Assembly (NCBI GenBank): GCA_964016885.1
Contig: OZ024744.1
Span: 49,476,001-49,540,000, forward strand
DNA: 64,000 bases
Origin: Eledone cirrhosa
Taxonomy: Eukaryota
Direction of reading: 5' to 3'
Position 1 is the first letter of the stretch. Every line of letters begins with the position of its first letter. Shown here in pieces: positions 1 through 64,000 of this stretch. Made by a program: the position numbers and the translations under genes. Below the pieces are notes generated by a model. That model saw nothing but the letters and a program-made list of their open reading frames with translations, ran no database searches and was not told where the DNA came from.

Positions 1-485
1 GTCGAACATCTGTTGTTGCATGTAGAACAAATCCAGTTATCAACCGAGTCCATTGTGAAGGTTGTCCCGCCGCCTCTTTTAGTTACGAAGAGCAGGCTGT
101 TTTTATCTGTCTTGTGGCCATAGCAAAAGAAGTTGTATGGTGGACATGATGGAAAGGGTTGAAGACAAGCACATTCCTCTTTGGCGAGGCCCTGATTAAC
201 TTCTTCAGGTTTCACTTGAAGAGGAAAATCAGGGTGGAAAGAGAAGTGCTTCCTTAAAAAGCAATTTGTTGAAAGGTGGGTGAGAGAAGCAAGCATGGCC
301 CCACTCTGAGTGTGAGCCTGTAGATTGAAAGAGAACAACTGGGACAAGGCATTTACCCTAGAGATCGTTAACATTGTTAACATTCATTTACATGCAAAAC
401 CCACACACCAACATACACTCTATGTTTCATCCTGTACTGTCATGTTTTTCTTGATGTATACCTTTTGTGGTTAATAAAGAATCCA
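1..485 (+). mobile_element. Probable L1/Tx1-like non-LTR 3' end (decayed)
   Basis: Frame 1 reads VEHLLLH...FICLVAIAKEVVWWT*WKG, resembling Tx1-type ORF2 C-termini; AATAAA at ~473. Resemblance only. Confidence 0.4.
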
Positions 486-486
486 T

Positions 487-1818
487 TATTATTATTATTA
501 TTATCATTATTATTGTTGTTGTGGTTGTTTTTCCTTTTCCTTCAGTATTGTTTCCGTTTATTGCCGAGTGTCTTCCTGACACCTAGGGCAAATAAAGTCA
601 CTGTAAGCCAGTTAACATATCATATTGATTATATATATATATAGAGAAAGAGAGAGAGACAGAGAGCTATACACATACATATACATACACACACATCCAT
701 ATATATACACATTCATACACACACATACACATATACAGACAAATATACATATATACACGCACACATATATACAAGTACATACATACATCTCATACATATA
801 TATATATAGATATACATACACATATGTATACATACATATTAATAAAAGATATCCATGCACACACACACTCATCCACACATACATATAAGGAGGGATATCA
901 TTCTTACAGAGATAGTGCTCTACTCACACACACATCCTCACAAGGAAGGATATCATTCTCACAGAGATAGTGCTCTTCTCAATACGTGTGCAGTACCAGT
1001 CAAAATATGTTTGGCACCTCTTGCAGAGAGGGTAAACCAGGAATCATTCTCAAATATTGTTCTGTTCCTTTCTTGATCATTCCCAGTCCTCCCACAACCA
1101 CTGGTATTGTAATGACCTTGAGGTGCCACATTTTCTCAATTTCAAAAATTATATTTTCTTAGCTTGTCAAATTCTTTTGCCGCGATATTGTGATCACATG
1201 GGATGCTTATATCACTCAGTAAACAGACCTTGCTATGTTGATCTTTTACCATGATATGTGGTCTATTAACTTTTATGGTCCGGTCAGTATGTACAGGAAA
1301 GTCCCAGAGAATTGTTACTTTTTCTCCTTCAGTTACAGCCTCAGGGTGATGATTGTACCACTTGTCAGTAGCTTTGATTTTATAATGCCGACATATTACC
1401 CAGTGTAGATATTGGCCAACTCTGTCATGTCTATATTTGTACTCTACTGGGGCTAAAACTTTACATCCAGAAACTAGGTGGTCCACTGTTTTAACCTCAA
1501 CATTGCAGAATCGGCACTTTGGTTTTACTCCATTTCTCATCACATTAGCCTGGTAATTCCATGTCAGTAAGCTTTGATCTTGGGCAGCTAAGATGAAGCC
1601 TTCGCTCTTTGCTTTTAGCCCTGAGCTATGTAGCCACTGATGGGTGTGCTTTTGGTCAACATCAGCTTGTTTGCTACTGGCCACATATTTGCCATGCAGA
1701 GGTTTCTGTTCCCACTTTGATGCTAATTGCTCGCCCTTTTGCTTTTGCCATTAATTTTATATGCTTAGCAGCATCTGTTGCAACAGTTTCCTTTATCTGT
1801 CCAGCCTGAGTATCCAGC
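487..1818 (-). mobile_element. R4/Dong-clade non-LTR 3' part (CCHC + restriction-like endonuclease)
   Basis: ORF 1142-1684: EGFILAAQDQSL, CRFC..DHLVSGC, RHDRV, ILWDFPVHTD, NRPHI. Ends GTAHVLRRAL*, then AATAAA and a (CAA)/(TAA)n tail at ~487-520; the 3' UTR is split by a microsatellite at ~627-886. Confidence 0.85.
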
Positions 1819-1820
1819 AT

Positions 1821-2000
1821 GAGATCGGTAGCATTGACGCCATGCTTTGCAGCATAGAGTTACACCCCTTTCTGTTCTGAGTTCTAATCCCGCTGAGGTT
1901 AATTTTGCCTTTCATCCTTACGGGGCTGATAAAATAAAGTACCAGTAATGCACTGGGATAATTACAGGCCTTGTTTCAAAAGTAGAAACAATTATTATTA
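1821..2000 (+). mobile_element. tRNA-derived SINE, family A
   Basis: Box B-like GAGTTCTAATCC, body CCTTTCATCCTTACGGGG..GATAAAATAAAGTACCAG and tail GTAGAAACAATTATT, shared with 7 or more copies in the window. Confidence 0.8.
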
Positions 2001-2004
2001 ATAT

Positions 2005-5000
2005 AGTATTATTCTTTGAGTCTCAGTCATTGATGTTATTTAATTGGAAAGTTTGTTCAAATGAACATCAAGCCATTACCTGCAGCCTCAGATATTCAGG
2101 ACATATCGGAGGGTTCTTGCTGTTCCCAGCAAGCATGCCTTTTGAAGTGTTCCAAAAAATTGTGCTGGAATAATGCTTTTTTAACCATTCTTGAAAACTC
2201 TTTGACATAGTACCTAGTGCTCCTATGAAAATCAGGATGACCTTGATCTCATGACAGTCCCAAATCCTTTTTAACTCCCACTTTAAATCCTGGTATCGGT
2301 TAATTTTCTCCTTCTCCTTTTCTTGCACTCTTCTGTCAAAGGGGCAGGCTACATCTACAATCAGGCACGATCTTTTTTCCTTATCAAAAACCACCTGGTC
2401 AGGCCTATTGTGTTCTAATTTCTTATGTCTGTATCCGGAAATCCCATAGCACCTTCACTTGACCGTTTTCTATCACAGACTCTGGCTTATACTCATACCA
2501 CTTCTCAGAATCCTCATCCTCATCATCGTTTAACGTCTATATTCCATGCTAGCATGGGTTTAGACGGGAATTGTCCCACGTGTGCAAGATTGGTTGTCTT
2601 GCTTGTATAGGTCTGTCTGGCGGGCTTTTTTTTACGGCTGGATGCCCTTCCTAACACCAACCACGTTTACAGTGTGGACTGGGAGGTTTTTACCATGTTA
2701 CCTACACGGTCACATTACAGGGTGGAATGTGTGTTTTTTTTTTGTCGTGACACATACACAACCTCATTTATTTAGGACTGGATGTTGTGGCACCAACATA
2801 ACTTTAGGTGTAGATGGGGGTGGGGGTAAGGGTAGTGGAATGGAGGTGTATTTTTGGTTAGGAGGTGCCTACTGACTGTAGGTTTTGCTTTGTACTTAGG
2901 CAAGGTGGGTCTTCTGTATTACTGCGTAACGCCAAAGATCTCAGTCCAGTGACATTGTCTTGGAGAGGTTAAGTGTGTAAGGTCGGAATTTATCAAATCG
3001 TCCCAGGTTTTTCTGGATCTACCTACTCCGTAGCTTCCATCTATTTTGATCGCCCAGCACTTTTTTATACAGCTGTCATCTGATGTGGTAAATTATTCAG
3101 CTTGTATAGATGCTAGTGAATCACCTTTCCTATCATATCATGTCTCCAGCCTTTATACTGAGTCTGGGCTAGGTGTTTACACTCAGATATGATGTGAGCC
3201 ACAGTTTCCTCTCTCCACAGATCCTACACAGTGAGCTAGCCTCCTCCTTGTCAATATCGTGTTTCATCCACTTCGTTCTAAGTGCTTGCCCTTGTGCAGC
3301 CATTAGCATTCCTTCTGTAGCTTTTTTAAGGTCTCCTCTTTTTAACCAGCTCCATGTCTGTGGATCTCTGAATTCTGTTTTCTTAAAGAAGGTGCTATGG
3401 AGGGATTTTTCATGAAGGTTGCTCTTCCTCTTTGTTGTTATTTCCTCCTTGGACATCCCCTGATCTATTGTCTTCTCCTTCAGTACAACTTTAACCATTG
3501 GCTCCCTACTGTCAGGCACATATTTGTGCAGGCTGCTTTCCTCCATTTGAACAGAGTCCTCTATGCTGATAAGACTTCTTCCACCTTCAGATCTCTTTAA
3601 GTAGAGTCTATCGACATCACTCCTCTTGTAGAACATGTTGTAGGTAGTCATTATCTTCCTAGTCTTCCTATCCATTTCTTTTTGTTCAGTAACATTCCAT
3701 TTCAGAATTCCTGCACTGTACCTAATAATAGACACAGCTCGGGAATTTACAGCACTTATGACATTCCTACTATTTAGATGTGATTTTAATATGTTCTTTA
3801 CTCTCCTAATGTACTCAGATATTATCAATTCCTTCATTTTATTGTTTTTGATGTCATCTGCCTCCAGAACACCCGGATATTTGTATCCCTCTTCAGTGTC
3901 AATTTCCTTTGGTGCCTGGATTCCGTTGCTCCTGTTGGTGCCTGGATTCCGTTGCTTCTATTCAATTTACCACTCCTCATCACTAGGACTCCACACTTAT
4001 TAACACCCAATTCCATACATATATCATTGCTGAAAATACTGACAGTGTTAACAAGTACATCCAACTCCCTCTCACCTTTTCCAAAGAGTTTTAGATTGTC
4101 CATGAAGAGGAGGTGGTTGATGGTAAGCTCTCCTCTGACCAGCTTGTATCCTGCTCTCACTTTTCGCAATATGAGGTACAAGAGTACGAGGGTAAGGACA
4201 AACAACAAAGAGGACAAACTATCTCCTTGGAAGATACCTCTCTTGATCTTCACGCCTCCCAAGGATTCTTCACCTGATGTTAACTCTGTTTCCCAGGACT
4301 TCATACTTTTACTTAATAGCTGTCTGATGTTGTCTGCCACCTTGAAGACCTCTAGGTGTTTGGTTATCCAGGAATGAGGTACCATGTCAAATGCCTTTTT
4401 TAATCTATACATCCCATAGCAAGACCAGAATGCCTCCTCTTGTAATTCCTTGTTACCATCTTATCAATAAGTAACTGGTCTTTTGTACCATGGGACTTCT
4501 TTCTGTTTGTCCAGTAATAAGTTGTTTATGTGGAGGTGATAGTAGATTTCCTCAGACATAATGCTTGTTAACAGTTTCCACATTACGGACAGAGATGTGA
4601 TAGGCCTATAGTTGGTAACCTCATTACCCTTGAGTTGGTCTTTCATTACCAGAACTGTGGCACCTTTTGTCAACCACTCTGGTACTTCACCCAACACCAA
4701 GCAGTCATTGAACATGGCTGTCAGTTTTGCGTGGAGGGATGTTTTGGTTAGTTTTTTGGCTTGCTTTTTAAGAGTTTCAGCTGTGATACTCAAATCAGGT
4801 TGTTGGTGTGCTTGTTCACTAATCTCCTTTTTTAACTGTCTCAATCCACACTGCCTGACTATTATGTTCAACATCTTGCCCTCATATTCCTCTAGAGAAT
4901 GCCTTAGTCTGTTCAGCTTCAGGGATCACATCGTTACTTCTTTCTTTTCCTTCAAGCTTCTGGTTGTTATCAAACATGCGGTTCTGTCTATACTGACTAA

Positions 5001-5910
5001 CTCTGTTCTCATACCGCCTAATTTTTGCGCTGTTTGCTACAATGCATTGCTTCAGTTCCTCTATGATAACATTTAGCTCATTTCCCTTAGTGTTGTATTT
5101 TATTTTCAATCTATCTTTAGTGTCTATGTTTTGTCATGTCCCATTTAGTAAAGACTCAAGCTTTCCAATGTCTTCTAATTTCCTTGATTTGACCATTCAG
5201 TCGTGTCTTCCAACAAGGCTCTGTTCTTTCTTGTTTGTTGTTTCCTCTCGTTTTTATACCAAGTAATTTTTTCACATTTGCGGTTGCTTTGAGGATACTG
5301 TTGTATTACTGAAGGTTCTTCGCCTCAAGGTATGGGATAACCCTGTTTACCTTAGCTATCGTTTTTTTAAAAACTTTTTTCTGTCTACAAATCTTAGGTT
5401 CATAGGTTTTCCACTATCATTGTTCATTTCATCAACCACTAAGTTCAGAATATAACAAAATTTTGACCTAGCCCATCAGCATTCATTTCTTCAATGGTTG
5501 TATCTTTGTCCCAGATGTGATTTATTCCAGCATTCAGGTCATTGTCTACTTTGGTTGCTTCCTCAGGTCTCTCAACCTCTTCACCCTCATTTCCCACTGG
5601 ATCATTTGCTTGATATACCCCACTCTCCATTTCCAACTCGCTTATCGCTCCATCAGTTCTTATTACATGAGCCTGACTGGCCAATTTTTGTTCTCCTAAT
5701 TTAAATAGACAAAACTCGTTCCAGATGTTATGCTTCCGTTTCTTATAGCCTTTTCCCATGGGGTTACTCTTCAGGTAACATTTCATGACAGTTCTATTCA
5801 ATTCTTTCATCCACTTGGTTCTTGCCCCATTCCTTCTTCTTCCTCCAATACCAGCAGTATTTGGATGACAGCTAGGTCCCTGCTGCTAGACCAGGGAGCA
5901 CTTGCTGGGT
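2005..5910 (-). mobile_element. R4/Dong-clade non-LTR retrotransposon, nearly full length, frameshifted
   Basis: RT pieces NYRPITSL, KKAFDMVPH, RGIFQGDSLS, HLLFMDNLK; ATEGMLMAAQ, CRIC; endonuclease IVDVACPFD..KEKEKINRY. Confidence 0.85.
2510..3081 (-). mobile_element. RTE LINE 3' fragment nested in the R4 element
   Basis: (CAT)-type tail, CCATGCTAGCATGG and GGATGCCCTTCCTAACACCAACC; matches 14599-15190. Confidence 0.85.
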
Positions 5911-6159
5911 GAGGGTCTTTCACATGAAGTTCCAGCCTCCTTTTCACTTTTATTCGAACTGTTTAGGTTCGACATTTATACACTCATATCAAGGATTAGT
6001 GAATTTATGGTTGCACCAACACCAGTGTTTTTAGCGTGACACCATCACGTTTAAAAAAAAATTAAGTTCTGGGGCAAATTATGTGATATTTATCTATCAT
6101 CATTTTTGTGATGTCCTTAATGTTTTCTAAATGTGAACCCTGTTTATAAATCATTATTA

Positions 6160-6495
6160 TTATCTTACGGGGTCGATAAAATAGAGCCCCAGCAATACAC
6201 TGGGGCAATTGCTGGTCCTGTGCCAAAAGCAGAAACAACCACCATTATCGTCAGCATCTACCATTTATGGTTTCAGCACAAATCCTGCCAAGGTCAATTG
6301 CTGGCCCCGCTCCAAAAGCAGAAACAATTATTATTATAATCAGCATCTACCATTTATGGTCTGCGCACAAATCCTGCTGATGTCAACCCTGCTCCTCACC
6401 CCCACAAGGTCTACAAGACAAAGCACCAGCAATTCAGAATGGCACTCGCTGGCCCCTGCACCAAAAGTAGAAACAATCATTATCATCAGCATCAC
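6160..6495 (+). repeat. About 2.5 tandem copies of a ~90-bp unit built on the SINE A 3' tail
   Basis: GCTGG..CCAAAAG(C/T)AGAAACAA..ATCAGCATC recurs at ~6210, ~6300 and ~6448. Confidence 0.6.
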
Positions 6496-6870
6496 GACCA
6501 TCAACATCAACAAATCATTATTTTCATTTTTCAGTGGTAGTGGTGGGGTGGGTGGGTGTCATTGTAATGTTTGAATGTCTGACTTTTTTTGTTTTTCCTT
6601 TTTATTCTAAGGCCAGTAACATCAGTCACTAGTGTTGTTGTTGTTGCTGCTGTTTTTGATTTTAGCTAAGTTAAACTCGTAGCCATAACAACGAGGGAGG
6701 TAGGGGTGTTGCATTAAAAAATTTTGAATTTTGTTTTTCTTTTGATGTTGCCTTTGTTTTTGTCTGTGTTCTGTTGAGTAGCTTTTTGACTCGTTACTTA
6801 TATTTAATATACAAGTTGACATCGTTCCTTAATATTTGAACTAAACATTTTGAGAGAGCTTAGAGATACA

Positions 6871-7052
6871 ACAATAATAATTGTTTCTACTTTTAGCACA
6901 AGGCCAGCAATTATCCAGTACATTACTGGTACTTTATTTTATCGACCCCGTATGGATGAAAGGCAAAGTTAACCTCGGCGGGATTTGAACTCAGATCATA
7001 AAGGGACGTAACTATGCTGGAAAGCATGTCCGAGCCTCTACCGATCGGATTG
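6871..7052 (-). mobile_element. tRNA-derived SINE, family A
   Basis: Reverse complement of the family A sequence, box B GAGTTCAAATCC. Confidence 0.85.
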
Positions 7053-7320
7053 GTGGTGGTGTTAGTGGTGATATTGCCGCTATTTGGCTGTTGTAGTTAG
7101 TGGACGCAGAGGGTTTTTCTTGTAAACATTTTCTTTTTTGAATACAAAATTTTTAACATAAAATTAAATATTTGAGTTATATTCCCAGATATGTGGTCTC
7201 ATTTGTAGAAGGTGAGGGCTGATGCCTTCTGTCTCATTTGCAATAAAAATTATTATATCACAAATGTTTTAAATATTTAAAAAAACAAACTTACGGGAGC
7301 GAATCCATAACAATACATAT

Positions 7321-7495
7321 CTTTGTTGTTGTTGTTGTTGTTGTTGTTATTATTTCTATTATAATTTTTATTGTGCATCATTACTGCTTTACCGAACACA
7401 GCTCTGTGCACCTTGGGTATGAGCAGTGCAGTTTTTGCTGATGTTGTTTCTATTGTATTGATAGTACTTTTCGTAATATGTGTGCAGTGTCTATG
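7321..7495 (-). mobile_element. R4/Dong-like 3' end with (CAA)n tail
   Basis: Minus frame DTAHILRKVLSIQ*, homologous to the R4 C-terminus at ~960-1000. Confidence 0.6.
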
Positions 7496-7518
7496 GTATA
7501 TATATTATTATTATTAAG

Positions 7519-7622
7519 CCAAGGTTGACTTTGCCTTTCATCCTTACGGGGTCAATAAAATAAAGTACCAGTAATGCACTGGGTAATTGCTGGCCTTGTG
7601 CCTAAAGTAGAAACAATTATTA
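7519..7622 (+). mobile_element. SINE A, 5'-truncated
   Basis: Matches the 3' half of family A. Confidence 0.8.
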
Positions 7623-7929
7623 ACTTGTGTGAGACATGGGCATTGAGTGAAGAGGACTTGTGTAGATTGGAAGAAATGAAGCCTGCATGCTCTGGTATGG
7701 ACATGTGATTCATATGAAGGATGACAGCTGTATAAATTAGATCTCTTTTATTCTCTTTGCTGTAACTCAAGTGAATGTTTTCACCTGTTATGGTAATGTG
7801 TTTCTATTTTGTAAAGACAATATCTACTCATAAATTTTTCAAAATATTTATATCTGCATCTACAGATTGATATTTCTCAATTTCAGATCCTGCATAATAG
7901 AAATTGTTTACTTAAACTTTTAATGTGCT

Positions 7930-8125
7930 AATAATAATAATAATTGTTTCTACTTTTGGCACAAAACCAGTAATTACCCCAGTGCATTACTGGTGCTTTA
8001 TTCTGTCGACCCCGTAATGATGAAAGGCAAAGTTAACCGTGGCGGGATTTGAATTCAGAACATAAAGGGCAATAATTCTATGCTGCAAAGCATGGTCTCT
8101 GATGCTCTACTGATACTGCCAATCC
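7930..8125 (-). mobile_element. tRNA-derived SINE, family A
   Basis: Full head GGATTGGCAGTATCAGTAGAG and (TTA)n tail. Confidence 0.85.
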
Positions 8126-8130
8126 ATATG

Positions 8131-8445
8131 TATCATCATCATCATTTCATTTTACGTCCACTTTTCCCTGCTTGCAAGGGTGGGACGGGAACTGATTCTG
8201 GCTTGATTTCTACAGCTGGATGCCCTTCCTAACACCAACCTCATTTACAGTGAGTGCTGGGTGCTTTTTTGCCGTGGCACCTCCACGACCACTTTGCAGT
8301 GGAATGATATGGACCCCAGACCTATCATCTCATTTCTAAATAAAGTGTCTTGCTCAAGGAAACAACACATCACCCGGTCTGAGAATTGAACTCACAACCT
8401 TTCGATTGTAAGGCCAATGCTCTAACCACTAAGCCATGTGCCTTC
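8131..8445 (-). mobile_element. tRNA/CORE-like SINE family B with RTE tail (internal deletion)
   Basis: Box A TGGCTTAGTGG, box B GAGTTCAATTC, core GTTTCCTTGAGCAAGACACTT, RTE-type (GAT)n tail. Confidence 0.85.
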
Positions 8446-8685
8446 ATATGCATGTATGTGTATATATACCAACATATTGTCACCACAATGCAGATAACTA
8501 TAATAATAATTGATAAATTATAAATTATATTTGAACATGTCAGGTAAAGTACCCAAGGAAATTAAAAGAAAGGGGAGAGCAATGTGTGCCTAGTAGCAAA
8601 TCATATCTTTTGTAGAAGATTTAAGCATGAAGCTAGAAGTATAAATAAGATTTTGATGGAGTTAAGAATCAAAGGGACATGTTTG

Positions 8686-9100
8686 AAATAATTCAAGGAG
8701 CTGCTATCTCTGTTGACAACAAAAGGTTTCTTTCTACAAATGAAAGGTTGGCTGTATGATGCCTGCGTGTGAAACTCAATGTTACATGGAATAGAAATAA
8801 ATAAAGGTAGCATGTTTAAATGGCTGTATGATATTAATGTGCATGGATGAGGTGAGAGAGAAACTGGTATGAACATATGGTGTATATGGATGATGGTCAT
8901 TGTATGAAGATATGTGAGAAGTTTCCAGTAGAATGAAACTGCAGTTGTGGCTCCAGCTGATCTCAAGAAACTACACTTCACAGAGGAAATTGCAAAATAA
9001 AAACAAAAACAAGTGGAAGTAGGCTGTGCTGGAAAAGACCCATCCAAATCATGCCAGCATTTAAAAGCAGATATAAAAAGGATCATGATGATGATAATGA
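8686..9100 (+). mobile_element. Old RTE 3' fragment
   Basis: FKELLSLLTTKGF..MKGWLYDAC; ends GATCATGATGATGAT. Confidence 0.65.
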
Positions 9101-9305
9101 ACACAATATATTATATATATTTAAATATTATACACTCACCTCTCCAACAAGGGACTTATCAGAGGTATTTAAAAGTATATATATAGCTTGTATAATCCAT
9201 TTTTACTGGAAGCTTCCGACATACGAACTGGAATAAAAAATAAAATTCTTATTAAATATGGATATTTAAAATAATATGCATACATACATATATACATACA
9301 CACAC

Positions 9306-10800
9306 CAGGGCCACATGGAAATAGTTGCTGAGATGATGAAAGCATCTGGGATGGTAGGACACAACATAACTACCTACATTGTTTACCAAGTAATACAAAA
9401 TGGTGCCATACCTAATGACTGGTATAGCAGCAGTATCGTCAATTGCTACAAGGGCAAAGTTGATGCACTAGACAGAGGGAACTTTCATGGCATCAAACCA
9501 TTGGACGAGGTCATGAAAGTTACAGAAAGAAAGAGTCATTACACAACTGATTAGGGACTGAATTAACCTAAATGAGATGCAATCTGGGTTTGTGCCAGGA
9601 AAAAGTACCATGGAAGCCCTCTTCCTTGTGAGGCAACTGCAAAAGAAGTACCTAGCTAAAAGCAAATCACTCTACTTAGCATTTGTCGACCTAGAGAAAG
9701 GTTTTGTTAGGATCCCCTGTTCTGTAATGTGGTGGGCACTTAGGTGACTAGGAGTAGAAGAGTGGTTAGTGACGGTGGTACAAGCCATGTACAGAGGTAC
9801 TGTCAGCAGGGTTAACATTAATAATGACCATAATGAGGAGTTTACTGTGCAAGTTGGGGCCCACCAAGGCTCTGTCCTTAACCCTCTTCTGTTTATTATC
9901 ATCCTCAAGGCTATAACAGAAGAATTTAAAACAAGATGCCTATGGGAACTCTTGTATGCTGATGATCTAACTCTCACAACTAAATCTATGACAGAACTAG
10001 AGAAAAAAATTCCTGACCTGGAAGAATAACCTAGAAACAAAAGGTCTTAAAGTCAACTTGGCAAAGACCAAAGTTCTAGTAAGTAGTAAGGAGAACAAGG
10101 CCCTAATACCTTCTGGAAAATAACACTGCTCAGTGTGTAGGAAAGGGGTAGATAGAAATTCCATTCTCTGTCCCAAATGCTAGCTATGGGTACACAAGAA
10201 ATGTAGCAGGGTCTCAGGTAGGTTAGCTAAGAATGTAGGTTTATTTGTAGTCATTGCACAGATCCAGTAACAAACACTCACAGGAATCAAGTGCTATCAA
10301 ATTCTTGGAAGGTTCCATAGAAGCAGTTGACAGATTCTGTTACCTGGGTGTCCAAATTAGTAGTGGAGATGGATGCTCTGACAGTAGCCAGAGTGAGAAC
10401 AGGATGGAAAAAGTTCAGAGTGCCACTACTGTTACTAGCCACAAAAGGTTTTTCCCTCAAAATGAAGAGCAGATTATATGATGTATGTATATGAACAGCA
10501 ATATTATATTGTAGTGAAGACATGGGCGGTGTGTACAGAGGACTTGTGTAGATTGGAAGAAATGAAGCCTGCATGCGCTGGTATGGATATGTGATGCGTA
10601 TGAAGGATGACAGCTGTATAAAATGATGCAGGGTACTCAAAGTTGATTGAGGCTATGAAGTAGGAAGACTTAAAAAGACTTGTGATGAGGTAATAAAAGC
10701 TGACCTTGCACAATTGCACCTCTCAAAGGTGACACAGGATGACACAGGATCAAAAACCTTGGCATTTTGCAGTAATACAGAAGACCCATCTAACAATGCA
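9306..10800 (+). mobile_element. Decayed RTE LINE (RT region)
   Basis: EIVAEMMKASG, NCYKGK, VGAHQGSVL, ELLYADDL; many stops and frameshifts. Confidence 0.85.
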
Positions 10801-10894
10801 CATGGGTTGAAATATACATTTAGTATGGTTCGGGCCACAACAGCATTTTAAACACTACTCATCATACATGTCTTGTCACAGTTGATAGGTTCTA

Positions 10895-11936
10895 CAATGC
10901 AGTCAGGATGTGAGGATAACTTGGAGGCTCAATATGCAATAAAGTTTTGTGTCAAGCTCAGCAAGAACGCTGCAGAAACCTATGAAATGGTCAAAACTGC
11001 TTAAGGACTAACTTTCATGAGCCAGGTGACTGTTTTCCACTGGCACAAGAGAGCAGGGAGCAAGTGAGGGATGATGAAAGGTGTGGCAGGGAGAGGGAGA
11101 TGAAGATACCAAAGTTGGTCGACAAAATTCACAAATTTCTGGACAAAGACAGTCGTGCATCTCTTCTGATGATTGCTAAACAATTTGAAGTGGCTGAGGG
11201 CACTGTGTACAGAGTCATTCATGATGATCTGAACATGTACAAAGTTTGTGCAACATTTTTCCCAGGGTGTTCAATGAAGATGTCAGGTTGATGACAGCAG
11301 AGAGATGGTCAAGTGGAATGTTTTGAATCCAAATGTCCTTTAGTCTCTGGTAATCTGTGATGACAGCTGGGTCTACTGTTATGATCCAGAGATCAAGAGA
11401 CTGAGTGCCCTGTAAAAACATTGACTCCCAAAGACCCAAGAAGGCTTGACAAAGCAGGTCCACTAGGAAGCTCATCTTCATCCACTGGGTCCTCCACAGC
11501 CAGACAGTCAAGAAAGAGGACTATGTAGACTATTTGAGGCAATTCAGAACTCTTCAAGTCTGGTTACTGGCACCAGCACCAGAATAATGCACCTACCACA
11601 AATCCATCCTGGTGACCAACTACTTGGCTGATATGGGGGATCATGACTGTCTCTCATCCTCCCTACAATCCAGACTGGATGTTCCCAAAGCTGAGGGAGA
11701 AGCTCAGAGGTATCCACTTTCAGGATGTAGAAGAGATGAAAATGGCTGTGACAAGTACCCTGGACACATTCACTTTGTAGGACTACAAGGAGGCTATCCA
11801 GAAGTGGCTAGAGTGCTACAACAGTAGTGCATTAAAATTGGAGAATTCTACTTTGAGAAAGACTACAGTTTTGTGTTGATCTGAATAAAACAAACGTCTC
11901 TCTGGTAAAAGTCTCAAAACCTCTTGAGTGCATACA
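10895..11936 (+). mobile_element. Mariner transposon relic (transposase pseudogene)
   Basis: QYAIKFCVKLSKNAAETYEMVKTA*; LVICDDSWVYCYDPEIKR (first catalytic D region); HQNNAP. Confidence 0.8.
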
Positions 11937-12059
11937 TACATACATTCAAATATTTTCTATTCATTTCCAGAGTCATGACAAAGTTCCTCCTCCAGCTTTG
12001 CCATGTAAAGTTCCTTTGCCTACCACTCAGTGTCATCTTCAAGAACATCCTTCAGTATT

Positions 12060-12375
12060 TTGATGTCCCAATTTGTCTGCTTACAAAAATGAGTCTATTC
12101 AAAGTAACAGTTGAATCAATTCTTCACTATGGATACAAGTCATGGACATTAACTACAACTCTCACAAAGAAGATCAATGACAAATTCATGCAAATGCTGA
12201 GAAAGATCCAGCACATATCCTAGAAAACACATGTACCAAATAAATCACTCTACGGTTCACACCCTCACCTTTTTGAGGGAGGCTTGCATTAGCCAGACAT
12301 GTGAAACGTCATAATGAACCAGCTGGCAGAGTTCTTATCTGGAAACCAGATATCTGCAGATGACTTGAAAGACAT
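12060..12375 (+). mobile_element. RTE-clade fragment of a different family
   Basis: LFKVTVESILHYGYKSWTLT...MLRKIQHIS*K. Confidence 0.6.
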
Positions 12376-12560
12376 CATCATCAACATCATTATTGTTTAA
12401 TGTCTATTTTTTAGGTTAAAACATAGATTCACACACACATATATATATACATACATATACACACATATACATATATAAATATATACATATATATATACAC
12501 ACATATATATATTTATATATAATAAAGAAGAAATTAAAAGATGGTTAAAAGAGTTGCATA

Positions 12561-12630
12561 TATTTTATTATGCGCATTTCGAATACAAAATCATCCTGGG
12601 ACAAAAATTGTGTCCTCATCAGATAAAATA
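12561..12630 (-). ncRNA. Hammerhead ribozyme (type I, minimal stem III, enlarged stem II)
   Basis: Minus strand UAUUUUAU CUGAUGA [35 nt including a GGACA/UGUCC hairpin] GAAA UGCGCA UA AUAAAAUA: 8-bp stem I, palindromic stem III, AUA site. Confidence 0.65.
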
Positions 12631-12689
12631 AGGTAATATAATATGAGGCATAATACCACTTGTTTACAGGAAAGTGATAAGTCTACATA

Positions 12690-12766
<77 letters not shown>

Positions 12767-13173
12767 TTATATATATATATATATATACACAATTTATATA
12801 TGCAAATCCCATTTCACATTGAATAACAACAAATCAATACCTATACACACACATATATTGATCTCCTCTTTCCAGTATATATAAAAAATTCATCACTGTT
12901 CAATGCACCATGCACATTGTATAAACATAGTGTATATATATATATATGTGTGCGTGTGTGTGCACGTGTACAGAAGTAATTTTTATCAATACAAAATAAT
13001 ATCGAACATATTGGCCAGTGATTGCTCAATGACAAAATAGTTGTGAAAAGAACCCAGTCAGATCATACACACCAGATATTACCAGGGCAAGCAAATCCAA
13101 GGACATGTAAATACACACGCACACACACACACATATATATATGTATATATATATATATATATGTGTATGTATG

Positions 13174-13224
<51 letters not shown>

Positions 13225-13392
13225 ATGTATGTATGTATATATGTATATATATATATATGTATATGTATGTGTATGTGTATGTATATGTATTATTTTTTAT
13301 AATTTTTATAATATATATATGTATATATATATATTATAAAAATTATAAAAAATAAACCAAAGAAGCCTTCAATACATCAAAAGTCTTTATTA

Positions 13393-13430
13393 GCCAACAA
13401 TGTTTCGTCCTATTAAGGACTCATCAGGGC
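13393..13430 (-). ncRNA. Minimal hammerhead ribozyme
   Basis: Exact reverse complement of 13712-13749. Confidence 0.8.
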
Positions 13431-13711
13431 AAGTAAAGCTACAAGAAGCACTATCGGCCAATACAAGCCAAAAACTCAGAAGAATATGGAGTGTACATAC
13501 ATTAAAGCATAGGAAAGATATCAAGGAAAAGTTGGCATTATACAATATTTGCAATGTGGGTTCAACATGTTAATCACTTCCTTGCTATTTGGTCTATATC
13601 TATGTTTGTAACTGCTCACTCTTAATCTTAGCCAACTTTTCCTTGATATCTTTCCTAAGCTTCTGAGTTTTTGTCTTGTATTGGCCGATAGTGCTTCTTT
13701 TAGCATTACTT

Positions 13712-13749
13712 GCCCTGATGAGTCCTTAATAGGACGAAACATTGTTGGC
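13712..13749 (+). ncRNA. Minimal hammerhead ribozyme
   Basis: GCC CUGAUGA GUCCU UAAU AGGAC GAAAC AUU GUU GGC: intact core, 5-bp stem II, predicted cleavage after 13746. Confidence 0.8.
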
Positions 13750-13946
13750 TAATAAAGACTTTTGATGTATTGAAGGCTTCTTTGGTTTATTTTTTATAAT
13801 TCTTCGGCTCTGTTTAATTACATTGAGCTATACCTTTTACTGTCATTTCTATAATATGAAGAAGGTGTTTAACTCCAACACACTCTAGTATTTTAATTCT
13901 TATATATATATATATGTATATGTATGTATATATATATATGTATATG

Positions 13947-13997
<51 letters not shown>

Positions 13998-13998
13998 G

Positions 13999-14089
<91 letters not shown>

Positions 14090-14139
14090 GTATGTATATG
14101 TATATATATGTATATATATATGTATATATATATATATGT

Positions 14140-14491
14140 ATCATCATCATCATCATCATCATCATCATTTTACGTCCGCTTTTCCCTGCTTGCAAGGGTG
14201 GGACGGGAACTGATTCTGGCTTGATTTCTACAGCTGGATGCCCTTCCTAACACCAACCTCATTTACAGTGAGTGGTGGGTGCTTTTTTTTGCCGTGGCAT
14301 CTCCACGACCACTTTGCAGTGGAATGATAGGGACCCCAGTCCTATCATCTCATTTCTACAGCTGAGTAAACTGGAGCAATGTGAAATAAAGTGTCTTGCT
14401 CAAGGAAACAACACATCACCCGGTCTGAGAATTGAACTCACAACCTTTCGATTGCAAGGCCAATGCTCTAACCACTAAGCCATGTGCCTCC
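14140..14491 (-). mobile_element. SINE family B, full length
   Basis: tRNA head, CORE-like block, RTE-derived tail and (GAT)n; flanked by (TA)n. Confidence 0.9.
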
Positions 14492-14546
14492 TTGTATGTA
14501 TATATATATGTATGTATATATATATATATATGTATATATATGTATG

Positions 14547-14580
<34 letters not shown>

Positions 14581-14598
14581 TAAAATATATGTATGTAT

Positions 14599-16127
14599 AT
14601 CATCATCATCATCATCATCAACGTTTAACGTCCGTGTTCCACGCTTGCATGGGTTTGGACGGGGGTAGTCCCACTTGAGGCAAGAGTGATTGTCTTGCTC
14701 GCATAGGACTGTCTGGCAGGTTTTCTACAGTTGGATGCCCTTCCTAACACCAACCACATTTACAGTGTGGGTCTGGGAGGTTTTTACCGTGTTGCCTACA
14801 CGGCCACATTACAGTGTGGACTGTGTGTTTTTTTTGTCGTGACACCTACACGTTCTCATTTGTTTCGGCCTCGATGGCACGGCACCAACATAACTTTACA
14901 TAGAACGGGGTGGTGTGGATGGGGTGGGGGTGGTGGTGGTGGGACGGGGTGTATTTTGTTAGAGATGCCTAGTGGCTGGAGTAGGTTTTACTATATATTT
15001 AGGTAAGGCGGGTCTTCTCTGTTACTGAGTACCGCCAAAGGTCTCGGTCCAGTGACATTGTCTTGGAGAGGTGTAAGTGTGTGATGTCGGAGTTTATCAG
15101 CTCGTCCCAGGTTTTTCTAGGTCTGCCTATTCCGTGACTACCGTCTATCTTTATTGCCCTGCACTTTGTTATACAGCTATCGACTTTCATGCGCATCACG
15201 TGTCCATACCAACGTAGCCTTCTCTCGAGTAAACAACATCTGATCCCTCTTATCTCTAATTTTTTCCTTAGTTCGTTTATGCTTTGCCGTTCACGTATAT
15301 TACTGTTACACATCCAGCGGAGCATGCAAGCTTCGTTCCTCTCTAGTCTGCGTATATCCTCTGCACACAATGCCCAGGTCTCACTGCCATGCAGCATTGC
15401 TGTTCGTATGCAGGCATCGTACAACCTGCCTTTCATTTTTAGGGAGAACCCTTTAGCAGCTAATAGTGGTATAAGCTCTCTGAACTTTTTCCAACCAGTT
15501 CTGACTCTAGCTACAGTACTTTCAGAGCACCCTCCCCCACTGCTGATTTTATCGCCCAGGTAACGGAAGCTGTCCACTATTTCTATAGAACCCTCTGCGC
15601 AATTGAAAGAGCTAGTATTTTGTGGGCACTTGCTGCTACTTATTGCACCAGAACACCGGCCACATGTAAAATCTATGTTCTTAGTTAGCTTACCTGTGAT
15701 CCCACTACATCTTTTATGCACCCATACTTTGCATTTAGGACATAAAATGGAGTTTCTACCTACGCCTTTCCTACACACCGAGCACGACCATTTCCCAGAA
15801 GGGACCGCCGCCTTGTTTTCTTTCCTACAAACTAGTACTTTGGTCTTAGCCAGGTTAATTTTAAGTCCTTTTGACTCTAGGCCGTGCTTCCATGTTTGGA
15901 ATTTCTTCTCTAGCTCGGCCATTGATTCCGCTATGAGTGTCAGGTCGTCTGCGTATAGGAGTTCCCATGGGCAGCCTGTCTTGAACTCCTCTGTTATAGC
16001 CTGAAGGGCAATAATAAATAGTAGTGGGCTGAGAACAGAGCCCTGATGGACGCCAACTTTTACGCTAAACTCTTCACTATATTCGTTGTTAATTCTAACC
16101 TTGCTGACTGTTTCTTTATACATGGCT
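14599..16127 (-). mobile_element. Young 5'-truncated RTE LINE (subfamily 1)
   Basis: Open ORF 14999-16123 ([24 protein letters not shown] finger, RLRWYGHV, GRPRKTW), then 3' UTR and (GAT)n tail. Confidence 0.95.
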
Positions 16128-16165
<38 letters not shown>

Positions 16166-16251
16166 TATAAAATATATGTATGTATATATATATATATGTA
16201 TATATATATGTATATAAAATATATGTATGTATATATATATATATGTATATA

Positions 16252-16304
<53 letters not shown>

Positions 16305-16341
16305 ATATATATATATATGTGTATATATATGTGTATATATA

Positions 16342-16434
<93 letters not shown>

Positions 16435-16534
16435 AAAGGGATGAAATCATACTTCCACTCGTGTAGGACACCTCGGTTATTTTTCATTTTGTAAAAAAAA
16501 CCTCACTTTCTAATATATATATATATATATATAT

Positions 16535-17105
16535 GTAAAAGGTAAACAGAAATAACAACACAATCGGTACAGTATATGGAGGGAAAGGAATATATTAGGT
16601 TAACACTTGAACTAGTAAGAAGAGGGTCTTAACGTTTCGGACACTAGTCCTTCATCAGAAGAAAGAGTGAGAAATAAGATAGATTGAAGGGTCGGGTGGG
16701 ATGGAATTGGTAAAAATATCTTTAGATAAAAATAACAGGTCCAGACATGTTGACATCTCTTGGAAAACTGTTGGTGCTGGCTTTTTGTGTATGATTTATT
16801 TTTTAGAAAAGTGGATGCAGGAGAACAGAAAAATGAAAGGTAGCAGGAGTATCGAAACCGAGTCGTATGTCCCTCAAATGTTCAGCAAAACGGTCTGCCA
16901 TACAGCATCCCGTTTGTCCGATGTATAAAGACCTACAAAGGGAACACCGGAGGGCATAGACAACGTTGGTGGATGTGCAGGTGAAAAAGTGGCGGATACG
17001 GAAAGACCCATTAGGGCCTGTGAGAGTGGTGAGGGTGGAAATGAAGGGACAATTGTTGCAGCGGGGACAAGAACAAGGATGAGAGCCGGGTGGAGTCGTG
17101 GGAGA

Positions 17106-17109
<4 letters not shown>
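16535..17109 (-). mobile_element. Penelope-like element 3' end: GIY-YIG endonuclease with Cys-rich linker
   Basis: [13 protein letters not shown]...FTCTSTNVVYALRCSLCRSLYIGQTG...RFAEHLRDIR, followed by a hammerhead; (TA)n on both sides. Confidence 0.85.
16627..16662 (-). ncRNA. Minimal hammerhead ribozyme of a PLE
   Basis: UCUU CUGAUGA A GGAC UAGU GUCC GAAACGUU AAGA; palindromic AACGUU in place of stem III. Confidence 0.8.
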
Positions 17110-17173
<64 letters not shown>

Positions 17174-17725
17174 TATAAAAATATGCATATATATATAGAT
17201 AAATATACACATATATATACACACAACTCCCAATTTAAAATTGTTAATAACTTCATTAATTATTGGTTGATTTCCATAAGACCTGTTTTATTTTGAACAC
17301 TATAATGGCAAAAGTACATTATAGTGATAAAATTCTACATAAGCATTGTCCACCAGTGTTTGTAATCCAATGGGTATATCATCAACTGACTTCATCAGGA
17401 ACTCAGGCAGTATGTTGGTCAGTAAATGACAAATGCATTCCTTCAATTGAATTAAAGTTTTTGATTTTAAGCTATAAACTTATTCATTTGCCCACCCCCA
17501 CAGGAAAAAAATGATGAGTGGGTGGGGTGTGGGGGAGGCATCATGCAGGAATATGAGGTCATTGAAGTTGTCCCAAGTGGTCACACAAGGCCAAAAGTTA
17601 GACGTGATTTTCAACAGGGAACTTCTTTCCACCCACCATATATATTCATAAACACACATAAATCATCAATAAAGATTGTCATGTGAAAATCCATCATGTT
17701 AAACTTAATATATACCCTCTGTTTT

Positions 17726-17908
17726 AGCCCCTCATTCTTGCTCTCATGTTGGCATGTAAACAGAACTGCAGTTCGGTTTACATGCCAACACAAGAGCAAG
17801 AATGAGGGACTCATTCTACTGACATGGCTTTAAAAAAAGAGGCTGTTTGCATAATTGCAAACGAATCGAATATTATTATTAATATTCGAAAAACTCAGAT
17901 TACATTTA
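17726..17908 (+). mobile_element. PLE/retrozyme-like unit with 5' fold-back
   Basis: 17767-17908 matches 31733-31856; 17728-17808 is a ~40-bp-arm hairpin centred on GAACTGCAGTTC. Confidence 0.65.
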
Positions 17909-18139
17909 TTATATATATATATATGTCAGATCGCTCTTCAGTGCTACTGGTAACATGTAATCCAGTACAATCTGTGCATGATCAGGACATCAGCAACTAA
18001 ATTGGCAACTCCACCAAGCTTGCTTGGTGAAGAGGGTGAATTTGGACACCCTGTGGGATGAAAAACAAAACCTGTCAAAGGGCAGAGGAACTCAGGAGAG
18101 TCAACGGCCATCCAATAAAGATTTTTTTTTTTTGTGGAG

Positions 18140-18373
18140 TGAGACTCGTAGTCTTCATTAAGACATCTCTCAAGGAGAAGGTCACTCTGATATAAAAATT
18201 TGTAACTCCGTTTGCATCCAATGATGTGGACCAGTTCTTCTTTTTGGGAAAATGCATTTGATGTTCAGGCATCACTTGATATGTGACATTTTTTGGACTA
18301 AAAAGCCATGTCCGTGAGGCTCATGCTTAAGTATCAAACGATGGCATTACTCGAAATTGAGTTGCAGCCATCA
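18140..18373 (-). repeat. Dispersed repeat, possibly a Tc1/mariner relic; second copy at ~63118-63335
   Basis: Shared blocks GTCTTCATTAAGA, AAATGCATTTGATGTT, CTTGATAT.TGACAT and CATTACTC. Confidence 0.5.
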
Positions 18374-18374
18374 T

Positions 18375-18630
18375 ATCATCATGATCATCATCATCGTTTA
18401 ACGTCCATCTTCCATGCTAGCATGGGTTAGACGGTCTTGTTCCATTTGATGCGGGAATGGTCGAGCGATCATATCTCGCTCGCACGGAAGTGTCTCTGGC
18501 AGGTTTTTTTTTATGGTTGGATGCCCTTCCTAACACCAACCACATTTACATTACACTGTGGACTGGGAGCCTTTTCACTGTGTCTCCTACACGACCACCT
18601 TACAGTGTGGACTGTTGTGTCATCGACACA
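18375..18630 (-). mobile_element. RTE 3' UTR fragment
   Basis: (CAT)n CGTTTAACGTCCATCTTCCATGCTAGCATGG...GGATGCCCTTCCTAACACC. Confidence 0.8.
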
Positions 18631-18702
18631 GTGGACGGAACGGGAGAGGGAGGATGGGGTATATATATACATATATATATATATATATACATATATATAC
18701 AT

Positions 18703-19054
18703 ATCATCATTTCATCATCATCATCATTTCATTTTACGTCCACTTTTCCCTGCTTGCAAGGGTGGGACGGGAACTGATTCTGGCTTGATTTCTACAGCTG
18801 GATGCCCTTCCTAACACCAACCTCATTTACAGTGAGTGCTGGGTGCTTTTTTGCCGTGGCACCTCCACGACCACTTTGCAGTGGAATGATATGGACCCCA
18901 GTCCCTATCATCTCATTTCTACAGCTGAGTAAACTGGAGCAATGTGAAATAAAGTGTCTTGCTCAAGGAAACAACACATCACCCGGTCTGAGAATTGAAC
19001 TCACAACCTTTCAATTGCAAGGCCAATGCTCTAACCACTAAGCCATGAGCCTCC
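18703..19054 (-). mobile_element. SINE family B, full length
   Basis: Near-identical to 14140-14491. Confidence 0.9.
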
Positions 19055-19390
19055 ATATATATATATATATACATATATATAACCACTATATATACATATA
19101 TATAACCATATATATATATACATATATATACATATATATACCATATATATATATATACATATATATAACCACTAAGCCATGAGCCTCCATATATATATAT
19201 ATACATATATATACATATATATACACAAACAGACACACAGATATATATATATATATATACACACACAAATATACATAGATACATATAAACATATATATTT
19301 ATACATACAAAGATATATACATATAAACACACATACACACCCACCCACACATATATATATATATATATACATATTTAAAAAAAATAATTA

Positions 19391-19431
<41 letters not shown>

Positions 19432-19686
19432 TATATATATTCATATATGTATACATATACATATATACATATATTTATACATATATATATAAGCACTTAC
19501 ATATATACTTATATGTGTATGTGTGTGTGTGTACACACACATTTGATGAATCATACCTCTGCGACTCAAAAGTTTCTGATATCTGTAGCGTTAGCATGAA
19601 TCACTATCTTTCCAATCAATATGTGTGTATATAAAAACATATAATATAAAAACATATGTAGATTCACACACATGTACAAACACACA

Positions 19687-19721
<35 letters not shown>

Positions 19722-20288
19722 TCATACATACATACATATTTACATAAGTATATATATATATAAATATATAATTTATATGTATCTTGCTTCACACTTTTGA
19801 CGATAAGGGAGAATAAATAGAGACTTACAATATAGAGAAGCAGGGGGAGTTCCTAAGAGATAATCTGTTGAAGGTCATACATGAGTTCTGTGGCATGAGC
19901 CGGGCTCCTGGGAGAAGGTGAGTTACTTGGTGGTGGACCAGTACGGTGGAGGAGACAATTAAGACCAAGAGACAGGCATGGAAAGAATGTCAGAATGGGG
20001 GAAGTAGAGAACACTACTAGGATGCTGGGCGAGACGACATGTGATTATATTTTGCAAGGAAGGAAGCAAAAAAAAAATTTAAGCATGTTTATCGAACTCA
20101 TGATGAAAGACGTACGGTGTTCAAGATTGCAAAGCAGTGTGTCAGGGGAAATTTTGATATTGTTAGAAGTGTGTCTGAGATGATAATATTACCATTGCCC
20201 TCACTGACACTGAAATGCAAGTAGCATGGAAGTGTGATTAGAAAAGATTACTGAATCACAATAATGCATGGGAGAAAGATATTCTGTT

Positions 20289-20513
20289 TTACCCCTTTAG
20301 CATTTAAACCGGTCATATTCAGAAAGAATTCTCTAACCTTTTTCTGTTCAAACCAGTTGTAACTGGCCACTCATACTGATGTTAAGGTATTTTTCTCAAA
20401 ATAAATACTATCAAAATCTCATAGGCTTGATATTATGTGAGATAATTATGTGAGGTAAAGCCTTTACCATGAAAATACAATAGTAAATATAGAGTAAATG
20501 CTAAAGAGTTTAA
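20289..20513. mobile_element. piggyBac-type MITE, older copy
   Basis: CCCTTTAGCATTT at 20293 ... AAATGCTAAAGAG ending 20508; interior is the reverse complement of 46701-46909; interrupts RTE coding sequence. Confidence 0.75.
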
Positions 20514-21130
20514 TGAGTTCAACAGGAGAGCCAACCATACAAGTCAACAGCAGCATAGTAAGTAAGCCAATTTGGGATCAAGACAGGCAAAGTAGCTTGA
20601 TCAATGGGGTTAGTTGCTAAGATGCTGAAAGCATCTGGGTTGGTTTGTCATACTTTAACCACCTGTATCATAAAGAAAGTAATACAGAATGATGTCACAT
20701 CCAATGTCTGGCAGCATCACCAACTGCTACAAGGAACTACAACTGCACTAGGCAGAAGAAAGTATTGAGGTATCAAGATGATGGACCAGATCATGAAGAA
20801 GACAGAATGAGTTAAACTAGATGAGATGCAGTTTGAATTTGCTGCCCTTTTCCTTGTGAGGCAACTTCAGAAGTACCTAGCTAAAAGTAAACTTTTCTCC
20901 TTGACATTTGTTGATCTGGAGAAAGGGTTTAACAGTCTCCATTCAATAATCTGGGGGGAATCTTAAAAAACTAGTAGTAGATAAGTGACTTATGAGGGCA
21001 GTACAATCAATATACAGAGGATCAGTGGGCGAGGTAACAATTATTATAGTGAAGAATTTAGTGTTTAGGTAGGAGTCCATCAGGTTTCTCTTCTTAGCTC
21101 CCACCTGTTTATTTTTATCTGCTTATATAT

Positions 21131-21562
21131 ATAGCAGTTATGTAACTCCATATTATTAGTTACGATAAAATAAATCCATCTCACTGTTTTTTGTGAGAAA
21201 CAATAAACCAGAATTTTTATTAGGAAGATATAGATATTACAAGCCAAAAAGACATTTAATGGATACTCAGGCCAGGAATAAACATAGAGATAAACATAAG
21301 AAAGTAGGAATTTAGACTGATGAAGTATAAATGTATAAAGGATAAACTAAACAAACAATTGAAACAAAGAAAGAATATACAAACACCTTTAACTACATAG
21401 AAGTAGCATTATAACATTAATTTGTTTTGACAATAAAGCTAGATAGCCAATAATTGACCCATGTCAGTTCCATTATTTGTCAGGTTAGTTTATGGCAATA
21501 TCAGATATCAGTGAGATGGATCTATTTAATGAGACTAATAATATGGAGTTACATAGTGCTAT
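21131..21562. repeat. Insert with ~55-bp imperfect inverted arms
   Basis: TATGTAACTCCATATTATTAGT..ATCCATCTCACTG versus CAGTGAGATGGAT..ACTAATAATATGGAGTTACATA. Confidence 0.65.
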
Positions 21563-22134
21563 TGACTAGTCAATATATTGATATTATTATGGTTCATTTC
21601 AAACTTTTGAAATGATTGTAAAGCACTAAATCATGCCTTATTTGTTTCCATTGTTCAAGCTATATATCTGACTTGGTAGTTTTTTTTTTAGTACACAACA
21701 AATAAGATGCTATTCTTAAAAAGAAAAAAAAATCTTCACCTTGTTTTGTGTTGAGATATTCATATATGTATTATATGGAATTCTAACAGTGTTATTGGTC
21801 CTCTCATGAATAGCTAGATACCAGTGTGTGTATATAAGGATGGCAGTTGTATAAAAAGGTGCAGGGCACTCAAAGTTGATGGAAGCTGTGGAGTGGGGAG
21901 ACCCAGGAAGACTTAGGACGAGGTGATAAAAGCTGACCTTGCCCAATTGAACCTCTCAAAGGCGATGACACAGGACAGAGATCTCTGGCCTTACGCAGTA
22001 ATACAGAAAACCTGACTTCCACAGGCATAGACCAAAGCTGAAGCATACATATAGTATGCATCACCCTCACCTCCACTCACATACATCTCCCATGAAGACA
22101 AGCTGAAGTATACATCTAGTGAAGTCTCCAGTTC

Positions 22135-22425
22135 ACACTGTAAAGTGGTCGTGTAAGTGTCACAACAAAAAGCACTCAATGCACACTGTAAAGTGGTCAT
22201 GTAGGTGTCACAACAAAAAGCACCAATCCACACTGTGAAGTGGTTGTGTAAGTTTCATGACAAAAAACACCCAGCTCACACTGTAAGGTGGTCGTGTACA
22301 GCAAAATCACCCAGCCCACACTGTAAAATGGTTTTGTAGGTGTCACGGCAAAAAGCACCCAACCCACATTATAAAGTGGTTGTGTAGGCACCACAATAAA
22401 AAGTGCCCAGTCCACACTGTAAATG
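22135..22425 (+). repeat. ~47-bp tandem array in an RTE 3' UTR (~6 copies)
   Basis: Unit CACACTGTAAAGTGGTCGTGTAGGTGTCACAACAAAAAGCACCCAG; similar array at ~37020-37335. Confidence 0.8.
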
Positions 22426-22597
22426 AGGTTGGCATTAAGAAGGGCATCCAGTCCTAGAAACCAACCCCAAATCAGTTCTGTATGAGCAAGACACTGTCAC
22501 CTGACCTGGCATTGCTCACAGCAAGATAACTCATCTAAAGCATGCTAGCGTGGAAAATAGGACATTAAACAGTGATGATGGTGATATATACATGCAC

Positions 22598-23172
22598 ATT
22601 TTTATCTTGTTTACTTTTCCCACATATGATTCTAAAACCCTCTGACTAATTGATTGTTTAATTAATTTGTTTATTGAGCAAAACTGGTAACTGATGGACA
22701 CCCTTTTATGTATATCTATACTTATGTTTATATATTTATATATATTATTGTATCTTCAATAATTATGTTCTATACTCACTTACAGTCGAGTAAAAAAATT
22801 ATGTTAGAATCAACTGCTTTTTTCTAGTAGTCCTGTTACTCACCAATAGTTCACCTTTGTTACCTTTCTTGCTGATCATTGTGACACTTTTCTCATTAAA
22901 AAATTATCACTGGTAACGATCACTTGAAAGATATTTTCTTGGATTGAAAAATTCCCTGAGTAGCTGTGATATCTCACAGCAATGGATATCCTAAATTTTT
23001 GGAATATCCAAGATGCTTATTACACAGCAAAACTGCAGTCAGAGCAACAGTGTAAATTACGTACCTTTTTATCTTGTTTACTTTTCCCACTTATGATTTT
23101 ATAATGCCCTGACTAATTGATTGTTTGATTAATAAATTCATTGAGCAAAACTGGTAAGTGATACACACCCTT
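22598..23172 (+). repeat. ~108-bp diverged direct repeat (22598-22705 and 23066-23172)
   Basis: TTTTTATCTTGTTTACTTTTCCCAC..CTGACTAATTGATTGTTT..ATTGAGCAAAACTGGTAA occurs twice. Confidence 0.75.
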
Positions 23173-23374
23173 ATATGTATATATATTTATTTTTATATAT
23201 ATATGTGTGTATGTATATATATGTGTATACATATATGTGTATATATATATATATGTGTGTGTATATATATAAACGTTGATGATGATGATGATGATATATA
23301 TCTGTATATATTAATATATATATATAAACTTACATGCACACTCACTCTTTTACTTTCATATACAACAATAAATG

Positions 23375-25142
23375 CGTAAACAGAAATAACACTAACCATG
23401 TTAGGGTGGCGCACGGTAGTGGGGTGGCTGGTGATGCCATGTGCGAGAACCCCCCGACTGTCATCAAGCAATCACACTACAGGAACAGGAAAAGGAACAA
23501 GAATATGAAGACGTCGCATCTCAGAGTTGCAACACTTAATGTTAGACAGGTAGATCTGGTGAAATAGTGGAGATGCTGGAGAGAAGGCATGTGGATGTGT
23601 GTTGTGTGAAAGAGGTGAGATGGAGAGGTGCCTCTGCAAGACTAATCACAGGTAAACATCTTAGTTATAAGCTTTTCTGGGTAGGTAAGAATGATGGGTT
23701 AGGGGGAGTAAGCATTTTACTGGCTGAGAGATGGATCAATAAGACAATAGAGGTAGTTTGAGTTAGTAATAGAATAATTAAGCTTAGATTAGTTGTAGGC
23801 AAGAGACTACTGACAATCATCTCTGCCTATGCTCCCCAGGCAAGTCTGGGTAAAGAAGAGAAATACTGCTTTTACGAGCAACCTTTACAAACAGCTACAA
23901 TGACAGAGGACGGAGACATCGTTATGCTAGCAGGGGACTTCAATGGTCATGTTGGACATTTGCAACACTAACTTCCAGAAACCTGCCAACCACCTAATAA
24001 CCTACAAATCAGGCGAGCACATAAGCCAGATTGACTTCTTGCTAGTTAGGCAGCGGGACAGACAGTTGGTGTCAAATACCAAGGCATACCCCGGGGGAAG
24101 AATGTACCCCACAGCATAGGTTAGTCATTAGTGATATCGCAGTAAGCAAGAGACGGAATGAGACATACAGGAAGGTGTGGAGAAGAAAGGTCTGGAAGTT
24201 AAAATACCTTTCACTAAATACAAATTTAGGAAAGCCCTTCAAAATGTGTATGACAAAAAAAGAAGACGATTGAGAGTTGTATGATATAGATGATAGCTGG
24301 AATTTCTTACGTGACAACTTACTGCAGGCTACTGAAAAAACCTGACAGAGAATGACCTGGTGGTGGAACAGCATGGTAGATAGGGCCATTAGAGACAAAA
24401 GACTAGCATGGAAGGCTTGGGAAAAGGGCGGGAGTAGAGAAGGATATACAGCTGCTAAGAGAGAAGCTAGACGTCAGGTGTACTTAGCACGCAGGGAGGC
24501 TGAGAGTAGGAGGTTTGCCAATGTTCTACGATGGGAAGATCAGAGATGGGCGGTGTTCCACATTGCAAGGCAGTGTGTCAGTACAAATCAGGATGTTGTT
24601 GGAGATAAATGAGTCCGGAATGATGCCAGTGTATCAGAAAAAGTAGGCCTGGAAATGTCATTTTGAGAGACTGATGAATGTGGGGAACGAATGGAAGAAA
24701 TTACCTCCAGTAGAACCGACAGAGATTGACGAATATAGGGTTCAAAAGGCAATTAAGGAAATGAAAAATCGTAAGGCCGCTGGACCGTTGGGGATAGTTG
24801 CTGAGATGCTGAAGGCATCACGGGACGTAGGCACTAAACTGGTTGCACGCATCATCAATCAGGCTATATATGACAGTGTCATACCCAAAGACTGGTGCAG
24901 CAGTTTTCTCATAAATTGCTACAAAGGTAAAGGGGATGCTCTGGAGAGGAGCAATTAAAGAGGCGTAAAACTGATGGATCGGGTCATGAAAGTAGCAGAA
25001 AGGATATTAGCACAACTAATTAGAGAAAAGGTCAAACTAGATGAGATGTAGTTTGGTTTTGTGCCTGGGAAGAGTACAACAGAAGCCCTCTTCTTAGTGA
25101 GACAATTACAAGAGAGGTTCTTAGAGAAGAATAAGCCACTAT
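23375..25142 (+). mobile_element. RTE LINE 5' half: AP endonuclease and start of RT (pseudogenised)
   Basis: LRVATLNV, DVCCVKEVRWRG, IISAYAPQ, GDFNGHVG, SQIDFLL, PQHRLVI; then IVAEMLKAS and NCYKGKGDAL. Confidence 0.85.
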
Positions 25143-25883
25143 CACCTACACTATATACATACATATATAAATATATGTTGATATATATATATATATTTAT
25201 TAATCAATGAAAGAAGAGTTGATTTGTAATCAACTGACTTTTGTGTATAACAGATGCCAAGCACTCAACGGTATATATTTATCTGGAGTATTATAATAAT
25301 AATAATAATAGTAATAAATGAAAGATATATACTTTAGATCATCTCTATTTTATTATATATATTTAGAAGATGCAAGGTTTATGTATAACATAAAACAGAA
25401 CATACCCTTGTCAGACAAAATACATATGCTTGGTGGTCACCAATCTGTCCAGCTCATTGTCTACCAGCATATCATGAAAAATCATACGTCTCCTATATAT
25501 TTTATAAAGTATATATCATTCATTTATTATTATTATTATTATATATATATAAATAACCCATGCTAGCGTGGAAAATGGAGTTAAACGAAGATGATGATGA
25601 TAATGATGATATCAGTGGCGAAGGGTAACTTGGAAAGCAGAGCATGCAGTCCAATCGCTATGGCGGAAAGTGGGGCTGTGCAGCCTTAGCCCCCCCCCCC
25701 CCCAACAATTTCCCTCTAAATGACCCTCCCGGTCAAAGCGGCATGCAGTGTTATCTAGTGTGTGTGTGTGTGTGTTATCTTTTTATGTGTCTACGATGTA
25801 GCAAGCAGCCAAAATTCTGCTTGCTTCAACCGACGCAATTGATCAATTCAAGATTCTATAACGCATGCATGGACCCTTTGCCC

Positions 25884-25953
<70 letters not shown>

Positions 25954-26134
25954 CATATGCATGTATACATACATACATACATACATGTAAATATATATAC
26001 ATACATTCAAATATATTTGTATATATATGTATATGTCATCATCATCATCATCATCATCGTTTAACGTCCATCTTCCATGCTTGCATGGGTATATACACAC
26101 ACATACATATACACATAAATGCATAAAAACTTTT

Positions 26135-26548
26135 TCCAGTCACATGCAGGATCCATAGAAATGGTTGATAACTTCTGCTATATAGGTGACCTAATTAGCA
26201 GCTGAGGAGGATGTTCTGAGAACATAATAGCTAGAATAAGGATAGGATGGAAGAAGTTTAGAGAGCTACTCCTACTGTTGACAACAAAAGGTTTCTCCCT
26301 ATGTACAAAAGTACAGCTGTATGATGCTTGCATGTGAAGTGTGATGCTTCATGGTAACAAAACGTGGGCTGTAACTGTAGAGGAGATGATAGACTGGAAA
26401 GAAATGTATCTAACATGATGTGCACTGAAAATGTGAGAGAAATGCAGAGCTTGGATGAATTGAAGGAAAAACTGTGTTTAAGAGAAATCCTAGGTGGTGG
26501 GGAGGGGAGAAGACTGCATTGTACGGACGTGTTGTGCATGGATGAACA
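26135..26548 (+). mobile_element. Decayed RTE fragment
   Basis: VDNFCYIGD, RIRIGWKKFRELLLL. Confidence 0.7.
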
Positions 26549-26776
26549 TGCATATACATATATATATACATATGTAGAGCAGGGAAATGAAACATCGGTT
26601 TTTCTAATACACACACACATATATATATGTATACATATTTTTGGTGTCACACTTTTTAACTGTTTTCTCTGGACGATAATGTATTAACTTTTCGCCCCAT
26701 TAAATGCTTTGTAATTGCCTCAAACAAATTGAATAGTACATGGTGTACGGCAGCAACAACTTTCGACCTATACCTA

Positions 26777-26872
<96 letters not shown>

Positions 26873-26944
26873 ATATATACATATATATGTATATGTATTT
26901 TATGTATACATATATATGTATATATTCTTATATATACTTATATA

Positions 26945-27170
26945 TGTATATATTTTTATATATACATATATATATGTATATATTTTATATATACATATAT
27001 ATATGTATATATTTTATATATACATATATATATGTATATATTTTATATATACATATATATATGTATATATTTTATATATACATATATATATGTATATATT
27101 TTATATATACATATATATATATGTATATATTTTATATATACATATATATCTATATATTTTATATATACAT
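26945..27170. repeat. ~29-bp TA-derived minisatellite (~8 copies)
   Basis: Unit GTATATATTTTATATATACATATATATAT. Confidence 0.8.
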
Positions 27171-27582
27171 AAACATTTGTATATAGGTTGACTGAAGAGT
27201 TGGGCCTGTCTGTTTATCCATTGTTTTTTCCCATTGTCTTTGTCATGTGCTGTCTCTATTTTGAATTTATCTTAGTCATGTAGTTTTTTTTAAAAACTAT
27301 CATACAATAGACATCACACTGCCTGGCCTGTTCTCCCCTATTTTCTACACCTCAGAGCCCTTCTATGTCTCCATGTTGGACAACAGTCCTTATTCCCTTC
27401 TGATTTACTATTTCTCTTATTTCTATATTTTTCTCATTTGGTTAAACCCTTCCACACTCTATATTTGTGATATTTACCTCAAGGCATAACTTGTCTCTAC
27501 CTGTTTTGTTATGTCCCAATGTGCACTGGAATGAACAGTGTCGACCTTAATGAACTGATATATATATACATATATACATATA

Positions 27583-27873
27583 GACCAAATAAATGAGATA
27601 ATGAGATCGAGATCGAGATCGTGTAGGTGTCACGACAAAAAGACACACAGTCCATGTAATGTGGCCATGTAGGCCACATTACATGGACTGTTCCCAGTCC
27701 ACACTGTAAATGTAGTTGGTGTTAGGAAGGGCATCCAGCCGTAGAAAATCTGCCAGACAGTCCTACATGAGCGAGACACAGTCACCCGACCAACCTTTCC
27801 TCAAGTGGGACCACTCCCGTCTAACCCATGCTAGCGTGGAAGATGGACGTTAAACGATGATGATGATGGTGAT
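27583..27873 (+). mobile_element. RTE 3' UTR fragment with an internal 20-bp hairpin
   Basis: Matches 30665-30930 and ends in a (GAT)n tail. Confidence 0.8.
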
Positions 27874-27928
27874 ATATATATACATACATATATATATATA
27901 TATATACATACATATATATATACATACA

Positions 27929-27956
<28 letters not shown>

Positions 27957-27959
<3 letters not shown>

Positions 27960-28146
27960 CATCATCATCATTTCATTTTACGTCCACTTTTCCCTGCTTG
28001 CAAGGGTGGGACAGGAACTGATTCTGGCTTGATTTCTACAGCTGGATGCCCTTCCTAACACCAACCTCATTTACAGTGAGTGCTGGGTCTTTTTTTCCGT
28101 GGCACCTCCACGACCACTTTGCAGTGGAATGATAGGGACTGGGGTC
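27957..28146 (-). mobile_element. SINE B, 5'-truncated
   Basis: 3' half of family B. Confidence 0.8.
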
Positions 28147-28317
28147 TGTTCATTGTCATGCTATCTATATATAGAGAGTGAAACACTACACCTCTCACAC
28201 TATTCACTTCCTCCTCTCTCTAAATAAATGTTTGTTGTTGGCTGATCTCACATCTGACTCACTTGTCAATTCTTTTTTCTGAAAATCTTTGAATCTATCT
28301 TAATGTCTCTCATTGGT

Positions 28318-28500
28318 GAATTTGCAGTATCGGTAGAGTGTTGGACGCCATGCTTTCTAGCATAGTTACGTCCCTTTAAAGTCTGAGTTCAAATCCCTCC
28401 GAGGTTAACTTTGCCTTTCATCCTTACGGGGTCGATAAAATAAAGTACCAGTAATGTACTGGCTAATTGCTGGCCTTGTGCCTAAAGTAGAAACAATTAT
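28318..28500 (+). mobile_element. tRNA-derived SINE, family A
   Basis: GCAGTATCGGTAGAG head and box B GAGTTCAAATCC. Confidence 0.85.
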
Positions 28501-28665
28501 ATTTTTCTTTCTGAACTTCTCTCTATTTCTCTTCTTTCCATCTCTCTCTCTCTCTCACTAAAAAGAAGCGAGAGAGAGAGGAGAATAGAGAGACATATAT
28601 ATATGTATATACATATATATATATACATATACATATTTATATATTCGCACACACACACACACACA

Positions 28666-28705
<40 letters not shown>

Positions 28706-28772
28706 CGTAAAATAAGAAAATTTAAAAAAAAATTTTAAAAATTAACTTATATATATATATATATATATATAT

Positions 28773-30932
28773 GACGCTGATAAGAAGGTAGCTTGGAAGT
28801 GTCACTATGAAAGGCTACTAAATGAGGAGAATAAATGGGAGAAAGACAGTCTCCCCCATATCGACCCAATAGAGGGACCAGCAGTGTTAGTCGAGGGGAG
28901 TATAATAAGTAAGGCAATCAAGGATATGAAGACGGGTAAGGCGGCTGGGCCTTCGGAAATAGTTGCTGAGATGCTGAAGGCATCTGGCACGGTGGGACAC
29001 ACCATGGTCACCCGCATAGTTAACCAAGTCGTACAGAATGGGGTTGTTCCGAAGGACTGGCATAGCAGCATCATCGTTAACTGTTATAAGGGTAAAGGAG
29101 ACGCCCTAGATAGGAGTAACTATAGAGGCATTAAATTAATCGACCAGGTCATGAAGGTCACGGAAAAAGTAATAGCGCAACTAATCAGAGAGAGAATTGA
29201 CCTAGATGAAATGCAGTTCGGGTTTGTGTCAGGCAAAAGTACCACAGACGCTCTTTTCATAGTACGACAACTACCGGAGAAGTACCTAGCTAAAGGTAAA
29301 CCCCTCTACTTAGCTTTTGTCGACTTGGAGAAAGCCTTCGACAGAGTCCCCCGCTCCATTATCTGGTGGGCTCTTAGAAAACTAGGCGTTGACGAATGGC
29401 TTGTGAGGGCTATACAAGCCATGTATAAAGAAACAGTCAGCAAGGTTAGAATTAACAACGAATATAGTGAAGAGTTTAGCGTAAAAGTTGGCGTCCATCA
29501 GGGCTCTGTTCTCAGCCCACTACTATTTATTATTGCCCTTCAGGCTATAACAGAGGAGTTCAAGACAGGCTGCCCATGGGAACTCCTATACGCAGACGAC
29601 CTGACACTCATAGCGGAATCAATGGCCGAGCTAGAGAAGAAATTCCAAACATGGAAGCACGGCCTAGAGTCAAAAGGACTTAAAATTAACCTGGCTAAGA
29701 CCAAAGTACTAGTTTGTAGGAAAGAAAACAAGGCGGCGGTCCCTTCTGGGAAATGGTCGTGCTCGGTGTGTAGGAAAGGCGTAGGTAGAAACTCCATTTT
29801 ATGTCCTAAATGCAAAGTATGGGTGCATAAAAGATGTAGTGGGATCACAGGTAAGCTAACTAAGAACATAGATTTTACATGTGGCCGGTGTTCTGGTGCA
29901 ATAAGTAGCAGCAAGTGCCCACAAAATACTAGCTCTTTCAATTGCGCAGAGGGTTCTATAGAAATAGTGGACAGCTTCCGTTACCTGGGCGATAAAATCA
30001 GCAGTGGGGGAGGGTGCTCTGAAAGTACTGTAGCTAGAGTCAGAACTGGTTGGAAAAAGTTCAGAGAGCTTATACCACTATTAGCTGCTAAAGGGTTCTC
30101 CCTAAAAATGAAAGGCAGGTTGTACGATGCCTGCATACGAACAGCAATGCTGCATGGCAGTGAGACCTGAGCATTGTGTGCAGACTAGAGAGAAACGAAG
30201 CTTGCATGCTCCGCTGGATGTGTAACAGTAATATACGTGAACGGCAAAGCATAAACGAACTAAGGAAAAAATTAGAGATAAGAGGGATCAGATGTTGTTT
30301 ACTCGAGAGAAGGCTACGTTGGTATGGAGACGTGATGCGCATGAAAGTCGATAGCTGTATAACAAAGTGCAGGGCAATAAAGATAGACGGTAGTCACGGA
30401 ATAGGCAGACCTAGAAAAACCTGGGACGAGCTGATAAACTCCGACATCACACACTTACACCTCTCCAAGACAATGTCACTGGACCGAGACCTTTGGCGGT
30501 ACTCAGTAACAGAGAAGACCCGCCTTACCTAAATATATAGTAAAACCTACTCCAGCCAGTAGGCATCTCTAACAAAATACCCCCCCCCCCCCCCCACCCC
30601 ACCCCCACCCCATCCACACCACCCCGTTCTATGTAAAGTTATGTTGGTGCCACGCCATCGAGGCCGAAACAAATGAGATCGTGTAGGTGTCACGACAAAA
30701 AAACACACAGTCCACGCTGTAATGTGGCCGTGTAGGCAACACGGTAAAAACCTCCCAGACCCACACTGTAAATGTGGTTGGTGTTAGGAAGGGCATCCAA
30801 CTGTAGAAAACCTGCCAGACAGTCCTATGCGAGCAAGACAATCACTCTTGCCTCAAGTGGGACTACCCCCGTCCAAACCCATGCAAGCGTGGAACACGGA
30901 CGTTAAACGTTGATGATGATGATGATGATGAT
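28773..30932 (+). mobile_element. Young 5'-truncated RTE LINE (subfamily 1) with ~54-bp TSD
   Basis: ORFs 28884-30170 and 30176-30532 contain the full RT ([21 protein letters not shown]). A TGG>TGA change and a 13-nt GCAGA-microhomology deletion lie at ~30170-30185. TSD 28696-28749 / 30931-30985. Confidence 0.95.
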
Positions 30933-31204
30933 ATAAAAGACGTAAAATAAAAAAATTTAAAAAAAAATTTTAAAAAATTAACTTACTTAAATTTTTTTTT
31001 TTATTTTCTTATTTTACGTCTTTTATATTATTGTTCTGCATCCTCCTGCATTGAACCACCTAGGTACTATGACAAAACCTGTGTATTTGCTGGCATTAGT
31101 GTACATCTGTGCGCTTATGTTAGTAGATATATTAATTATCTATATATATATATATATATAAATATATAATATATATAAATGTAATCTGAGTTTTTCGAAT
31201 ATTA

Positions 31205-31390
31205 ATAATTGTTTCTACTTTTTGGCACAAGGCCAGCAATTACCCAGTGCATTACTGGTACTTTATTTTATCGACCCCGTAAGGATGAAAGGCAAAGTTA
31301 ACCTCGGCGGGATTTGAACTCAGAATGGCAAAGACCGTAACTCTATGCGTCAAAGCATGGCGTCCGACCCTCTACCGATACTGCCAATCC
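31205..31390 (-). mobile_element. SINE A inserted in the left inverted arm
   Basis: Full family A copy interrupting GAATATTAATAAT|AATATTTGATTCG. Confidence 0.9.
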
Positions 31391-31690
31391 AATATTTGAT
31401 TCGTTTGTAATTATGCAAACAGCCTCTTTTATAAGCCATGTCAGTAGAATGAGCCCCCTCATTCTCGCTCTTGTGTTGGCATGCAAACAGAACTGCATTA
31501 ATCGCTCAGATACAGGAAACTGACTAGCCTGTCTGCTGATATGTAAATCTGGCTGATCAGTGGGTCTGCTCATATGCAGATCTGACTGATCAGCCAGTCT
31601 GCTAATATGGAAATATGGGTGATCAGTCACTGTATATTATAGAAAATATCATATATTTTCACTAGCTCTGACAGTTGGCAGGTGAACAGT

Positions 31691-31740
31691 GAACTGTACT
31701 GATGAAGGGTGATACCCAGAAACATTAGTGTCTGCAGTTC
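31691..31740 (+). ncRNA. Type I hammerhead ribozyme, GUC site
   Basis: GAACUGUA CUGAUGA A GGGU GAU ACCC A GAAAC AUUAGU GUC UGCAGUUC: 8-bp stem I with one GU pair, cleavage predicted after 31732; the A-A closing stem II is atypical. Confidence 0.8.
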
Positions 31741-32046
31741 TGTTTACATGCTAACACAAGAGCAAGAATGACATGGCTTAAAAAAAGAGGCTGTTTGCAT
31801 AATTGCAAACGAATCAAATATTATTATTAATATTCGAAAAACTCAGATTACATTTAGCGTATTCAGCCATGCAGAGCGAAATCTTTTTATTTATTCATAT
31901 ATATATATATTAGAAAGTGAGGTTTTTCTTACAAAATGAAAAATAACCGAGGTGTCCTTCACGAGTGAAGGTATAAAGAAAAAGAGATGAAATCAAAAAT
32001 GCAACTGTAGTCTTATTTTAAAAAATATATATATATTTATTTGTTT

Positions 32047-32084
32047 CCTTTACCAGTTTCGCAGTTCTTCTGCTTTTCAAAAGG
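32047..32084 (-). ncRNA. Degenerate hammerhead relic
   Basis: CCUU UUGAAAA GCAG AAGAA CUGC GAAAC UG GUA AAGG: stems intact, two core mismatches. Confidence 0.5.
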
Positions 32085-32119
32085 TGAGTTGAGATGGAGG
32101 GTCTGTGGTTTTTCTCACA

Positions 32120-32155
<36 letters not shown>

Positions 32156-32157
<2 letters not shown>

Positions 32158-32782
32158 CTCGAGAGAAGGCTACGTTGGTATGGACACGTGATGCGCATGA
32201 AAGTCGATAGCTGTATAACAAAGTGCAGGGCAATAAAGATAGACGGTAGTCACGGAATAGGCAGACCTAGAAAAACCTGGGACGAGCTGATAAACTCCGA
32301 CATCACACACTTACACCTCTCCAAGACAATGTCACTGGACCGAGACCTTTGGCGGTACTCAGTAACAGAGAAGACCCGCCTTACCTAAATATATAGTAAA
32401 ACCTACTCCAGCCAGTAGGCATCTCTAACAAATACACCCCGTCCCACCACCCCCACCCGATCCACACCCCCCGTTCTATGTAAAGTTATGTTGGTGCCGC
32501 GCCATCGAGGCCGAAACAAATGAGATCGTGTAGGTGTCACGACAAAAAAACACACAGTCCACGCTGTAATGTGGCCGTGTAGGCAACACGGTAAAAACCT
32601 CCCAGACCCACACTGTAAATGTGGTTGGTGTTAGGAAGGGCATCCAACTGTAGAAAACCTGCCAGACAGTCCTATGCGAGCAAGACAATCACTCTTGCCT
32701 CAAGTGGGACTACCCCCGTCCAAACCCATGCAAGCGTGGAACACGGACGTTAAACGCTGATGATGATGATGATGATGATGAT
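32156..32782 (+). mobile_element. Young RTE subfamily 1 3' fragment
   Basis: Near-identical to 30300-30932; TSD ATAATACT at 32152-32159 / 32781-32788. Confidence 0.9.
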
Positions 32783-33440
32783 AATACTTATAAAAAGGAA
32801 GTTTGTATGTTGACCACTAATAGCACTAAATAAAATTGGTAATAATTAAAGCTTTTCATTTGTTTTAAAACGATCTTACATCCACGTCACTCACCAATGA
32901 CTCCTTTTTTCCGAAAACAGAGGCAGGGAGATAGGGGGGATCTTTGGAGTTACAGATAAGTTCTTTCCAGCCATTTAAATTTATAGAAAAGAGCACCCTA
33001 GGGGGCGTTTTGCAACTCCAGGGGACGTTTTGGAGCAAGGGGGCATCAGGGGGGGGGGACGCTAGGGGGCACTGGAAGGCTCTTTACTTTGGTATATTTT
33101 ATAAGCCATATTTGTATGTCCCTGAGACAGCCAGTGTGAATGCATTTGAATGAGCATGCAGACAGCATAACTATGGTCTGACCGCAGCTGTAAGCCGGTG
33201 TACAGGTGTGTCTAGACATTAACCAGCAATTGAGATCCTAAAAATGGAAAAAAACCACAGTCAGCTGGGTCAAGGACACTTTGAGCGCAGCGTTAGAATC
33301 TTGTTTTTCCTTCACCGATAACAATGTATTTCATGTCTGAAATTATTGACTCAACCGTAACGAGTTAACACTATGTAGATCTATTTTATTCCCTATTGTA
33401 TAAATAATATTACAAACAAAAAAAGAAAAGAAAAAACACA

Positions 33441-33682
33441 GAAGCAGGTAGCACACACATCTAGGACCACATACAACACATAAGCAGGTAATACACACAT
33501 CTAGGACCACATACAACTCATAATCAGGTAATACATACAGCTGGGACCACATGCAATACATAAGCAGGTAATACATACATCTAGGACTACATACAACACA
33601 TAAGCAGGTAATACACACATCTACGACCACATACAACACACAAGCAGGTAATACATACATCTAGGACTACATACAACACACA
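33441..33682 (+). repeat. 40-bp minisatellite, 6 copies
   Basis: Unit TAAGCAGGTAATACACACATCTAGGACCACATACAACACA. Confidence 0.9.
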
Positions 33683-33687
33683 TTGTA

Positions 33688-35521
33688 TCATGTGCTACGG
33701 GCGACACAAGAGCAATGGTCGGCCAACATAAGGGTTTCATCACTCTTCTGAAGAGAGAAAATCTATCTGTATTTGCTGTTCATTGTGTCATTCATCGACA
33801 ACACTAGGCTGCGAAGAAACTCAGTGGTGGCCATTGATGTCATCAATTTTATCAAATGCCATTCCCTCGATGAACAAATTTTTCGGCAACTGTGCCAAGA
33901 TAATACCAAACTATAACTTTCCTAGTGTCGCCAATGTTCAAAATATTGTAAACAATGACCAACTCCAAATTTATACCACTCATCTCCGTGCACTACAAGA
34001 CAACATGAGAGAACAGTTTGTTGACCTTTTGCTGATGGACATCCCAATGGGTATAGCAGATCCCTTCATAGCTAACGTCGACGATTTGGACGTTATATTT
34101 CAGGAAGAATTCATTGAACTTCAAGCAGATGACATGATCAAAATTAGATTTCCCAAAATAGGTGAACCCCTTTTTTGGATGCAAGAGGAAATTCAGCGTC
34201 GATTTCCACTCCTACAAGCAGAGGCTAAGAGATTTGCTCTGCCTTTTCCAAGCTCATACTTAGTCGAGAGGAGGTTTGGTGCTGTTTCCAGACTGCACAG
34301 TAAGGCTCGCAACCGCTGCAATGTAATTTCACGTGGAGATCACTGGCTACATCTTACGAAAATTCAGCCTCACGTCAAAAAGTTAGCTAGACTCCATGAA
34401 GTTCAAGGGTTCCATTGAAATGAGGTCAAAGTTAAAGTAAGTTGATTTTTTTCAGAAAACTTGGATATGCTATTGTTACAAAGCAAACTAACAATTTTTT
34501 TATTTGTAGTTGCAGTCTGACTGGACTGGAAGCCATCTACTACAATTCACTTACTCATTTGTTGTATATATTTTACCATTTACTAATAAATATACCCTCT
34601 TATATAGTCATGAAAACCCTCTTCCATTGTCTCTAAGCTCACAAAGCGGAGGGGACATCAAGTTAGATATCAACATTTATTCTGTCCGTTTCAATAAAGA
34701 GAAAATTGGAAACCTTTGAAATAATATAATTGCCACTTTCTTCCAGATAAGACCACTCTTTCGATAGACAGAGTTGCTCTTGTATAATTGTTCATAATAG
34801 CTGGTATCGCCTGGTGGGAATATAACAAATTCAACTGGTCCTTCAGCAGCTCCATTTTACGTCCATTCTTCCACGCTAGCATGGGTTAGACGGGTTGTCC
34901 TGTTGTGGGTGTCCGGTCAACTGACCTTGTCTTGCTCATACAGGAACTGATTCTGGCTTGATTTTTACAGCTGGATGCCCTTCCTAACACCAACCTCATT
35001 TACAGTGAGTGCTGGGTGCTTTTTTCTGTGGTGACTACACATCCACTTTTACAGTGTGGGCTGGGTGCTTTTTTTGCCGTGGCACCTCCACGACCACTTT
35101 GCAGTGGAATGATAGGGACCCCAGTTCTATCATCTCATTTCTACAGCTGAGTAAACTGGAGCAATGTGAAATAAAGTGTCTTGCTCAAGGAAACAACACA
35201 TCACCCGGTCCGAGAATTGAACTCACAACCTTTCGATTGCAAGCCCAATGCTCTAACCACTAAGCCATGTACCTTCCTTATTCATAAAAAAGAACATTTA
35301 TGTTCCTTTTTTTGAAATTTATATATTTCCTTTCAAGGAATGTATTTATACTCTCAGATGCCTGCAATGGTATCTTTGGAATATTGTTAATCAATTTTTT
35401 AGAAATCGACTGATATCAAAATCAGTAGTATATTGAAAAATGGAAAAATATGGTAGGGGGGTGTTTCATGATTTTGAGGCACAAAATGAGGCATTTGGCC
35501 TAAATGGGTTGAGAACCTGTG
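33688..35521 (+). mobile_element. hAT (Buster/Charlie-type) transposon relic
   Basis: AMVGQHKGFITLLK..AVHCVIHRQH (CxxH) and LPFPSSYLVERRF dimerisation domain. Right TIR-like GGTTGAGAACCTGTG at 35507-35521 is followed by ATCTAGAC (nnnTAnnn). Left TIR not found. Confidence 0.8.
34851..35277 (-). mobile_element. SINE B variant with the full subfamily-2 RTE tail
   Basis: Same head and core as other B copies, but the tail continues CAGTTCCTGTATGAGCAAG...CCATGCTAGCGTGG. Confidence 0.85.
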
Positions 35522-35524
35522 ATC

Positions 35525-37490
35525 TAGACTGAGAAAACTACAGAGGAATCAAATTGGTTGACTAGTTCATGAAGGTCACAGAAAGAGTTATAGCATAGAA
35601 GATTAGAGACTGAGATAACCTAGATGAGATGCAGTTTGGATCTGTGCCAGGTAAAAGTACCACAGATGTCCTCTTTTTGTGAGGAAACTGCAGGAGAAGT
35701 ACCTAGCTAAAAGTAAACCCCTCTACTTAGCTTTTGTTGACCTGGAGAAAGCCTTTGATAGGGTTCCCTGTTCCATTATCTCATGGGCTCTTAGAAAACT
35801 ATGAGTAGATGAATGACTTGTGAAGGCAGTACAAGCCATGTATAGAGGAACAGTCAGCAAGGTTAGAATTAACAATGACTATAGTGAAGAATTTAGCATA
35901 TAGGTCGGTGTCCATCAGGACTCTGTCCTTAGTCCTCTCCTGTTTATTATTATCCTACATGCTATAACATAAGAGTTTAAGACTGGCAGCTCATGAAAAC
36001 TTTTGTATGCAGATCATCTAACTTTTGTAGCTGAATCTATGGCAGAATTAGAGAAGAAATTCCAAACCTGGAAGCGTGGCCTAGAAGGATCAAGATATTT
36101 GATATTATGCAGTAATACTGAAGACCTGCCTTCCCATGTGCACAAGTTGAAGCAAACATTTGGTATACAGCACTTAACCCCTATCCCCCCACTTCCATAC
36201 ACTTCAGATGTGCTAACACTCCCCCCACACACATCCTAATCACCCCAACCTTCTCCCACACATTTGCAGCCCCTCCCCAGTCCCCAGTCCACACTAAAAG
36301 TGATTGTTTTGTTGCCATGACAAAATGCACCTAGTCCACACTGAAAAAGTTCAGTGTAGTACTACCACTGTTAGCTACTAAAGGTTTTTTTCCCGTCAAA
36401 ATGAAAGGCAGACTGTATGAAGCTTGTCTTTCAATAACAATGCTGTATGGAAGTGAAACCTGGGCAATATGTGCAGAGGACCTACGAAGATTGGAAAGAG
36501 ATGATGCTTGAATGCTCCAATGGATGTGCAATAGTAGTGTGCATGAATGACAAAACACCAATAAACTGAGAGTATGGAGGATGGAAACAGTATAAAACAA
36601 TGCAAGGTGATTCAAGTAGATGGAAATTATAAAAGAAGAAGGCCGAGGGATGAAGAGATAAAAGCTGATCTTGCCCTATTAAATCTTACAAAGAAGAGGA
36701 CACAGGATCGAAATCTCTGGTGCCATGCTGTACTGCAGATGACCTGCCTTCCCATGTACACAGAAGGAAATGAAACAAACATGTAGAGGACACAATAGTC
36801 TGTACCAATCTTCTCTGTATCCCTCCCCATTCACTCTCTCCAAACTTAATACCCTGCTCTCACCAACTAAATATCCCATGCACCTCGTTGATGTAGAACT
36901 TGCTTACTTGCCCTCCAACTTCAAACTCTCCCCTCTGATGCACCTTACCTCCCCAACCCACGCATACAAGTATAAAAGTTGGATACAGTCTACATCTGAT
37001 CTCACACAATGCCATTAGTATGACAAAAAGCACTAAGACTACACTGTATGCTGATCCAGAACAACAACAACAAAAGCACCTAGTCCATTCTGTAAAGTGG
37101 TTATAATGATGACATAAGAAAAAGCACCAAGTCCAACCTGCAGGGTGGTCGAGCTGGTAACATGACTAAAAGCACCCAGTCCACCCTATAAGGTGGTCGT
37201 GCAGGTGACACAATAAAAAGCAGCCAGTCAACTTTGTCAGGTGGTCATGCTGGTGACACAACAAAAAGCACCTAGTTCACACTGTTAGGTGGTTGTTTTG
37301 GTGCCATGATAAAAAGCACCCAGTCGAAACTGTAACATGGTAGGCATCAGGAAATGCATCCAGCTGTACAAACCAAGCCAAAATATAGATCCATATGAGG
37401 ACATAGCCTCCAAACATGACTTACATCATATCATGACAACCCACCTAATACATTCAAGTGTTGAAATGGATGTTAAATGATGATGATAAT
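35525..37490 (+). mobile_element. Decayed, rearranged RTE LINE(s)
   Basis: NYRGIKL, FVDLEKAFD, LYADHL and YGSETW; 3' UTR tandem array at ~37020-37335; (GAT)n at ~37478. Confidence 0.8.
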
Positions 37491-37934
37491 TATATATATA
37501 TATATATACAAACACATATATAATATAATGGAAATGACACAAGAATCATATCTACAAAAACATTTATGAATTAATTAGAGCTCTAACCCCTTGAGACGAA
37601 GAGATTATACACTTTTTCCCTCTCAAGAGAACACACAATTTGGAGCTGCAAGTCATGTGTCATGTTTGTGTGCTTTATAATAAAAACTTATTAAATTTCA
37701 ATCATATATATATGTGCATATATATATATGCATTCATAAATGCATATGCATATACATACATGTACATTTATACATATACATATATACATATATATTTATA
37801 TATTTTTGTAACTCTGGAAGATGTATTTTTTGTAACCACGTGTTTACCCACAAACTTGTAAGTACATATTTTAACTGCTTTAATATCCTCTTCTTCTACA
37901 CCCACATATTCCTGAGAAGGCTGAAGAGGCAGAG

Positions 37935-38915
37935 TCCTTAGTTACTCCTTTCAACAGATCCTGTCAGCAGCAATCATCTCCCCAGTCAAGACCAGCCAAG
38001 CTCATGGATGTTATTCAATCATTTTACTCGTGATCTCCCAATGGGTCTCCTACCACTTGGTTTTGCCCATAAAATCTGTGCAGCGATTCTTTCCTGGGAC
38101 ATTCTAACCACATGCCCATAGTATTGGAGCTGCGATCTCTCAATTCAAAGAAGTACCAGCTCTATCTGGAGTGAATCTCTGATCTCCGAGCTATGCACTC
38201 TGTTGTGAAATGTTACTTCAAAGACCCTTCAGAGGAACCCCATTTTGGCTCATTGTATTCACAATTGTATTCTTTTGGTCATTCCCAAAATTTCATTACC
38301 ATAGGTAAGGGTTGGCATGAATATCAAAATGAAGATAGTGAGTTTGGCTTTTACACCTATCTCCCTTCTTTTGATTACCAAATGTTGAAGCTAATGTATT
38401 ACTGCACTAGCTCCTGCAACTCTTGCACTTAATTTAGTCTCCTGCCTTCCATCACTCGTGAACACAGCCTCAAGATACTTGAGCTTCTCCACCTGCTTTA
38501 GTGGAACTCCATTCACACGTAGCGTGCACTGTACAGGCTCCTTTAAGAGGACAAGTATCTCAGTTTTCGCAGCACTGATTTTTATTCCAGTCATCCAGCA
38601 CTCGGCATCAAACCTATCAAGTGTATGTCAGAGACCACCTTCTGTTGAGTTGAGTAACACCATGTCGTCTGCAAATTCCAACCAACTGATTTTACAACTG
38701 TAGGTCATGATACCACTTCCAACACGGTTGCGCATGTCAATCCTGTTCGTGAAAATAGTGAACAGGAGAGATGTCAGTATGCACCCTTGATGAAGTTCAT
38801 CTCCTACACTGAATGGTTTCAATTTAGCACCATTTATCTGAACTTAAATACTCGGACATTCATATAGAGACATCAGGGCAACAAGAAACTGACAATCAAT
38901 CCCATTCTCCTGTTC
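37935..38915 (-). mobile_element. Rex3/Expander-like RTE fragment (no PHD)
   Basis: LHQGCILTSLLF, LEFADDMVL, KISAAKTEILVL..KQVEKLKYLEAVFTSDGR..RVAGASAV. Confidence 0.75.
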
Positions 38916-39449
38916 AAAAAATATATTGCAGCCTCCCAAGACAGGTTGCAGGCCCATCGCCAGTTTTTGCAGCATGAAATGGAGGCTGCAATATATTTTC
39001 CAAACAGGAGAATGGGATTGATGGTCAGCTTCTTGTTGCCCTGATGTCTCTATATGAATGTTCGAGTATTTGTGTTTGGATAAATGGTGCTAAAAAAGCA
39101 AAAAATAAAAATAATTGAATATCCTCAAATAACCAAATAACCAGTACCTCACGCACATAACAGAAAATATATAAAAGAAAGAAACCAAAGTGACAAATCA
39201 ACACATTTACAACAAACAAAATTGATCTGAGAATGAAATCGACCTACACATAAATGTATGGTTTTTGTCTCTCCCAAACTGAAAATATAGACGTTTCATG
39301 TCAGAATCATATTGCTGATAAAACAGCCCAAATATTCAACATGTGGTCTGTAAAGCAGATACAAAGAAAACAAAGATATCAAGGTCTCATTCAAATTAAC
39401 TCAGAATAAGCTTGAAAAACTTTGCCTTATATTTTCTGCAAATACAGTG

Positions 39450-41441
39450 CTTTAAGAATGCCTCAACAGCATTAAGTATTTTATACAATAGTACCATTCT
39501 GGTAACTTTCTAATGATGAGAAACTTCAATCTACCCTCTGGTTGGTCTACAAACTGACAAAGTGGTTGAGTTTTTCCTGTCCCAACTTCTTGCACCAATA
39601 AGATATCAGGAAAACATTTTAGACCTAGTGTTTTGTAACCACACTAACACTAGACATAATATTACAGTGAAAAAAAAACTTTCTTTCAGACCATGACATG
39701 GTTCTCTGTAACCCGAGATTTCTCTTGCCAAAAGCTAAACCCAATGACCTCTCTCGAGCTCACCTATTTGATAACATGGATCCATATAATGCCAAATGGA
39801 ATGCAATCACTAATGATCTATCAAATGTTGACTGGTCTTTCACACACAAACGTCTCCACCAATATCAAAACATCCTGCTACAAACATATGTGCAAAACAT
39901 ACCCCATCAGGATCTGTGAACAAAACTAAAAACTATTATAAAAAAAAAAAAAAAAAAATTAAAGTACTGCCAGCAGCAATACACACATTCAACTGCTATC
40001 ACACTGCTCGGATAGAAAAAATGTAATCTCCAACAATGCATAAAGACTATCATCAATAATCAAAGAAAGGCTGAGGAGGAATTGGTCATTGAGAAAATCA
40101 AACTCCATCCCAAAGTGTTCTTTTCATTTGCAAAAAAACACAAGGTCACTGTTTCCACTGTTGGCACTCTCTAAGACAATGCTAAAACCATGGGTGAGAT
40201 ACTGCAGAAACAATACTGCTCTGTTTTCAGGAATCCTGATATGACCGATCTGGGCTGTATCAGTGATATTAATCCCCAACACACTATATCGGACATAACA
40301 TTTGGTGCCCTTGATGTCTTAGTGGCAATAAATAAAATTAAACACAATTCAGCAGTAGGCCCTGACAGGTTCAGCAGTAAGCCCTGAAGGTGTGTTGAGA
40401 CCAATTTGCATCTTCTCTTGCTAATCTGTGGAGGAACTCACTGGATACTGGCTATATTCCTGAAAATGTTCTATCCCAGTCTGTTGTCCCAGTTTTTGAA
40501 AAGGGATACAAGTCCCTTACAGTGAACTACCACCTGCTCTTACTCACCTTTCATATCATTAAGGTATTTGAGAGCATAGTGAGAAAGTCATCAATGGCAT
40601 AGGAGACCGAACATGCCTTCAGTCAGACCTACTGGCTGTTATCCAATGAGTAGAAAACAACACTTTCCTGCTGAAAAAGGATGAAATTGAGTTAAACCAC
40701 TTTGGAAAAGAGGATGCACTGAAACTCTCATACTCGCTTCCCTTGAATGAAACTCTCATGGCATCCAGCAATATCAGAGACTCGGGAGTAATTGTGGACA
40801 ACAACATAAGCTGGGCAACTCATATAAACAACAAGTTGACATGGCCTGCAGGATGTGTTTCTTGATTCTCAGAACCTTCTCCACTTTTGCCCAGCCCTAT
40901 CTTGTACTTGTCCACTGTGGTCTCCCCACATGAAACAAACTATTATGAAAGTTGAAGTACCTCAAAGATCAATTACAAAAAAGATAGATGGCATGGCAGG
41001 CTTGACTATTGGGGTTGACTGTAAGCACTATATTATCTGCATGATGTGGAAAATATTCCATCAACATTGCCCAAATGATGTTGGCATCATATTTGAAATA
41101 TACCTAAGGCTTGGGCCCCATGCTATCCACACACAGCAAAAATCAAACTTGCACCTCATAACAATATTATGGCACAATTATTTCACCTCAACTGGTCCTG
41201 CGCCCTTTAACATTACACCAAAACACATAAAAACAGAAATTCATAACATCTTTGGAAAAGTTCCTCCAAGAAATCCTGGACAAACCTCCTACACCTAGAT
41301 ATATCTCCATAAACAATAACTCTCTACTTGAGTGGGCCATGGTGTCCAAATTCTGATTTGAAAGACTTCACTAGGTGGTGCTATTAAATTAGTTATGGCC
41401 TGGGCCAATACTGGCCGAAACCTATCAAAGTTATCAAAGTT
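39450..41441 (+). mobile_element. CR1-group LINE, internally deleted
   Basis: Homologous to 48735-51660 (MGEILQKQYCSVF, IRDSGVIVDNNISW, CPLWSPH); tail TATCAAAGTTATCAAAGTT. Confidence 0.8.
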
Positions 41442-41493
41442 CTACAAGTATATAAATACATATATATGTATATACATATGTATACGTATACAT

Positions 41494-41534
<41 letters not shown>

Positions 41535-41711
41535 AGAAGTTCAGTAAAATCGAAGCTCTGGCTGTGGCCAAGCTAATGAATGCAATCCGGAATGTGCAGT
41601 TAAGCACTTGATAAAGCAGTGTCACCTTAGAGTAATAACATACGTTTTGACAGCTTGACAAATTGAAGACTGCGACCAGTGAGCCAGCCACAATGAGAAA
41701 ACCAACTCAGG

Positions 41712-41746
<35 letters not shown>

Positions 41747-43598
41747 ACTCCCGAAGAAGGGCTAAAGCCTGGCACGTGAACTTTGTTTCCTCTTTTCCAT
41801 ATAAAGTGTGAAACTAATAAGACTTTTTGTACTTCTGTTTGTTAATCCTGGAACTATATATATATATTAATTTAAAAGATGATCGACAAGATCACAGAAC
41901 TCATTCGCTTAATGAGTGAGGTGGAGCTCGTCATTGGACTGAGAAATCAATGTTTCCATTGGTCTTTCAACTTGTTAATACTATCTACAAGTCACAAATC
42001 TAGGCAGAAGGACAATGTGAAATAAAGTGACTTGCTCAAGGATATAGTGCATTGACCGGTCTGGGAATCAAACTCACTACCTTATGGTATATATAACTTA
42101 TGTTAGGCTGTTTACCACTGGGTATTACCAGTGGTTCAGGTTGGTAAACGATGATGCAACTCAACGTTATGCAAGTCATCCATCGTAGATGTGGTATCCA
42201 GTGGTTGGTGCAGGAATAGAGTAAAGTATTCATTAAAACAACAGAAGGCTGGACTGGAAAATTTACTTTAGAATTTTAATTCTGTGAAAGCACTATACAT
42301 ATTTCAATGTCCTAGTTCTATCATTCGATTACGATGCAAGACAAGGTGATTTCATCAGGTGTTATTTGCAGAATAACATAGAATGGAAGGTAGGAGATAG
42401 AGAAAAATAAAAGACAGAAAATAGAAAATTCTATCTGGAGACAGCCTGCAAATGTGGTGTTATATTGATAGCAGACAGTCCCTGAAAGACTATGCCAGCT
42501 TTGTGGACTGGTAGGTGTGGCCAAGTGGTGACAGAGATATATTTGTCTTAGAGAATGACATTCCTTAATTATAGCCAGAGCTACACTGTCTCAGAGATCA
42601 AAAGGTATTGTATTGGTCGTCGGTCAGACAAGTCAGTCTACCATGACAGTATTTAAAGGGGAACAGAGCTATGTAAAATTTAGAGATGGAAAAAATGATA
42701 ATAATATTGCCTAAAAAGGAAACACAAACAATTATAAGGTTGTAAGGTTGCATGAATAATGAGAATTATAAGATTATGGAATTTTTAGAAGCAATAAAGT
42801 TTACTAGAACTTACAAACGCTATGTGATAAATTGATGTTAGATATAGGTAGTCATATTTTTCTAATGGTCAGGATTTATGAAAGTACATTACTGGAACAA
42901 TAAGAGGTTGTGAAGCTTTTTTGTGAATATATATGTGCGCTAGTGTTGTGGGCTAGATTTGGTGGGGTTTAGTCTCAACCAGTCTGGTAGTTCAGTATAT
43001 CATTGTGAAGTACAAACTAGATAGGTTACTTGTGACCGAGTATATACTTGGTCACTAGTAACCTATTTAGTTTAACTTCATAGTACTAGAACTCATCTAA
43101 ATTAAAATATTGAAATATAAAAATGTATGCATCTCCCACCCCCTCCATTGTTTAAGGTAAATTAAGTGTTAGCGTAACAACCAGTAACAGATACAACAAA
43201 AACAATAATTCTAACTAAAAATACACACTCGAAACAGCAATAACAATCATAATACCCAGCAGCTGATCTGTGATCTTTTGAGATAATAAAAAAAATAGGT
43301 TCTTTTGTTCACAGATATATAAAATTTGTCAATGTGCAGCCGGGCTATTCTTTTATCAGGCAGTGTTAGTGTCTTTGTGTGGTGTCAATGGCTGGCTCTT
43401 TGCCTGCAATTAAGCCAGCTAAGTTTCTGACCACTTCGACCATACAAAAGGTAAACTCCTCACAGACTCACACATATATACACAAACACCTCAATGAAGC
43501 AAGATGATAAATACATTCTATCTCCCCTTGACAATTCTTTCATCACACTTGTGCAGCCACACACCCACACACACAAACGCTTCCTAAATATGTATACA

Positions 43599-44262
43599 TA
43601 TCATCATCATCATCATCATCAACGTTTAACGTCCGTGTTCCACGCTTGCATGGGTTTGGACGGGGGTTTTCCCACTTGAGGCAAGAGTGATTGTCTTGCT
43701 CGCATAGGACTGTCTGGCAGGTTTTCTACAGTTGGATGCCCTTCCTAACACCAACCACATTTACAGTGTGGGTCTGGGAGGTTTTTACCGTGTTGCCTAC
43801 ACGGCCACATTACAGCATGGACTGTGTGTTTTTTTGTCGTGACACCTACACGATCTCATTTGTTTCGGCCTGGATGGCGTGGCACCAACATAACTTTACA
43901 TAGAAGGGGGCGGTGTGGAATGGAGTGGGGGTGGTGGGACGGGGGTGTATTTTGTTAGAGATGCCTACTGATTGTAGTAGGTTTTACTATGTATTTAGGT
44001 AAGGCGGGTCTTCTCTATTACTGAGTACCGCCAAAGGTCTCAGTCCAGTGACATTGTCTTGGAGAGGTGTAAGTGTGTGAGGTCGGAGTTTATCAGCTCG
44101 TCCCAGGTTTTTCTAGGTCTGCCTATTCCGTGGCTACCGTCTATCTTTATTGCCCTGCACTTTGTTATACAGCTATCGACTTTCATGCGCATCACGTGTC
44201 CATACCAACGTAGCCTTCTCTCGAGTAAACAACATCTGATCCCTCTTATTTCTAATTTTTTC
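43599..44262 (-). mobile_element. RTE subfamily 1 3' fragment
   Basis: KKLEIRGIRCCLLERRLRWYGHV..., 3' UTR and (GAT)n; near-identical to 14599-15265. Confidence 0.9.
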
Positions 44263-44661
44263 ATATTAGGTATTAATTTAACAATGAAAATAACAACAAC
44301 AAAGTCAAGGTATTTTACCTATTAATTTCATTGTTTTATGATCGTTTCGGAGGGTTGATCATATTGACATATTGACTGATCTATAGCAGTTATATAACTG
44401 TATACTATCAGACCTCATATATAGGTTCGATCAGACCGTCTTCTTCGGAAATAATATGATATGATATGAATAGGTAAATAATTTGACTTTGTAGTTATTT
44501 TTGTTGTGAAATTAATACCTAATATCAGACTCTGTATCTAAGGAATAAACTCAGCAGAACACGGAACCTTTCTATGGATTTCACTGGATTACTTGCCATC
44601 AGATTACATTGAGTTCTATCTACGGTACAGACCCTACCACCAAGGGTAGACCACACTGAAA

Positions 44662-44663
<2 letters not shown>
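44263..44663. mobile_element. PLE-like inverted-repeat relic
   Basis: ATATTAGGTATTAATTT..TTTACCTATT (44263-44323) inverts at ~44469-44525; hammerhead-like halves on the minus strand lie between the arms. Confidence 0.5.
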
Positions 44664-44697
<34 letters not shown>

Positions 44698-44727
44698 ACA
44701 TCTCTCTCTATATACATAGATATATAT

Positions 44728-44772
<45 letters not shown>

Positions 44773-44789
44773 TTATATATATATATACA

Positions 44790-45512
44790 CAATGCAGATC
44801 TTGGGTACACAAGAGATGTAGTGGGATAGCAGGCAAACTAACAGGTAGGGAAAAATATATATGCAGTAGATGTACAGGGAAATTTGATAGTAGAAGTGGT
44901 TGATAGCTTCCGGTATCTAGGTGAGCATATTAGCATGGGAGGGGGTGTTCCGAGGCCATAGTATCTAGAATGAGGATGGGTTGGAAAAAGTTTAGGGAGC
45001 TGCTTCTTCTGCTGACAAAGAAGGGTTTCTCCCTGCGTACGAAAGGCCGGTTATATGATGCCTGTGTGAGATGTGCGATGCTGCATGGTAGTGAGACATG
45101 GGCAGCAACTGCAGAGCATATGCGATGGCTGGAGAGAAATGAAGCAAGTATGCTCCGTTGGATGTGCAATGTCAATGTATGTGAACGACCAAGCATGGAT
45201 GAGTTGAGAGAGAAACTCGATATAAGAGGGATAAGTTGTAGTGTACAGGAGAGAAGACATGTGATGTGCATGGGGGATGAGTGCTGGGTAAAGAAGTGCC
45301 AAGAAATGCCAGTAGAAGGAAGACGCAGTAGAGGTAGACCACAAAAAGCATGGGCGGAGGTGATGAGAGCGGACCTCAGATCGCTGAAGCTCACAGAGAA
45401 GATGACGAAGGACCGTGACAAGTGGGGAGATGCTGTGCTGAATAGGACCCATCCCACTCTTGCAAGCAGGGAAAAGCGGACGTAAAATGATGATGATTAT
45501 GATGATGATGAT
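44790..45512 (+). mobile_element. RTE subfamily 3 fragment (ORF runs into the tail)
   Basis: [42 protein letters not shown] directly before (GAT)n. Confidence 0.85.
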
Positions 45513-45930
45513 ATATATATATATATATAATGAAGGAGTTGTGGCAAGGAACCAGATGGACCATAACGCACCAGAGTACTCAATACTCAAAAGTTTTAGA
45601 ATGAATTGATTTTATGTATATATATAAAATCAATTCATTCTAAAACTTTTTTTTAACATCCTATAAACAACATTTACCTTTAGATGAACAGCTTATACCC
45701 TTATGTGGACAAGCCACAACCCCAACGAAATGGCCAGTTGACTGTAAAATTGTTTGTTAACAGTCTGGAACTAGGTGTTGAAATGGCAAGAACTCAGCCG
45801 TCGAACCCTGACTCTTTCTAATATAGTCATACTCCAATATCCCACATATCGAGAACTCGGTTGAATAATGGTCTAACTAGTTTCAAATTAATTCAATCCT
45901 GATATCTGTATATTGTATATATATGTGTAT

Positions 45931-46152
45931 GTAAAAGGTAAACAGAAATAACAACACAATCGGTACAGTATATGGAAGGGATATATTAGGTTAACGCTTG
46001 ATATAGCAGGAAGAGGGTCTTAACGTTTCAGAAGCTAGTCCTTCATCAGAAGAAAGAATGAGAAATAAGATAGATTGAGGGGACAGGCAGGATGGAACTG
46101 GAAAAAAATGTCTTTAGATAAAAATAACAGGTCCATTCATGTTGATATCTCT
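45931..46152 (-). mobile_element. Second copy of the GIY-YIG PLE 3' end
   Basis: Matches 16535-16760, with the same end GTAAAAGGTAAACAG next to TA repeats; hammerhead at 46018-46053 has a damaged stem II. Confidence 0.8.
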
Positions 46153-46236
46153 ATACATACATATATATATATATATATCATCATCATCATCATCATCATC
46201 ATCATCGTTTAACGTCCATCTTCCATGCTAGCATAC

Positions 46237-46267
<31 letters not shown>

Positions 46268-46619
46268 TATATATATATACATACATATATATATACATAT
46301 GATGGCTGTCCCCTTGTTATCGAGTATGGCCATTGCACGATATACATATACCATTATCAATAATTATTAATTAATTCTTTTGTGCAATGCCTGTTCGTGA
46401 AGATTTTTTTAAAGTGAGGAAAGAGAAGTCCTCCTCCACACCTGTTATCAGGAATGCATCTGGGGTTCTCTCTTCAGCCCCACTCCCTAGCTATATAGAC
46501 ATTATATTGACTTCAGCATCAGCACCATATCATTCACCCAAGTGTAGCTTGACTCCTTCCTCTCCTTCTTCTGTTATTTCCACACCTCACCCTTGACTTC
46601 ACTATCTATATTTCTACCA

Positions 46620-47112
46620 CTTCCTAAATTATAACCTAACTACAATTATAGATGATAATACTAAAATTATACATGTTCTGGGTGTAACATTTGAACTTAA
46701 CCCTTTAGCATTTACATTACTCTATATATACTATTGTATTTTCATGATAAAGGCCTTATCTCACATAATATTGAATGCATGAGATTTTGATGTTATTTAT
46801 TTTGAGAACAATAACTTAACGTCTGTATGAGTAGCCGGTTACAGCTGGTTTGAACAGAAAGAGGTGAGAGAATTCTGGCCAGATATGGCCAGGGTAAAAT
46901 GCTAAAGGGTTAACATGAGATTATATAAGCCTTTTTAGAAGCCTGGTGAACAACCTTTCTATGTTAGTAACCTTTCTAATCACCCAACATCCATTATTAA
47001 ATCTATTATCAATAACATATCTAATAGAATTTCTAAACTATGCTCTAATGGTTTGATATTTGACCAGAATACACAATACTATAATAAAGCACTTTATAGA
47101 TCTGATTATAGC
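46620..47112 (+). mobile_element. Penelope-like RT C-terminal fragment
   Basis: LGVTFEL[MITE]..LYKPF..KPGEQPFYVSNLSNHPTSIIKSIINNISNRISKLCSN..YYNKALYRSDY. Confidence 0.7.
46697..46913. mobile_element. piggyBac-type MITE
   Basis: TTAA CCCTTTAGCATTT ... AAATGCTAAAGGG TTAA: 13-bp perfect TIRs, TTAA TSD, 209 bp. Confidence 0.9.
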
Positions 47113-47271
47113 AATAAAATCCAATTTAACCCTAATAATGATAATGGGAGTGATACCTCCAATATTATCACTCACTATAATGCTGTAGAACATAACCCAG
47201 TATTTCTAATAACATGAATCATACCATAAACATAAATAAATGTATTTCAAATTATATATATAAAGAATAAG

Positions 47272-47502
47272 TAATAATAATAAAAATAATGGTTTCTGAT
47301 ATAGGCACAAGGCCAACAATTTGTGGGGAGAGGGGGAAATCGATTAAATCGACACCAGTGCATTACTGATGCTTTATTTTATCGACCATGTAAGGATGAA
47401 AAGCAAAACTAACCTCGGCGGCATTTGAACTCAGAACGCAAAGGGCCGTAACTCTATGCCACTAAGCAGAGTGTTCGACGCTCTACCGATACTGCCAATC
47501 CA
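47272..47502 (-). mobile_element. SINE A, longer variant
   Basis: Family A head and body with an extra ~25 nt before the tail. Confidence 0.8.
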
Positions 47503-47516
47503 CTGCTCTTTGATAA

Positions 47517-47765
47517 TCTATATTATAATAAGAACGCAGTCTGTCTGTCCATCCATCCCCTCCCTCTGTCACACTCATTTTATATAGAGAGGGGGAGTAC
47601 CAAGAAAGAGATATGTACATAGATAGACAGAGAAAAGAGAACACTGTGTTTTCAAGATGACAGAAAGGGGTGGATAGAAAGTTATGACGTCACCCGCATC
47701 TATATAGAGAGAGGAGGAGGGCTAAGCTAAAAAGTTGTACATAGATAAAGAGAGAAAAGACAGAG
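47517..47765 (+). mobile_element. Possible non-autonomous Helitron 5' end
   Basis: A|TCTATATTATAATAAG..(GTCT)n start; no 3' hairpin or CTAG seen. Confidence 0.4.
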
Positions 47766-47886
47766 AATGTGTGTGTATATATATACATATATTTATATAT
47801 ACAAGCTGAAACCACTTGGCATTGCAGTCAGGATTTTACCTATCTCTATTTGTATATACTTATGTACATGTATATATATATATATA

Positions 47887-48197
47887 TCACGATCATCATC
47901 ATAATAATCATAATTTTCAGTCCGCTTTTCCCTGCTTGCAAGGGTGGGATGGGTCCTCTTCAGCACAGCATCTCTCCATTTGACACAGTCCTTCGCCATC
48001 TTCTCTGTGTTCTTCAGCAATCTGTGGTCAGCTCTTACCACCTCTGGCCATGTTTTCTGTGGTCTTCCTCTACTGCGTCTTCCTTCCACTGGGATTACTT
48101 GGCACTTCTTCACCGACTGGTCATCAACCATGCGTATCACATGGCCAATCCAACAATACAGTCTTCTCTCCTGCACACTACAGTTTATTCCTCTTAT
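47887..48197 (-). mobile_element. RTE subfamily 3 3' fragment
   Basis: [23 protein letters not shown]. Confidence 0.85.
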
Positions 48198-48277
48198 AAA
48201 CTATATATATATATATGATGATGATGACCATGATATATATACATATATATAAATACATACATATATACATACATATA

Positions 48278-48652
48278 AGTATGCTCCGTTGGATGTGCAA
48301 TGTCAATGTGCGTGAACAACCAAGCATAGACGAGTTGAGAAAGAAACTGGGTATAAAAGGGATAAGTTGTGGTGTGCTGGAGAGAAGACTGAGATGGTAT
48401 GGACATGTGATGCACATGGAGGATGACCGCTGGGTAAAGAAGTGCCAAGAAATGCCAGTAGAAGGAAGACGCAGTAGAGGTAGACCACGAAAAACATGGG
48501 TGTAGGTGGTGAGAGCAGACCTCAGATCGTTGAAGCTCACTGAGGAGATAACGAAGGACCGGGACAAGTGTAGAGATGCTGTGTTGAATAGGACCCGTCC
48601 AACCCTTGCAAGCAGGGAAAAGCGGACGTAAAATGATGATGATGATGATGAT
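48278..48652 (+). mobile_element. RTE subfamily 3 3' fragment
   Basis: SMLRWMCNVNV..GRPRKTW with (GAT)n tail; head-to-head with the previous copy across a TA tract. Confidence 0.85.
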
Positions 48653-48734
48653 ATATATATATACATATAGATATATATATACATATATATACATATATAT
48701 ACATATATATATATAATATATATATATAATAAAA

Positions 48735-51660
48735 GTCTGTTTCTGTTTTGATGTGTTTTGGTGTAATGTTAGAGTGCAAGGCCAATTGAGGTGAAATAAT
48801 TGTACTGTATTGTTGTTATCAGATGCAAGCAAGATTTTTGTCATGGGCGGATAGCACGGGGCCCAAGCCTTGGGTATACATTAAAGGTGATGCCAACATC
48901 ATTTGGGCTAAGCTGATGGAATATTTTCCACATCATGCAGATAATGTAGCGCTCACAGCGACGCTGGAGAGAATAAAGGTTGAGCTTTTCTAATCGACTC
49001 CAATATTCAAAGCCTGTCATGCCATCTATCTTTTTTGTAATCGATCTTTGGGGTGCTTCAACTTTCATGATACTTTGTTTCATGTGGGGAGACCACAGTT
49101 GACAAAGTATTCAAGGTGGGGTCGGGCAAAAGTGGAGAAGAGAAGGATAACAGTGTGGATATCTCTCGACTGGAAGGTTCTGAGAATCCAGGAACACATT
49201 CTTCAGGCCATGTCAACTTTGCTGTTTATATGAGTGGCCCAGCTTATGTTGTTGTCCACAATTACTCCCAGGTCTCTGATGTTGTTGGATGCCACTAGAG
49301 TTTCACCCAAAAGAAGAGAGTATGGTAGTTTCAAGGTATCCTTTTTTCCAAAGTGGATTAATTCAAACTCATCCTCATTCAACAGCATATTATTCTTTTC
49401 TGCCAATTGGATAACAGCCAGTAGGTCTGACTGAAGGCAAGTCCGGTCACCCACCTCATTGATGACCCTTTGGAGCTTGGAATCATCTGCGAAGATTCTT
49501 ATGTTGCTGTGCTTGATGATGTCAGTAATGTCATTAATGTAGATGATGAAAAGAAGTGGGCCCAACACAGTGCCTTGTGGGACGCCATTGCTGACTTTGG
49601 CAGGGCTTTATTTTACTCCTTTGACTACAATATGTTGGGTTCTGTCTGTCAGGAAACATTTGATCCACTGTAGTAACTGTCTAGAGACACCAATATTGGA
49701 TAGTTTTTTCAGTAGAATCTTATGGCCTTGCTGAAATCAATTTTGGAGCCCTCTCCCAAGGCTCTCAAAACATCATCAAAGTGGTGCAGGAGCTGCGTTA
49801 AGCTGTCCCTTGCATTATGGAACCCATGTTGGTTGGAGTTCAGCAGGCCATAGCTTTCAAGAAAGGGGGTTATTCGTGATCTCACCACCCTCTCAAATAC
49901 CTTGCTAATATGAGAGGTGAGTGAGATTTTGACGGTAGTTCACTGCATGGACTTATTTCCCTTTTTGAAGACTGAGGCAACGGACTGAGGCAGAAAGTTT
50001 TCAGGAATATAGCCAATATCCAGTGAGTTCCTCCACAGATTAGCAAGAGGAGATGCAAGTTGGTGTCGACACACCTTCAGGACACAAGCAGAGAACCTGT
50101 CGGGGCCTACTATTGAATTGTGTTTAATTTTGTTTATTGCTGCTAAGACATCAGGGGCGCCAAACATTATGTCTGATATAGTGTGTTGGGGGTTAATATC
50201 ACTGATACGGCCCAGATCGATCATATCAGGGTTGCTGAAAACAGAGCAGTATTGTTTCTGCAGTATCTCGCCCATGGTTTTGGCATTGTACTGGAGTGTG
50301 CCATTTTCATCAACTAGGGGTCCAACAGTGGAGACAGTGATCTTGTGTTTTTTAGCAAATGAAAAGAACACTTTGTGGTTGAGTTTGATTTTCTCACTGG
50401 CTCACCTCTCTTCAGCTATTCTCTGGTTATTGATGATGGTCATCATGCATTGTTGGAGGTTATATTTTTTTTATTCAAGCAGAGCAATAGCCATGTGTGT
50501 TGCTGTTGGGTGAATGTTAGAGTGTTAAATTTTTATTTTTATTTTTTTATTTTCCTGATAATTGTTTTTCTGTTTTGGGGGTGTGTTTTGTACATATATT
50601 TGTGACAGTGTCTACAAAGATCTGCCAAGATGTTTTTATGTTGGTGGAAATGTGTGCGTGTGTAAAAGACCAGTCAACATGTGATAGCTTGTTCATAATT
50701 GCATCTCAGTTGGCATTGCAGAGATCCATGTTATCAAATGGGTGGGCTAGAAAGAGGTCCCTAGGATTAGCTTTCTGTTGGTGGAATCTCAGGTTTCAAA
50801 GAACCATGTCATGGTCTGAGAGAAGGGTTTTTTCCATTGTAATATTATGTATAGTGTGGTTACTAAACACTAGATCCAGAATGTTCTTCTGATGCCTTGT
50901 TGGTGCAAGGACAAGTTGGGACAAGAAAAATTCATTCTTGAAGTCAAGAAGTGACTCGACTGCTTCTTTGTCAGTGGTTGAGGTTGTGGTGCCTGGTTTT
51001 AAACTGCTTCTAGACCAATCGACACAGGGTAGATTAAAGTCTCCCATCAAAAGTTTGTTGCTAGAATGGCACTGTTTAATAAAGCATTTAATGCTGTTGA
51101 GGATTTCTTTGAAGCAGATTATGGGTGTTTGTGGTGGCCTATAGAGCCCAACTAATGTCAGGTCATTGGCTTTGTTGTGCACAGTGACTGATTCACAGTA
51201 GCCATTGGAGAATGTTGTGTTACCATCTGCTGTAAAGGAATTCTGCGTACACGGTTGTGAAATTCCTCACTCTTACTTCAGCCTCCAAGTGGGAGTTGTC
51301 AAGGTGGGTCTCAGTAAGAATGAAGAACGGGATGTGAAATGGATGGTTACCAACCCAATCCTCAATGAATTGGATCTTCCATTTCTGTGCATTGATGGAT
51401 GGTCTGATATCTTGGTTATTGAGTAAAAATGTAGAGGCTAGTATGGTGGCTGGTTTTGACTGTTGCAGGGAGCTTGTTTTGAGATTGTGTGTTAGTGACA
51501 GCAAGGATGGTGTTGGGTGATGGCTAAAATGTTTTTCTGTATCTCATTCGCCAGGTTCATGGCTAAAAAAGAAACATTTTCTTGTTCAGGCAGCAGTTTT
51601 TGATTGGATAGGGTTGCAGTTCCCTCTTTTGTTGCTGTTGTATTTGTTGTAATTGTGTGT
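48735..51660 (-). mobile_element. CR1-group LINE ORF2 (APE + RT), pseudogenised
   Basis: ILTETHL, LVGLYRPP, MGDFNLPCVDW, ILDLVF, LSDHDMV; GVPQGTVLGPLLF, IFADDSK, LYSLQRRCERY. Confidence 0.9.
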
Positions 51661-51812
51661 TTGTGAAAAGACTGGAGCAGCATTACTTTTATATATATAT
51701 ATACATACATTTATATATATACATATATATACATACATTTATATATATACATATATATACATATATATACATATACATATATATACATATATATACATAT
51801 ACATACATATAC

Positions 51813-51848
<36 letters not shown>

Positions 51849-52007
51849 ACATACATATATATATATACATACATATATATATATACATATGTATATATAT
51901 ACATACATATGTATATATATACATATGTATATATATATATATACATATACATACATATATATATGTATATATACATATACATACATATATATATATACAT
52001 ATACATA

Positions 52008-52263
52008 CATCATCATCATTATCATCATTTTACGTCCGCTTTTCCCTGCTTGCAAGGGTGGGACGGGAACTGATTCTGGCTTGATTTCTATAGCTGGATG
52101 CCATTCCTAACACCAACCTCATTTACAGTGAGTGTTAGGTGGCTTTTTTGCCGTGGCACCTCCACGACCACTTTGCAGTGTGGGCTGGGTGCTTTTTGCC
52201 GTGGCACCTCCACGACCAGTTTGCAGTGGAATGATAGAGACCCCAGTCCTATCATCTCATTTC
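52008..52263 (-). mobile_element. SINE B, 5'-truncated, with a duplicated 3' UTR unit
   Basis: GCCGTGGCACCTCCACGACC occurs twice; chimeric tail. Confidence 0.8.
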
Positions 52264-52563
52264 TGTCTGTCATTCATTGTCTGTCCTACGCCATCTTGTT
52301 TTTGTGTGTGTTGTGTGCTTAGTTTGCGCATGTGTTACATCCGGGTGTCTATGTGTGTTTATATTTGTTTATTTATTTGTTTATTTACATGTTACTGGTT
52401 AGTTGTTTGTTCTATGTGTGTGTGTGTTTTCATTTTGACCTTAATTGTAATTTGTGATGTTGCTATTCCATTCATGTTTTCTATTTAATTTGGGTTGGAG
52501 TTCATTTTGGTCCATTCATGGACAGAACAAAGGAGAGGCACAAAAACAAAGAAAAGAATCCCC

Positions 52564-52817
52564 AGTCACTGAAGAGGTCACAGAATGTGTGACGAAAGAA
52601 CTTTGACAATATATGAACAAGCGTCTGGTTGTGGAAACAACCAACCAACCGGAAATTTATAAATTCCTAAATTTATAAATTTAATTTATAATAAATTGAA
52701 GTGAAAGCAACTGGTGCGTGTGTTTCTTATTGGCAACATGACCCTCCTAAAGTATAACAATATCGGTTTCAACACATGTTTTCAGATAAAGAATCTTGCT
52801 AAACAAATTCAGAAACG

Positions 52818-52866
<49 letters not shown>

Positions 52867-53087
52867 ATATATATGTATACTTCGTTTTTGAATTTGTTTT
52901 GCAAGATATCTTACCTGAAAATATGTGTTGAAACAGATATTGTTATACTTTGGGAGGGTCGTGTTGCCAATAAAAACACACTTGCCTGTTGGTTTTTGCT
53001 TCATTTAATTATAAATTTCCAGTTGGTTGGTTGTTTATATATTGTCAAAGTTCTTTCATCACATATTCTGTGACCTCCACAGTGACT
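52564..53087. mobile_element. Two tail-to-tail PLE-like 3' ends around a (TA)n tract
   Basis: 52564-52818 versus 52882-53087 are diverged inverted copies, each starting with a hammerhead. Confidence 0.7.
52565..52607 (+). ncRNA. Minimal hammerhead ribozyme
   Basis: GUCA CUGAAGA G GUCACA GAAUG UGUGAC GAAAG AA CUU UGAC; the inverted copy at 53044-53086 has a broken core (CUGUGGA). Confidence 0.75.
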
Positions 53088-53137
53088 AATTTCTTATTTT
53101 GTGTTGGTCATTTGCTCTGTCCTACATCATCTTGTTA

Positions 53138-53192
<55 letters not shown>

Positions 53193-53271
53193 CATCATCA
53201 TCATCATCGTTTAACGTCTATCTTCCACGATGATGATGATGATGATGATATATATATATATATACACATAC

Positions 53272-53308
<37 letters not shown>

Positions 53309-53439
53309 CACATACATATATATATATACATAAATATAGATACACACACATATATATATATACACATACATATATATACATATACATATATATATACATA
53401 TACACACACACACATATGTATATATATATATATATATGT

Positions 53440-53647
53440 GTGTGTAGGCACCACGGAAAAAAAGAACCCAGCCCTCACTGTAAATGAGGTTTGTGTTAGG
53501 AAAGGCATCCAGTTGTAGAAATCAAGCCAGAATCAGTTCCCGTATGAGCAAGACAAGGTCAGCTGACCAGACACTGCCCACAACAGGACAACCCGTCTAA
53601 CCCATGCTAGCATGGAAGAATGAACGTAAAATGGTGATGATGATGAT
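53440..53647 (+). mobile_element. RTE subfamily 2 3' UTR fragment
   Basis: AATCAAGCCAGAATCAGTTCCCGTATGAG..CCATGCTAGCATGG..(GAT)n. Confidence 0.8.
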
Positions 53648-53789
53648 ATATATATATACATGCATATAAAATAATAAAAGATCCCATAACTCCTTGTAGA
53701 GTTGTAGAAGCTCTGTTAAACAACACTTTTAGACCTGGTGGAGCCTAACCCTCTCCAGGTCTGAACACAGCCGACTTTTTTCTATAGAG

Positions 53790-53960
53790 GAAGAATCGAT
53801 CCCAGTAATGAATTGGTACATTTATTATCGAACTTGAAAGAATGAAAGGCAAAGGTAACCATGGCGGGATTTGAATTCAGAACACACAATGGTGGGACGA
53901 ATACCGTAAAATATTCTATCCATTCTATCTGGCATCTTAATAACTCTGCCAATTCACTGC
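53790..53960 (-). mobile_element. SINE A-related, older copy
   Basis: GAATGAAAGGCAAAGGTAACC..GGGATTTGAATTCAG..CTGCCAATTC. Confidence 0.65.
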
Positions 53961-53977
53961 CTACATATATATATATA

Positions 53978-54827
53978 TCGGAAAGTACAGTAGCCAGAGT
54001 AAGAACGGGATGGAAGAAGTTCAGGGAGCTACTGCCACTGCTAGCTGTAAAAGGCTTCTCCCTCAAAATGAAAGGGACTGTATGATGGGTGTATACAAAC
54101 AGCAATGTTATATGGTAGTGAGACCTGGGCGCTGTCTGTAGAAGACTTGCGTAGATTAGAAAGAAATGAAGCCTGCATGCTCTGATGGATGTGTAATAGT
54201 AATATGCGTGAATGGCAAAGCATAAACGAATTGAGAGAGAGAGACTGAGCATAAGAGGAATCAAATGCTGTGTGCAGGAGAGGCGGTTGCGCTGGTATGG
54301 ACATGTGATGCATATGAAGGATGACAGCTACATAAAAAGGTGCAGAACACTAAAGGTCGATGGAAGCCATGGAATGGCGAAACCCAAGAAGACCTGGGAT
54401 GAGATGATAAAAGCCGACCTTACCCAATTGCACCTCTCAAGGGCGATGACACAAAACTGTGACTGCTGGCGTCATGCAGTAATACAGTAATCCAACTTCC
54501 CACGGGTACAAGCCGAAGCTGAAGCATATAGACAATATGCCCCCACACCCCTCCCACTACAAAGAGGTCGTGGAGGTGTCACGGCAAAAAAGCACCCAGC
54601 CCACACTATAAAGTGAACGTGTAGGCACCATAGGAAAAAGCACCCAGCACTCACTGTAAATGAGGTTGGTGTTATGAAGGGCATCCAGCTGTAGAAATCA
54701 AGCCAGAATCAGTTCCTGTATGAGCAAGACAAGTTCAGCCGACCAGACACTGCCCACAACAGGACAACCAGCCTAACCCATGCTAGCATGGAAGAATGGA
54801 CATAAAATGGTGATGATGATGATGATG

Positions 54828-54828
<1 letters not shown>
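53978..54828 (+). mobile_element. RTE subfamily 2 3' fragment
   Basis: SESTVARVRTGWKKFRELL, QERRLRWYGHV, 3' UTR and tail; 5' end abuts TA. Short subfamily-3 tails follow at ~54869-54975 and ~55352-55466. Confidence 0.85.
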
Positions 54829-54869
<41 letters not shown>

Positions 54870-55530
54870 GACTGTGACAAATGGAGAGATGCTGTTCTGA
54901 ACAGGACCCGCCCCACCCTTGCAATCAGGAAAAAGCGGACATAAAATGATGATGATGACGATGAGGATGATGATATATAAATAAAAAGTAAGCAAACCAA
55001 TCAGAAAGGAGAAATAGGCGATTAGTTAGGCAGATTACAAGTCAATTGAGAAAATGTTAGTGCTTAATGCGTATAGATTGCCAGACAAGAAAACCAAGCA
55101 TGTCTAGCAAAATTAATATAAGCAGAGCAAAAAAGCATATATAAAATGCAGGAGATAACAACAAATATATATATTTTTTTTGAATTCATAAATATCTATA
55201 CATATATAACATATATATCTGTATCTATATGTATATAACATATATATCTATATATATAACTATATAATATATATAAATTTATATATCTATATCTATATAT
55301 ATGAATATCTAATATATATATATTTATATATCTATATATATATATATATATTACCGAGGAGATGACAAAGGACTGTGACAAGTGGAGAGATGCTGCACTG
55401 AATAGGACCCGTCCAACCCTTGCAAGCAGGGAAAAGCGGACGTAAAATGATGATGATGATGATGATCTATATCTATATATAATATATATCTATATCTATA
55501 TCCATCTATCTATATATATAAATATATACG

Positions 55531-55589
<59 letters not shown>

Positions 55590-55849
55590 CTGATGGTGGC
55601 TAAGATGCTTCCATAGGCGGTATGCCGGTTGAGCACTCTATGCTCTTACAGAGCAGAGTAAGATAGAATAGAAAACAAAAAGTCAGTGATGCATCTGAAC
55701 TCAATTTATTGTGTTACAATTGTTTCGCTGGCGGTCACGTCTAATGGTTTCCTCTAACAATGATCGCGTCTCGAGCTGTCCGCCGGCGAAACAATTGTAA
55801 CACACAATAAATTGAGTTCAGATGCATCACTGATTTTTCGTTTTCTATT
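55590..55849. mobile_element. PLE-like inverted repeat with hammerhead 3' halves
   Basis: 55666-55735 inverts at ~55779-55849; each arm reads CGAAACAAUUGUA ACAC and lacks CUGANGA. Confidence 0.55.
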
Positions 55850-55881
55850 ACATATATATATATATAATCATCATCATCATC

Positions 55882-55942
<61 letters not shown>

Positions 55943-56097
55943 TATATATATATATATACATATATATACATATATATACATATATATATATACACACACA
56001 CACATATATATATATATATACATATATATACATATATATACATATATATATATATATATACATATATATATGCATATATATATATATACACACACAC

Positions 56098-56128
<31 letters not shown>

Positions 56129-56137
56129 CACACACAC

Positions 56138-56168
<31 letters not shown>

Positions 56169-56177
56169 CACACACAC

Positions 56178-56272
<95 letters not shown>

Positions 56273-56333
56273 TATATATATATACATATATACATATATA
56301 TACATATACATATATATATATACATACATATAC

Positions 56334-56367
<34 letters not shown>

Positions 56368-56428
56368 ACATATATATATATATATATACATATATATATA
56401 CATATACATATATATACATATATATACA
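55850..56428. repeat. Long compound (TA)n/(CA)n microsatellite
   Basis: Directly visible; comparable tracts at ~13900-14140, 16128-16431 and 51688-52007. Confidence 0.95.
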
Positions 56429-58487
56429 TATCATCATCATCACCGTTTTACGTCCGTTCTTCCACGCTAGCATGGGTTAGACGGGTTGTCCGGTTGTGTG
56501 CAGTGTCTGGTCGGCTGACCATGCCTTGCTCATACAGGAACTGATCTGGCTTGATTTCTACAGCTGGATGCCCTTCCTAACACCAACCTCATTTACAGTG
56601 AGTGCTGGGTGCTTTTTCGTGGCGCCTACACGTCCACTTTACAGTGTGGGCTGGGTGCTTTTTTGCCGTGGCACCTCCACGACCACCTTGCGGTGGGGGG
56701 TGTGGGGGCATATTGTTTATATGCTTCAGCATGTACCCATGGGAGTTCGGGTACTCTGTATTACTGCGTGATGCCAGAATTCACGGTCGTGTGTCATTGT
56801 CTTTGAGAGGTGTAGTTGGGTAAGGTCGGCTTTTATCACCTCATCCCAGGTCATCTTGGGTCTCCCCACTCCGCGGTTTCCATCAACTTCTAGTGCTCTG
56901 CACCTTTTTATGCAGCTGTCATCCTTCATACGCATCACATGTCCATACCAGCGCAACCGCCTCTCCTGCACACAGCATTTGATTCCTCTTATGCTCAGTC
57001 TCTCTCTCAATTCATTTATGCTTTGTCGTTCACATATATTACTGTTACACATCCATCGGAGCATGCAGGCTTCGTTTCTCTCTAATCTACGTAAGTCTTC
57101 CACCTTCAGCGCCCAGGTCTCACTACCATGCAACATCGCTGTTCGGATACACGCATCATACAGTCTGCCTTTCATTCTGAGGGAGAAGCCTTTTGCAGCT
57201 AGCAGTGGTAGTAGTTCCCTAAACTTCTTCCATCCTGTTCTTACCCTAGTTATTGTACTTTCTGAACACCCACCTCCGTTGCTAATTCGGTCACCTAGGT
57301 AGCAGAAGCTGTCTACTGTTTCTACAGGGCCCTCCCAGAGATTGGTGGTACTTGTTTCCTGTGGCTGTTTGCTGCTTGCTGTTTCAGCACAGCTGCTGCA
57401 TGTGAATCCTACATTCTTAATTAAGCTTCCTGAGATCCCGCTACATCTCTTGTGTACCCATTGTTTGCATTTGGGGCAGAGAATGGAGTTCCTACCTACA
57501 CCTTTCCTACATACTGAGCAAGGCCATTTCCCTGAGGGGATCTGGGTTCTGTTTTCTCGTCTATTTACAAGGACCTTAGTCTTTGTCATGTTGACTTTGA
57601 GACCCTTTCTTTCTAGTCCCTGCTTCCAGGTTTGGAATTTATTCTCTAGTTCTACCATAGATTCAGCTATGAGTGCGAGGTCATCAGCATACAGGAGTTC
57701 CCATGGGCATCCGGTCTTAAACTCCTCCGTTATTGCCTGCAGGACTATGATGAACAGGAGAGGGCTAAGAACAGAGCCCTGGTGGACCTCAACCTGTACG
57801 CTAAATTCCTCGCTATACTCATTGCTAATCCTAACTTTGCTGACTGCTCCCCTATACATGGCTTGTACCGCTTTCACAAGCCATTCATCTACTCCTAGTT
57901 TTCTAAGAGCCCACCAGATTACCGCACGTGGAACTCTGTCAAAGGCTTTCTCAAGGTCGACAAATGCCAAGTAGAGTGGCTTACTTTTAGCTAGGTACTT
58001 TTCCTGTAATTGCCTCACAAGGAAGAGGGCATCAGTGGTGCCTCTTCCTGGTACAAACCCAAATTGCATCTCGTCTATTTTCACCCGGTCCCTAATCAGC
58101 TGTGCTATAACTCTTTCTGTTACTTTCATGACCTGGTCCATCAACTTTATACTTCTATAGTTTCCTCTATCTAGTGCATCGCCTTTACCTTTGTAGCAGT
58201 TGACAATGATGCTACTGCACCAATCTTTTGGTATGGCCCCTTCTAGTATTACCTGGTTAACGATACGTGTGGTTATAGTGTGACCTACAGACCCAGATGC
58301 CTTCAGCATCTCGGCAGCTATCCCCGATCGACCGGTTGCCTTCCCCATCTTCATATCTCTGATTGCCTTACTTACTACGCTGCCGCTGACTTGTACTGCT
58401 GGTCCCTCTATAGGGTCTACTTGGGTAGGGTCTCTTCTTCCCTTGCATTCTCCTCATTTAGTAATCTATCATAATGACTCTTCCGTG
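56429..58487 (-). mobile_element. RTE LINE subfamily 2, 5'-truncated, with an open 542-aa RT-PHD ORF
   Basis: ORF 56726-58354 has the complete RT motifs, a PHD finger at 57389-57520 and GRPKMTW, then the 3' UTR and (GAT)n. Confidence 0.95.
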
Positions 58488-58528
58488 CATATATATACAC
58501 ACATATATGTATACATATACATATATAT

Positions 58529-58792
58529 ATCATCATCATCATCATCATTTAACATCTATCTCCCACGCTAGCATGGTTTAGACGAGTTTGTCCCACTTGA
58601 GGCAAGATTGTTGGGTGACCGTGTCTCACTCATATAGGACTGTATCTGGCTGGTTTCCTAAGGCTGGATGCCCTTCCTTACACCAACCACATTTACATTG
58701 CGGACTGGGATCCTTTTTACCGTGTCTCTTATACGACCACTTTACAGTATAGACTGGGTGCTTTTTGTTGTGTCATCTACATGACCATTTTA
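58529..58792 (-). mobile_element. RTE 3' UTR fragment
   Basis: (CAT)n, CCACGCTAGCATGG and GGATGCCCTTCC. Confidence 0.8.
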
Positions 58793-59119
58793 CGTGTGTA
58801 GGTTCATATATATATATGTGTGAGTGCGTGTGTGTTTAGGTACTAATCTGTGGATACACGCATTTGTTTATATACATGCATACTCTTATATTTTTTTTTA
58901 TAATTATGTGCAAGCATACTTATATATATGAATTTAATCCTACTTTTAGTTTTCCACAATATTATTAAACTTGACCATCAATTAATAAATCTCATAGAAA
59001 ATCATATGCTTATTTTATCAGAATACAAATGTCCTTAGTGTGACTGTCCTACCCTAAGACACTAATTACATCCCTACTAGAGATATGCTGGTAGATCAGG
59101 CATTATATATATTTATTAT

Positions 59120-59372
59120 AAAGGAAACTGAGGTTAGTTGGACATGCTTACCGATATCCAGAGTTGACACTGCACTCAGTGCTCCTGTGGGAGCCCCTGC
59201 ATGGACACACTGGAAGAGGGAGACTGAGGTTAACATATATTGATGCCCTCAGGACAGACACTGGTCTCTTGGAGACACAGGACATGGCAGCGATGATGAG
59301 GGACAGAGACAACTGGAGAGAACTCATCCATGGATCTCGGGAATTTTACCCGCCCTAGATAGATAGATTGAT
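59120..59372 (+). mobile_element. RTE-clade 3' end with (ATAG)n tail
   Basis: RKLRLVGHAYR..VLLWEPLHGHTGRGRLRLTYID..RDNWRE, then TAGATAGATAGAT. Confidence 0.7.
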
Positions 59373-59931
59373 ATCTGTATATGTATATATATCTTTTATA
59401 TTTTAGTCTTTGATCTTTCTCTCTTATCCTACTATGGTTTTCTTAAAAGAAAATACCCTCATGGTCTTATTTCCGCTGTTTCTTCTCTTCTTCATTTTAA
59501 AACTTCTATAAATACATAATTCTGTCCTTAGGATGGAATATTTATATGTCTGTGAATATATCCACACAAACATCAGTGGGACTGTATATCTATATATCTA
59601 TGGCATTTTACATATGACTTTATATAGTGGTGAAAGGGTAATTATGCATATCTGAACACCTTGATTACGTTAGTATACTTCAAAAATATTTATGTGTGTA
59701 TTGAATTAATATCATTTGCTGCACTTGATATGTTGTGTTTGAGCATATATATATATTCATGGGGTTATTCTCTTAAGGATTTGTATACATATGCATATAT
59801 ATAGATATATATATACATATTTTATTTAAAATGATATATATATAAAGCTTCTTCTTCCCTTATTATATATAATATATATATATATATAATAAATGAAGCT
59901 TTTATTTTTTTCAATTCCATTTTATTACCTA

Positions 59932-61053
59932 CTAGCAGCAGTACCCAGCATTGCCTGAGTAGGTAAAATTATATCTGCTTTGATGAATAGGTGTTGATCT
60001 TAGCGACTGCTTCTCAATGACTCATCTATGGCCACACACAGGCCATGCGGGGGAGGGTGGTGATGACCTCTATCACTGAGAAACGCGGGTGACTGACGAA
60101 GGGGCATGCTGGGGGAGGGAGGTAATGACCTCTAACACTAAACCAAATTTCATCACGCTACTTGATTGGAAACCGATGAATTCTCAAATACACAACTAAA
60201 AGCTCAGACGACGTCAGTGGCCATCGTTTTGCCTTTGACCATCTATAAGATGTGCAATGGTAGGTTCTATCGTAGTATAAAAGTTAAACCAAATAAATTG
60301 ATTTATGTGTGGGATGGAGCCGAAGTTTCGAATTTGAACGAAATCGGTTGAAAAATGTGGGAGCTAATGATAGGTTCTATCGTAGTATAAAAGTTAAACC
60401 AAATAAATTGATTTATGTGTGGGATGGAGCCGAAGTTTCGAATTTGAACGAAATCGGTTGAAAAATGTGGGAGCTAATGATAGGTTCTATCGTAGTATAA
60501 AAGTTAAACCAAATAAATTGATTTATGTGTGGGGTGGAGCCGAAGTTTCGAATTTGAATGAAATCGGTTTAAAAATGTGGGAGCGAAAAGGTGGTATTTT
60601 CGAATATTTAAGCGGCTGCCATGCCGTTCCTGAACAAAAAATCAAAAATGTAAAGCCACGTTAAGACGTGAAATAATCAGATCTAGCATAGTGTAAAATT
60701 TGAACAAAGTAGGTTGATTAATGTGGGAGCTAGAGCCGAAAAAATGGAAATTTGAATATTTAAGCGGCTGCCATGTCGTCCCTGAACAATAGATGTAAAA
60801 TATAAATGTGGGAGCTAGAGCCAAAAATCTTATTTTTCGATACCTAAAAAAAGGTGATCCCCCTTTCGATTTTTATCTGCAGAATGACCCCGGAATAAAA
60901 AAAAACGATACGCTGATATATAGAAAACACTCCCCGATGACTAATCTATGAGCCTGTAAAGTTTCATGAAAATCGGTCGTAAGATGTAAGCCCCTATAGG
61001 TAATACACAGACACACAGACACACACACATACTTAATTTTATATATATATAGA
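59932..61053 (-). mobile_element. Non-autonomous Helitron
   Basis: Minus strand: A|TCTATATATATAT.., (TG/TCTG) microsatellite, ACCGATTTTCATGAAACTTT, 3' hairpin TACTCAG-GCAATG-CTGGGTA, then CTAG|T. Confidence 0.8.
60261..60585 (+). repeat. 110-bp tandem repeat x3 inside the Helitron
   Basis: TAGGTTCTATCGTAG starts at 60261, 60371 and 60481; units almost identical. Confidence 0.95.
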
Positions 61054-61299
61054 TTATGCAGCATTTCAGAGACAATGATTAGCTTAATAACTTCTTGTTC
61101 ATCACATCACTCGTCAGATAGGTGATTTTATTTTGGAAGATCGTATTTTCTATGTTATACTTTCATATAGTTTTTTAGAGTTGACTCCAATCAGCATTAA
61201 CGTTTATTATTTCACCTGTTGATGTTTTTGTTTGTTGGCATTGTCAAGGTATTAAGATTGGTGTCGGAAAAATGATGATGATATGCAACAAGAACTGGA

Positions 61300-62200
61300 T
61301 ACTAAATAAAAATGGGCTGAAGACAACAACATGCAATTTAATGCTGCAAAATTTCAAGCCCTATGATACCAACCTGCTAAGACAAGGAGAGTACAACAAA
61401 CCTACACCAGACCAGGAGGAATTGAAATCCACATGTCGAAATCAATACAAGACCTGGGAATAGATATGAGCCATGATGCATCGTTTCATTCACACATCAT
61501 GAAAATGGCAGCAATGGGCAGACGATTCACTGGCTGGATCTTGAGGACTTTCCAGACAAGAGACAGAGAAACCATGTTGGTACTATGGAGGACCTTTGTC
61601 CTAAGCCGACTGGACTATTTCTCCTAGCTGTGGTCACCCTATAGTATCAAACTAACCACGGAGTTTGAGGCAATCCAATGAAGCTACACCAAGAGGATTG
61701 CCACATTGAAGGAGATGAGCTACTGGGAGAGGCTAAAAGAACTAAAACTCTACTCCTTGGAATGAAGGCAAGAGAGATATGCAGTGATATATATATGGAA
61801 GATCCTGAAAGAACTAGCACCAAAATTTGGCAGTGAGAGCTGGACCAACCCTCAAACAGTATTTCATTGTGTAGTGCCAAAAGTCCTGTCTTTCACATCT
61901 AGAGTAATGGGCAGATATTGCAATAGCCTGGGGTTCAAAGACCCTCAACTCATCAACAAACTGCCAAGAAACTTGAGAGATTTGCATGGTGTGGATGTGG
62001 ATGTTTTCAAGAAACATCTTGATACTCTTCTATCCAGGATCCCAAATGAACACACGGCATGGAATAAAGGTAACTTAAGGGTAGGAACAATGAACTCCCT
62101 CCTCCATCAATGGCCAACCAATGCAGGCTGGATACAGAACATGTAGCAACAAGGGCAGTGCCCCAGCTTGGCCTCAGCTGGATGGCTGGAACAGGTAAAA
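61300..62200 (+). mobile_element. CR1-group LINE 3' fragment (second family); related tail at ~63445-63620
   Basis: QDLGIDMS, GWILRTFQTRD, VLSRLDY..WSP, LYSLE*RQERY..IYIWKIL. Confidence 0.8.
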
Positions 62201-63699
62201 GAGTATATATACATACATATATGTAAGAAGTTAAAGGCCGAAACTCACTTGAGATTTTCTCTGAAGAACTGCTGCCCAGCTCGCCTGAGAGTTTCTTACT
62301 ACTATATGTATATATACATATATATATAAACACAAGTCTTACCTTTAATATATAATCCCCAGGTAACAATAGACACCAATATTTACCATATCTTGAAGAA
62401 TGGAACGTTATATAAGCTAAGTTTAGCTTGGGCTACAGGCCGAACTCTTTCATCCAATATTGACCCTTTGACACCTGTCAAAATATAAAAAAAATATATA
62501 TGTATGTATGTATATGTGTGAATGTATATACTTATATATATATATATATGCCATCATCATCATTATTGTTGTTTAACATCTATTTTTCATGGGTTAGATG
62601 GGTTGTCACATGATGTAAAGTGGTTGCTAAGAGAAAAGGTATCCAGCTATTAAAAGCTTACCAAACAAAGAGTTGGGCGAACCCTTCAGTTGTGTCAAAG
62701 ATATGACATTTCCTGTGCACTCAATAGTACAAGATAATAAACCCCTTGGCCTGTCTGGGCGGTAAGTAGCTCAGTTGCAGTACTGACTTGATCTATGTAG
62801 AGCTGTCCAACCCTTGCTGATATGAGGCTGTTTATTCTAAAACATATGTTACCGGTGCTTTGACAAAGCAACACCAATGATCAGCCCAGGACATGCTAAT
62901 GAAGTGAAACAGCAGGAGTAATTTTAATTTATTCTTCATGTTATTTATGTTCAAAGATAGCTGTCTGATGATATCATAACTGTTGCAAAACAATTATTGA
63001 AATATATATAACAGATATTGTATAATGAATAAATGAAGTAAATTCAAAGGTGTTGACTTGTACATCATTATTAATATTATATGTGTATATTTTTTGTGGG
63101 GGAGGTGGGCAGTAGACTGAGAGACCCCTAGTCTTCATTAAGATCTAAGAGAAGGTCGTGCTGATGTAGACCAATTCCATTTTTTAGGTAAATGCATTTG
63201 ATGTTTAGAGAGTGGGATGGGCTCGGTGCAAAGCCTTTCCTCATTTAAAAAAGCTTCAAGCACAGACATTCCTTGATATCTGACATCTTCTTAAGCATCA
63301 AGTGATAACATTACTCAAAATCAATTGGCTGCCATTATATATATATATATATGTAAATAATAATAAAGCTGAAGACCCCGTTAAGGGTGAAAGATTCTTT
63401 GCTTAAACTTTAATCTGTTATTTTAATAAATATATATATATAAACTCTGCTATCCAAAATCCCAGATGAACCCACAGCATGGAATGAAAGTAACCTAAGG
63501 CGAACAGCAACAAACTCCCTCGTAAATCAATGGCCAGCCAACATTGGCTGGGTATAAAAACTGAAGCAACAAAAGCAATTCCACAGCATGGTCTCAGCTG
63601 CATGACTGGAACAGGCAAAAGAATTAACGAGTAATATATATACAAAAATTCCCGACATGGAAGCACAATCTGGAATTAAAATGTCTTAAAGCCAACTTA

Positions 63700-63982
63700 G
63701 CAAAGACTTAAGTCCAAGTAAGCAGAAAGGAAAACAAGACATTGACCCCCTTATGGAAATGTCCCTGCTTAGTGTGTAGAAATTCCATCCTGTTCCAAAG
63801 GCAAACTATGGGTACACAACAAATGTAGTGGGATCTCAAGTAAGTTAGGTAAGAATGTAGGTTTTACATGTAGTCATTACACAAGTGCAGTAAGCATCAA
63901 TTGAACCCAAGAAACAAGCAATATCAAATTTTTGAAAGATTCTGTGGAAGCAGTTGACAGCTTCTGATACCTGGGTGTTCCA
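63700..63982 (+). mobile_element. Decayed RTE fragment (PHD region)
   Basis: WVHNKCSG..FTCS..SVEAVDSF*YLG. Confidence 0.7.
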
Positions 63983-64000
63983 AACGTACAATAACCAGAG

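What the first reader, a model, noticed from the sequence alone, without database searches (positions are those of the whole stretch)
31176..31856. Element copies start exactly at a predicted hammerhead cleavage site
Seen: the hammerhead at 31691-31740 should cut after GUC (31732), leaving a 5' end UGCAGUUC. The inverted arm stops matching exactly at GAACTGCA (31490-31497, followed by TTA rather than GAC), and the separate copy at 17767 also starts at TGCAGTTC. Both shorter copies also end at the same ACATTTA next to a TA tract (17908; 31176 on the minus strand), defining a ~142-nt unit. Established: Penelope-like elements and retrozymes carry minimal hammerheads. Inference: self-cleavage defined the RNA that was reverse transcribed, so this is a fossil record of in vivo activity of a small non-coding, TA-targeting mobile unit.
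Basis: partly seen in the sequence, partly recalled or inferred. Interest (0 to 1): 0.8.

Follow-up and report, generated by a model that had tools for sequence, protein, structure and literature searches.

The report
Two-armed hammerhead retroelement, faint cleavage trace
This is one head-to-head insertion of an abundant 441-base non-coding repeat that carries a predicted hammerhead ribozyme and is likely copied by Penelope-like enzymes; most copies run straight through the predicted cut site and only a few per cent stop there, a faint and unproven trace of cutting in living cells.

Summary
The coordinates are right but the 142-nt unit is not. 31176-31890 is one head-to-head insertion of a ~441-nt non-coding repeat (about 10,000 arms) with a type I hammerhead. 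It has Penelope-like hallmarks: TA targets, partial tandems and two 3' ends. In 49 of 53 classifiable inverted pairs one arm ends at ACATTTA and the other carries a ~35-nt tail. The 17767 copy is half of a fold-back at CTGCAG, and the 31497 joint has 2-nt microhomology. Copy 5' ends scatter over 800 nt, and 67 of 84 arms reaching +20 read through the cut. A small excess remains: breaks at the cut 85, versus 41 at +7 and 17 at -6 (about 2,900 copies each). A fitted wall falls exactly on the cut, and an autonomous family shows 42:21:5. A hairpin base and a palindrome at the same spot are unexcluded rivals. No RNA data; cleavage is untested. The scan noted a similar mild excess in two other genomes. 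Verdict: new member of the animal retrozyme / non-autonomous Penelope-like kind.

The parts
31176..31209 (-). Left (inverted) arm, 3' piece: unit positions +109 to +142, ending at the short 3' end beside a TA tract
31210..31390 (-). Unrelated 181-nt repeat inserted into the left arm at the ATT run (SINE-like; label recalled, not tested)
   Evidence: six or more other copies in the window; edges
31391..31497 (-). Left arm, 5' piece: unit positions +1 to +108; its 5' end is at the predicted cut, give or take 2 nt
31496..31497 (.). Head-to-head joint; the two bases are shared by both arms (microhomology)
   Evidence: alignment to the L013 monomer
31496..31856 (+). Right (direct) arm: starts 237 nt upstream of the cut, runs through the intact hammerhead, has a 17-nt deletion, reaches +142
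31665..31763 (+). Predicted type I hammerhead with long bulged helix I; core from 31699; helix II of 4 bp flanked by one extra A on each side; 3-bp, near-palindromic helix III; predicted cut after 31732
31857..31890 (+). Tail: ~34-nt extension that is also the start of the next unit in tandem copies
17726..17770 (-). Short left arm (+1 to +45) of the second insertion
17766..17771 (.). Palindrome CTGCAG shared by both arms of the fold-back
17767..17908 (+). Right arm (+1 to +142) of the second insertion, ending at the short 3' end beside a TA tract

Best explanation
The locus is one head-to-head insertion of a 441-nt non-coding, hammerhead-bearing repeat that is likely mobilised in trans by a Penelope-like reverse transcriptase-endonuclease, mostly from RNA that is intact across the predicted cut and likely, in a few per cent of arms, from RNA already cut there. 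Shown: the unit length, partial tandems, TA-type flanks, two 3' ends, the one-short-one-tailed rule for inverted pairs, scattered 5' ends and a small excess at the cut. Inferred: the enzyme nicks both strands of a TA tract and primes two cDNAs, one from each of two adjacent internal start sites (+142 and about +160 to +190); each cDNA stops at a variable point and the two ends are joined through short microhomologies. Inferred: read-through templates are uncut multimers or re-ligated circles; these data cannot tell which. Inferred: arms that stop at +1, or a few bases short of it, ran off a self-cleaved 5' end. Untested: cleavage, transcription, circles and the identity of the partner enzyme.
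For: Unit of 441 nt with two complete hammerheads in tandem; 33 of 235 mapped arms exceed one unit and continue into the previous unit. 72 of 142 loci are head-to-head; 49 of 53 with both 3' ends classed have one short and one tailed end, p=7e-11. Microsatellite within 25 nt of 102 of 112 short and 76 of 93 tailed ends. Five common helix I polymorphisms all keep pairing; core intact in 73 of 108 full copies. Circular fold z=-6.0 against 40 shuffles. Breaks at +1/+7/-6: 35/20/11 and 50/21/6 in the two spelling groups; pooled odds 5.0 versus -6 and 2.4 versus +7. Best single wall at the cut in 57 close joints, with about 7-fold fewer ends beyond it. An autonomous family gives 42/21/5 of about 6,800, including a blunt fold-back with both arms at +1 and jumps from +1 to a downstream site. 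RT plus GIY-YIG frames up to 938 aa are present in the genome.
Against: No autonomous element with sequence similarity to the unit among 50 GIY-YIG loci. The predicted inactive fold is 6.2 kcal/mol more stable than the active monomer fold, and 101 of 108 copies carry an extra A between helix II and GAAA, so activity is uncertain. A 9.9 kcal/mol hairpin ends 2 nt before the cut and CTGCAG spans it. Pile-ups of like size lie at +41 to +60 and -240 to -279. An extra spike fits better at +9 than at +1, and a slope with a step at +11 fits as well as the wall. In PMC11167929 hammerhead mutants inserted normally in vitro and no RNA reads ended at the cut. Palindromic helix III may depress the -6 control, above all in the autonomous family.
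Confidence: 0.6

Rival explanations
1. Same element and same insertion route, but cleavage leaves no genomic trace: the excess near +1 comes from the enzyme pausing in helix I and at the base of the alternative hairpin, plus joining through the CTGCAG palindrome.
For: The hairpin base lies 2 nt from the cut; about 10 of the 18 true ends read, and many of the 26, are fold-backs; another hairpin (+33 to +51) has its own pile-up, 17 of 108; a +9 spike outscores a +1 spike; cleavage was dispensable in vitro for the anole element.
Against: The wall persists with microhomology in the model and is worse one base to either side (327.6 and 335.0 versus 324.3); 7 close joints end at +1 with no direct overlap (my reading); an autonomous family with a different fold and no palindrome across the cut shows the same order.
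Confidence: 0.28
2. The unit is only the terminal repeat of a longer autonomous Penelope-like element, and these are its truncated copies.
For: Hammerheads lie in terminal repeats (PMC4209133); retrozymes resemble terminal repeats in Xenopus (10.64898/2026.07.22.740005).
Against: Long arms continue into the preceding unit, not into coding sequence; upstream flanks of non-jointed arms share only short pieces, seemingly other repeats; no match to 50 GIY-YIG loci except independent neighbouring copies. The sample is 50 of 150 scored matches from 10,596 candidates, so a rare parent could be missed.
Confidence: 0.06
3. One reading: a 142-nt mobile unit whose 5' end is set by self-cleavage.
For: Two window arms span exactly +1 to +142; a small genome-wide excess at +1 exists.
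Against: 1167 of 1467 matches keep GTC upstream; 2 of 94 anchored arms map to exactly +1; 67 of 84 read through; many arms end in the tail, not at +142.
Confidence: 0.03
4. A miniature inverted-repeat DNA transposon with terminal inverted repeats at 31176 and 31856.
For: The outer 34 nt are perfect inverted repeats beside TA.
Against: Arm lengths and joints differ at every locus, 70 of 142 loci have no head-to-head joint, and the two ends are asymmetric by a tail.
Confidence: 0.02

Closest known systems
Animal non-LTR retrozymes (Cervera and de la Pena 2020, PMC7229834; Li, Clavereau and Pollet 2026, 10.64898/2026.07.22.740005)
   Same: Non-coding unit of a few hundred bases with one type I hammerhead per unit, tandem copies, low GC, strongly self-paired predicted circle.
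   Different: Mostly dispersed truncated arms; the longest stretch seen is 877 nt, under two units. Expression, cleavage and circles are untested. Insertions show Penelope-like tails and inversions, which the parts of those papers I read propose but do not show.
Endonuclease-bearing Penelope-like elements: inverted 5'-truncated copy, tail at one end, microsatellite bias (Craig et al. 2021, PMC8557442); two internal start sites (Frangieh et al. 2024, PMC11167929)
   Same: Head-to-head arms, partial tandems, ~35-nt tail on one arm, two adjacent 3' ends, TA targets, hammerhead upstream of the 3' ends.
   Different: No reading frame, and no sequence-related autonomous parent was found. The hammerhead has a long bulged helix I rather than the 4-5 bp of minimal forms.
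R2 retrotransposon 5' ribozyme (Eickbush, Burke and Eickbush 2013, PMC3774820, abstract only)
   Same: Precedent for a self-cleavage site that shapes 5' junctions, with chance microhomology at the junction.
   Different: HDV-like ribozyme that defines the 5' end of full-length copies; here the cut marks only a small minority of ends.

Membership tests
Type I hammerhead ribozyme | Core CUGANGA, GAAA and UH joined by three helices | tested here: met
   core intact in 73 of 108 copies
Type I hammerhead ribozyme | G10.1-C11.1 pair directly followed by G12 | tested here: inconclusive
   G-C in 89 of 108 copies, with the known extra base after A9 but also an extra A before G12 in 101 of 108
Type I hammerhead ribozyme | Self-cleavage | not testable with these tools
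   active monomer fold -36.2 versus -42.4 kcal/mol; helix III self-duplex -10.2
Non-LTR retrozyme | Non-coding tandem unit of about 150-450 nt with a complete hammerhead in at least two consecutive units | tested here: met
   441-nt unit, L013; further dimers among L311-L340
Non-LTR retrozyme | Strongly self-paired monomer | tested here: met
   circular fold -127.7 kcal/mol, z=-6.0; internal inverted repeats contribute
Non-LTR retrozyme | Expressed as linear and circular RNA | not testable with these tools
   no RNA holder listed
Penelope-like insertion signature | Adjacent inverted 5'-truncated copy | tested here: met
   72 of 142 loci
Penelope-like insertion signature | 30-40-bp tail at one end only | tested here: met
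   49 of 53 pairs
Penelope-like insertion signature | Microsatellite (TA) target bias | tested here: met
   178 of 205 classed 3' ends; no background rate measured in this microsatellite-rich genome
Autonomous Penelope-like element | RT plus GIY-YIG reading frame attached to the repeat | tested here: not met

The most novel reading that the evidence does not exclude
Penelope-like insertions keep a countable record of hammerhead cleavage in the germ line: a few per cent of arms, in both a retrozyme-type family and an autonomous family, were copied from RNA cut exactly at the ribozyme site, while the rest came from uncut or re-ligated circular RNA; and each inverted insertion is made by two enzymes priming from the two start sites on opposite strands. 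This would make the in vivo role of these ribozymes measurable from genomes alone and would show directly that an animal retrozyme is inserted by Penelope-like machinery.
Probability: 0.4. Interest if true: 0.62.

Novelty: new member of a known kind. Interest (0 to 1): 0.4.

Why it matters
The role of hammerheads in Penelope-like elements is described as unclear (PMC8557442), and the one reconstituted element did not need cleavage (PMC11167929). A family of about 10,000 arms gives numbers: cleavage does not define the copied RNA, but a small wall at the cut exists and recurs in a second family. The family also shows a retrozyme-type unit with the full Penelope-like insertion signature, a link that earlier papers inferred from co-occurrence and sequence similarity. 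The 49-of-53 rule is a simple prediction for in vitro work on how inverted insertions form.

Tried and rejected
Rfam scan: no hammerhead row at 31691-31740 among the 150 rows shown. RNA evidence: no RNA holder listed, which says nothing about expression. Contigs of two runs of one sample laid on 31380-31900 are short and none spans the stretch, so the locus joint was not independently checked. Autonomous partner: none found by BLAST or local alignment among 30 top GIY-YIG loci and 20 loci picked for long frames. Co-location with the autonomous 3' end at 31911: about 12 of some 140 family loci hold it, near the window's own rate of 2 in 64 kb, so no enrichment. Target-site duplication of TGCA around 31498-31732: rejected, since that stretch is the family's own upstream sequence. 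Circle read once round: not supported, since short-ended arms pile up at unit positions 176-196 rather than 143. Subfamily match between opposite arms: 7 of 15 alike versus 19% by chance, too few to say whether one or two RNAs are used. Errors caught: helix III was mis-registered; one search pooled joint classes wrongly. Literature searches listed no paper whose title or abstract start reports Penelope-like 5' ends at the hammerhead cut; subscription papers and all supplements were unseen.

Full report
Observation. The sequence features are at the stated coordinates. The hammerhead core starts at 31699 and the predicted cut follows 31732. Helix I is long and bulged (31665-31763), helix II has 4 bp with one extra A on each side, and helix III has 3 bp and is self-complementary when G-U pairs are allowed (self-duplex -10.2 kcal/mol). 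The left arm's end at 31497 shares two bases with the start of the right arm. The 17767 copy is the right half of a fold-back whose 45-nt left arm meets it in the palindrome CTGCAG.

The family. Positions are counted from the first base after the cut (+1). A tandem locus gives a 441-nt unit, cut site to cut site (L013). An exact 22-mer at the 3' end occurs 4,100 times; 37 of 95 independently fetched arms hold it exactly, which suggests about 10,500 arms. 3' ends cluster at about +142 and at +160 to +195. The stretch between them is the start of the next unit in tandem copies, which matches the tail described for Penelope-like elements (PMC8557442, passages) and the two internal start sites shown in vitro for an anole element (PMC11167929, parts 1-2 of 4). 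Of 142 distinct loci, 72 have a head-to-head joint. Both 3' ends could be classed in 53 of these (19 left out because one end was broken or elsewhere): 49 have one short and one tailed end, 2 two short, 2 two tailed (p=7e-11 against a half). The window locus follows the rule. 33 of 235 mapped arms exceed one unit; the longest among the 30 best hits to a 711-nt query is 877 nt, so no long arrays were seen.

Is the hammerhead real? In 108 full copies the core is intact in 73. Five common variants in helix I (positions -36, -40, -47, -49/+13, -50/+14) all keep pairing, while one common variant at the base of helix II (12 copies) breaks a pair. The unit folds as a circle far more stably than shuffles (z=-6.0, 40 shuffles). 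Against activity: the inactive fold is predicted 6.2 kcal/mol more stable, and 101 of 108 copies have an extra A between helix II and GAAA, a feature not described in the half of PMC4209133 that I read (parts 1-2 of 4). That paper reports low activity for such ribozymes, and the 2026 preprint found cleavage in 1 of 9 dimers (parts 1 and 3 of 5).

Of 1,467 exact matches to +1..+20 in one spelling group, 1,167 are preceded by GTC. Of the first 100 listed, 20 are not; I read all 20 and about 5 are true ends within 2 nt of the cut, the rest substitutions or internal deletions. In loci chosen on the 3' end only (99 of the first 100 rows), 2 of 94 anchored arms map to exactly +1. Pooling partner arms gives 121 arms with ends from +128 to -671; arms that seemed to end at +100 to +111, where an unrelated repeat often splits the unit, were left out and their number was not printed. 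Ends per 20 nt: 17 of 108 at +41..+60, 7 of 91 at +21..+40, 17 of 84 at +1..+20, 5 of 67 at -19..0, and 9 of 28 over -240..-279. So 67 of 84 arms (80%) cross the cut, and the 142-nt unit is refuted.

What survives. The drop across the cut is modest in that sample (p=0.036). Genome-wide patterns that demand three mismatches just upstream of a 20-mer count breaks at a site. At +1, +7 and -6 they gave 35, 20 and 11 in the first spelling group (denominator 1,467) and 50, 21 and 6 in the second (denominator 1,430). Control denominators were not counted but scaled from exact-match rates in held loci. Pooled odds are 5.0 against -6 and 2.4 against +7. I read 30 of the 35 (18 true ends, 10 internal indels, 2 unclear; one is the window's own copy) and 30 of the 50 (26 true ends, 4 indels or duplications); control rows were seen only as short matched strings. 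Correcting for indels and for the pattern catching under half of random flanks gives roughly 2% and 5% of arms ending at the cut (inference). In the 121-arm sample ends at -2..+6 fell in 9 of 51 arms of two subfamilies and 0 of 33 others (p=0.01, post hoc).

Close joints. Joints with both arms ending near the cut number 69 with a 4-34-nt gap and 14 with a 35-65-nt gap; a like pattern upstream of the core gave 29, of which about 9 belong to this family. I modelled 57 of the 64 listed joints (7 complex or unrelated left out; positions hand-corrected) with weights for microhomology and symmetry. A step fits far better than none (324.3 versus 352.3 negative log-likelihood) or a slope (337.1). The best single step is exactly at the cut (327.6 and 335.0 one base to either side), with a 0.14-fold rate beyond. 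An added spike at +1 is 2.65-fold (gain 3.1), but a spike at +9 gains more (5.8), and a slope with a reverse step at +11 fits equally (323.9).

Replicate. An autonomous family with RT, a CxxxxCxxC linker, GIY-YIG and a minimal hammerhead (L294) gave 42, 21 and 5 breaks at +1, +7 and -6 among about 6,800 matches (control denominators were equal in a small sample, 9/9/9, and 12/14/7 in another). Of 20 loci read, 4 are indels or small duplications; one pair is a blunt fold-back with both arms at +1, and 5 rows (4 loci) jump from +1 to a downstream site with 1 nt of homology. A perfect palindrome just upstream of this cut may depress the -6 control.

Rival for the excess. In the 441-nt family the core can fold into a hairpin (-9.9 kcal/mol) whose base is 2 nt from the cut, helix I ends at the cut by definition, and CTGCAG spans it. 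A pausing enzyme plus palindrome joining predicts a similar picture without cleavage. The replicate and the exact position of the wall favour cleavage, but do not settle it.

Partner. GIY-YIG matches are abundant (150 scored of 10,596 candidates), with RT plus GIY-YIG frames up to 938 aa. The linker is the one described for the Neptune and Nematis clades and suggested to favour microsatellites; clade was not tested by a tree. None of 50 loci shares sequence with the unit beyond independent neighbouring copies. The partner is therefore inferred, not found.

Comparison and verdict. It works like a Penelope-like insertion and meets the sequence definition of an animal non-LTR retrozyme (PMC7229834, part 2 of 6 and passages; preprint); expression and cleavage cannot be tested here. 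R2 is the precedent for a ribozyme that shapes 5' junctions (PMC3774820, abstract). Seven searches listed no report of Penelope-like 5' ends at the hammerhead cut; supplements were not read and could hold such data. Two earlier notes of this scan describe a similar mild excess in other genomes; I saw them after my analysis and did not check their data. The finding is a new member of a known kind, with a small, replicated, unproven trace of cleavage.

Noticed in passing
window 31911-32123 (- strand); second fragment 16449-16537: 3' end of an autonomous RT plus GIY-YIG element (91% to L291, 938-aa frame, CxxxxCxxC linker) sits in the same TA tract, end to end with the finding. No hammerhead core was found on that family's coding strand in L291.
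   Followed up: partly
window 31210-31390; many loci: An unrelated SINE-like repeat splits the unit at the ATT run (+105 to +125) here and apparently in many other copies, a recurrent insertion hot spot.
   Followed up: partly
window 13373-13443 (-) and 13715 (+); 16658 (-), 46049 (-); 52569 (+): Other hammerhead-like motifs of different families, including an opposite-strand pair near 13.4-13.7 kb (Rfam HH9 28.5 bits, below its cut-off).
   Followed up: no
G000 loci L272-L283: A second repeat family with CTGATGAAG shows the same close head-to-head joints (about 17 of 29 rows); it does not align to the 441-nt unit and its full core was not found by my pattern.
   Followed up: partly
unit positions 172-196: A second pile-up of 5' ends lies in and just after the T run that follows the tail; four copies start at the same base. 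It could be a transcription start, collision with the second start site, or T-rich microhomology.
   Followed up: partly
L271:1000-1190: A divergent copy with a two-sided change in helix I next to the cut, a single compensatory example.
   Followed up: no
window 28746-30170, 14999-16126, 56726-58453: Long reading frames that look like reverse transcriptases of non-LTR retrotransposons (read by eye; not scanned).
   Followed up: no
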